This document shows positions 1 to 64,000 of a DNA stretch of 64,000 nt, one piece after another. Location: assembly GCF_964204645.1 (NCBI RefSeq), contig NC_134032.1:16232275-16296274 (forward strand). The letters run 5' to 3'. The notes under the pieces were generated by a model that searched no databases, was not told the origin of the DNA, and saw nothing but the letters and a program-made list of their open reading frames with translations. Each line of letters opens with the position of its first letter. Within the stretch, counting starts at the first letter, position 1. Source of the stretch: Tubulanus polymorphus (lineage: Eukaryota > Animalia > Nemertea). The position numbers and the translations under genes were made by a program.

Positions 1-893
1 TTACGAACTGACACCCGTGACAAGAGGCGCCATTGTCCGCGCTCGCTCGCCTCATCTCCGGGCGATCGATACGTATGATTTTCATGTATACAAAAACCGC
101 GCTCAAAACCATCAATTTTTTTGCCCGACGCGATTCAAATATATGTATGTATAAACTTGAATAGTTAATGAGGATAAATTATTGACCACAAACGATAATG
201 ACCTCCTCGGGACCATGACTACATCGTCCAACAATCAAAACCGTTCCGCGCGTTAATTATTTGAAATATTCCGAGCCGCACAGAACCGTCTGGTGCGCAT
301 TTTAACGCTGATAACCTCCTCGAAGCGATTCTAATGGCTTTATAAGTATCGCTACCGCATTCATTGTTTAGGGTAGAATTTAAAAAGCGGATACTCTATA
401 ATGACAGAGTGTTAGTGGTCCGTCTGCTGTTGGTCGCAGTCCGGACGCGGCTGATTTTAGTTTTGAATTCCCTGACGCAAAATAATTAGCATATTTTTTG
501 TGTGCGGTCGAGTCGAATTTGATAAAAGCCTCGCCTGAAAGGATTCGAGTACCAGATAATTCATAAGTTCAAATTTCATATAAATACTATCTCTAAGCGC
601 GGTTCATCGTTAAGGAGACTTTTAACGGTCGCGTGGTTAAAGTCATCAGATACTGCGCACGCGTATCGCGTGTCAATGCCACTAGGGTCACGTGTATCGC
701 GTGTGTATCCTTTGAAATAGACGATGTTGAGAACTTTTGATGAAAAATGTAGAAAATATCGTTAAAATCTGTTCCATTAATTATCATCATGTTTACAAGA
801 AAAGACAAATTCCTTTGCCTAGATTTTTATGTAGGACATTTTTTATTGTCACCAGAGGCTGGCTCCATAGTTACGACGTAAGTCCAAAAATGT

Positions 894-1005
894 CTGTGGG
901 ACACCTACCCTAGCTGTGGGCAGTGAGTCCGTGGGATACCCTAGTTATGGGCAGTCAGGTTGTGGGATACCCTAGCTGTGGGCAGTGGGCTGTGGGCTGT
1001 GGGAT
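894..1005. repeat. Short degenerate tandem repeat (~32 bp x3)
   Basis: tgtgggataccctagctgtgggcagt repeated. Confidence 0.8.
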
Positions 1006-1938
1006 TCTACAATCTGGTGTCTAAAGCCACTATTATAACACCACTAACTAACAATGTAACACGTTGACCGCAACAGACGTTACGATGACAACCACGTGAG
1101 ATGGACATTGTTACAAGATGTTTTTAATCATAAAACTAGTGAAGGGAGAACCAAAAAAACGATCAACTGCCCCCGAGAAATGATTAAATCTTCCGATTTT
1201 ATCCGTGACATGCTTGCCAGTGGCGGTTTTATAGACAGCAGTGAAAGTGTAGATTTGATATCTCAGTCTTAGTTTCATCTGCCGAGGGGGACATCAGACG
1301 TTTACTCGGTGTTGTATCTTCGCCGGTTATTTCGACATGTTCAGAGGACCTGGTCCTATTCAGTTACAAGGTAAATACGACATGTCCATGAACTGAAAAC
1401 CACTGAATCTAAGGTAAAAGCAAGTACCAGAGCCCAGAATCAAAAAAAGGTTTCACTCTTAAATCGGTTTAGTATATCCGTTAATTCAATCTATCTTAAA
1501 TCGATTTAGGCCTTAATCCCTTATGTGAAACTGGGCCAACAGAAGTATCAATAAAACCAAAGCAAATATCTTCAATCCCGGCAAAAATAGTTATTACACT
1601 TTTTAAGGATAGAAATTGTACCATATATAAGTCAATTTAGTAGAAAATTTACATGTTGTTATGAAAACGATTGATTTATTAAAACCATTATTGCGCGTAT
1701 TGTTGCAGCAGTTTTAATGAATTCTAATTGTTGCAACAATCCGGTGAATATTGTGCGGTACAGAGTTTAACGTACTCACGCGATTGTTAGCGGTTCACAC
1801 AGGAGTATAAACAGCCACAGACACACATTGACCTGACCTCGGGGGCGCTCCATCGATGACATCGTAGCGTGTAGAAATTTATTCAAAACGTTGATTTTAA
1901 AGCAATTATTTGAACACCCTTGGGACACTCTACACCAC

Positions 1939-2233
<295 letters not shown>

Positions 2234-2571
2234 CGCACTCGAAGCGAGGAGGCCTGAATTTAAATAGCGCGTCTTCCAAAGAACAAAAGATATCAAAATC
2301 GTGTAATTTTCAAACGGAAGCGATTCCCACGATAAAGTGTTCCAGCGACAGACGACAATCATGACTTGTCGTACCGGAAAGATTCGAACCCAAACTGTGA
2401 TCTCTACGTATCGATGTGTAGCGATCGCCCCGAAATATCCCCGAACTCTATTAGCACTCGATTTCACAGAAGCAAGAATTATCATTTTCTACATAACTTT
2501 TACAAAACATTACAAAAGCACTTTGCACTTTGAGATATTTGTGTAACTACGGGGTAGAAACCACCGTCTTA

Positions 2572-2830
2572 GACCGGTCACCACACCTGACCGGTCACCA
2601 GTCACCACACCTGACCGGTCACCAGTCACCACACCTGACCGGTCACCAGTCACCACACCTGACCGGTCACCAGTCACCACGCCTGACTTGCACCAGTCGC
2701 CACACTGACCAGACAAACCGACAAACCATGAAAATCACTACTGGTCTATGGTCCAGTGGTTAGCGTGCTCTGCTGGTATGCCCGAGGTGTCGGGTTCGAG
2801 TCCTGCTAGGGTTAGGGTTACGGACAAGCT
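2572..2830 (+). mobile_element. 24-bp tandem repeat followed by a tRNA-derived (SINE-like) segment
   Basis: (accggtcaccagtcaccacacctg)x5, then A-box TGGTCCAGTGG (~2748) and B-box GGTTCGAGTCC (~2792); no intact cloverleaf. Confidence 0.65.
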
Positions 2831-4289
2831 AGGTTTATATTGAGGGTCCAAGTCTAGAAGGTTATATAGCTTCTGATGACAATCTAGCATTTTTGCTGAT
2901 TGCGTTTCGAACGTTTTGGTGAAATCTGCATACATTAAATAACAGTTCACCGCGGCGCGCGAACGTCAGGCTTTCATACATTTTATATGATGTATAAATT
3001 CTCTCAGGTAATTTCAATAGTGCGACAGACGATACACCTGGGAAACAAATATTACCCACAATCAACTTTCATCAATTCATCAATTATTACTGAATTTGTT
3101 AAATAAACTCTTTTTCAGTCCGTGTTGTGAAACAGGTGCGAGAAGAGTTAGTTTAAATTTAGTAACAATCGAAACTGTTGTGAGTTGATTTTTTTGTTGC
3201 TCGGGTGATGAAACTATTCGCGCTATCTGGAGCCTGTCAACGAGCGGTAATTTGTGTCCGCAGCGGCCATTGTCCGAACGGTCAAGTGGACCTATTGTTA
3301 CCCGCCTGTTAAACCACGGGGACACTTAATATCTTTATTAATAACTCTATCATTTTGCCATCATTGCATTTTTTGTCGTGTTTGCTCAGATTGGTCGGGT
3401 ATTTTTTGGTCCACGTGCGCCGTGGTCGGGTGTCCATTGTTTGTCGCCTTGTTTTCAGGTTTCGGCGGCCACTGATGACACCGCAGAGCCCCATCCATCT
3501 CATCCGCCCGATTGCACCCACAAGACTCTCCCGTTTCTTAGGATCTGTTCACGCGCATGTTTTTATAATAAGGTCACCCGGACCGGTCAAACCTCACTCG
3601 AACCGCTACTCAAAACATTCCTCGTTTTAACATTGCGTTATTTTGCGAGTGAGCAACAATAGACGACCGTTAGCTCGGTCGCTACGGGAGATGAATTGTT
3701 CCGTTCTGGCACCTATTGACCACGTAAGTACTCTCCACGCGTACTCGAGAAATCGTCTGCACCAGAATCAATTATTCCACAAACTGTTGCTGTATTTGAT
3801 CGGAAAATCAGAGCACAACATTTTATCGTCTAGTGTTTATTTTAATAAAGTCACAAATTCTTAAGTGTAAAATGGCAAACAGGACCAGTATTTGAGGGCG
3901 TCAAGCAGCCAGCAGTGCGGTGACACTCGCCCCACGACCCCCGTTCCTGCACCGCCCCACGACCCCCGTTCCTGCACCGCTGATAATAACTCGAGAGTAT
4001 TCAGCCCTGTGATGATCTATTATGACACTTTCCCGCGGTTTTATGTTACCGCAGACGAGAGAGGCCTGTGTTTGGTCAGTCACACGCGCAAGACGCGACC
4101 ACACGGACAATGGCCTCGCCTAATTGACCGGCCCCACCTGGCCCAGAAATTGGCCAAATTTGTTAGATTAATGTTCTCCATTAAAACATGCTCTCCTCAG
4201 CTGATGTCGTGTTATTTTAGCTTGATTGGAATTTTCAAGAGCAGCGAGAATTTTTTGTAACCTGTCATCGCATTCCGAATAGAGGAGCG

Positions 4290-4783
4290 ACTGAGGAGAG
4301 AGGAGAAGCTAGCAGGAAAGAGGAGATACTGAGGAGCTAGCAGGAAAGAGGAGAGACTAAGGAGCTAGCAGGAGAGAGGAGCTAGCCGGAGAGGAGAGAG
4401 GAGCTAGCAGGACAGAGGAGGGAAGAGCTAGCAGGAAAGAGGAGCTAGCAGGAAAGAGGAGCTAGCAGGAAAGTGGAGGGAAGAGCTAGCAGGAAAGAGG
4501 AGCTAGCAGGAAAGAGGAGAGAATGAGGAGCTAGCAGGAAGGTACAAACTAGCAGGAAGGTACCGACTAGCAGGAAGGTCAGACTAGCAGGAGGGCACCG
4601 ACTAGGAGAGGGTAGAGAGGCCGAAGAGAGGGTAGAGAGGCCGAAGAGAGGGTAGAGAGGCCGAAGAGAGGGTAGAGAGGCCGAAGAGAGGGTAGAGAGG
4701 CCGAAGAGAGGGTAGAGAGGCCGAAGAGAGGGTAGAGAGGCCGAAGAGAGGGTAGAGAGGCCGAAGAGAGGGTAGAGAGGGTA
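4290..4783. repeat. Purine-rich compound minisatellite
   Basis: gaggagctagcaggaaa variants at 4290-4600, then 20-bp gagagggtagagaggccgaa x~8.5. Confidence 0.93.
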
Positions 4784-5224
4784 GTTTTATTCGCAAAACC
4801 TCGGTGTCATTATTTTGAAAGGAGGGAGACACGCGCGAACGGACAATACGCGACTACATCCGCCTAGCAACACGATTAGAACACATAGGCAACAAAGTAC
4901 AAAAATATCAACGGCGATCATTATTGAAATAAAACCGAGACTCTTTCATACATTGAACACGAAACGGCGAAACCGCGACGCGCATAAAATGCATCACGAA
5001 TGAATGAAATTTATCGAATTTGTAGCGGGAGGGACGGGTTTTTTACCGTGGTTTAAAGCGAGGTAGCAGAGTTTGTATAGATCGTGGGAACTATAGCCAG
5101 ATACTAGGTGGAAATGGAGCGCATATTTTTACGCAAGTTTGGGATCATTAGACCTGCTTTCAGTATGGACCCGAGTTCCTGGGTTATAGTGAACTTCCGG
5201 AATCAAAGTTAATCTTTAAATTCA

Positions 5225-5525
5225 TAACCCCCAGTTGGCATAGATTTTTTGTGAGTTAGAATTGGAACTTATGATCCAGTTCCACAGAGTTACTCTGCAA
5301 ACCCAGTTCTACAGTTGTGAGTTAGAGTTAACTGTGAACTCAGGATCCAGTTCCACAGTTGTGAGTTAGAGTCAACTCTGAACTCAGGATACAGTTCCAC
5401 AGTTGTAAGTTAGAGTTAACTCTGAACTCTCGGGATTCAGTTCCACAGTTGTGAGTTAGAGTTAACTGTGAACTCAGGATCCAGTTCCACAGTAATTGTG
5501 ACTTTTAACTGGGTCCTGGTTCCGA
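5225..5525. repeat. ~44-bp tandem repeat derived from a MITE end
   Basis: ggatccagttccacagttgtgagttagagttaactctgaactca x5-6; related sequence at 11120-11210, 20620-20662 (reverse) and ~33170. Confidence 0.8.
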
Positions 5526-5920
5526 AATAAATCTAACTGCCACAATCTCCATCGAGCATTAATCACTGAGTCGTAATCCCTCTAAAACATCGCTTGTCGT
5601 TTCAATCTAAAAATACGATCGCAAAAAATGATCACATTTTTTTCCGACGAGGAGTTTAGAAACTATTGTGGTTTTCATATTTTCGATAGATCGTCCTTTG
5701 ATTATAATTCCCCTCATAAACACGCCCGCAAAATTGTAACCATAAGAAAAACCCGCATTTCTTTGAATTCCTTTCATGTGCGCGCATCGTATTGAAAACG
5801 TTTAGAGATGGTTCTATACATCGAGGTTGGATCATTGGACGGTTATTGTCATGGTAATTGCCTGCCAGTTGGCATACAGCGTGGGAGCCGTTTAGAGCAG
5901 GCGTTCTCACATCACCGACA

Positions 5921-6041
<121 letters not shown>

Positions 6042-7848
6042 GTACAGACCGCGCCAGACCTCGACCGTCGCGACTGTACTGATTCTAAATTCTGTCGCCC
6101 AGTAAAATCCACACTAATTACCGAATTAAACGTTCATAACGCATCACTTCAATAATTAACGCTTTCTCTCTGGAGAGAACTTTTGAAATATCACACGGTC
6201 GCGCAGGTTGACGATACTGTGACGAGAAATCTTCCCTTGCCATCGGCTATAGCCCTTGGATAATATAGCCCTCGTATGGGCCTTGTTAGCCCTCACTGAT
6301 TAAGTTCAACATTTCATCCAAATAATAATTCTGAGTTTATTTCACGGTGCCGATCAATGAAGTTAAGAAGTTACCATTGTCGACTAAATGTTGAAACTTT
6401 CTTATTTTCAATGCACTCAACAAAAACAAAAGTTAATTTGTGAAAGTCTGGCCCAGTGGCGGCGGGGATCCATCCCAATAGTGAGTAGAACGTAGTGAGG
6501 TCCCTGTGTCCGGATGGGGCGATATTTGGGGCTCGACACCAGTCTTTAAGGGCATTTCTTAAGTGCCTGACATGTGACTTTATTTTGTAAAGGTCAAAAA
6601 GAAACGTCGGCCTCGTTTACACTTTATTTGAAAAGACAACAATGGATACTGTTACACGAGGAAGGTCGGTTGTCAAAACGACGACACCTCCTCAGCAGCC
6701 GAATTCATTGCTACTTGTTAATTTACACGTTTAGACAATATGAGTGTGTCGGTCTGTACGTCGGCCTGTCTGCTCTGTCGACATTCCGGCACATGGTCGG
6801 GCCGACGTCTAAACTTGTCACGGCGCGGTTGCGACCCACGTCCGATCATGTTCAACCATTCTGTAGCACTTGTCTCGACAAACGCCCGAACTGCGTTCAA
6901 ACCCCAGATTAAACGACTAAACTGTTTTGATTAGGGGGTGGGTGTGACGCGTGCGCATGCGTCGCCACTCACGTGCACTGCTGAGATTGTTGCTGTTGAG
7001 GTTCCGGGCCCCCAGAGGGTCAGGCTGCAAAACCAGTACACCACCATTCTTATTTAATGTCCGATAAAAAAAATTCAGACCAATTTTAAATCACATATAG
7101 GACTATTTTATTCTCAAATGGCGGCTGTCCCTGAAGCCCCAGGACTCATTCTTACTTTCGCTATTAAATATAAACAGTTAAAATCATTTCATTTTAGCGT
7201 CAACGTTTTAGAATTCAAATCTGAACCGTCAACACTGTTGTAAACTGGATGCTGTGGTTTCCATGTCTCCCGCTGCAGCAGGTGCGTGTGTGGATTTGAA
7301 GGTATTTTACCTGGTGAACGAGGCCATTGTTGATCGCATCGTTTTTCTAGATATTTGTTATTTCATCTTCACAACAGAAAAAAAAATCTTATAAATTACA
7401 ACAATATAATCATCAAACATTACTTCCCTGCATTCCTCTGGATCAATAGAAATACCAAACCTGCCACGTGACTGACACGTGTGGGTGCGGTTGCCGAAAA
7501 GGATCGCTCCGGTTTTGTTGAAAGCCGTAAAAACCGCCCATAGCCCTTGATGTTATTGTACGCGTTTAGTCGCACGAATCTTCAGAGACCCCAATTAGCG
7601 GCTGGGGTATTTAAAAAAAGGCGAAGCGCTGAACCGTGAAACCAGACAGATATGAGTATAAATGCTGCCTGTGAATGAAACATATATTCAATATGTTATG
7701 ACACTGAACGGCGCGGGGACCCTTTGCGTATTGTCTCCGCAATGAAAGAATATTATGAAGATATTCATCTTAAAAGAAATAATAGCTTATCGTGTTATTC
7801 CATCGCCTGCGGTTTTGTATCCCGCGGTGAGTGTGCCCTAAACGCACT

Positions 7849-8019
7849 GGTCCGACCTCCAGCCCGTTCCGCGCCGTGCCGGGTCTCCTTCAGGTCCGAC
7901 CTCTAGCCCGTTCCGCGCCGTGCCGGGTCTCCTTCAGGTCCGACCTCTAGCCCGTTCCGCGCCGTGCCGGGTCTCCTTCAGGTCCGACCTCCAGCCCGTT
8001 CCGCGCCGTGCCGGGTCTC
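7849..8019. repeat. 44-bp GC-rich minisatellite, ~4 copies
   Basis: ggtccgacctc(c/t)agcccgttccgcgccgtgccgggtctccttca. Confidence 0.95.
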
Positions 8020-8123
8020 AGTACCGGGGTCTACGAGGAATTCACGTGGCTTTGGTTAAAAATGCGATGGAAATCACGGAAATTATCATTTGATACGATT
8101 ATTATTATTAATATTATTATCAA

Positions 8124-8154
<31 letters not shown>

Positions 8155-10318
8155 TCTCTGATAGAATTACAAAAAAAGTTGTAACATATATAGTTATAGT
8201 GAAACGTAGATACAACAGTAACAATATATTAGTGTTGAGTATTGTAATGATATACAGCAGGAAACGGCTAGAAAAAGCTTAAAGCTTTTGATATTACAAA
8301 CCCAAGGTCATTCGAAATATGTCAATTCTATCTAAAACTGTCAGAAATCAGACTGCATAATTACTGAGTTACAAAAAACCTCAAAACTACACATTCAAGA
8401 AATCTTGTAAGGCCCTATGGTTCTAGGGAAGGGGAGGGGTGTTAATCAGGGGTCGATCAGGGGACAACGTATGTTTTTTTTGTATATAGAATATAATGAT
8501 ATTCGATTGTGATTGTAGTTAGTCTGTGTGACACACGTTTTGTGTTATCAATTAGATCAATATCTAATACACTCAGTCACTCTAACTACTACCCACGTGG
8601 CCTGCGCAGTCAATCCCGTCGCTGTCACGCCGCTACCTCTTTCACGCTGCCCGCTTTTATCTGAGCATTTTTCGTAATTTCGAAAAAAAAAGGAGCGCGC
8701 CTATAGTTGTGCGACAACACAAAGGCAGACCGGCGCAATGTCAGGTCACGTCTGATGAACAATAGCTCCGTTAGAGAAAGAACCACAACCAGTTGTATAG
8801 TAGTTTCACAAGCACCTGCCCATATACCCCGGATATTAACCTTTAGTTTCTCGGGTCACAACCACCTGCCTGTAGTTAGCTCGTTCATCGCCAGATGGCG
8901 CGGTTATCCGTCGGTTTTTATTAGAAAATAAAGGTTGTTATAGATCGTTTTTTAATTTATTTGTTGTTATAAGTTTTTTTTCAAATTGATACGAAATAAG
9001 ACCAACTGCACAAGCCGGGTCCATAGTCAGGTCTTCTAATTGAAGATCAGTCTAAACCATTTTAGTTCTAAAGCTAACATTTTTAAAACCGCTTTTAGAT
9101 TTACGCCTGGACTATGGAACTAAACCCCTGGAGTAACATTCGTGATGTAACGTCGATTTTGTTGTGACCTTTGGGTCGTAATGGCGAATGTAGCGTCAAT
9201 TTCATAGGTATCAAAATAATGGAATTTTTTTAAATTTTATTTTCAATATCTTATCAATGGACAACTCAAGTTCGTAGGAGTCACTCCCATTTCCGGTTTG
9301 GTATGTCGTCACGTGTTCACACACCGTACGACAGCAGCAGACGGCGAGCGCGTGACAAAATATCGATTAAATCTGATAACGGATCAGAGAGATGAAAGAA
9401 ACCAAACACACAAAAACAACCACTCGAAAAAATCACATTATAATTGTATAGGTTTATATAGATATATAGATGCATTTTGTATTAATGCGCGATCGTTTGG
9501 AGTTGAATGGAAACTCAATAAACGCTTGAACCTATCCTCCCTCCCTCCCTCCCTCCCCTCCCCCTCTGTGTTTTCTAACCCATCCTATAAAATCCATTCA
9601 ACACCTTCCACAGAGCTAGGCTTCGGGTTATCGGGCTGCTAAGGTTTAGGTTATTCATATTGCCGATTTAATTATGAAACGTCCATCTTGTGAAAATCAT
9701 TGTTCTTTTAGAAATAAAGAACTGCATTTGAATGTTTCTAGCAAGCATTGCCAGGTAATAGCACCACAAAGTCTCGAATATCAATTTAAAAATCGGCATC
9801 ATATGGTCAAGTTCAAGGTGACTGTTTCAGCCAGTGAAAACAATCACTGGCAATAGGCTCTAATTGTAACCGTGCCCTACAGTGACTAGATAATTAATAT
9901 TTTATTTTGATCGCGGACCTGTGAAGCAATGAAGCACCGATTCAAAGGCCATCATCGCGTTCTCAATCACGATTAAAAGCTATTTTCTTAAAAGCTTCCT
10001 TTGAAAATTATGAAATGCATTTTGAACTCTACGAGTCTCGGCGTGAATGCGCTGAACTGGTACTCGACAAATTCTAATTGCGACATTAAAACGATATTTT
10101 AAATTTTTTGAAGTTTTTTATTTTCTTTTTGAAGTTCTCGCGAGCAGAGCGGAGTACCACTCACCGGTCGAGCGTCCTCGAAATGTCGACCCCTGGGGGT
10201 GACGGGTGACTCCCTGTGGGATGAAGGGTGACACTCTGCCTGGGGTTGAAGGCAGGCAGGTTGATCCTTGCTCTCTGTACTAGTCACTAAGAGTGACGTA
10301 TTGTGTCACACGTGGAGA

Positions 10319-10392
10319 GGCGCAGTGGCCGAGTGATTTAAGTCGCCGGACTGGTCTCGTCAATCCAGGGTTTGTTGGTTCAAACCCCGCTT
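10319..10392 (+). mobile_element. tRNA-derived SINE head or tRNA pseudogene fragment
   Basis: ggcgcagtggccgagtgatttaagtcgccggact...ggttcaaaccccgc: A- and B-box-like motifs, broken anticodon arm. Confidence 0.5.
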
Positions 10393-12134
10393 ACCCGTAT
10401 ATCGTTATATTCAAAATAAGATTTTTTGCGAATTTCTCTGAATTTAAACTCACACGTCCCTGAGACTCTTGAGAAATATTTCAACCTTACACATGAAATG
10501 TCTTTTCTCTCTTCTCGTTGTAAGGATAGAAATTAGATAACGACCCCCGTGTTACCTCAGCCCCCCCCCCCTCCCCCCTCCCCGCCCCACTAGTCTACAG
10601 CCGTGCTATATGCTCCACGAGATTCATACGGCTTGAATTTATATTTTAAAAAGCGCCTCTAAACATAAGTTACCATAATTTATTCATATTCTTATTCGAA
10701 TAATCATGAAAATGCTAATGAAACTGATTCACCTTGACCCGCGTAAATATTCGCCGCTAAAATTCGTAACAGACTTTAGAAATTTGAAAAGCATCATCAG
10801 CCGCGTTTTAATTCATAGACTCATAACGCGCGACCCCGTGTCGGTGAGGGTTCAATGTCACTACTCGGGGTAAGTGTATCCCGGAGCGTGTAGAATCACC
10901 GCCTGTGGCATGCGAGGACCTTAAAAACAAATAATATTTTGTTTAGCGACGGAGAATGAATCGAGGAAATCAAACAGCGCGTTCCCGGCAGCAAAAATAC
11001 AACATTATCCTTGAAAATTCTATCAAATCATTTTCGACAACGTCAATAAAGGAGGTTGAATTTGATTTGCGTGAAATAGATATAGCTTTATTGATCAGCG
11101 AGTATGGATTCATCATAGGACACAGTTCCACCAGCAGATCCAATTCCGCAGTTCAGGACCTCCTAGTATCGTAGTTCTGGATCCAGTGCCACTGGATTTA
11201 GTTCCACAGTTCTAGTTACACGTTTCAGTGGAGTATAATAATAAGTTCCATGCACATGGATTTGATTTCCAACTAAGCAGGGGGCGCTGTCATTGCTTCA
11301 CCAAAAACTATGAATATATTTTTTGAACAGATCCGATTGAGAATGATAATCATCAAGACAAACCCCCTGGGGAGCAGCCCCACCCGCCGGAGCGACCCCG
11401 TCGAGAAGAATATTATAAAATCCATTCTGTGACGAGCAATTCTCGAACGCGTTGAAGGACTGTGTGTTGAGATCAATCGCAAAATATTCAATTGTCAAAA
11501 TAGGCGAACAGATTGTGCAAAATGAAAGTTAATACGACTTAAAACGATGTGAAAATGGGATTGAATGACCGTGTTGGATGCAAGGTATTGTGATCCACAC
11601 CTTTACTGTGGTCGGTGCAGACGGACGCGCTGTCGTCTGCTGCTGATTTACACTCGATTCGGACACAACAGTCAAACTTCTAACCGAAACGCGATACGAT
11701 AAGTAGATCTAAATTGAAAACTTGAGCTGCGAAATGACGAGCTTTGAAAAAAGGATCGGACTAATTGAAAGTTGTGTTGGTTTATTGTTATAGATTATAG
11801 ATTATAAGGGTCCGGTTTACGGGGGTGACTTAGGGCCCCGAGTAAGGGCAGACGACTCGATGGAATTGAGGCCCATGTCCAAACAGATTTACCGCATCAC
11901 CGAGTTAAATAATTTACCTTTACTTAAAAAATCCGTCTCGTGGGCGGAACCTGTTTTTTTTTCTTTTAAACAAATGATGATCTTTACGGAACCATAAACG
12001 ACTTGATCTGAGATGTCGAATAGATTTTAGACTTCAGACACTGGGAGGGGTTGCAAGGAGGGGGTGGGGAGTGTGGGGGGCTTTTGAACAGGATTAGAAT
12101 TATTCATCCTTTGTTAACAGAGTAATACGGAATA

Positions 12135-12300
12135 ATGAATCCCGCTACATCATCAGATAAATGTTTACAGATTTAAAGGTTTTAAAATCAATTTAAAATC
12201 AATCAATAATCTAAATGACCAAGTGTGGTTGTCATGTGACGATGATCTCTAGTGTGAGATCGAAATGTCGTGTCATATTTTATTTTTTATTGAACTTATT
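12135..12300 (+). mobile_element. Degenerate Penelope-like element fragment
   Basis: Shares ttacagatt.aaag and tgacgatgatctctag.gtgagatcgaaa.gtcg with the 45.1 kb element. Confidence 0.5.
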
Positions 12301-13599
12301 GAACTATTTAATCTCTATGTACGAATTTCATTTCAAGTCCAATTACTATCAAATAATGAGACGTGTTTTTAGTCAATATTTTGAAAGTTGTTTTTGATTT
12401 TAATCTAATTGTGAATATTTTCTCCGTCCAGATGTTCCGTCATCACCGAACGTCGTCCATATGATTCAAGGTCACGAGGCGGCAGCATCGATGACAAATT
12501 AGACTCCTCGATTTCAAAGTTGTACTCGATCCTTCAACTTGCGCCTGATCGGAGAAACTGAACGACCCGAATTTTCACACTCAGATTCAGAATCTGATAA
12601 AAGGTTTTAAAATCATCTTTCGTGAAAATCGAAAGATTCCGCCGCCTATGCCCAAGGCGCCTCTGTTCCAACGACCCGATTCAAATTGAAAACAATCGGG
12701 GCAGTTATCACCCGGCGTTACCCCTCGCGTTATAGATTCTACATCAGATTCAAATTGAAAACAATTAAGGCAGTTATCACCCCGTGTTACAGATTTATTA
12801 TTCAAATATCCACAGATGTCTGCTGCTGCTGTTTGTGACCTTGGACAGAGTGAAAGGACTCTGTGCCCAGGTAACAATGTCCTTTATCATTAGAAACATC
12901 GTTTTTTTTTTATAGAAAATCAACTCAATCAGTTAAAAGTCAAAACGAGGGGCGTTGAGAACACGTGACAAGAGTTGAAAAAGTGATTTTTAATTAGGAT
13001 CCGTTTATAATAAGCGCCATTTTCTGTTAATACATAAAGGTGGGCGAACCACCTTCAATCAATTTTAATATCTCTTGATTCATACGCTCCATTAACTGTG
13101 ATGAGTTTATGTAAAGGTAACTCATTAACCGGCCTCATATCGTCTGCTCTTTGATCAGGAACCATTTCACGATCTCTCTCGCGCTCTTGTTTCTAATTCT
13201 AACGGGAGCCTTTTGAAGTTAAAACGTATTGGACGGTGAATTTCTCCTCAAGTGCTGCTGAACGAACCGAATATCAGATGATAAATGGACAGACGATTTG
13301 TAATCGTCTATTGTCACGTTGTCTGCGCACAGGAGCCGTCCTCTTTTAGTCACACCCGGTCACGATTTTCTCTTCTTTTTTTCATTATTGAATTCGTGAC
13401 GACCTTGAAATGCGGTTGAATGTACCCCCAGCTGAGCCGAGTCTTGCCGTCGGCCACTGAAGAGGTTCGCATTGTCACCAGTCAAGGTGAAGTCAACCAG
13501 GGCCATCATTCGTTATAACTAAAACTGAGATTATCATCGTGGATTTTGATGAGATTTTGATTTGAAATTGATAAATTTCACACGTTCAAAATAATCGTG

Positions 13600-13812
13600 C
13601 ACCAGCGGGACCAGCACCAACACCAGCGGCACCAGCACCACCAGCACCAACACCAGCACCACCAGCGGCACCAGCACCACCAGCACCAACACCAGCACCA
13701 CCAGCACCAGCACCAGCGGCACCAACACCAGTACCAACACCAGCAGCACCAGCACCACCAGCACCAACACCAGCACCACCAACACCAGCAGCACCAGCAC
13801 CAGCAGCACCAG
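13600..13812. repeat. Cryptic CAC/CAG/CAA trinucleotide repeat
   Basis: caccagcaccaacaccagc mosaic; explains the low-complexity ORFs at 13534-13965. Confidence 0.93.
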
Positions 13813-15364
13813 CTGACAGCAAAATTTTCCCGAAGTTCTACCAGTAACTATATGCGGTACCAGTAACGTGCACTTTAAGCGGTACCAGTAACGTGCGCGA
13901 CCCCCAAAGTGCAAATAATAGAAAACTGCAATATGGACTTTTACAACTCTACAAATAGTAATCATATTCCTTCCATTTGTTCATTGTCAACAAGTCTCTA
14001 ATTCTATTTATTTCACAGTTTACTTTGCAATGGGATCCGAACAATACCGAACAATACCGAAAACCACCGAACAACCACTTGTACTAGATTGCCCGGATGT
14101 AATTTCAGATGGCATTCAGAGTTTGGGGTATGAACGGCCGACTGGACGACGGTCCAGGCTCGAGCCGGCACGTGACACCGCCGCCGATACCGGGGGGCTA
14201 ACTGATCACGTGTCAATCGAATAAACACGAAATTCAAATAAATACAAATAACGGACTCGATTGTTAAACATGTTTAATTATCGATCGCGCGGGCACTTGT
14301 TGCTGTCGCAGACGATCAAGTTTGAGAACTCCAATTGAGATTTTCAAGCAAACGGGATATCTCTCTAATTATCATGATAATAAAATCATCAAATGAGAAG
14401 GAAAATAAACAAGTCCGAAATGTTTTCTTTAAGCGCAATATTTTTCTCGACGTTTCGACTATGAGAATTTCCGAATATAATATAACGGCTATTTTCGATA
14501 AAATCGAAACGTCGAATAAAACATTGAACTGATTATTTTCATTCCTAGTTTACAGCAGGGTTGGTATATCATCTTAACAACTACACGGACCTTGTTACTA
14601 CCCTTCTTTAGTCGGTTTCAAAGTGTTTCACTAAAGGCTGTTTCTTAGTAATTTAAATTTCCATATCCAATAAAGAAGTTCCTAGCTACCCTCCTACGGT
14701 CGGTTTCAAATATTCGGGTGGCATCGACAATAAATCACCATTGAATCATTGACAATAATAATAATAATACTGATAACAATAAACATTATCATTACGCGTT
14801 TTCGTCGGCCGAAATTTGAAACAGCCCTAGCAACTCAACAATGCCTACCGTTATTAACTCTATTCGGCATTGTTGACCATTGTGGAAGCGATGACCGATC
14901 GGGTGCGGCGTAGCAGACGATTATTACCCGATACAGGTATAATTATGCAGATTGTGGGGACGGGGTTGAGCAGTTTCACTGCGTTTAAAATCAAATTTAA
15001 TTATGTAATAAATTATGCATTATTTCTTCTCTGCGAGTCGCTTAGTGATTAAAACCGTTATGATTGTTGTCGATGTTCGGGACGCGTTACTCGGCTGAAG
15101 TGGTTTCAATACGACAGTGGATTATCACATTATGTAATCTATCATCGATATGGGATTAAAAATAAAACTGAATCCAAGGATTAGTAATGGGAGTTGATGA
15201 ACCGGTATTGGCGTTAATCTGTTAGCGTAAAATAAATAACTGTTTAATTACAAAAAGCAGATCATTTTGAAGATGATTCTGTAAGTAGGGCTGTTCAAAT
15301 AATGATGGCTTTATGTAGAGTTCTGGAGAATTAAAAATAAACAAACTACGAGAGAATATCCAAA

Positions 15365-15507
15365 CAGGGGGCGCAGTAGTTGCTGAAAAAAGTTAGTTAC
15401 AGTTAACTTTAGTGGATAGTTGACATAGTGACAATTTAAATTACGTTGTTACTATGGTATTTATCCGTCAGATATTGTTAACCAGCAATTGTCAGCAACT
15501 GCAGCCC
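15365..15507. mobile_element. MITE (family A)
   Basis: Imperfect TIRs ggg..gcagt..ttgctg / cagcaactgcagccc; internal gttgttactatggtatttatccgtc is identical to the copy at 36271-36390. Confidence 0.7.
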
Positions 15508-17626
15508 ATATTGCTAAAAGTGATGTTACAATATTCATATGATATATAAATTTTGTGATACTGAAAGACGATAGTTTTATTTACTGAAGGACAATTACTG
15601 AGTAAAAATGACAATTCTATATTGACCGTTGACTGCACCCGGACTATGAAATTGGCTCTCTCTCTCTCGCGGGCGCGGACAAACGGGGGAAACTTGGGTC
15701 TTATCTTTTCTTCAAGATTCTAACAACAATAATGAGAAAGGATATAATTTCCACTTTAAAACATTATCTACACACAAAATTACAGCAATTAATCCGCGTC
15801 GGGTTTTCGAGGGTTAGAACTAGTGCTGAGGGGAACCACATTGGCAATTATACACAATTCGAGATTATATTCATTTAAAACAGTATATTGCCTAAAGTTT
15901 AGTTCGGACCTCGCTTTGATGTCGGCGCCCCTATTCACGCCCTGGTTAGATAGAGACCGTCTGCTAGATGCCCAAACCGGTCCAATCTGTCCGATAGTTC
16001 CTCAGCGCCTAGAAATCCTAACCGTCGGCAAATATGTTACATAACTAATAAACCTAAATTGGGTGGACTTAAATATGGTTGATTTACGCCAGACAATGGA
16101 TTTAGATGGGTATCTGCGCCGGAGTATAAGTGGGTAGTATTTGGGCTGCTTGAGGTAATTAAGTGGTCAGCCACTAAACAATAGATAATCGATACCGGAG
16201 TCAAGCAGTTTGACATTATTGGTAATTACTACGCGCAGTCCTCAGTTACGGGAAAATAACCGTTATTTTCGAAATTATGTACAACACGCGGTCAACGGCA
16301 TAATGTGAATAACAGAAGAAACAATATTGTTAGAGTTTGTTATTTCAGAGAAAAATCTAATTCTTAAAGATATGGAAAAAGTATTTTCAAAATGGATTTG
16401 CGACCTGGAGACTTAGGCGCTGACTAATATCTATTCCAACTTTACTTGAGAACTTTTTGGATATCCTTCAATAAAGTGATGAATGGATTAAAAATCAATG
16501 TTTTATGTCCACTGCCAGTCCTTTCTGGTCCTAATAAGACTTCTACCAGGAATTTACCACCAAAACTGACTGAGTTAGGGCACCTGATGTGCTCTCAAGT
16601 CGAGTTGACTCGCGGTCTAATGTGTCTGACTACAACATTTCATCATAACATTGACTTTATTATTTTTCGCGCATTTCATATGAGTTTCTTTTTATCCGTG
16701 GATCATCAAAATATTCAGCAAAATTGCTGCATAATAAACATAAAATTCTACTGCGAAATGTACAGCATGTACACGTGACCCGCCGAATGTACAGCAACTT
16801 GGCCCAAACTGTACTAGAAAATGTACATCAAATTGTATAGAAAAATTCCAGCAAAATCCATAATAAAACGCAATAATCAAACGTTTATAAAATTCGCGTA
16901 ACGAAATTTATATTTTAAATGTCATTAAAATTTGATTAAAATTCTAATCTTAAATTTCCAGGCATATTGTAGTAACACGGGTGATCGACCATTCCAGCAC
17001 TGAGGTCCATCTCCCCCCCCCCATCATCTCTCTATCTCACCGACAATTAAAACTAAAACCTATTCGAATTTAACGACAAAACGCTCACCGAAGCGTTTAG
17101 AATTATCCCGAACGATTTGAAACGGTTTAACAATAGCTCTTCGAGATCGCATTTATCAAATGCAATATGTATAATGTTTGTCCGGTATGAAACTCCTGGA
17201 GCGGTTAGAAATAGCCGATCAGATGGTCGTAAACCAATCCGAGCGTAGTCCATGGGCTTGAGTCCATCTCGCGGGCAGGTGTATCTATAGTCAGACCGTC
17301 CAGGACGCCCCAGGGCCCCCGCCAAGACGAGCATAATATCTACTCTCCGCCCATAGCTGCAGCAAACAATCGATATAATAGCAGTTTTCATATTTCACGT
17401 GAAGCAACAGTTTACGTTACAACTCTTAGTCTCCGAGCATTGAGCATTATTACATTTCGATTTTAAAATCATTTTAAAACCAATTCAACAAAGGCAGAAA
17501 CTTCGGGTAGATACAACGGCGTCACGTGGTCGGATACCTCGTGATCGATACGTCAATATTTCGATTGTTGGATTTTTTTTCTGATATTCTGAATTGACGT
17601 AATACAGACAGGATGAAAATAATCTA

Positions 17627-17774
17627 CTGGGGCCAGTATTGTTCACTCATGGCTTAAGTCCAAAAGAGTGGTCTTAAATCTTAAGACTGGTCTTAAGTTG
17701 TCAGATTGGCTATGGAACTAAGTTGGTCTTAGACTGGTCTTAAGTCTAAGCCATGACAATGCAACCGGCCCCAG
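17627..17774. mobile_element. MITE (family B)
   Basis: TIR ctggggccagt / accggccccag; internal cttaagactggtcttaag repeats; homologous copies at 45812-46015, 33712-34012 and ~9015-9130. Confidence 0.8.
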
Positions 17775-18297
17775 TATAGACTTGCCCCGCGGGCCGGCCT
17801 GACTGGCTGGCTGGCTGGCGGCCTGCACCGCGGTGGAGCGGCTGGTGAATTATTCAAAAGGCTCGTTGTTGTGGTCACCAATCTAACAAACGCGACATCA
17901 CAATAAAAAATTTCCGAATCGGTCGTCGTGGAAAACGGCTTTCATTGTTGCGTCATGCGAGAATCTCGAACAGGTGTCTTGCGCGTGCGCGTCACATGAC
18001 CGAACGTACGCGACAACACACGTCATTATAACCGCCGTTGGGAGAGAGGGCGCCGGGGGACAGGGGGAACTCGAACAGCACCTTATGGTGGTAATTTTAT
18101 TCCGAGCTCATTCTGAACGCGCTGCAGGTAAAAACCGCTACTGGTTTCCCAGAGTCTACTAGGGTAATAACGAGCCAGTAATTGAGCGACATCTGACCTT
18201 CCTGTCCCGCAGCTATTATCAGTCGTTCTCATCACTTTATTCTTCTGTTTCCATTGTCTTGAAAGGTTTCTTATGAAATTAGGTTTTCTTTCAAACC

Positions 18298-18470
18298 GAA
18301 ATGTTAACGTTGATCTAACGTTGATCTACTACTCTCTTCTGATCCGTGATTTTCGAAAGTTAACGTTGATCAACTTAACGTTGATCTACTACTCTCTACT
18401 GAGCCGTGATTGTCGAAATGTAAACGTTGATCTAACGTTGATCTACTCTCTACAGATCCGTGATTGTTGG
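18298..18470. repeat. ~55-bp tandem repeat x3
   Basis: cgaaatgttaacgttgatctaacgttgatctactactctc..ctgatccgtgatt. Confidence 0.85.
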
Positions 18471-19147
18471 ATGACGTGCTAGAAAACGATGATGTTGAAG
18501 AAACATTTTATTATTTTTTGTATGTCAATAGTTCGTGACGTCATAATGGGTTCTACACGAACGCATCAATTTTTCTCTGAGAGGTCTAAAATTACTTGTC
18601 CCCTCTCATATCGAATCCTGCTTTCGGGATTCGAAATTTTCTCTTACTACTTTTTTACAAATATTTTTTCGTTCTTTCTTACGGGTCTGGACGCATTTCA
18701 CCTCCACACCACCCACCCCCACACACCCCCACCCGCCCCCACCCCACCCCTCACAGGGGGAGGATCGTCCTCCAACTCTACCAACCTGGTTCACACCCAC
18801 GTTTTTGGTCTCACGATGAAATTTAATTTCAGGGCAAAGATGAAATCTTACGAATCGAGGACTCACTTCAGTAATCAGCTATTACGAGACGAACGTGAAT
18901 TGAGAGCTCACTTCAATCTACTCGGCACGGTACTCAGACTCGTGGCGGTCACGTTTCTCAGCCTCGTGGCGACCGCTTCTCGAGTATCAATAAAAAAACG
19001 AAACGCGATGAAAGTTAATTAAAATATCACCGGACTCGGTGACAAAAATTCGAGTGATTTTATCATCACTCAATTAAATGACAGACGTAACGACAGGACT
19101 CCTCGGAAACAGGAGCAAATAGGAGTTCAGTTCCTCCTTCTTAACCG

Positions 19148-19415
19148 TACCGGAGCCATACTCTCCTAGAAACCTACCGGAGCCACTCTCCTAGAACCCT
19201 ACCGGAGCCATACTCTCCTAGAATCCAACCGGAGTCAGACTCTCCTAGGACCCAACCGGGGCCAGATCCTCCCACGTAGAAGCCAACCGGAGCCAGACTC
19301 TCCTAGGACCCAACCGGGGCCAGATCCTCCCACGTAGAACCCTACCGGAGCCACTCTCCTAGAACCCTACCGGAGCCACTCTCATAGAAGCCAAATCCTC
19401 CCTCGTAGAACCCTA
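19148..19415. repeat. Degenerate ~27-bp minisatellite
   Basis: accggagcca(t/g)actctcctagaaccc variants. Confidence 0.85.
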
Positions 19416-20439
19416 GCCTGTTCTTTCTAGCGAATTATACTTTCAATTCCTGCTGATAGAATTAATTTGTGTAATTGTTTCCTTGGTTTCGAACTAATTA
19501 TCGATGTATTGTTGAAAAATTGATCGATGTTAATTGTTGCCGTTGCGTGACGACAGTGATAGAGAAATTCACGCGTTCGTTTCAAATAAATCAATAACAT
19601 AGTCTCTCTCGTGTTGTCGCGTAGAAACACCAACGGAAATCACTGTCAATTTATAATTATACACACACACACATCTATTTATTTAAATATTCGACTGATC
19701 AAGTATTAGGAGAGTGTCACTAGTACTCGATCTAGAATCTCTCTCGAGTCGACTCACACCTGCAGCAGGCGACAACAATATCATCAGCGTTCTGTGACGC
19801 GTGCGTCAGGTCCATAGCAACCCGTGTCGGGATGTAAATTTATGCGATGTTAATTCGTTGTTGGAGGCGTCTTGAGCTTAATTAGTCGGTGAACTGTTCG
19901 GCTGTTTGGTGAAGATCTACTGCGATTGTAGAATAATTCTTCTTTCTGTCCCGATGTTAAAGTGACTGAGGACACGCGGGCACGTGTTCCAGTAAAACAC
20001 GTGCCCGGTCACGTGGCTTACTGATCCGCAAACGACGCTGCAACTTTACTAACGGCGTCCATTGTAGCTGAAAATGTCTTTCGTCGGTTTTATTTACTCG
20101 ATGAATCGACGGTTAATCCCGGGTTTAATAGTTATTCTCTCGACGAGGAATCTGTGAGGGGTTTAATAGATCGCCTTGTTTAACTCGACATATTTCCGCG
20201 TTTTGTATTATATTTTGAGAGACAACAGAGTGAGTTATTCCTGATACCGCGGGCAACTATAGAAACAACGTCGACGTCTCGCATTTTTTCACGATTGTTA
20301 CGTTGTCTTTATTCTCCTCGTCACCCTCCTCCTCTCCTCATCCCTCAGGTACTCTGTATACCCGAGTTCAATAGACTGTGGTTTTATTACAAATTCGAGT
20401 TCAGAAGGTCGACACTTGTATTGCACAAACTTATACTGT

Positions 20440-20583
20440 GTGCAAGGTCTGAGATCTAGGGGCCTGTAGGTGCAAGGTCTGAGATCTAGGGGCCTGTAGG
20501 TGCAAGGTCTGAGATCTAGGGGCCTGTAGGTGCAAGGTCTGAGATCTAGGGGCCTGTAGGTGCAAGGTCTGAGATCTAGGGGT
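20440..20583. repeat. 30-bp minisatellite, ~5 copies
   Basis: gtgcaaggtctgagatctaggggcctgtag. Confidence 0.95.
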
Positions 20584-21313
20584 ATTTAGGGTCAAAGTTA
20601 ACCCATCAAAGTTTCAATTCAAAGTTAACTCTAACTCACAACTCTGGGATTCTGAATCCAGGTGTTTAAGTGTATGAGTCTTGGATTTAGATGTGCGGGG
20701 TCCAATGTCTGTGGAGTCATGTGTCTAGATGATACACAAGCACAAAACCACAAACCTAAAGCCGTTTGGGGTCGATCAAAACCGTTTTGATGTCAATCCG
20801 ATAGATTAAGTGGTTGACGGCCAGGCTGGTGCGTGCGCGCACCGGTCAGACAGGTGCTCGATAATACAGGACGGTGGAGCGGACACGCGTGACAGACGAC
20901 TCAATACGGTGTGCAGTCAGTTAGCACACCGTGTGCGTCACGTGTCTGTCGTCTTAACTTAACAACTTCATAAGATATAAGACAATCAATATCCGATAAT
21001 AGTTTATCAATTATAAGTTATTTTAATTCCTGGATTTTTTTAGAAAGTATCACAGTTTCCCTCAGAACTCCCCCCTCACCCTCCACCCCTCTCCCCTTAC
21101 ACCCGCCAGCGGGAGTCAACCTCAGGTATTACCGACTCATATTATCTGCCTATTTAATAGGATTACTGACTGATTAATGTTGTCCACCAGGTGCAACATG
21201 TATGTAATTCTACTCGAGGTTTAACACACAAAACCCGGGTATAATTTCCATTATTCGAAGCGTTTTTTATTGGGTAACAATAAAATTGTTTTACCACGAT
21301 TGTTGATGAGGAA

Positions 21314-21620
<307 letters not shown>

Positions 21621-21869
21621 GTATTTTGCATTTGTGAAGAATCCATGCGCACGGTTACCGGCCGCGACCGTGCTCTCAGAACAGACCAGGGTCGCTGCCT
21701 CTTACAATAGCACAGACATTGTTTCACGTTCAATAAATACATCGCGCTCTGAGAAAGAGATAATTTCATATCAAAACCCGATTTTAGTAGTTCATGAGTC
21801 ACGTGGTCCTAGGTTCATTCATCCGTCACGATATCGATTCATTGTACACAATTTATAAAACCTGACTAA

Positions 21870-22080
21870 ATAAACTGAAGTCAAATCTTCCAGCCTCAAT
21901 TTCTATTTCTAATTCAGTTTACTGTCATCATTTGGATAAGTCGTCACATTACTGAAGTCATCTCTATTTTTGAGTCTCAATTTGTATTTCTAATCCAATT
22001 CACTAAGTGTAAGTCATCATTTGGATAAAAGTCGTCATAATACTGAAGTCATCTCTATTTTTGAGTTTCACTACAAAGTC
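21870..22080. repeat. Interspersed repeat family C
   Basis: tcatcatttggataagtcgtcacattactgaagtcatctctatttttgagtctcaattt; copies at 32455-32615 (reverse) and 44385-44485. Confidence 0.8.
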
Positions 22081-22574
22081 TTCCTACATTTAGTCTATCT
22101 AAACTTTGTTTAACTTGATTACGGTTTAAAAGGTGTTTTTTTTAAATAATTGTTACCCCGTGTAACAACGACGCACTATTGTTGGGATTATTGGCCTCGC
22201 GTACGGCCAACACATGCCACAGGCGACAACCGTATCGTCTGCAAACTACTCCAGAATTATCGATTTTTATAATACCCTCTCGCTATTGGTTGCTCGTTAA
22301 AATCTAATTCCCGTATCTTTAGTTTCACCTGTTTGAGCTGGTAACTGGTGATGCGCCCTGTGGACACAATAGGGCACCTGACCGTGCCCTTTGGACACAA
22401 TGGGGCACCTCACCCTTTAACACATGACATTTGGACGACTCTTGGAATCTTGGATGAAATGTTTTTTCCTGGTGCCCGCTCCTAAACCTGTAGAATCTTA
22501 ATACACATGAAACAAACTGAGGGTTAGGCCCTTGTCCTGGGGCCAATTCCAGGTGTCCAGTCCCCGCTGCTGTA

Positions 22575-22800
22575 AAGTGTGAACCGGCGACCAGTCCCCG
22601 CTTCTGTAAAGTGTCAACCGGTGACCAGTCCACGCTGGTGAACCGGTGTGAACTGGTGACCAGTCCACGCTAATGCAAGGTGTGAACCGGTGACCAGTCC
22701 GCGCTGGTGAACCGGTGTGAACCAGTCCACGTGTACGGCGGCGCAGTATAATGATTGATGACCACTAGTAGAGACAGGTCGGTCTGCTGTCCAGGCGCCG

Positions 22801-22831
<31 letters not shown>

Positions 22832-22842
22832 CTGCTGCTGCT
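22575..22842. repeat. Degenerate gtgaaccggtgaccagtcc repeat and a (CTG)n tract
   Basis: Direct reading. Confidence 0.85.
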
Positions 22843-23039
22843 ATCACTATATCTAATTATACGCATGCGTAACGTTATTACGTATCGTTAATTGTGTAAT
22901 AACCTTAATGAAATTTTGAAACAGTTGCGACCAGTTGTGTTACATCCTCGGGCTATACAGCGAGAGCCTGGTCAGTGTCTACTGGTCACACGAACCAGCT
23001 CTGCCTAATAAAATCCATCCAGATATCATACAAAGTCCT

Positions 23040-23413
23040 CTACAGCCCGGGGCCTGGCATCTCAACAGGCCCGGAGCCTGGTATCTCTACAGGCCCGGGG
23101 CCTGGTATCTCTACAGGCCCGGGGCCTGGTATCTCTACAGGCCCGGGGCCTGGTATCTCTACAGGCCCGGAGCCTGGTATCTCTACAGCCCGGGGCCTGG
23201 TATCTCTACAGGCCCGGAGCCTGGTATCTCTACAGGCCAGGAGCCTGGTATCTCTACAGGCCCGGAGCCTGGTATCTCTACAGGCCCGGAGCCTGGTATC
23301 TCAACAGGCCCGGGGCCTGGCATCTCTACAGGCCAGGAGCCTGGTATCTCAACAGGCCAGGAGCCTGGTATCTCTACAGGCCCGGAGCCTGGTATCTCTA
23401 CAGGCCCGGAGCC
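23040..23413. repeat. 24-bp minisatellite, ~15 copies
   Basis: Unit tctacaggcccgg(a/g)gcctggtatc. Confidence 0.95.
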
Positions 23414-24458
23414 AATGTGTCGTATATCTTGTGTCGCAAGGTAGTGTGTCTTATATCTAATATGGCCAAACTCTATATCGTATATTGTCGTGGCATCTTA
23501 TAACCGATGTGACAGTCTTATATCTGAAGGCTGACGTTCGAATTTGAGTCTTTTTTAACCAAACATGAAGTAAATACAAATTTACCAGCTTTGTGACGGC
23601 ACGTAGGTTTTAATCTCTATACAGGTAAAAATGGCGGCCCTTTGAGTCCGTGGACGGCTTTACAATGGCTGATCTAGGATTTTCTGAAGGGGCGCAAGCA
23701 TTTGCGAATGTCCTGTGACTCTCTTACAGGGAATTTAGGACATCAAACTGGGCTTTTATTGCCCTTAACAGGACTTATTTGAATTTAGTCTTTTTAAAAC
23801 TATCTTTGGTGCATTCTCCATTCCTCCCCCTCCCCTCTCCCCCTCCCTCTCCCCTCCCCACTATATTTCCCTATCGCCTACAGATTCTACAACTCGCACC
23901 TGCGTGAAAGGTTACCCTATATACAACCTATAGAATAAGACCGGGTTTTTTTACCAGCACGTGTCCATTTTATGCAATACCGATAAAAATACGCGGTGGT
24001 CGCGCGACCCACGTCCCGGATCAGAGTCGATTGTTGTTCCCGTCGCGTGGACGACCAACGTTCAACTCTACCTGGCCATTGTCTACCGCATTACGCATAG
24101 TTACGTCGTTACTATAGAATCGTACAATATGGTTTGTGAATCTCCCGATTCGACTGACAGGTCACGTGTCACACGGCAGATGTATCTCTCCCTCTCTGGA
24201 TAACTTACTGGACTTTAAACAGACTATGGCGCGTAGCTATTGTTTTCAGATTTTCCTTTGACAGTAGACAATTTCTAAAGGAACACATATAAAAAATCCT
24301 AGTCTCATTGTCTCATTTTTATATCACTGACTCTATAGGTTTCTAGTCTTTGTGTGAGAACTCGGTAAAACCAATAGGCTCCTTATAACCAGCTGCTGCT
24401 ACTGCTGCGAGGACAGGTACGGTTCAACCCGAGATCTCTAACTTATCCCTTAACCTCC

Positions 24459-24872
24459 TCCATAGCTGTCAGTGTTTAGAGGTTGACAGTTGGGTCCATA
24501 GCTGTCAGTGTTTAGAGGTTGACAGTTGGGTCCATAGCTGTCAGTGTTTAGAGGTTGACAGTTGGGTCCATAGCTGTCAGTGTTTAGGGGTTGACAGTTG
24601 GGTCCATAGCTGTCAGTGTTTAGAGGTTGACAGTTGGGTCCATAGCTGTCAGTGTTTAGGGGTTGACAGTTGGGTCCATAGCTGTCAGTGTTTAGAGGTT
24701 GACAGTTGGGTCCATAGCTGTCAGTGTTTAGGGGTTGACAGTTGGGTCCATAGCTGTCAGTGTTTAGAGGTTGACAGTTGGGTCCATAGCTGTCAGTGTT
24801 TAGAGGTTGACAGTTGGGTCCATAGCTGTCAGTGTTTAGGGGTTGACAGCTGGGTCCATAGCTGTCAGTGTT
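24459..24872. repeat. 36-bp minisatellite, ~11.5 copies
   Basis: Unit tccatagctgtcagtgtttag(a/g)ggttgacagttggg. Confidence 0.97.
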
Positions 24873-27092
24873 GAGGGGCTGAGAGATGAACCAAACCCTG
24901 GTTTGGAAGGGTATCCCGTGCTATCTACCCCTAGCCAAACCCTGGTTTGGAGAAAGGTTAAATATGGAGTGAGTGGATGTTCTGTACGCTTGGAGGAGGA
25001 GGGGGGTTGAGTGTTATGGAGTTGAGGGTGTACTGGTTGAGCCTGGTGAGCTGCCTATGACAATAAATGAAACTTAGAAGCCCCAGAACCACACGAGTTA
25101 TAGTTCCACTCAGAATACGTATAATTTTTTGTGTATGTGGCTTGTCGCGCGTGCGCAACAGTTGTTGACAGCGATTAAAATGTAAACATTCCACCATTGA
25201 TATGGATTAGGAGTCGCGCTAGATTTCCGACCGACGTTTCGAGTGGCCAGTTTGCGCTTTCAACCGACGCTAGCCGGATGTCGCGCACGCGCATTGAACG
25301 CCGTCGCCGAGTGCTCGGAAACTGGTAATTGTCGTCTGCGACTGGCATTCATCTCAGATCGGTTTCGTATCGGGCGAGGATAAACTACACAAACCGGCGA
25401 ACAATGGATCCAGCCTTGAGCACCGGCAAACAATTCAAATAACGACGCGCATTGTTGGGGCGCTGGGCAGCTTTTCTGCCCGGCAACCGTCGAGCATTTG
25501 ACGGCCACCGTGCGGGGTGTGGTCCCTATATATACAAGTCAAACGGTAGCGTTAGGTCCGAACGGCGGAAGTGTTTTTGACTATGACAATTAAACGTATG
25601 TTCTACCCTATATACGGCGGAAAGTGAAAGTTATTGACACTTTTATTGTATAGAACTGCGCACGCTCCCAGCACGCACTGTTTACACTTTAGACACAATA
25701 ACACGCAGACGATACCGTCGGATTCTTGATTATGATAGGCTGAAAAATCAAAAATTCAAAAACTCAATTCCCTATAGCGCGATACTTAACATTCTTACTA
25801 AGTTGCTCAAGAGGTTACTCCACGCCAAACGATTTCGAGGCTAATTTCACTTAAAGGTTCAGATGAAACGAATTTGAAAATCGTGCCCCACGATCCGCGC
25901 TCTTTGATGCAACGGATTTTTCAAACGCGCAACAGACACGACCGTTGTTGAATTATTTGAATCTCTTTTGAATTTCATACCGCAGAAAATCCAATTCAAT
26001 TATGATTTTACGTTACTCAAATAGCTTAAAAACATTTAGTTATTTCTTGAAATTTATTGGGAAGGGAATTTGAAGGTCGATGCGGCTGGGAGTTCAACAG
26101 AGTTCAGCAATGCTACAGAGCAATATTCACCAAATTATCATTTCTTTTTAGTTCCGCAAATGGAACGCACAAACTGTGTATAGAAGATAAATATATCGTC
26201 CTAGGTCCTGGTCTTCCCACTGAAATAAACGAACATATTTCTAGTCATGTTTGATGATTGATCTACCACTGCGAATGGAGCGGAGTGTCTATACGTGTCG
26301 TGATGGTAATTGTTGAACAATGGGAGCCGTTTGTGCTGCTATGCGCCCGGCAGCAGCCGAGAAAGCGAGGACAGAGCCTCCTCGTAAAACACGCACAATC
26401 CGTCAACTATTCATTGTCACCATTAAACTATTCATCTTTCATCGCAGTCGGTACAAGGTTTACCCATTCGGCCCCTACCCTATCCAGTCCGTAGTATAGT
26501 TTTTGTTTTAGAGAGGGTTAGCGACAGTCTTGGGGTCAAGAGGGTTAGCAACGGTATTTCATGCAACCGTAACTTTTTAAATGTCAACAATGAATTCTTG
26601 CTTGGCAAATTGACTTATATATTTGATTTGTGCATGTAGTTTGATAATGTCATTCAGGTGGATATATCGAAGCCTAGGCATCTTTCTCTTCTGCTTGGGT
26701 CCCACAGTGCGGCTTGGTGGATTGTATCTTTCAACAGAGCCGTTCAGAGTCCTGACGAGCGCGCACGCGGTGCACTGCGTTCCATCAATCAACGCCGAGC
26801 CGCGAGAAGGAAGCATCATTATGACGTAATAGATGACGTAAAACGACGCAAATCTATCAGGAATTTGGTGGAACATGGTTCTGGTGATGGTGGCCTGCAG
26901 CAGTAGCGCTGTGAACGGTCTGGTGATGGTGGCCTGCAGCAGCAGTGCTGTGCATCAGAACCCTTATCTATACGGGATGCTGACTGCATCTATAGTAAGA
27001 GTAGGTCAAGGATTGTGCAGGTCGTTGATGGAAAATATGACTCTAAACCAATATTTTAGCAACAATAAAGATTTAGGGTTTGGCTGAACCCG

Positions 27093-28643
27093 CTCCCAGT
27101 GCCCGTCTTTCACCCTCACCTCCCAGTGCCTGTCTATCACCCTCACCTCCCAGTGCCCGTCTTTCACCCTCACCTCCCAGTGCCCGTCTTTCACCCTCAC
27201 CTCCCAGTGCCTGTCTTTCACCCTCACCTCCCAGTGCCCGTCTTTCACCCTCACCTCCCAGTGCCCGTCTTTCACCCTCACCTCCCAGTGCCCGTCTTTC
27301 ACCCTCACCTCCCAGTGCCCGTCTTTCACCCTCACCTCCCAGTGCCCGTCTTTCACCCTCACCTCCCAGTGCCTGTCTTTCACCCTCACCTCCCAGTGCC
27401 TGTCTTTCACCCTCACCTCCCAGTGCCTGTCCTTCACCCTCACCTCCCAGTGCCTGTCTTTCACCCTCACCTCCCAGTGCCTGTCTTTCACCCTCACCTC
27501 CCAGTGCCTGTCTTTCACCCTCACCTCCCAGTGCCCGTCTTTCACCCTCACCTCCCAGTGCCCGTCTTTCACCCTCACCTCCCAGTGCCTGTCTTTCACC
27601 CTCACCTCCCAGTGCCCGTCTTTCACCCTCACCTCCCAGTGCCCGTCTTTCACCCTCACCTCCCAGTGCCTGTCTTTCACCCTCACCTCCCAATGCCTGT
27701 CCTTCACCCTCACCTCCCAGTGCCTGTCTTTCACCCTCACCTCCCAGTGCCCGTCTTTCACCCTCACCTCCCAGTGCCTGTCTTTCACCCTCACCTCCCA
27801 GTGCCCGTCTTTCACCCTCACCTCCCAGTGCCCGTCTTTCACCCTCACCTCCCAGTGCCTGTCTTTCACCCTCACCTCCCAGTGCCTGTCTTTCACCCTC
27901 ACCTCCCAGTGCCTGTCTTTCACCCTCACCTCCCAGTGCCTGTCTTTCACCCTCACCTCCCAGTGCCCGTCTTTCACCCTCACCTCCCAGTGCCTGTCTT
28001 TCACCCTCACCTCCCAGTGCCTGTCTTTCACCCTCACCTCCCAGTGCCCGTCTTTCACCCTCACCTCCCAGTGCCTGTCTTTCACCCTCACCTCCCAGTG
28101 CCTGTCTTTCACCCTCACCTCCCAGTGCCTGTCCTTCACCCTCACCTCCCAGTGCCTGTCTTTCACCCTCACCTCCCAGTGCCCGTCTTTCACCCTCACC
28201 TCCCAGTGCCCGTCTTTCACCCTCACCTCCCAGTGCCTGTCTTTCACCCTCACCTCCCAGTGCCCGTCTTTCACCCTCACCTCCCAGTGCCTGTCTTTCA
28301 CCCTCACCTCCCAGTGCCCGTCTTTCACCCTCACCTCCCAGTGCCCGTCTTTCACCCTCACCTCCCAGTGCCTGTCTTTCACCCTCACCTCCCAGTGCCC
28401 GTCTTTCACCCTCACCTCCCAGTGCCTGTCTTTCACCCTCACCTCCCAGTGCCCGTCTTTCACCCTCACCTCCCAGTGCCTGTCTTTCACTCTCACCTCC
28501 CAGTGCATGTCTTTCGCCCTCACCTCCCAGTGCCTGTCTTTCACTCTCACCTCCCAGTGCCTGTCTTTCGCCCTCACCTCCCAGTGCCTGTCTTTCACTC
28601 TCACCTCCCAGTGCCTGTCTTTCACCCTCACCTCCCAGTGCCT
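27093..28643. repeat. 27-bp minisatellite, ~57 copies
   Basis: Unit ctcccagtgcc(c/t)gtctttcaccctcac; source of the four ~540-570 aa spurious ORFs. Confidence 0.97.
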
Positions 28644-28814
28644 GGCTGTACGGCGTTCTCACGGCCGCTGCTGCTGCTGCTGCTGCAAGTGAAAACAAAC
28701 AAACGCGCGGTGCAGACGATTAGTGGTTACATGTGGCGAACAGACGACACTCACATTCCACAGCAGGTTCTCACTTCCGTGATCAGAAAAAAAACTACAA
28801 CGAGATAACAACAG

Positions 28815-29397
28815 CACAGGTCCGGGTCCTCGTGGTCGCCCCCTGGTGGCGAGTAACACAGGTCCGGGTCCTCGTGGTCGCCCCCTGGTGGCGAGTAACA
28901 CAGGTCCGGGTCCTCGTGGTCGCCCCCTGGTGGCGAGTAACACAGGTCCGGGTCCTCGTGGTCGCCCCCTGGTGGCGAGTAACACAGGTCCGGGTCCTCG
29001 TGGTCGCCCCCTGGTGGCGAGTAACACAGGTCCGGGTCCTCGTGGTCGCCCCCTGGTGGCGAGTAACACAGGTCCGGGTCCTCGTGGTCGCCCCCTGGTG
29101 GCGAGTAACACAGGTCCGGGTCCTCGTGGTCGCCCCCTGGTGGCGAGTAACACAGGTCCGGGTCCTCGTGGTCGCCCCCTGGTGGCGAGTAACACAGGTT
29201 CGGGTCCTCGTGGTCGCCCTCTAGCGGCGGCGAGTAACACAGGTCCGGGTCCTCGTAGTCGCCCCTGATGGCGAGTAGCACAGGTCCGGGTCCTCGTGGT
29301 CGCCCCCTAGCGACGAGTAACATAGGTCCGGGTCCTCGTGGTCGCCCCCTAGCGGCGAGTAACACAGGTCCGTGTCCTCGTGGTCGCCCCCTGGTGG
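28815..29397 (-). repeat. 42-bp minisatellite, 14 units, carrying CTCF-consensus motifs
   Basis: Unit cacaggtccgggtcctcgtggtcgccccctggtggcgagtaa; 9 identical and 5 variant units; minus strand reads CCACCAGGGGGCGA. Confidence 0.95.
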
Positions 29398-30089
29398 AAG
29401 AGTGGTAGATACAGCACAATAAGGGTCATTAGTCTTTTCTAGTCATGACTGGAATTGGGTCCCAAAGTTCCACTCCACTCTCCGTATCCCCGCAACCACC
29501 TCCCCTCATCACCACACTGGAGTGTCCCACATTACTCCCCGTACCCCCACAACCCACTCCCCACATCACCACACGGGAGTGTCAATTACTGCCGTATTGA
29601 GTATGAAAAATCATTTCGACTGTTTTTAAACGGACGTTTATAAATATTGTGAGAAGCCGTTCCCGACCAGTTCTAACTGGCTAAATCAGGCCAATCTGAC
29701 ACGTGACAGTATCGCCGCGATTCAAAACATCTGTCTTCAAATACATGTCAACGATCTTAATTCTTGAGGTTCAAATTTAACCAACAGTACATAACTGAGG
29801 TACTGATCTCGGGTCTGGAAATAAATATTTTGTTCTAGAATTTTTTGATTTCATGATAATCATCTTTAAAAAATTCGTGTTGTCCGGTGACTACACCCGG
29901 GGGTCGGGGATGTGACCAGTCGAGGTATCGCCGTCTGCCATGTCAGTGGTTCCTTGGTCGATTTACTCGAGGAAGGAAGTAAAACTTGAAGGAACAAACA
30001 TTCAATTTCTTGTTCCTTCACTTTAACGTAATTTCCACAAGAGCCGCCGCCGCGATCCTTTGTTACGCCGGGTATCGGCGGTTTAGCGC

Positions 30090-30335
30090 TCGGATGTCGC
30101 GGCAGACGTCGTGTAGAATCGAGTCGTCTGCGCGGCACAAGCGTCACGCGCGCACCTGACACGCCCACCTCACATCGCACAACAGCCAATCAGCGCCTAC
30201 ACACACCACCAATCGGCTGCCAATCAATGTGTAACAGATACGGAGCGCTTGGAGGTGAATTTATGTTGCCGAGCGTGGGAAGTGTGATTAGTTGACATCG
30301 CGCCGGCGTCAGGCTTACACACACTCAGTAGCTGC
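30090..30335 (+). promoter_or_regulatory. Hey proximal promoter
   Basis: GC-rich. Three CCAAT boxes (30186, 30209, 30220), a high-affinity CSL/Su(H) site CGTGGGAA (30274-30281) and an Inr-like TCAGT (30325-30329), about 270 bp upstream of the ATG. Confidence 0.7.
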
Positions 30336-30593
30336 AGTCTTATCCGGAAATAAACACGAATTTATACTTGGATTTATTCGAATAATAACTAAGCAACAAA
30401 CGACAACAGACACGACCGTTATTTTATCGATCGGTGTTTCTTTTTGAAAATTTAGGATTATTACGATTATCTCGTCACGCGGCTGCGATTGTTGCTGTTG
30501 CTACGACACACACCAGTAGAGAATTAACGCCCGGTATTGTTATTTATTTGAATTGATTAATTCTACTGTGACGTGTTTTTGATGGTTGTTAGA

Positions 30594-30661
30594 ATGAAAC
30601 GCAGTTTGTCTGAAAGTAGCCTAGAAGGAGACGATGTCTTTGACGAACGCATGAAATCGGG
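30594..30661 (+). CDS. Hey: Hey coding exon 1
   Basis: MKRSLSESS... start typical of Hey proteins; donor GG|gtatgt. Confidence 0.85.
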
Positions 30662-33600
30662 GTATGTTTTGACAAGTTAATTTTTTTTTTTTTTGGGGGG
30701 GGGGGGTAAATTGTCTTATATTTTATCAAGATCGAGTTTTTATCATAAAAAGTTAAACTCATACCTCATATTGTTTACTTCATTTTTTCCAATGGGGATA
30801 ACTATTTAAACTAAGATCACTATTCACTTCTGAAATTGAGTTATGAATTTGTAGTTTAGTAACTTCGTTAAAAAGCTAATCTCTCAAATCTCACTATCTT
30901 ATCTTTCTTTTAGTACAGTTATTAAAAACTTTTTGGTAAAAACTAATTATCTTTTATTTATGAAAACTCGATGAATAGGTCAATGTTTTCTGTCACGTAT
31001 TCTAAGATTTTTTTTAAATTTTTTTTTAGATCACCATCTCAAAGTTGTAATGTATCGGACCGTAAAAAACGACGAGGGGTAAGTCATACTATCATATTAT
31101 CATTATCATCATTATCATTATCATAATTATTGTTATTATCCATTTTCTGGTAAAATAATGACAATATATAAAATGATGCAACAGTGATAATATATTTTAG
31201 CATAATATGTTGTAATAAAACAGTGGGGAAAAGCTGGAAAAGCTTCAAGCTTGTGAAATAACAAACCTCGCCTCATATTCATTCTGACTCTAGGATACAA
31301 ATCTATAATAACTATATGTAACTATAGCAGTACAAACTCTAGCAATGGCCTATTTGTGCTACACAGATACTTAGATAAAAACATCTTCCTTCAGTTTTCT
31401 AGGTGATAACACTAGTATTCCTGAGTATGACTATTCGAAACGTCGAATAAAGTGTTACCGGTTTTAGCTTTAGGGAACATTTTTAATTTTCTAATTCCTG
31501 TTGCGAGGTTTCATATCATACCTTTTTCAAAATCACGGACACAAAATGGGACCAATATAATTGACAGAAATATCTTTCGGTAGCACAGTAATCAGGTAAT
31601 GGGTTAGACTATAGATTACTGGTCAGAAATTCAGCGAGCTCCTCTGGTCAGTACTTCAGTGGGCTGCGCTGGTCAGTTGGTCTGTACTTCAGTGGGCTCC
31701 TCTGATATGGTCTGATAGTGTCCATGGTCTTCTGATAAAGCCCCCCGTGATTAGTACAATACTGTTAAACAGGAAATTAACTCGTAGATTATAAATAAAA
31801 CCCTTTCCTAAATCTTCACATTCGAAACCGCAATCAGCCTGACAACACGAACTGCGGCATGCGAGCGCGACTCTGCGCCCCAACAATGCGTATGCAAATA
31901 TTGCTTTAATATGCAAATGAGGTAGTGTTATCTGTCGCGGTGCAGCCAGTCACTCAAAGCGACCATCAATCAATAATAATAGGAACAGGTAATAGACACG
32001 CAAATAATCTCATTCGGGATTTAGGATTAACGACCGCTAATCCGTGTAAACATAAGCAGACTGATAATCCCCAGATCCCCAATATAGATCCTCTCGTAAT
32101 TCTAAACAATCATCATCAATAAACTCATTTGTTTAAAATGAACCGGATATAGATATTTGAATGTGATGGTTTTAGAAAATGTTCTTATTTGATTTTTCTA
32201 TTTTTTAAATTTCGCAGATTATTGAAAAAAGGCGTCGAGATCGAATAAACAACAGTCTGTCCGAACTGCGTCGACTTGTACCAACTGCCTTCGAAAAACA
32301 GGTATGTACATGTTATTGTTTGCTGCTTTACACACCCCCCCCCCCCGACCACCCCTAACCCCCTACCCCTACCCCCTCCCCGCCTCTAGGATATTGAGGA
32401 GTCGACTGATTATCATCTCAAATATCAAAATACGTTACTTTTGATTGTAAATGAATTTAGAAATACGAATTGAGACTCAAAAATCGAGATGACTTCAGTA
32501 ATGTAACTGCTTATCCGAATGATGACTTACACTTAGTAAATTGAATTAGAAATATAAATTGAGACTCAAAAATGACTTGAGCAATGTGACGACTTATCCT
32601 AAATGATGATTTCAGTAATTAACATATCTGCTGTTAATTAGTAATTAGTGCGATGGCACGAAACGGGCACCGGCGGGTCGCTGATGAAAGCTCGTTTCTC
32701 GTCAGGTCAACAGTGCCAGTAAACACTGCGCACAACAGACACAGTTTCCCACGCGTGGTACAGTAATCACGCACACTCTCAGCGAGTTGAGTTACTCCAG
32801 ATGTGCTGCGCTGTAACTAGCGATAAAAATCAGTACCAACACGTGCGCGCGTGCGCATGCGCTCCGTGTGTACATCGGTGTCGTCTGCCAGCGCGCACCT
32901 GTTCGCGCACCTGTTACTCCACCAACAACTACAACCTGAAAATATGCAGTTTGTAATCATTAAGATGACGCGTGTTCCTGACCTTGAAAATGTATTATTT
33001 CTGGATTTTTAGGGTTCAGCGAAACTGGAAAAAGCCGAAATACTTCAGATGACCGTCGATCACCTGAAAATGTTACATCAAAAAGGTAATTTTCATAATT
33101 TTTCTTCATGAAAAAAAAACTGATAACAGCAATGCCATTAGGAAAGCGTGGGTCAGGTGTGGAAGATTCCACAGTTCCACAGTTCTGGCTGTAAACAAGT
33201 TGTCTTTAAAAACCACTAGATTCTCAAATTTCAAAATTCTAATTGAGATCTGTTAAACCTGGACCAGAACCAAGATCCATTGTCTCAAATAGGGGTCGTA
33301 ATTAGGACTGGATCCAAATTGTACTCAGCCTGGCTAAATCGAAGTCACGACTCAAAGGTGCCGCAATTTGCGATATTGAAAAAGCCCGCATCATAACCTG
33401 ATGAAATCGATTAGTGTGACGGTCGTTCCCAGCGCGGTGCTGGCGGTGATGCTACTAACCTGAGTCCATACAATAGATGATTCCAATTTATCACACACAG
33501 TGTCCATGAGAGCAGATCGTACTAAACAAAATCCTTTACAATCAGAATGATACATCTTTATTTGAAAAACGGTGACCATTATAATTCACTAGTCGAGCCG

Positions 33601-35666
33601 CCAGTGGACAGGGCTGATCGGGAGCGACCGTGGGAATATTCCTCAGCTAAATAAACCACTCAGTTTAGAGAGAAATTTAGATGTGAGACAGGCTTTCATC
33701 GGCTTCTAACAACTTAAGACTAGTTATAAACTCATTTTGGTTCTATAATCAATCTATCAACTTAAGACCAGTCTAAACTCATTTAGTTTTTTAGCCAATT
33801 TAAGGCAACTTAAGACCAGTCTAAACTCATTTTGGTTCTATAACCAATCTAACAACTTAAGACCAGTCTAAACTCATTTTAGTTCTTTAGCCAATTTAAG
33901 GCAACTTAAGACCAGTTTATGCTCATTTTAGTTCTATAACCAATCTAACAACTTAAGACCAGTCTAAATTCATTTTGGTTCTATAACCAATCTAACAACC
34001 TAAGACCAGTCTATGTGAAATATGATCTCGCGCCGTCTGCTGTGGTCGTTTAGCGCCTCGCGACCGAATCAATGTTTATTTGCGCATAAAAATATGAATC
34101 GTTTTTCGAGTCCCACTCGACTCCACACTGCGAAATCTTATCGTGGAGCTGTTGAACAGACAGGGCCCCGGTAGTCGTCGATACGGGGAATCCAGTGTTT
34201 CGGGCACCATAAACATGATCATCGCTATGCCCAGTTCAATTACGCATCAGAAATGGAATAAAACTTGAGTTTATTATAATGGAAGATATAGTAGGGCGGG
34301 CGGGCGGGCGGGAACAGGTCGAGCCATTAAACAAATAAAAGCGACGACTATGTTGTTGATGTTGATGTATAGAAAGAGCGGTTAGATGTTATCTATGCTT
34401 CCATTATTCATGTCGCTATCTGGAGAGCGGTTCCCACGCCGCTTGTTCGTGAGAGTCGACCCGATCATCACGTAGTCTCTCTATAGAGTAGCGGACACCT
34501 GTCCTATATATACTCACCTGCCAGTCGTTAAACAAACTATAGGCAGGCGAGGTTAGCGCGATATTGGCGTTATGCCGGGCGGGCTCGCGGGTTCTGGCCC
34601 TGTAGGTATTTACTCAGAAAGTGTAACTATTTTTAAAAAAGTGTATTCATTTAGTTGTTCTACAAAACGAACCAGTTTCAGACCAGTCAAACTATTTACT
34701 ATTGCCATGAGGCAACGGGCCAAATACCCTTCAATATCAGCTGGACACTACTAAACCTGGGGCTCGGGACCCCTGGACCTGGGGCTCGGGACCCCTGGAC
34801 CTGGGGCTCGGTACCCCTGAACCTGGGGCTCGGTACCCCTGAACCTGGGGCTCGGTACCCCTGGACCTGGGGCCCGGGACCCCTGGACCTGGGGCTCGGT
34901 ACCCACTAGAACTCGGTTATGTTATCAATGTAACTAAATGTATATATAATGTTCTATAATTACAGGTTTGAACAGTAACTATTACCCGGACCCGCACACG
35001 TTAGCGATGGATTACAGAAGTGTAGGATTCAGAGAAGCGGCCGCTGAAATCGCTCGCTATCTGGTCACAGTCGAAGGCCTCGATATCCAGGATCCGTTAC
35101 GATTACGACTAATGAGTCATTTACAATGTTTCTCCACGCAACGAGAGATGCATCATACAAAAACGAACATTCAAACTCCCGCCGCCGCCTGGAATTCCGC
35201 CATGTCGTCTGCTCATATCGGACTGAATTCACAACCGTACGGCTCCACACAACCTTCGACCACTTCCATAATCAGCCAACACAACGCGCAGAACGACCAG
35301 CTTAGTATGGCCACGCATACCGGAACTCCTCTGACGTCAATGTCCTGCACTGAAGCGCGTACGCAGCCACTGGACACTATGACGTCAAATCTGACCAATC
35401 ACATGAGAATTCCTACGACCGGAAGTATAGCTCCACAAGTACCGAGCGTTTCCTCTTCCGGTGCGCAGATGTCCGGTCTAGGACTACCCACAATTCCACA
35501 GGTACATACGCAATATCCGGCTTCGCTCGGCATAAACAGCGCGTCTATGACGAGCATGCTTAATTCATCAGATAGTGGCTCCCCCTACGGGAATATTAGC
35601 ATGCACCCGCATTCTCAGGGGGGTTTAAAACCTTATCGGCCGTGGGGGGCCGAGCTAGCTTACTAA
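30594..35666 (+). CDS. Hey: Hairy/enhancer-of-split related with YRPW motif (Hey) bHLH-Orange transcriptional repressor, 5 exons, 324 aa
   Basis: join(30594..30661,31030..31078,32218..32301,33013..33085,34966..35666) = 975 nt. All introns are GT-AG with phases 2,0,0,1. Protein: [144 protein letters not shown]...[12 protein letters not shown]. Gly in the basic region, an Orange domain and a C-terminal YRPW are diagnostic of Hey. An in-frame ATG at 30582 could add MVVR. Confidence 0.97.
31030..31078 (+). CDS. Hey: Hey coding exon 2 (start of basic region)
   Basis: Poly-T/ag acceptor; [16 protein letters not shown]; donor gtaagt. Confidence 0.95.
32218..32301 (+). CDS. Hey: Hey coding exon 3 (basic region and helix 1)
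   Basis: ttcgcag|[28 protein letters not shown]|gtatgt. Confidence 0.97.
32640..32930. promoter_or_regulatory. Candidate Notch-responsive enhancer in Hey intron 3
   Basis: GC-rich island in an AT-rich intron: CSL site TTCCCACG 32746-32753, CACGTG 32840, TGCGCATGCGC 32852-32862, TCGTCTGC 32881, two CACCTG E-boxes at 32896 and 32908. Confidence 0.55.
33013..33085 (+). CDS. Hey: Hey coding exon 4 (loop and helix 2)
   Basis: ttttag|[24 protein letters not shown]|gtaatt. Confidence 0.97.
33629..34438. promoter_or_regulatory. CSL/Su(H) sites in Hey intron 4
   Basis: CGTGGGAA 33629-33636 and TTCCCACG 34431-34438. Confidence 0.5.
33712..34012 (-). repeat. Tandemly amplified internal segment of MITE family B (~47 bp x6) in Hey intron 4
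   Basis: acttaagaccagtctaaactcattttggttctataaccaatctaaca repeated. Confidence 0.85.
34755..34905. repeat. 22-bp minisatellite, ~7 copies, Hey intron 4
   Basis: acctggggctcgg(g/t)acccctg(g/a). Confidence 0.93.
34966..35666 (+). CDS. Hey: Hey coding exon 5 (Orange domain, S/T/P-rich region, YRPW)
   Basis: ttacag acceptor; matches ORF 34968..35666 ending [10 protein letters not shown]. Confidence 0.97.
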
Positions 35667-37280
35667 CACCGATCTCAATACAAATTCATTTTATTACCGG
35701 CTAAGAAAAGGCAGTTTATCTATAAAATATTATTTCGATATTTATATTTCCAGCGCCACGGATTCGAACCGACTTATGCGCCCCCTGCCGGACATTTTCG
35801 TTACTAGTCTACTCGACGCCGCGTAGTGGTGGTGATTAGAACTGAGAGAGCTATCACGTGACTCCGTCGCCGAAATCTAACCGAAACTAGTCTTTATACA
35901 CAGAGAGAAAGAGATATATGAATATTCGGCCGATAGATGGCGCGCGCGCGTAGTGGACCCTGCATTTATTTATTTATTATACTCGATGTGCTCGGATAAA
36001 AACAATCGGTAGAAATTGCTCAATTCCGCGCCTTGAATGAAACGTATTTCCTGTGACGGTGAAGCCTCGTTATGATGAACTCGGCAGTAATGGCGATTTA
36101 TCGCTTATTACAAAAATAGAATTACATCCCAAACGTGAACAATTCTCACATAACCGATAACAGATTTCCAGGTCTCCTGAAGTTAGTTGTAACGAGGTTC
36201 CGCTGTATGACGTCACGAATACATAACCCGTCATGAATATTGATTATGTTTGAATCATTTTCTAATAGTTCAGGGGGCGCTGCAGTTGCTCAGAGGTTAA
36301 CAATTGGATAGTTGAAGATAAGTTCGTTGTTACTATGGTATTTATCCGTCGGATTATCTTGAACCAATCTTTAAGTAACTGCGGTCCCTGTCATTTAACG
36401 TTAATGACATTTTATGATTTTTTTCTCGCTGGGACTCGAACCCGATCGCCTGGGTTCGAATCCCAGCAGCAGAGGATATTGCCGCTCTCCTTTCAACAAC
36501 TCAACTTCCCTATACATAATCTTTACGCTTAAATTATTGAAAATCTTATTTTAATTTATTTTCATCGTATTATACTCTGAATAGAATAGGGTTGGAAAGT
36601 AGCTGCTGCTGCTGCCACCTACCGGTATAATTGTAACCTCAATGACAGAAATTAACATACCGTCAGTGCGCGGATAACTATGTGCCTTACTCACTTACAA
36701 CTATGCAATTACTGATATCACACATTATATAATTAAATGCATTTATATCAAATATTGTGTTTAAAATGAAACATTTTGTTTGTATAATTTAAAAAATACT
36801 GTGACAATTCCATATAAGGTATAAAGCACACACTGTGTGTAGACAGGTGCGTGTGTAATGTGCTTCCATGAACTGTCAAAAATTAGGGATTCGAACCCAC
36901 TCGACTATTGTCGCTACTCACGTCAAGTTACTAAGCTTCCGGTTATTTAATCATAACCTTTAAAGCCGATCTGCCCCGGACGTTTCGATAGGTCTTCCTA
37001 ACATGGGGTTGTGTTTATAAATCGGGTGTTGCTCAAGGGGACGTATTTGCACCTCTGATGTTCGGGGTATAATTTTGCATTTATCATACATGACCTTGAA
37101 CTTGAAGAATGTGTTTTTTTACTACGATTATTTTTTCTACGACGAACAAACAAATATAACGTACAAATATAGTTCACTTTTGTGCCTTTTTTAAGATTTG
37201 TAAATAAAAACAAATTTTTGTATATAAAGCTATTTTACAACATGAATTTCTATTAAAAATATATAAAATTGAAAAAAAAA
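35667..37280 (+). other. Hey 3' UTR (approximate)
   Basis: AT-rich after the stop. AATAAA at 37203 and ATTAAA at 37252 are followed by a GT/T-rich tract at ~37288-37313. Confidence 0.55.
36271..36390. mobile_element. MITE (family A) in the Hey 3' UTR
   Basis: cagggggcgctgcagttgct...agtaactgcggtccctg; core shared with the 15365 copy. Confidence 0.7.
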
Positions 37281-37313
37281 CCATGAATTTTCTTGGTTCT
37301 TTTTGGTTCTGTC
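37203..37313 (+). terminator. Candidate polyadenylation signals for Hey
   Basis: AATAAA 37203-37208, ATTAAA 37252-37257, downstream ttttcttggttctttttggttctgt. Confidence 0.5.
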
Positions 37314-37717
37314 TCACCTCGAGTGGCTCGTCTCTGTGGAGGTTGGAATTTGAGGAAGGATTTCTGATTCACTGGGTGTCACTAAACCTTAAAAGCCCCT
37401 GCCTGAACCTAAGACCGTTAGGTCTTATGTTAAGGCGGCTTTAGGTAAGACCGATAAATCTAAGATATCTCGACTCTGATAAATGAACCAAATTTAAATA
37501 GGTCATTGATTTTAACTAATACCTATATATTAGAACCATTTTAAATCGACCATATTACACAAATTACGAATTAAAACCGGATCTTGAGTTTATGGGTCTA
37601 AGGTTAAGTGACACCTTTTCACATTCGAATATGAATTCTGTATTTTTGTATCTATGGTAAGATCGGGCTGGATGCATCATCAGAGATGAAGGATTTCTGA
37701 TTAGATACTCAAACAAA

Positions 37718-37815
37718 CTTCACAAAGGACTCTCTGACTCTTCACAAAGGACTCTCTGACTCTTCACAAAGGACTCTCTGACTCTTCACAAAGGACTCTC
37801 TGACTCAACTCTGAC
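37718..37815. repeat. 22-bp tandem repeat x4
   Basis: ttcacaaaggactctctgactc. Confidence 0.93.
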
Positions 37816-40190
37816 TCCTAACGCGTAATAACTGTTATTTCCCATGACCTATAGTTTAACGAGTGACAATACCACGGGTTACTCACGTGGGCGATACAAC
37901 GGGAGTGAGCTCGGTAGAAAAAAACGCCCACAGATAACACAATTCACGGTGATATTTTTTCCTAAGAAGTCAAAAGCTCGCTCGCGTGTATTCTCATATT
38001 TTGACTGGAGACGCAACCGTTTATAGAAATATGTGGTTTTCTAACGTGTGTTCATTGTCCCCCGGTCAAACGCGTTGCGAAAGTCGTCAAAAAACTGATT
38101 CCCGGATTTAGCGTCGCTTCGACAAACAAACAACAATCCGTTTCCTCCAACTGTTCGTTACTAGACGGAAGTCGTATTTCGAACTGCGCAATTTTCAAAT
38201 TAACGCTCAATAGAGTCTCGTGATTATAGTCGCTTTCAAATTTACCGAACCGTACAAAACGACGATGATTCAGTTTTATTTATCAAAAAGCACGAAAATA
38301 AATCATCAATTCTAGGTCTATTCGCATTCTACCTATTGTCAAACTATTGGTCAGAATTACAGGGAGCAATTTACCCCTCCCCCCGGGACTGGTTCCATCC
38401 TACTGAACGCTCGACTTTGGAACTCTGTAATCGCCTCAGCTTGCACCATTAGCTTATGCTTTCGGACATTGTATTATCATCATTACAATTCGAAAACTGA
38501 TCGTCTGCTCTTGAGGAAGGGGTGGGGAGTGTTAGCATGATGATTTCAGTCTGTTGATTCATTGTGATGGGTTGAACCCGATTTACAACAACAATGGAAC
38601 ATAGTTTATAAAACTATCTACAACAATGAGACATGTTTCTATAAATGTTTTTCTGATAATGTAACGGTCGTAAGTCGTCGTTATCGTTACGTAACGATTA
38701 AACGGGACCTAATGGATGATTAGTAACCAAGAAACCACTTAACAATCAAAGTCAATTGATCGCTGCGTTCGTTCTAAACAGCGTGACGTCCACTATTACG
38801 TCAGAGAATGATTAATTAACGGCCAGTGCTCGAAGGGTTTCCATAATCTTCACCCGTTGACGTCTTGTCAAATCTTTGGATTTACCCAACTCCTGAAGTC
38901 AACAGAATGGATTTTCTGTTTAACAGGTCCAGTTCGAAACTCCTAATAGTGGGTAATTCGATTCATGAAACCATAGCAATAACGGATGCGTTATTTTGAA
39001 TGAAATACCGGTCGTTATTGTTGAATTATTTCCCATCAGTCACTGGTTTAAATTATCGACTCAAATATGAAAATGTTAATAAGTAAATCCAATTATCGCA
39101 GGTTTTAATGGATGTTGTTTACCAGGCAGACGATCAAACTGATGAATATGTTTTTATGTATGATGGCTTGTATACAGAGTGGATTTGGTCTGGGGGCCCC
39201 GGGGCTTCATTCAGCTGTTCACACTGACCATAAACCCTCGAGCACAAACCCCTGCGGCCCAAACCCTCATTCATTACCGACTTGCCCTAGGGCAATGTCC
39301 ATTAACCACAGGTCCCATCCTATTGTCGTCTAGATTGCGTCTTGTTTGCTTTGTAAAGTCCGCGAGAAAGATGTTGTCTTTTCACCGGCTGACCACCGCA
39401 TTGTTGCATTCAACGTTTCGTCAATCGGCTTTTGTCTCCTTCCGGTACGGTTAACTCTAACGATCGGATCGGACGGCGAAACGACGAGAGATAAGGGTTT
39501 CATTTTCCCGTCTCGATTTCTGCCCACGAGCATCAGAAGGCCACCGGGCGATTCAACCCCCGGATATCCGGCGCTGTCTTCAGTCATTTATCAATCTTGC
39601 GTAAAATGAGATAAGCCAGACGGTACAGAGACATCTGCTGCCCCCTAGCGGGATAGTTGGATACTATTGGGTTTGCGCGATGCCAGTCCGTCCAGAAATA
39701 GTCAGGCATACCGAGACTCGGTGGCCATACGGTGTTGAGTTTTGGACTCGTAAAAGTTCATGATTTGACGCTGAGGTTTTAAAGTAGGTAAAATAGAATA
39801 AACGAATATCACATATCCAAGGAAACCGATCATTGTATTCAAATTACTAGAATTTGTTGAGAGAGTTTTAACAAAAGACTAAATTGATTAAAAGCCGCGC
39901 ATATGGAACTGACTGTCGTGGCACGTGATTCAAACCAGCACTAATCTGTTTGCTGTAAATATTTATCGAGGACCGGATTTTAAACCGAATTCAAACATGG
40001 GTTTGTCAGCGGCATCGCAATCAAAATAGCCCAGAGAGATGGGTGAGGCCCAGACAGCCCCAGGGCTGATGCATTGACGAGTAAAATCCAGTCAGGGAGT
40101 GATGTATTATTAGGTCCATCCTTGAAGAATTCTACCCAACTTTCACTGTATCTGACAATGTAGATAGGGTCAGTCCAGTTAAATATAAAT

Positions 40191-40340
40191 GGTTCGAACC
40201 CGGGACATCCCTCTCATCATCTATACAACATCAGGAGTAATCAGAATCGGTAATTACTGGGTTCGAACCCGGGGCACATGTTATTCTCTGTTCAGCATCA
40301 GGAGCGTATAGTGTCAGTAATAACCGGGTTCGAACCCGCT
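40191..40340 (+). repeat. ~68-bp tandem repeat containing a Pol III B-box (family D)
   Basis: GGTTCGAACCC at 40191, 40260 and 40327; same unit at 43660-43860 and inverted at 44060-44131. Confidence 0.75.
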
Positions 40341-40867
40341 GTTTCGTTGAAGAAAGTAACGAGAAATTGACAACAAAAAGTTACCTAAATTTATTTTATC
40401 TAAATTTTACGCAAATTATGGATGGGAGAAAGGTAATCGTTTATTGCGTCATACAGTCCCTCCGGATGCGAGCAGGTGCGCCGGCGCAGACGTCGTTTAT
40501 TGGTTCACGATCAATATTTGAGCGGAATTTCAATACGGTCACAAAATATCGATTTGACGCGAATCTCACGCATTGTAAATTGTTACAATGCGCCGCAAAC
40601 AAACTGTATCGTTCACTAATCTACCTGTAAACAATGTCTGTAATCCTCGAATTGTTGAGAAGAGTAAAATGAATTGTTAATAATAGTCGTGTAGTAAATT
40701 AAAGACAGGATTAGTGATTGTATGGGTTTAGTTTAATCGACGGTCAGTGTGACGTAAGAGAGAGAGATAATCCTTCTACGTGAGATAATCCTGTATTTAC
40801 CCGACGTTAATCGATGATATTTAGTTTAATAAGCGTTTCATTATTATCCGCGACAAGTTGTCCCACT

Positions 40868-41337
40868 GGAGCTGCCCTAAACCACGGTATCTGATATAGC
40901 ACCGGAGCTGCCCTAAACCCCGGTATCTGATATAACACCGGAGCTGCCCTAAGCCCCGGTATCTGATATAACACCTGAGTTGCCCTAAACCCAGGTATCT
41001 GCCCTAAACCCGATACCCAATATAGCACCACAGTTGCCCCAAATTCCGGCAACATGAGACACAACTCACTGGGTAAGGGTTAGATCTTAATCTCGATGAA
41101 CCTCCCTGCTGTGTGCGCGCATTGTGTTTGAATTATGGATCGATAATTACCGGCGGGAGCTGCGCAGACGGCTTCAGAAACCGTTGTCACATTTTCAAGG
41201 GCAAATGGAGTCTATATAATTATTGATTATGGACCAAGGTATTTCTGTTCTTTCTTTTCTTAATCGCGATCGAAATCTCAACTCGACCGCGATCGAAATC
41301 TCAACTCGACCGCGATCGAAATCTCAACTCGACCGCA
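40868..41337. repeat. 36-bp repeat x~4 (40868-41045) and 23-bp repeat x3 (41265-41337)
   Basis: accggagctgccctaaaccccggtatctgatata..; cgcgatcgaaatctcaactcgac. Confidence 0.88.
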
Positions 41338-42219
41338 ATGAACTGACTATAGTTAATTCAATAACAGGTTTAGACTGCGTTCATCAAAGGGGAATTAATC
41401 AGACCCGACTGAGGTATAGCTATTAATTAATATCAATGATGACCAGTGCGCGGGCAGCTCCACAGCTGTTTGCTCTATAATTGCTATTGTTGTCCACCTT
41501 CCCCTGATCTAACGATTACTTTGATATAATTGTTCACCTTCCCCTGAATCGCGGCGCCTTTCACTAATATAGTAGTATCACGTGACAGTATCGACCTTCC
41601 TGGCGCCATATTAGATAACTACACTAATCCCTTATAGACAGTTCAGTATTTCATGAAATCTACAAATCTGATATTATTAGTGAGATATCACATTTCTAGA
41701 AAATCTACAAATCTGATATTACTAGTGAGATATCAAATTTCATGAAATCCCTCATAACTGACATTACAAGATTTCACAGAAACTAATGTGATTCACCCAA
41801 AGATCACCAGAGGGCACTTTGAACCTCCGGTTTACGCGTTATCACTATATCATGACCACTGATGGGTCGAGATATTAGATGATTTTTGAGATTATGTAGT
41901 TCACCTACATACCACTAGGAGGCTGTTTTCTAAATAGGGATTAACCCTGTTATTTATCTAGTATTTCTAAGAGGCCAATCGAACCCAAGAATGCGTGGGG
42001 AATGGACAGTGCGTTAAAGCCCGAAACCCACAACATCTCGTCTGCGACCCGAACCGTCTGTGAAACATATAGCGCTCACCAGGGGGCGTAACTAACTACC
42101 GACCCCGCAGGTCATTAGAATACGATCCACAGTCAAGTGAACATCGTTAATTATTAGCTGCAGTGAATTGAACACTTTCACTGAGAGCGCGCGGACAGCA
42201 GTGAGATTCTCACATTGGC

Positions 42220-42703
42220 CTCCTCTCTCTCTACCTCCTCTCTCTACCTCTCCCTCCTCTCTCTACCCCTCCCTCTCCCCCTCTCTCTCCCTCCTCTCTC
42301 CCCCTCTCTCTCTACCTCCTCTCTCTCCTCTCTCTACCTCTCCCTCCACTCTCCCCCTCTCCCTCCTCTCTCTACCTCCTCTCTCTCCCTCTCCCTCCTC
42401 TCTCTCTTCCCCTCCCTCCTTTCTCTCCCCCTCTCCCTCCTCTCCCCCTCTCTCTCCCTCCTCTCTCCCCCTCTCCCTCTCTCCCTCCTCTCTCCCCCTC
42501 TCCCTCCTCTCTCCTCTCCCTCCTCTCTCTCCCCTCTCTCCCCTCCCCCTCTCCCTCCTCTCTCTCTACCTCCTCTCTCTCCTCTCCCTCCTCTCTCTCC
42601 TCTCTCTCTCCCCTCTACCTCCTCTCTCCCTCCTCTCTCTACCTCTTCCTCCTCTCTCCCCCTCTCCCTCCTCTCTCTCCTCTCTCTCTCCCCTTCTCTC
42701 TCC
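42220..42703. repeat. C/T-rich low-complexity polypyrimidine tract
   Basis: About 480 bp, almost exclusively C and T. Confidence 0.97.
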
Positions 42704-43859
42704 TAAATATTATAAGTGATTCTAGACCTCAAATCTGGTTTCACTGTTTCAGTCAGCGCGTGTGTCTCCGTGTGGTACAGCACGTGCACGTGCTGTGAGA
42801 CACGTGCTGCACGTGCTAGTCTGACCGCTATGTCACACGACTGACCGACGTCCGTCCACGCGTCCGTCCACACGTCCGTCCACACGTCCAATCTCATCCA
42901 AGCTGAAACAATCAAAGTTATAAATGAAATCGATTGAATGAATGTATTTATAATATGTCTCTTATTCATACACGGTTTGTCTGCTAATGGTCATTAGCCG
43001 CCCCCTGTCGGAGAGGGGGGAGAGGGGGGAGGGGGTCTTTGTGCCACGATCTACTGATGATATCCATTAGTTTAGAAATCTTTTGATCAGGATGACACAA
43101 AAGCCCCCGCATTTTAATTAAGTAAGAATATTTGAAATTAACCGGAATAGAACTGTTCAACTGCGTTTCTGGGTCACAACTGCCAAATTGGACCCAGAAA
43201 TGTAAAAATGTGCCCAAAACTACAGTCCTTGGTCCAAAACTGCTGTATCTGATGCAGAATTGAAAAATTCGGTCCAAAAACAACGAAATTGGGCCTAGAT
43301 CCCGATCACGAACCGGACCGCGCCCGGAAATAAAAACACGTGAGAAGAAAACCAGACCGTGAAAAACAGGAAACAGAGATTTAATATTTCATCATTGATC
43401 GCTGTTTATAATTGGACGATCGATCACACACCGTAATAACAGCAGCCGGTGACAGTCACAGGCAGGCGTCGCGGGGGGTCGCGGCTTATTGTCAAAAAGC
43501 CACAGCATTAGACATGATTACCGGGTGAGCGATTGTAGTGTTACTCCTGTATAGCGCGGTACAGTTATATTCATTGTTTCAGTTAAACCATCTTGCGTTA
43601 GTCTCAGCATCCAGACAACCTCTCAACCTCTCAACCTCCCTCACTACCCTCCTCGCCTTTACATCGTCTATTCAGCATCAGCAAACTCTTAATTAGTATC
43701 AGTAATTACTGGGTTCGAGCCCGGGACACCCCTGTACATCCTCCATACAGCATCAGGACCTGATGCCGAATAGGACATGTACAGGGGTTCGAACCCGGTC
43801 TATTGACACTGTTTCTTAGCGGTTATGATGCTGATTAAAGGATGTACACGGGTGTCTCG

Positions 43860-44037
43860 ACCGTACGGTGCTGCCGCTATGCTCATCGTTAGCGGGTTTT
43901 TCATACACTAACGTAAGTCAACTCTGGCAATCGACGTGCTCTCCAGTAATACTCCGTAACCCTTGCTTGCCAGAGTTGACTAACGTTAGTGTATGAAAAT
44001 CACGCTAACAATGAGCATAGCGGCAGCACCGTACGGT
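43860..44037. repeat. Foldback: 71-bp inverted repeat with a 36-bp spacer
   Basis: Arms 43860-43930 and 43967-44037, 4 mismatches. Confidence 0.92.
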
Positions 44038-44162
44038 GAAATGTTAATATCTTAATAACGTTATTACTGACACTGGTCCTGATGCTGAATAGAGGATGTA
44101 CAGGGGTGTCCCGGGTACGAACCCAGTAATTGAATTAGAATAGACCTGATTTGTCCATAAAA

Positions 44163-44254
44163 ACCTAGGAATTTCGAATATATTTTTAAGATACCAAATT
44201 CCTCGTCTAAACTAAACTCGCCCCTAGTGGTTTATAAAGACGACTGACACCTCT

Positions 44255-44292
<38 letters not shown>
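44163..44292. repeat. Interspersed repeat family E ending in (TTTC)n; second copy at 59248-59385
   Basis: Near-identical accta(g/a)gaatttcgaatatatttttaagat..aaattcctcgt.taaactaaactcgcccctagtggtttataaa.acgactgacacctc + (tttc)n. Confidence 0.85.
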
Positions 44293-44293
<1 letters not shown>

Positions 44294-45056
44294 GTTTTGA
44301 AACTCATCTATATAAAACTGTTTCAAATAACAGATAACTCTTTCGTCTTCGGTATTCGGTATTTCTAATTCATATCATTTTAAAGTGTAAATCATCATTT
44401 GGATAAAGTCGTCACATGACTGAAGTCATTTCTATTTTTGAGTCCCAATTTATATTTCTAATACTAAATGTAAATCGTCATTTGTAAAAACAGATTCCTA
44501 CGACTTTCACTCAAAGAACCGTTTTACTCTTTACATTTGAATAAGTCGATTTTGCTGCAGTCGCCAAGAACCGTCAAAGATCTCACGTGTTTTACTGTAA
44601 TGAGTCCATTTTTTAGTTTTATAAATTTCAAACATTCACGAATAATCGACGAACTAATGAGCTACGTCACGTAGCTGAAGTTGTTATTGTTGACGTCGTC
44701 TGCGGCGTACTTGCTCGTCTGTTGCGCGACCGTTGTTGCCGGTGACTACGAGAATCCGATTGCCGACGAAGATGTAAGTGAAAAGAACCATTGTTGAATT
44801 TGTTTATTCGAACTCTGCCATGGTAACCGAAAATCCATAAACCACAGGGGCTCGTGTCTGGGTACAGCCTGGATTTAACAGATTATCATGCTTGCAGTAA
44901 CAGCACCTCTGATACGAGCCCTTGTGATATCAAACCACATTTTCTAATGAGTAGAATTGGTTAATTAGTAGGTTCCGAATTTTCTAATTAGTAAAAACGG
45001 TGCACTCGACGTTTTCGGATCATATCGCCCTCTACAGGTGGCAAATCAAAGGAATA

Positions 45057-45259
45057 GAACTATAACCACACTCAAACGTGGTGAACGGATAATAAGATAA
45101 AATCCCACTATTTACAGATTAAAAGAATTTAATTTCAGGACCTGACGATGATCTCTAGGGTGAGATCGAAACGTCGTATCTTTTATATATTTTTGATTGA
45201 ATAAATAAATTCTGGTTTTTAAATTCTTTTAATCTGTAAATAGTGGGATTTTATCTTAG
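45057..45259. mobile_element. Penelope-like retroelement fragment with inverted terminal segment and minimal hammerhead-like core
   Basis: 12-bp flanking direct repeat ATCAAAGGAATA (45045-45056, 45260-45271); perfect 40-bp IR 45093-45132 / 45219-45258; CTGACGA-T-GATCTC(taggg t)GAGATC-GAAA-CGTC at 45142-45175. Confidence 0.65.
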
Positions 45260-45495
45260 ATCAAAGGAATATTTTAACTACGTACAAGACGCTACTCTGT
45301 CAGATTACAAGTGCTACATTTCAAGAAAAGACAAGTTTGTAATAACTAATTAATTATTTGAATACGAACTAATTATTTGTAAATATTTCATTTTCCTCTT
45401 TTGTTGCAATAACAACCACGACAGCTGTCTGAACTATCGATCCGATAGATGGCGAACTAGTCGATGAGTGATCTGTGTATCCGTTCTTGTTTCAG

Positions 45496-45673
45496 TCTCA
45501 GTTGAGTGAATGTGATTTGAAGAACTACGTGTGCCGTACATTGATGAGAATATCGAGAGATGAAACAGATTCAGAAACGAGCGAAGATCAAGAGAATTGT
45601 AAATGTGAAATGTGTTCCTCGATTTGGGATGAATCCGACGGCTATTCCTTAACGTGGACCTCCTACGAAAGAC
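45496..45673 (+). other. Isolated exon-like segment (acidic stretch + CxCxxC...W), possibly a gene or transposase fragment
   Basis: ttcttgtttcag acceptor and gtaagt donor; open frame SQLSECDLKNYVCRTLMRISRDETDSETSEDQENCKCEMCSSIWDESDGYSLTWTSYER; no partner exons established. Confidence 0.25.
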
Positions 45674-45811
45674 GTAAGTTGAAGTCTTAAGATTTCAGAG
45701 ATAACTCACTTACCAGGGCTTGGGATGGGGATTGTCATTGATTGACTTGACCAGTATCCAGTAAGAAGGGGTTTAAAAAAATCCTTAGCCAGTGCCCAGT
45801 ACATCAAACAC

Positions 45812-46015
45812 CAGAGGCCAGTTCCAAACGTACCCTTAAATCTTAAAACTGGTCTTAAGTTGTTAGATTGGCTATAGAACTAAGTTGGTCTTAGACTGGT
45901 CATATAAGTCTAAGACAAAGACCAAAAGTTAGTTCTGTAGAAAATCAAACAACTTAAGATCGGTCTTAAAGATTTAAAACCACGGACTTAAGTCACGACT
46001 GTGAAACTGGCCCCA
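45812..46015. mobile_element. MITE (family B)
   Basis: cag|aggccagtt...aactggccc|cag; same internal ttgttagattggctatagaactaagttggtcttagactggtc. Confidence 0.75.
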
Positions 46016-46575
46016 GTGACCAATTGCCCAAACATTGATTGAACAATGGATTCTGGAGTCCATGGTCAAAGTTTAGCGGTGGACAGTTCATTAAGTGACA
46101 ATTGAAATTGAATTGTTACTATTATTGTCGACCCGTTAATTCTAAAACAATGTTTGAACAACTGGCTCCAAAACGACACAAATATATATCAAACAAAACG
46201 ACTGTTATTGTTATATTCAAATTCTGAGGTCAAGTAAATATGATTCTTTTCATTTGTTAGTCTTTGCTTATACAATATAACAATATACAAATACTTGAAA
46301 ATACTGTGAAAATAGATATATACACACTATATGGTGCTCTGGCAGTCGAGGAATTCCAAAATTCAAACTATATTTTCGTTTATATCAGAGTTCTTGAAAT
46401 TCATTACATTTCGTAAAGTTACATTTATACAACACAGCAGCCACTGTAGATTCCTGACCTCTACTACAATGTAGTTATCATCTGAAGAGTTTCTGATATC
46501 TGTGACAAAGTCGTCATCTTATAGAGTTTCTGTGACAGTGTAGTCATCTTCTTGTAGCATTCCTGACATCTGAGC

Positions 46576-48196
46576 TTAGTCCATTGTTCCATTATCATCT
46601 ATATAACATAAAGAAAAGATAAAAAATAAATTCGAGCGTTGAGTTCATAATATAAGCGCGTGAATCCAGGAAAGGTTGCTTATGACAACCTAGGTTAGTA
46701 TCCGCCCCTGAAACCCAACCTTACTTTTCCCTATACTGAAAACTTTTGAAAGGTTGGGTCCGACCCACACCATCAACCTGTCTCTCTGAGCCCACGGCTT
46801 ACATACATGTAACCGGCGATGTTTATGGGGGACCTCACTTTCTCTTTTGGTACTACATTATTTTTGTGTCGTGCCCTACGCATCTACTAACCTAATTGTG
46901 GTCTTATGCCATCTGCAACAACGTAGGTATCTTCTGGAGGGTTCCTGACATCTGGAACAATGTAGGTATCTTCTGGAGTGTTTCTGATATCTGGGACAAC
47001 GTAGGTATCTTCTGGGGGGTTTCTGACACCTGCGTCAACGACGAAATCATCTTCTGAAGAGTTTCTTGCATCTGGAACAATGTAGGTATCTTCAGGAGTG
47101 TTCCTGACACCTGCGACAACGACGTAGTCATCTTCTGGAGGATTACTGACACCTGCGACAACGACGTAGTCATCTTCTGTAGAGTTTCTTGCATCTGGAA
47201 CAATGTAGGTATCTTCAGGAGTGTTCCTGACACCTGCGACAACGACGTAGTCATCTTCTGGAGGATTCCTGACACCTGCGACAACGACGTAGTCATCTTC
47301 TGTTGAGTTTCTTGCATCTGGAACAATGTAGGTATCTTCAGGGGGATTCCTGACACCTGCGACAACGTAGGTATCTTCTGTAGAGTACCTAACATCTGGG
47401 CCAACGTAGTCATCTTCTGGAGAGATCCTGTCGTCAGCTGAAGTAGTTGTTGGCTGAAAATAAATCGGTAAACAATTAGGCCTAATAATATATTCGCAAA
47501 TTAAAAAAATTGAAAACAATAGAAATGTATTATTTATATTGACAAACCTTAAGTGCAACAATGTAGGTATCTTCTGGAGGGTTCCGGACACCTGTGAAAA
47601 TGTAGGTATCTTCTGGAGGGTTCATGACATCTGGGCCAACGTAGTCATCTTCTGGAGGGTTCCGGACACCTGCGACAATGTAGGTATCTTCTGGAGGGTT
47701 CCTGACACCTGCGACAATGTAGGTATCTTCTGGAGGGTTCATGACATCTGGGCCAACGTAGTCATCTTCTGGAGGGTTTCTGACACCCGCGACAAGGTTG
47801 TCATCTACGTCATCATCTGTAGAGTTCCATACATCTACGTCATCATCTGTAGAGTTCCATGCATCTACGTCATCATCTGTAGCGTTCCGTACATCTACGT
47901 CATCATCTGTAGCGTTCCGTACATCTACGTCATCATCTGTAACGTTCCTGACACCTGCGACAACGACATCTACAATATCTACATCATCGTAGATTTCACC
48001 GTCATCTATGTCTTCGTAGATACCGTCCTGTGTTGTGTAGATCCTACCACCAACTCCAGAAGACGAAGGCTGAAAATAAATCGGTTAAACAATTTACAAA
48101 ATATTCACAAATAAAATAAAATTTAAAAACCAATGTTAATGTATCTATATTAACGAACCTGATAGTACATTGCCCCTGGATCGGTCGTGTTGTTAC
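46576..48196 (-). CDS. Cytoplasmic tail exons (acidic, repeated RNPPED[D/T]Y[I/V]V units)
   Basis: Exons 48196-48159 (GNNTTDPGAMYYQ), 48069-47548, 47453-46892 and 46598-46576 (DDNGTMD*). Alternatively the frame ends at TAG 46887-46889 if the last intron is retained. Confidence 0.75.
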
Positions 48197-51100
48197 CTAT
48201 AAACAATAATAGAATGTTAGATGAAATATTACATGTATTTATTCTTATTCAAAGAACTTCCTGTTCCCGAAATCAACAGTCAGATTATATTCTGGAGGAC
48301 TCAGTTTCATTGTTATCATTTCTAATTTGACGTAAATACCCCAAACACGCTTCCACTCAACCCCGTTTAAAGTAAAATGATAAATAACAAACCTGTATTT
48401 CTGTTTCTCACGTTCCTCCGCTGTCTGATCAACACGGCGATAGCTATAGCAGCCATTATTACTAGAATCAGAAAACCGATCCCGAAAACAACTGTCAAAT
48501 AACTGATTCTATCTGTATCCGTATCTGTATCTGTATCTGTATCTGAAATACAGATTATGAAACTCATCTATATCAAACAGGTTCAAATTACAGACTTAAG
48601 TTTACATATTTAAATTTTACTATTTTCATCGTATAGCTACCTTTAATCCGCCATAGAAGTTTAAACCCAGCACCGCTTCCCGAGTTGTCTGATGTAAACT
48701 GTATTGTAATATTTCCAGTGTGGGATCGATTATCTGGAGCAGCCGACCCGCAACACTGATTACTCCCTGATGAGGAAATAAATTTGATAAAACTTTACGA
48801 ACCATAAGAATCATTCACGTTGTGAAGAGTGTTAAGATTTTTACCGGTTTCACTTTTTATCGTCAACGCGTCCCGGCAACGACCTTTACTTGTCTGTATA
48901 TGAAACTTCAAGTCAAACGATATTTCAACAATCTGCAAAAATATAAATGTAATTCAAAAGTGAATTTCAAAAATTCAAAAATTGTATTGTCTGCAGAATG
49001 TAGGACCCGTTCCTGTAGTTCAGTTTTAACTTTAACCCGGAGTTATCAGTTGAACTAAACCCCGGAATAAAGTTAAAACTGATTCTAATCCCAATGAACC
49101 TCGTGCTCAAAATCTGACGAATTCATTTTTTCCTAACAATTATTTATATATTTACCCTGTTTTCAGGTGTTTGGATTAACCAGCTACAGTCCAGTCTGAG
49201 GTAGTAGCCGTTCGGGTAGTTAGGGCTGGATATGACGCCTGATGTACCATTCTGTATTATAGGTGTTTTACTACATGAATCAACTACAAATAAATATTGA
49301 ATTGAATTGTTTTATATGTAATTTACTGAATCCATGATAAACTTCTCATTATGCTCAGCTACCTTTCACAAATTTCCAATGGAGTTTAAACCCTTTATGG
49401 TAGCTACTAGAATTGTCTGATCTAAACTGGATGTCTACCTCACCGGAATATACACGTGTAGGTGGCGCTGTACTACCGCAATATACATCACCATTTTCTG
49501 CTGTAAAAATAAACACACAAATTAATGATACATTTTCTATCTGGATTTGAAAACACAAATCTATCAGTAGCAGCCACACCGCAATATTCAATACTCCCTG
49601 ATGATGAAATAAATCTGATAAAACTTTATGAATCATAAAAATCATTCACGATGTGAAGAGTGTTTAGATTTTTACCGGTTCCACTTTTTATCGTCAACGC
49701 GTCATAGCAACCACCGCTAGTTCTGTATTCTATACGAAAATACGAGTCGAATGATATTTCAACAATCTGTAAAAATATAAGAATTAAGATTAATAGTTGT
49801 TGATTATAATTCAAAGTGAACCGTCGTATTGTTTGCAGAGTGCAGGACCCGTTTGTATGGATCAGTTTTAACTTTAATCCAGAGTTATCAGTTCAAAACT
49901 AAACCTCGGGTTAAAGTTAAAACTGAATTCAGCCGCCATTGAGCTCCAACTAGTTCAGTAAACCCGACATCATTTTTCTCATAGACCAAATATTTACCGT
50001 ATTTTCAGGTGTTTGGATTAACCATCTACAGTCCAGTCTGCGGTAGTAGCTGTTCGGGTAGTTAGGGCTGGATATGACGCCTGATGTACCATTCTGTATT
50101 ATAGGTGTTTTACTACATGAATCAACTACAAATAAATATTGAATTGAATTGTTTTATATGTAATTAACTGAATCCATGATAAACTTCTCATTATGCTCAG
50201 CTACCTTTCACAAATTTCCAATGGAGTTTAAACCCACTGTAGCTACGATAGCTGCCTGATGTAAACCGGATGATTACACGACCGGTATAGTTACGTGTAG
50301 GTGGCGCTGTATTGCCGCAATATACATCACCATTTTCTGATGTAAAAATAAACACACAAATCAATGATACATTTTCTATCTGGATTTGAAAACACAAATC
50401 TATCAGTAGCAGCCACACCGCAATATTCAATACTCCCTGATGATGAAATAAATCTGATAAAACTTTATGAATCATAAAAATCATTCATGTTATGAAGTTT
50501 TACCGGTTTCACTTTGTATCGTCAACGCGTCTAGGCAACGACCGCTAGTTCTGGCCTCTATGCGAAAATTCGAGGCGAATGATATTTCAACCACCTTAAA
50601 AACAATATAAGAATTTAGAATTTAAATATCATTCTAAAAGTTAGTTATCGTAAAGTGTAGGACCCGTTCATATAGATCAGTTTAAACTTTAACCCGGAGT
50701 TACGTATCAGTTCAGAACTTAACCCCGGATTAAAGTTGAAACTGTTTTGACCAAATATTTACCGTGTTTTCAGGTGTTTGGATTAACCATCTACAGTCCA
50801 GTCTGTTGTAGTACTTGTTCGGGTGGTTAGGGCTGGATATGACGCCTGATCTACTATTCTGTATTATAGGTGTTTTACTACATGAATCAACTACAAATAA
50901 ATATTGAATTGAATTGTTTTATATGTGATTTACTGATTCCAAGAGAAACTTCTCATTATGCTCAGCTACCTTTCACAAATTTCCAATGGAGTTCAAACCC
51001 TTTATGATAGCTACTAGAATTGTCTGATCTAAACTGGATGTCTACCTCACCGGAATAGTTACGTGTAGGTGGCGCTGTATTGCCGCAATATACATCACCA

Positions 51101-54100
51101 TTTTCTGCTGTAAAAATAAACACACAAATCAATGATAGATTTTTAGCTGGATCTGAAAACAATTAACTGAATAAATCAAATATATTCCTTAATTTATTCA
51201 TTTGACATCGAGTCTGAAATAGAATGATTCGATTCTTACTGAAGAAGTTTATGGATAATTTGTCGCGGCTGCAATTACGAGTATCACTGTTCGTATTGGA
51301 ATCCACTTGGAAGATAGGATCAAACGATATTTCTACTTTCTGGGAATAGAAATAATCATGATTCATTATTATTCAAATGCGTTCAAACCCTCTATTACTT
51401 GTTACACGGTTATTTAAGGGCTACAGGTAGAATTTAGGATCAAACATGATTCAACTTTTTGAAATAAGAATTATTGAATTTATCAATGATCAAATATTTT
51501 CACACCATTCTGACTGTCATTAGGGGTTACCCGTTATGTGATGTTATAGTTAAACAGTTCAGCAGCCGATTTGGTGTTGGTTCCAAGCTACGTCCTACAC
51601 TAGTCCAAATATTACTGACAAAAACATTTTTGATTATATTTCTAGTTTTTCTAACCGCGAATATATTTCACCATTTCCTGTGTTTTATATTTACCATGTT
51701 TTGTGGTGTTCGAATCAACCATCTACAGCGCAGATTGTCGCCATAGTTACCCGGGTAGTTAGGACTGGTTATTACGCCTGTTCTACCGCTCTGTACTCTA
51801 GACTGCCTGCTACATGTCGAGTCAACTACAAATATTAAATTTATTATCATATGTTATTTACTGATTCCATGATAATAATTTTGTTTGATTACTGCTGCAT
51901 ATGAATTGAAATTTTACTTGTTTGAGGAGGACATCCCCGAGCCGTAAGAGCTGTACCTGAAGGGGGATGCCCTCTATGATTTACTGATTCCATGATAAAC
52001 TTCTCATTATGAGCTACCTTTCAAAAACCGCCAAAACAGTTTAAAACCTTTGTAGCCATAAGACCTGTCTGATGTAAACCGGATGATTACACGACCGGAA
52101 TAGTAACGTGTAGGTGGCGCTGTATAGCCGCAATATACATCACCATTTTCTGCTGTAAATATAAACACACAAATTAATATTTTCCAGCAGGATTTAAAAA
52201 CCAAATTTCCCTGATGAAAAAATAAATCTGATAAAACTTTATGAATCATAAAAATCATTCACGTTGTGAAGAGTGTTTAGATTTTTACCGGTTCCACTTT
52301 TTATCGTCAACTCGTCATAGCAACCACTGTTCAGTCTGAGTCCTACACGAAATTTCGAGTCGAATGATATTTCAACCATCTGCAAAAATATATGAATTCA
52401 GCATTTAATTATAGTTTAACAGTGAAGGGTATGTATTGTTTACAGAATGTAGGACCCGATATATACAGAGTGTCTCAGAAAATGTGATACACAATTCATT
52501 AACTATTACATGTAATTTTAGCTATTTTCTTGGAGAGGGGAGGGGGTAAGGTTGGTAGACCTGGATGTTTGCAAGAGGATCGATTGGCCCTAGAGTCAAA
52601 CCAAAAACTGCATATTGTTCCATTGTGTACGTTTATTGTTAAATGACCAGCTTCTGCCTGTTGAGATATTGATCACTAAATCACTGGATTTCACTTGTTG
52701 GGTGGGTATTCTTCTGTGTAAAAACTGAGGTATTCAAAACATATCTAGCAGGAATCGAAAACTTTAGTCTTCGGAAAGTAACAGATTTTGAGAAATACTG
52801 AATCTGATGAGTCAAAATTCTACGATAAAACGTCGATCTCAAGTGTGAAAACAGTTACCATATTGAACAAATCTGGAGCAGCTTAATTTGTAAAGAGGAC
52901 CAACAATTTTATTCAGGAGAAATTTGTCTTTGTTAATTTATGTCATGTCTCAAATCATGTCATATGGCAGCAGATCATTTAACAATACACACAAACAATG
53001 CATGCATTAATCCTTATTTCTTATATTGGTTCAACTCCAACCATTTTTTAAGCTACGGTAACACATTTTTGAGACGCCCTGTATATCAGTTTTAACTTTA
53101 CCCTATAGTTATCAATTGAACTAAACCTCGGGTTAAAGTTAAAACTGAATTCAGCCGCCATTGAGCTCCTACGAGTTCAGTAAACCCGACATCATTTTTC
53201 TTATAGACCAAATATTTACCCTGTTTTCAGGTGTTTGGATTAACCATCTACAGTCCAGTCTGCGGTAGTAGTTGCCCGGATGGTTAGGGCTGGATATGAC
53301 GCCTGATGTACCATTCTGTATTATAGGTGTTTTACTACATGAATCAACTACAAATAAATATTGAATTGAATTGTTTTATATGTGATTTACTGATTCAATG
53401 ATAAACTTCTCATTATGAGCAGCTACCTTTCGCAAACCACCACAACAGTTTAAACCCTTTGTAGCTGATAGAGTTGTCTGATGTAAACTTGATGATAACA
53501 CGACCGGTATAGTTACGTGTAGGTGGCGCTGTATTGCCGCAATATTCATCATTTTCTGCTGTAAAAATAAACACACAAATCAATGATACATTTTCTATCT
53601 GGATTTGAAAACACAAATCTATCAGTAGCAGCCACACCGCAATATTCAATACTTCCTGATGATGAAATAAATCTGATAAAACTTTATGAATCATAAAAAT
53701 CATTCACGTTGTGAATTTTTACCGGTTTCACTTTGTATCGTCAACACGTCCCAGCACCGACCGTAACTTTTGGGCTGTATGCTAAAATTCGAGGCGAATG
53801 ATATTTCAACCACCTTAAAAACAATATAAGAATTTAGAATTTAAATATCATTCAAAAAGTGAGCAATCGTAAAATATAGGACCCGTTCATATAGATCAGT
53901 TTAAACTTGAACCCGGAGTTACGTATCAGTTCAGAACTTAACCCCGGATTAAAGTTAAAACTGTTTTGACCAAATATTTACCGTATTTTCAGGTGTTTGG
54001 ATTAACCATCTACAGTCCAGTCTGCGGTAGTAGTTGCCCGGATGGTTAGGGCTGGTTATGACGCCTGATGTACCATTCTGTATTATAGGTGTTTTACTAC

Positions 54101-55858
54101 ATGAATCAACTACAAATAAATATTGAATTGAATTGTTTTATATGTGATTTACTGATTCCAAGAGAAACTTCTCACTAATGACCTACCTTTCACAAACCGC
54201 CAGAACAGTTTAAACCCTTTGTAGTTATAAGACCTGTCTGATGTAAACAGGATGAGTACAACACCGGAATAGTAGCGTGTAGGTGGCGCTGTATTGCCAC
54301 AATATACATCTGCCGTAAAAATAAACACACAAATCAATGATAGATTTTTAGCTGGATTTGAAATCTGTAAACTGAAGAAATCGCAGATATTTCTTCATTT
54401 ATTCATTTCACATCGAGTTTAAGATTAAATTGTTCGATTCTTACAGTTGTTATATATGGATACTTTGTCACGGCAATGACCACTTGTCGTATTGCGTTCC
54501 ACTTCGAAAATAGGATCAAACGATATTCTTGACACCTAAAAATAGAATCAGTCACGTGGTTATCTAAGGGTTTCCCGTAGAATTTAGGATCAAATCAAAT
54601 TCAACTTTGAACTCTGCAAACTCTGAAATAAAATTAATTTGATTGTTTTATTATTTCTGAAATATTTTCACTACATTCTAACTGGTAGTAATGATTAAGG
54701 GTTACCCCTATTGATAATGCATAACGTGATGTAATAGTTAATCAGTTCAGCGCCCGATTTGGTGCTGGATCCAAGTTCCGTTCTACACTTGTCCAAATAT
54801 TACTGACAAAAACATTTTTGATTATTTTTCTAGTTTTTCTAACCGCGAATATATTTCACAATTTCCTGTGTTTTATATTTACCATGTTTTGTGGTGTTCG
54901 AATCAACCATCTACAAGACAGATTGTCGCCATAGTTACCCGGGTAGTTAGGACTGGTTATGACGCCAGAAGTTCCGTTCTGTTTTCTACCTGGCCACTCG
55001 CCGCTACAACTCGAGTCGATGTTATCTGCCCAAACTGTATAGAAAAATACCCGTATCTATGAACTTATAAAGCGGTAGTTAGTAGGACTAACTCAACTGA
55101 TTATGAATTTAGTTAGCCTTCGGGTCGAAGTTAATACCAGTCTTTAAATGAGGACTGGTCATCAGTTACCACACCACATTGATCACCAGGACACCACACC
55201 TGACTAGTCACCAGTCACTGGACTTGTCACCAGGTCACCACAGCTGACTAGTCATCAGTCACCACAACTAATTGGTCAGACCATGACCGGACAAACTACA
55301 TCAAACTTTATGGTCTAGTGGTTAGCGTGATCGCCTGCCACAGTGGAGGTCCCGGGTTCGAGGCTGAGGATAAACTCCTCCCGCTAAGTGCTGATGATAA
55401 GTTCCCGCGTTAGAAATATCATTTGATTTTGATTAATTAAATATGTTATTAATCTTTTAAATTATGTATATTGTGGTTTTAAAACCTACTGTCTAGTTTG
55501 ACCGGCGCTATTCTACCAATAGGTAGTTGCTGTTTTGAGAAAATTCATTCCTTTTTTTTAAATAAACAACTGTCCTTGAAACGAGTCCCGGAACAACGCG
55601 TCATACTGGCCGTTCAGTGAGGTAATAAAATGACGGTTTGAGACCATTAGTTTAGAGAGTTTCCCAGATCGGCACCTGCACAGCAGCACTGATCAAACAG
55701 TTCTAACCTATGTGACGGCACTGATCTCAATAATTTAACTCTAAAATTCTTAATCAACAAATTTAATCAGTATTAAGTGATATTGTTCACTTACCTTGAG
55801 AATTCTCGACGAATAAAATTACAGCGACCACAAACAAACTCTTCATCATCAACTCCAT
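46576..55858 (-). CDS. Type-I transmembrane protein: signal peptide + 7 CUB domains + TM + acidic Tyr-repeat cytoplasmic tail (~1280 aa, 27 exons)
   Basis: Exons 5'->3' on minus: 55858-55795, 55034-54883, 54535-54445, 54309-54187, 54109-53982, 53813-53723, 53558-53427, 53347-53220, 52379-52289, 52152-52018, 51825-51695, 51339-51240, 51107-50970, 50890-50763, 50594-50504, 50336-50205, 50125-49998, 49766-49676, 49500-49363, 49283-49156, 48932-48845, 48766-48641, 48542-48393, 48196-48159, 48069-47548, 47453-46892, 46598-46576. Total 3849 nt, all GT-AG, frame continuous. CUB hallmarks C..SGVI[ST]SPN[YH]P..Y...L.C.W.I, I.F..F....C.D.L.I and YCG...P.....I.F.SD....GF.L.W occur 7 times. Confidence 0.85.
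48393..48542 (-). CDS. Transmembrane exon
   Basis: DTDTDTDTDR-ISYLTVVFGIGFLILVIMAAIAIAVLI-RQRRNVRNRNT: hydrophobic helix followed by basic stop-transfer residues; phase 1-1. Confidence 0.88.
48641..49283 (-). CDS. CUB domain 7, membrane-proximal (3 exons)
   Basis: ...SPNYPNGYYLRLDCSWLIQTPENR/IVEISFDLKFHIQTSKGRCRDALTIKSET/GSNQCCGSAAPDNRSHTGNITIQFTSDNSGSGAGFKLLWRIK. Confidence 0.85.
49363..50125 (-). CDS. CUB domain 6 (3 exons)
   Basis: ...SGVISSPNYPNSYYRRLDCRWLIQTPENT/IVEISFDSYFRIEYRTSGGCYDALTIKSGT/AENGDVYCGSTAPPTRVYSGEVDIQFRSDNSSSYHKGFKLHWKFVK. Confidence 0.88.
50205..50890 (-). CDS. CUB domain 5 (3 exons)
   Basis: ...NSRSGVISSPNHPNKYYNRLDCRWLIQTPENT/VVEISFASNFRIEARTSGRCLDALTIQSET/ENGDVYCGNTAPPTRNYTGRVIIRFTSGSYRSYSGFKLHWKFVK. 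Confidence 0.88.
50970..51825 (-). CDS. CUB domain 4 (3 exons)
   Basis: VDSTCSRQSRVQSGRTGVITSPNYPGNYGDNLRCRWLIRTPQNM/KVEISFDPIFQVDSNTNSDTRNCSRDKLSINFF/ENGDVYCGNTAPPTRNYSGEVDIQFRSDNSSSYHKGFELHWKFVK. Confidence 0.88.
52018..53347 (-). CDS. CUB domain 3 (3 exons)
   Basis: ...SGVISSPNHPGNYYRRLDCRWLIQTPENR/MVEISFDSKFRVGLRLNSGCYDELTIKSGT/AENGDVYCGYTAPPTRYYSGRVIIRFTSDRSYGYKGFKLFWRFLK. Confidence 0.88.
52466..53081. mobile_element. Non-autonomous Tc1/mariner-type DNA element in a CUB3 intron
   Basis: TA|cagagtgtctcagaaaatgtg ... cacatttttgagacgccctg|TA; paralogous introns (~49850, ~50665, ~53885) lack it. Confidence 0.8.
53427..54109 (-). CDS. CUB domain 2 (3 exons)
   Basis: VDSCSKTPIIQNGTSGVITSPNHPGNYYRRLDCRWLIQTPENT/VVEISFASNFSIQPKSYGRCWDVLTIQSET/AENDEYCGNTAPPTRNYTGRVIIKFTSDNSISYKGFKLLWWFAK. 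Confidence 0.88.
54187..55034 (-). CDS. CUB domain 1 (3 exons)
   Basis: CSGEWPGRKQNGTSGVITSPNYPGNYGDNLSCRWLIRTPQNM/VSRISFDPIFEVERNTTSGHCRDKVSIYNN/YVYCGNTAPPTRYYSGVVLILFTSDRSYNYKGFKLFWRFVK. Confidence 0.88.
55150..55345 (+). mobile_element. Second, older copy of the 24-bp repeat + tRNA-derived element, in intron 1 of the CUB gene
   Basis: Degenerate gtcaccagtcaccacacctg units, then tggtctagtggttagcgtgatcgcctgccacagtggaggtcccgggttcga. Confidence 0.6.
55795..55858 (-). CDS. CUB receptor exon 1, signal peptide
   Basis: MELMMKSLFVVAVILFVENSQ|gtaagt; continues VWA-DNIDSSC in exon 2. Confidence 0.8.
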
Positions 55859-57239
55859 ATTCAAACAGATACCCTCGATAAATACAAAACAACTAACTTT
55901 GAACTACTACCAAAAAACTGCGCCTTTTCACAGAGACCGATATGATCAACTTTATAAATCAGAAAACTGAGTTGGTCTTTAAATAGTAATTTTATTTCCT
56001 TGTTTCAATCTAGAAACGATAAGAATCGCTGTTGTCACTCCGCCAGCATCATCATCATTTATCACCATTCTATGTTCATGTAAATATCACTATTTAGAGA
56101 ATTATTAAGGATTAAATTGTCTCTCCATCATCACACTCAGTGTAACACAAATAGATAAAGCCAAAAACCACATAAACAGGATCTTCCTTATGTACATTTG
56201 ATAAAATTAGTATACGATAAATAATAAAAACTTTGAATCAAAGAACTGCATTTTTGATGATAGTTTAATTTCCTTAATTATCTCTCTGATTTATAGTATA
56301 ATCACCAGGATAATTATCTGCCCATAAGGAAACACAGACACTGGTGCTGCGGGATATTGATATAAACTGATAAAACTAAAAGACGATGAATAATCAAAAC
56401 TTTGAACTAAACAAAACTGCATTTTTTATGATAGTTTAATTTTCCTTAATTATCTCTCTGATTTCTGTTCCGGGATATTGATATAAACTGATAAATCAAA
56501 CTATGAATAAAACTTTTAAATAAAAACCAATATTTCGATGACTTCGCGATCATGCGTCCCGTGTCAAACCCGAAATAAAACAAGGAAACAAAAGTCTAAA
56601 TTACTCCGAACATTCAGTTTTACATTAAGGGTTTGACATATATGTTGGTTTTATTTCTATGATACGTAAAGACAATAGTTCAGTTTTCTCCTAAATACAA
56701 TTCAGTCAGTTGTTATAAACACGGTAATAACCGTTTGAAGTTTTCTCCTATAAATACGATTCAGTCAGTTGTTATAAACACGGTAATTACTGTTTGAAGT
56801 TTTTAGTGCGTTTTTGATATTTGTCAATTTTTCATCGTGTCTTTAACATTGTTTTATTCCTATGATAGAATGTTAAGACAAAAATAGTTAACTGATTTAC
56901 GGTGGATAGTGGTAGATTTGACTACTTGTCTCATAAGTACAGCTCCATTACTCCGATGTAGCTGCTTTGTACTAATAGCGAAAGCTACACGATGCGTGTT
57001 CGATATTTTTCAATTTTATATTGTGTCTTTCTCATTGTTTTGTTCCCATGATAGAACGTTAAGACAAAAATAGTTAACTGTTTTATTCTGGATAGTAGGA
57101 GTTTTCACGTATAGGTCCGACTAACGGACATCCGTTTCCACCTGGCCCGAAACCGTGAAGCATTTTCATTCACCGGTGATTCGAACTCACTTTGCAAGCG
57201 CCGGCGTTGCCCATGACACCGCGAGTCGTTACCGACCTG

Positions 57240-57430
57240 AATCCGGTAGTACCAATCACAGCACTTGTAACAAATGACATTAAGTGTCCGACCAATCAGC
57301 GCTCGCTTTAGGGTTTGCGGAAGCGAGTAAGGAACTCTGGCAAGCGAGGATGACCGTGAAGTAGAAACAGAATCTGTTGTCTACGTAGTCCGAACCCGCA
57401 GTTCGCTACCAATATTCCGGAACCAATCCA
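57240..57430. promoter_or_regulatory. Promoter-like CpG-rich patch (may be a repeat terminus)
   Basis: ACCAATCA at 57251 and 57291, GCGGAAG at ~57317, ACCAAT at 57408 and 57422. It also contains actctggcaagcgagg, shared with the 43.9 kb foldback. Confidence 0.3.
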
Positions 57431-58124
57431 TCTGACATTGGATAGTTTAGACGCGGCACCGGAACAAACGACAGCATTAACCGAGGGTTGGGACTTACAG
57501 AAAACACGTGCAAACCCTTTTCATCGTGTTCTAAAACTGTCCAAAACTAAAACTTGAACGGGTTTTGTTTGCGATGGAAGAGTTTGAACGGGTTTGAAAT
57601 CAGAGTCTGCGGCTGGGAATCACAGTGGTTGAAACTCACCGAGGATCCCGCGATAAACAAACAACACGATAATACATATATTTATTGATGTACATCAAAT
57701 TGATACAAGAATTTCATCATCTTGTGGAATTATTCAAACAGGTTTAGCAGCATCACAGATTACTACAAATAATACATATATAACATTTATACAAATAAAT
57801 ACAAACTCAGATACAACGATTCATCGGATTTCAACAAATATATAGAATTTTGTCCCAAGTAAAACAATTTGATTAATTTCACATTTATATCGGTTATAAC
57901 TAAGAGATTTTCACGGTCCCGTGAAGTTCGGGTTGATTACGTCTATTGTCCAAAATAACTATCTATAACAACCACCTTTTAACTGTTAAGGTTTAGTTAG
58001 GTTAAAGGATAATTAGTACTTATTTATGTTAGGTTTAGAAGAAATCAAAAGGTGGCTGTAATTGATAGGATTGAAGACATGTGGCGGATGATTAAAGACA
58101 AGAATACATGAGAAGTTTGGATTG

Positions 58125-58345
58125 GGGGATGGGGTTGAGGGGGAAAGGGGATGAGTTGAGGTGGGGAGGGGGATGAGTTGAGGTGGGGAGGGGGATGAGT
58201 TGAGGTGGGGAGGGGGATGAGTTGAGGTGGGGAGGGGGATGAGTTGAGGTGGGGAGGGGGATGAGTTGAGGTGGGGAGGGGGATGAGTTGAGGTGGGGAG
58301 GGGGATGAGTTGAGGTGGGGAGGGGGATGAGTTGAGGTGGGGAGA
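58125..58345. repeat. 22-bp G-rich minisatellite, ~9 copies
   Basis: gggggatgagttgaggtgggga. Confidence 0.95.
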
Positions 58346-58445
58346 GGGAGAGGGGATAAATGCAAGATGGTTGAGTCATTACATAAACAAATTGACACAA
58401 TGACAGTTTAATAGAATATTCTCATTTCAATGTCATTTGCAGTCC

Positions 58446-58948
58446 GTTGAGTTCACCAGACAGTATCACTGGGGGTAGATTCTAGGATGTTGAGTTCACC
58501 AGACAGCATCTCACTGGGGGTAGATTCTTGGATGTTGAGTTCACCAGACAGTGTCTCACTGGGAGTAGATTCTAGGATGTTGAGTTCACCAGACAGTATC
58601 ACTGGGGGTAGATTCTAGGATGTTGAGTTCACCAGACAGTATCACTGGGGGTAGATTCTAGGATGTTGAGTTCACCAGACAGTATCACTGGGGGTAGATT
58701 CTTGGATCTTGAGTTCACCAGACAGTGTCTCACTTGGGGTAGATCCTGCAGCACTTGGATGTTGAGTTCACCAGACAGTGTCTCACTTGGGGTAGATTCT
58801 AGGATGTTGAGTTCACCAGACAGTGTCTCACTGGGGGTAGATTCTGCAGCACTTGGATGTTGAGTTCACCAGACAGTTTCTCACTGGGAGTAGATTCTGC
58901 AACACTTGGATGTTGAGTTCACCAGACAGCATCTCACTGGGAGTAGAT
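58446..58948. repeat. 43-53-bp minisatellite array 1
   Basis: ggatgttgagttcaccagacagtgtctcactgggggtagattct(a|gcagcactt). Confidence 0.93.
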
Positions 58949-60249
58949 GATCTCAGCATGAATGATAGAAAAATAATGAAAAGAAATACATGTTAGAATA
59001 TAATCATACAGTAGACAGAGTAAGGTTTAACTGCTTTGACTCGTGGTAAAAACATGTGCTTCAAATCAGGAATTGTCAATGTTCCTGAATCTCTTGTGTC
59101 AAATGATACATGTATTTCAAAGTGTGACATTCCAGCGCACTTTGAGTTCATTCCCATGAAATACATTACATGATGAGGCTGCAATTGAATTAAAATTGAA
59201 TCACATAAAATACTCAAATATTTCACCAGCTGATTTGTCCATTCAAACCTAAGAATTTCGAATATATTTTTAAGATTCTAAATTCCTCGTGTAAACTAAA
59301 CTCGCCCCTAGTGGTTTATAAAAACGACTGACACCTCTTTCTTTCTTTCTTTCGTTCTTTCTTTCTTTCTTTCTTTCTTTCTCTTTTTGTGCCCGTGAAT
59401 TATGCTTAAACATGTTCGAGGTGATTTTTTCAAACTGTTTTAAGGTGCGTCCCCGCAGACAACTGAGGCTAGGATAGAAATACCTGTATCTCATGACGCA
59501 CATGACTACCCAATCGAGTAATTGACTCTCGGGCCTCGGAGTCCGCGGTTCAGTAAAGGAGCGTCCGATGCCCTCATGCTATCGTCCTCCCCGGGCGGCA
59601 TTTCGCCATCCCTGTCACCGAGCATATTCACTTTAAGGGCTACCACCCCCCTTACCGCCACCACTATTTTTCTTCCCGCCGTCTCGCAACCACAGAAACA
59701 AGTTTAACTCGGAAAAGGAAGAACCCGAATGGATTCAATTGGATTTATACGTGTGGTCAGGTTTGGGTTCGGATCCCGAGGCACCGAGCACAGCGTATTT
59801 CAATGTGACCAGTTTGTCACCTTCCGTCGCTGATTCAGAATAAATTCTCAAAGTGAGATTAGAAATAAATCAGCGATTTCAAATAATTTAGAAATCAACA
59901 AATAAAATATCTGGATTTCATGAATCCAATGAAAACCAATTCTAGACCTCGTGATTGAACAAATGAATTTTGAATTTTGACAGTAATTACATAAGAAAAA
60001 GGTTTAGAAATATTGAGCCATTTGACAACCACACATTGAATCATGTATTTAATCAGAAATCACTCAAAACAGTCAAAAGTTCTCATCGACAACTGGTCAA
60101 ATTGTTATCTTTACACAGCATATCTTATATCTTTAGCATCTTTAGATTTTCAAAATCAAGGAGAATTCAAACCTCAGAAAAAATTCATATCAGCAATTTT
60201 TAGGTGTAATTATTACTCACCTTCTGTAGCGCGTGGATGTTAAATTTAT

Positions 60250-61433
60250 CAGTTCACCAGACAGCGTCTCACTGGGGGTAGATTCTAGGATGTTGAGTTC
60301 ACCAGACAGTGTCACACTGGGGGTAGATTCTAGGATGTTGAGTTCACCAGACAGTGTCTCACTGGGGGTAGATTCTGTAGCACTTGGATGTTGAGTTCAC
60401 CAGACAGTGTCACACTGGGGGTAGATTCTAGGATGTTGAGTTCACCAGACAGTGTCACACTGGGGGTAGATTCTAGGATGTTGAGTTCACCAGACAGTGT
60501 CTCACTGGGGGTAGATTCTGTAGCACTTGGATGTTGAGTTCACCAGACAGTGTCTCACTGGGGGTAGATTCTGTAGCACTTGGATGTTGAGTTCACCAGA
60601 CAGTGTCTCACTGGGGGTAGATTCTGTAGCACTTGGATGTTGAGTTCACCAGACAGTGTCACACTGGGGGTAGATTCTGTAGCACTTGGATGTTGAGTTC
60701 ACCAGACAGTGTCACACTGGGGGTAGATTCTGCAGCACTTGGATGTTGAGTTCACCAGACAGTGTCTCACTGGGGGTAGATTCTGCAGCACTTGGATGTT
60801 GAGTTCACCAGACAGTGTCTCACTGGGGGTAGATTCTGCAGCACTTGGATGTTGAGTTCACCAGACAGTGTCTCACTGGGGATAGATTCTGCAGCACTTG
60901 GATGTTGAGTTCACCAGACAGTGTCTCACTGGAGGTAGATTCTGCAGCACTTGGATGTTGAGTTCACCAGACAGTGTCTCACTGGAGGTAGATTCTGCAG
61001 CACTTGGATGTTGAGTTCACCAGACAGTGTCTCACTGGAGGTAGATTCTGCAGCACTTGGATGTTGAGTTCACCAGACAGTGTCTCACTGGGGGTAGATT
61101 CTGTAGCACTTGGATGTTGAGTTCACCAGACAGTGTCTCACTGGGGGTAGATTCTGCAGCACTTGGATGTTGAGTTCACCAGACAGTGTCTCACTGGGGG
61201 TAGATTCTGTAGCACTTGGATGTTGAGTTCACCAGACAGTGTCTCACTGGGGGTAGATTCAGCAGCACTTGGATGTTGAGTTCACCAGACAGTGTCTCAC
61301 TGGGGGTAGATTCTGTAGCACTTGGATGTTGAGTTCACCAGACAGTGTCTCACTGGGGGTAGATTCTGTAGCACTTGGATGTTGAGTTCACCAGACAGTG
61401 TCTCACTGGGGGTAGATTCTGCAGCACTTGGAT
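60250..61433. repeat. 45/53-bp minisatellite array 2, same family, ~23 copies
   Basis: Same unit as 58446-58948, more homogeneous. Confidence 0.95.
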
Positions 61434-63377
61434 AGTTTAACCTTGGGCTGAAGGCTGTAAAGGTAAAATTCCACGATTGAAATATCTAGAAAATCTCATG
61501 ATTTTATCCAATTTCCCTGCATACATACTCACCAGATCTGGAGTCAGCTAATTGGTCTTGGCTGTGGATTAGCGACTAGTTCAGGCAATATCAACCACTG
61601 AAATGTGAAAACAGACATTGCTTAAATTCTAATACATGTATTTATCAAGATTTAAAGATGATTTCTATCCTGCACTCAGCACTCATGCTGCATTAGAAAA
61701 TATTTTTTGGCTATTAATGTAAAAATGTTTTCTGACACAGTCTGATTTGTGTCAGGTTATAACTGTAGAAGTTTCACTCATTGTTTCAGTCTAATAGAGA
61801 TATAACTGATGTACATGTAACATTGACTGTGTAACACTGCAGTCATTTATTCACTTATTCCTCCTCAGTTTGAAGAATGTTTGTTCTCTCATCTTCATTA
61901 GCAATAAGAATCATTCTCATCGGTGTAACTAAAACATCGTAACATTTCTACTTATTCACTCGTAGAGGGAATGAGTACTATGGCGTTTGGGTATGGAATG
62001 GGGCAGGATATGGTGTGGTTGACATGTTAGGGGAGGATAGGACATTGTGATGAGGTAAGGTCAGGTTGAATGATGCTGGGTTATTTGATGTGGTTGGATT
62101 CGATGATCAGTTTAATATAGAACTGTTTTGGGGTAAGTGATGTATGTGGTAGTGTACGGTGTGTATGTTCAGGAGGATGTATAACGGATTGAAAGGTTAC
62201 TGGTAGAGGGCGGTACAGTAGTGACACTGGTTTGGTTTATGTAGGGTAGGGGCTGGTGTACAGGGTTAAGGATAGGGTAATGCATGGGTGGAGTGATGGG
62301 AGAGGAAAAGTGTGGGTAATGTGAGGAAGGGTATTTTGGTGTTGTTGAGGTGAGGATGATTTTGGTAGAATTGTTCAGATATCTGCACAGATGTTGGGGT
62401 GGGGCTAGGACAGTTGAGGTACGATGAGTGATAGTAGTGCTTCCCTTTAGACATCTCAATGTCTCTAATCCTTTCAAATCAATCCCTTATTCCTTACAGC
62501 TATTCACATTTTGAAATAAGATAATAATTACTGGCTTTCGATTGAAATCAGCCAGATTTTCAAGATTTACCTGAGGATGAAAATATATCGACATCTACTT
62601 TGACAGATTCCATCATAAACAGCATCATTGGATAGGATTGGATTGTACATTCACGAGTAGTGGAAGGAGCTATGGATGTGACGTCTAAGGCCTATAATGA
62701 ACTACTAGTTGCAAAGTAGTCGAGGATGTAAATACCACTAGAATCAGATGATCTGGAATAAGCTATGAATGTGATTCATTTGAGATAAAATCTATAGGAA
62801 CAACAGACATAAAGAATTATAGACTAAAATCAATCAGATGATCTCAAACTAAAGCTAAAACAAGTTAGATATTTTAGTCCTATCTCTCCATGCCTCCCAT
62901 TCACTCAAACTACTCCTCCGTTCCATGAAATACTAGGAGATGATACCTGGAAGATATTGAATATCAAGACACCATCAAAACAATGATAAATCAGTAACAA
63001 TATTTTGAATGTGTGTCACATTTTAACAAGTGAATGATTCATGAAGCAAATGACAACAAATCTTCAGGGATGGGTTTCATAGTTGTGGAACATTAAAATA
63101 ATCCCTGGGAAAATTTTTAACCATGGTTTTAACTTTGTCTTCTTAGTCAATAAAACTGAGCCCAAATCTCAGATAGGATAGTTTTTACCCTACTACCAGC
63201 TTGGAAACAGCAAACTGTTGAAAAATAAACTCTGAACCCACAATAGTTTGTAAATTCAAGGTTTACCGTAAAATATTTCTTATATTTATCACTTTACGTC
63301 CAGTGGTACTTGAAACTCACCGCCTCCTCTCTCTCTCTCTCACTAGCCATTTTTTGTGAGCATTTTTAAGCACATGA

Positions 63378-63640
63378 GGTAGGTATAGACCACTGCCCGC
63401 TCTCTAAGCCAGCAGGGGACTACCCTTCGGACCCCACTTTTGTGCTTGGTGGCTTTAAGCTCACCTTTTCTTGAGTCGAGGTAGGAATAGACCACTGCCT
63501 ACCCGCTAGGCGGACAGTGGACTAAACCTTCGAATTGCTCTCGGACCCCACTCTTTATATATTTTTTTCTTTTCTTTTTGAGTCGAGGTAGTAATAGACC
63601 ACTGCCTACCCGCTAGGGGGACAGTGGAATAAACCCTCCA
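63378..63640. repeat. ~100-bp repeat x3
   Basis: gaggtag(g/t)aatagaccactgcctacccgctagg.ggacagtgga.taaacc. Confidence 0.8.
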
Positions 63641-64000
63641 CTCTTCATGTTCATTCTTTTTCTTATGGCTGTCTCTCCTGGCTATGGTATCAGTACCACC
63701 CAGCAGTAAGTGTATATATAGGAAATATAGTAATTGAACTGGGTTTAAATCTATCTCAATCAGTGCTTTTAAAGCCAGTAGTAGGGCAGCAGTTCACTGT
63801 AATCAGTCAGGATCATTGTTTGATGATATTGTTTATTTGCAGTGCCATTTGTTCCATGAAACAAGCTTCAATTCCTAAATGAATCGATGAATTCAATCTT
63901 CAATTGCATCATTCTCAAAGTATCTCATGAAGAGATTTTGGAATAGCTAGCGCGGGAAGGAGGTCGGGAAGGTAAGGCTAGGTACGATACTGAAACCTGG

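Follow-up and report, generated by a model that had tools for sequence, protein, structure and literature searches.

The window (the whole 64-kb stretch of DNA analysed here, to which all positions below refer) contains on its plus strand a set of exons encoding a bHLH-Orange protein, with HLH and Hairy_orange domains, a YRPW tail and canonical splice sites. The exons were searched singly rather than as a joined protein, and they bear out the identification of this gene as Hey in the initial annotation. Hey is a typical Notch-target gene. Upstream of it lies a minisatellite whose units carry CTCF-type core motifs, and single cores of the same type follow the gene. CTCF cores were scored as the degenerate IUPAC consensus CCRSYAGRKGGCR. 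The features are as follows.

28815-29192, minus strand: array units 1-9, 100% identical, each with the core CCACCAGGGGGCGA
29193-29397, minus strand: array units 10-14, the diverged end, on the Hey side
30000-30500, plus strand: CpG-rich stretch, GC up to 0.56, CpG observed/expected 1.5-1.8
30594-30661, plus strand: coding part of Hey exon 1 (MKRSLSESS...), followed by a GT donor
31031-31078, plus strand: Hey exon 2, ending SDRKKRRG, with AG acceptor and GTAAGT donor
32218-32301, plus strand: Hey exon 3, first half of the bHLH domain (PF00010, E 1.7e-08)
33013-33087, plus strand: Hey exon 4, second half of the bHLH domain (PF00010, E 8.4e-06)
about 34968-35666, plus strand: Hey exon 5 (last), Orange domain (PF07527, E 7.5e-11) and YRPW tail
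35779-35791, minus strand: single core CCGGCAGGGGGCG, 113 bp past the Hey stop codon
36613-36625, minus strand: single core CCGGTAGGTGGCA, a match to CCRSYAGRKGGCR
39639-39651, minus strand: single core CCGCTAGGGGGCA, a match to CCRSYAGRKGGCR

The Hey ATG is at 30594, and the array ends 1,197 bp before it. The CpG-rich stretch is likely to be the Hey promoter or 5' UTR. If the promoter is placed there, the array lies 0.6-1.1 kb from it, and the earlier figure of about 1 kb for its distance from the promoter, on the upstream side, is roughly right. No convincing ORF was found in positions 1-27000 of the window, and the gene-free region upstream of Hey extends over ~29 kb and is filled with minisatellites. 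A gene-free region of this size beside a developmental gene is a place where a boundary or a tether would make sense, and this speaks against a purely neutral reading of the array.

TRF resolved the array as 13.8 head-to-tail copies with a 42-bp period, 94% matches and a score of 1041, at 28815-29397, corresponding to C8:16,261,089-16,261,671 of the assembly. A unit-by-unit split divides it into 14 units, 0.58 kb overall, and confirms the 14-unit, 42-bp minisatellite of uniform orientation that had been described at the outset. On the minus strand, each of units 1-9 reads TTACTCG-CCACCAGGGGGCGA-CCACGAGGACCCGGACCTGTG. At the diverged end, unit 10 carries the core CCGCTAGAGGGCGA and, with 3 bp inserted beside it, is 45 bp long, unit 11 has a broken core in which one G is missing and core position 4 is changed from C to T, units 12 and 13 carry the minus-strand cores TCGCTAGGGGGCGA and CCGCTAGGGGGCGA, respectively, and unit 14 is truncated and carries CCACCAGGGGGCGA. 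The variants that the initial annotation listed for units 10, 12, 13 and 14 are all reproduced by the split. Its statement that unit 11 alone had lost a base is correct for the missing G, but left out both the additional C>T change and the insertion in unit 10. Open reading frames run through the repeat on both strands; they are artefacts of a period that is a multiple of three and have no gene context, and a coding origin of the array was rejected.

The array core agrees with the canonical CTCF consensus at 13 of 13 positions. Over the 64 kb of the window there are 15 matches to CCRSYAGRKGGCR, where shuffled sequence leads to an expectation of 0.02, and all 15 are on the minus strand. Twelve of these are in the array and three are downstream of Hey. 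Thus 12 of the 14 units fit the consensus, all on the minus strand and in one orientation, which upholds the earlier claim that the units hold consensus-grade CTCF cores pointing the same way.

Such an arrangement invites the reading that the array was selected as a strong CTCF insulator or loop anchor with many sites, placed between Hey and the sequence upstream of it, orientation-dependent and tuned by copy number. Taking all of the evidence together, we regard this as unlikely, and the points on either side are given below as they arise. In its favour at this stage are the 12 consensus cores in one orientation, the position of the array, which is unique in the genome (see below), on the border of 29 kb of ORF-free sequence and 0.6-1.2 kb before Hey, and the three further minus-strand cores just past the 3' end of the gene. 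If the vertebrate orientation rule held in this animal, the motifs, being on the minus strand, would point towards the gene-free region upstream, and under that rule a promoter-proximal tether would be at least as plausible as an insulator.

The exact core at 35779-35791 has a one-mismatch partner on the plus strand at 35930-35942, and the two form a divergent pair spanning 113-264 bp past the Hey stop codon. The array and this divergent pair bracket the Hey gene body with CTCF motifs. A further one-mismatch core, TCGCCAGATGGCG, is present on the plus strand at 8888-8900, ~20 kb upstream; it is weak, and would be convergent with the array if the vertebrate rule were applied.

The region upstream of Hey is a minisatellite hot zone. 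The background was taken from the window, a random 200-kb genome sample and genome-wide tallies of control patterns. TRF gave 81 rows in the window, where tandem repeats make up 17% of the sequence, compared with 5.9% of the random 200-kb sample; for arrays with periods of 28-58 bp, the figures are 9.0% and 2.8%, respectively. The window is thus ~3-fold richer in tandem repeats than the random sample.

A 27-bp minisatellite (CTCCCAGTGCCTGTCTTTCACCCTCAC) at 27093-28644, with 57.5 copies that are 96% identical, lies 170 bp upstream of the CTCF array. It is followed by a short (GCT)n run, and together with the CTCF array these make up a 2.3-kb repeat block before Hey. Long simple repeats elsewhere in the window include a perfect (CAG)44 at 2100-2233, an (AG)140 at 21318-21592 and a CT-rich tract of ~480 bp at 42219-42703.

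In such surroundings the array might be an ordinary GC-rich minisatellite whose motif is without consequence, either unoccupied in vivo (nucleosomal, methylated or heterochromatic) or read by another factor. We think this improbable, although the 81 TRF rows and the 27-bp array close by speak for it. Each array unit contains four CpGs, which could be methylated, and this too is in keeping with an unoccupied repeat. The CpG observed/expected ratio within the array is ~0.8-0.85, however, and this lack of depletion argues against heavy germline methylation. The agreement of the core with the canonical consensus at every position also weighs against a motif without consequence.

The unit is confined to this locus. 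BLAST with 168 bp of the array returned matches here alone, and a genome-wide search with the 28-nt non-core spacer, allowing up to 3 mismatches, gave 13 matches, all within the array. A dispersed-repeat origin of the unit was therefore ruled out; the initial annotation had named a common dispersed repeat as one of the findings that would overturn its interpretation, and the spacer search shows that the unit is not one. The confinement of the spacer to this locus also indicates that the array arose independently of the other CTCF-core arrays described below.

Public short-read data from three runs of one study, none of them recorded as RNA and all in the form of assembled contigs, were compared over positions 28400-34300. 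In the best of the three runs, the k-mer depth in the array flanks is ~10, as for single-copy sequence. Over the array the contigs collapse, no record spans it, and the contigs showed no spliced joints in the compared interval. The array is probably length-polymorphic among individuals.

The same comparison picks out two very high-copy repeats in introns 3 and 4 of Hey, at 32340-32733 and 33705-34112. Their summed k-mer depths are ~9,000 and ~90,000-230,000, respectively, compared with ~10 in the flanks. The repeat at 33705-34112 is a satellite with a 47-bp unit and is probably among the most abundant repeats of the genome.

The genome encodes CTCF. A gene with 11 zinc fingers is present at C3:3425001-3435000, and a degenerate pattern for the finger-4 peptide CDYASVExSKL has a single match in the genome, at this locus. 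A degenerate pattern for RRYKHTHEKPF had no genomic match; the worm protein reads VRYRHTHEKPH at that place. The exons, at ~4359-7208 of the 10-kb locus, encode fingers 1-4, 5-9 and 10-11, the first of them continuing from a long N-terminal exon part. The exons were searched separately and not joined. In a PDB search, the best match of the finger 1-4 exon was human CTCF (7w1m_H, residues 266-375, E 2.4e-68), as was that of the finger 5-9 exon (7w1m_H, residues 376-519, E 2.4e-61), and these two exons are co-linear with the human protein. The absence of CTCF from the species was thus ruled out.

Fingers 3-7 read the CTCF core in published CTCF-DNA structures. The recognition helices were compared as the seven residues before the first zinc-binding His, taken from the alignments. 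Finger 3 (7/7), finger 4 (6/7) and finger 5 (7/7) are identical or nearly so to the human helices, 20 of 21 residues together, whereas finger 6 (3/7) and finger 7 (4/7) are less similar. The finger-6 helix is QSNSLKA in the worm and QSGTMKM in human. The initial annotation had proposed confirming that the genome encodes CTCF, and the gene on C3, with helices in fingers 3-5 close to identical to those of human, does so. A CTCF gene with conserved fingers is one of the points that favour a loop anchor or insulator at the array.

The genome also makes wide use of the core. The 13-mer core occurs at 5,082 genomic sites (2,559 plus and 2,523 minus), ~1 per 53 kb, compared with 64 sites for the reversed 13-mer, a 79-fold enrichment. 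The exact 14-mer of the array occurs at 77 sites, where its reversed control has none and ~0.5 would be expected from base composition. With these two reversed controls, a chance origin of the motif was ruled out, and the core instance in the array is very unlikely to be an accident of composition. The 13-mer enrichment shows use or amplification of the motif and not its occupancy. The ~80-fold genome-wide enrichment counts in favour of an anchor. It also bears against a motif without consequence, since composition accounts for only ~1% of core instances and the seed of the array very probably belonged to a motif class that is in use.

Among the first 100 sites listed, the commonest core variants are CCACCAGGGGGCG and CCACCAGATGGCG. 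The core ending in GCGC has 64 genomic sites, mostly singletons. The core ending in GCGA, which is the array type, has 77 sites, of which 10 are in the array and ~35 in clusters on C10. The 14th base is thus somewhat preferred as C over the A of the array. Both the less favoured A and the tendency of GCGA sites to lie in clusters (~45 of 77, with the GCGC sites mostly singletons) speak for the reading in which the array is a repeat of no consequence for CTCF, which we nevertheless consider improbable in view of the composition, CpG and consensus evidence above.

Tandem arrays of CTCF cores are not peculiar to Hey. Same-strand pairs of 13-mer cores 15-45 bp apart number 188 genome-wide, against 0 for the reversed control. 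They fall at ~95 loci whose spacers are mutually unrelated, which implies that these ~95 arrays arose independently of one another. Other examples are at C6:18507776 (period 32 bp), C4:1213713 (29 bp) and C10:10765912 (44 bp). In the first 100 matches listed, no other locus reaches the 10 tandem pairs of the array at Hey. For a composition-matched control, the reversed 10-mer and the true 10-mer were each counted singly and as tandem pairs.

Reversed 10-mer (control): 4,350 sites, 130 tandem pairs, 3.0% with a partner
True 10-mer core: 17,502 sites, 835 tandem pairs, 4.8% with a partner
True 13-mer core: 5,082 sites, 188 tandem pairs, 3.7% with a partner

Relative to this control, the odds ratio is 1.25 for the 13-mer (p = 0.06) and 1.6 for the 10-mer core (p = 1e-7), the latter a modest but significant excess. 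Counted by loci, the excess of tandem partners may be about 2-fold. Thus CTCF cores occur in short-period arrays at near the rate of motifs of like composition, with at most a modest excess. The occurrence of such arrays at ~95 loci, close to the control rate, tells against a selected anchor at this one. The partner excess of the 10-mer leaves room for some selection for CTCF-site duplication, or some mutational bias towards it, which may have contributed. With so high a rate of minisatellite birth in the genome, the existence of the array requires only a pre-existing site.

The pattern of change within the array was then compared between core and spacer. Across the diverged units 10-14, 10 of 70 nt differ in the 14-nt core, compared with 6 of 133 nt in the spacer (Fisher p = 0.025), although the numbers are small. 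Counted as independent events, the core shows ~6 over its 14 positions and the spacer 6 over its 28. Variation is thus higher in the core, the opposite of what is expected for a motif kept by selection. The core is unprotected and shows no sign of purifying selection, an observation that stands against a selected anchor.

Three of the five core substitutions reach bases tolerated by the consensus (A>G at position 3, C>T at position 5 and G>A at position 8), and these swaps could reflect constraint. All three are transitions, and the probability of such an outcome by chance is ~0.07 by a hand estimate. That several core variants remain within the consensus is a point in favour of an anchor.

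The nine identical units imply that the expansion, or the last homogenisation, of the array was very recent. The present dose of 14 sites cannot be an old, conserved feature, and the multiplicity on which a strong anchor would depend is itself very young.

A CTCF footprint covers roughly 40-50 bp. The 42-bp spacing of the cores is about one footprint, or four helical turns, and would probably prevent simultaneous occupancy of all units. Full occupancy of the array is therefore doubtful, a further difficulty for a multi-site anchor.

The array resembles the mammalian DXZ4/Dxz4, Firre and H19 ICR loci in having tandem units with a CTCF motif in each, in one orientation, at a position where a boundary or anchor is plausible. 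It differs from them in its unit of 42 bp, about one footprint, where theirs measure hundreds of bp to 3 kb, and in its total length of 0.58 kb and its very young age. Its host, too, is a spiralian, a group in which oriented CTCF looping is unproven. The mammalian comparisons, which the initial annotation drew, are fair as analogies and would not be transferable as such to a ribbon worm. After deletion of the CTCF-rich Firre locus, its TAD boundary was preserved (PMC5899154), and this too counts against a strong anchor at Hey.

Closer in kind are human VNTRs that multiply predicted CTCF sites, such as the HRNR repeat, for which an effect of copy number on folding has been proposed (PMC10234305). 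This proposal lends some support to an anchor at Hey, and in both cases the effect on folding is conjectural. The HRNR repeat differs from the array in being coding, in having longer units and in coming with population and expression data (PMC10234305). Compared with the other CTCF-core arrays of the same genome, the array at Hey has the common core and the head-to-tail layout, with periods across the set of 28-58 bp, but it has a unique spacer and lies beside the promoter of a developmental gene. With ordinary neutral minisatellites (VNTRs) the array shares a unique locus, a short unit (here 42 bp), a homogeneous stretch that gives way to diverged copies at one end, a minisatellite-dense region and a frequency about that of control-motif arrays. 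What sets the array apart from ordinary VNTRs is that its unit holds a high-information motif of a conserved architectural protein that the genome demonstrably uses.

Outside vertebrates, looping that depends on CTCF orientation is unproven. A 2023 review describes TAD formation by loop extrusion in invertebrates as being without direct evidence, and the spiralian evidence that it gives is solely an enrichment of CTCF sites at squid TAD borders (PMC10658181). In a 2026 echinoderm study, CTCF motifs were enriched at boundaries but not at loop anchors, and their orientation followed no pattern (PMC13317027). Both sources weigh against an anchor whose action depends on orientation.

We thus lean, with moderate confidence, towards the explanation that the array is a young, locus-specific minisatellite in which neutral expansion multiplied a CTCF-type site that already existed upstream of Hey. 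A 42-bp segment with such a site, lying some 1 kb before the Hey promoter, would have been tandemly duplicated, in a genome that makes minisatellites very readily, and the product would be a redundant CTCF platform beside the promoter. From the conservation of the core-reading fingers with human CTCF and the genome-wide use of the core, it follows that CTCF could probably bind at least 12 of the 14 units. That there are so many copies is most likely a neutral side effect of repeat expansion, rather than the mark of a selected 'super-anchor'.

The anchor or insulator interpretation of the initial annotation accordingly survives in part. The cores, the CTCF gene, the ~80-fold enrichment and the non-dispersed unit all stand; the strong anchor does not fit well with an array rate like that of the control, a core more variable than its spacer and a recent expansion. 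In its most specific form, a selected, copy-number-variable CTCF 'super-site' that would stall cohesin arriving from the 29-kb upstream region and so tether or insulate the Hey promoter, the idea appears very unlikely to us. Were it true, CTCF anchoring of the vertebrate kind, dependent on orientation, would be at work in a spiralian, and boundary strength could be tuned quickly in evolution through minisatellite expansion.

As one of about a hundred arrays, and explicable by repeat dynamics alone, the locus is a candidate and not a discovery. It bears on the question of whether oriented CTCF loop anchoring was present in the bilaterian ancestor, to which the answer is no from flies and echinoderms and yes from vertebrates, while spiralians have hardly been studied (PMC10658181, PMC13317027). 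The natural arrays of this genome, with 2 to 14 sites in the same orientation, would be convenient subjects for contact mapping.

The search with the control motif also brought up a dispersed family with a tandem unit of ~50 bp (GTGGATCACCCTTATATAGAGTGGCTGGGATCGAGGGGCCGCGTGTGTGC). Among its many loci are C1:15889366, C5:14560418, C6:11022150 and C8:11105823, and the family probably represents an array internal to a transposon.
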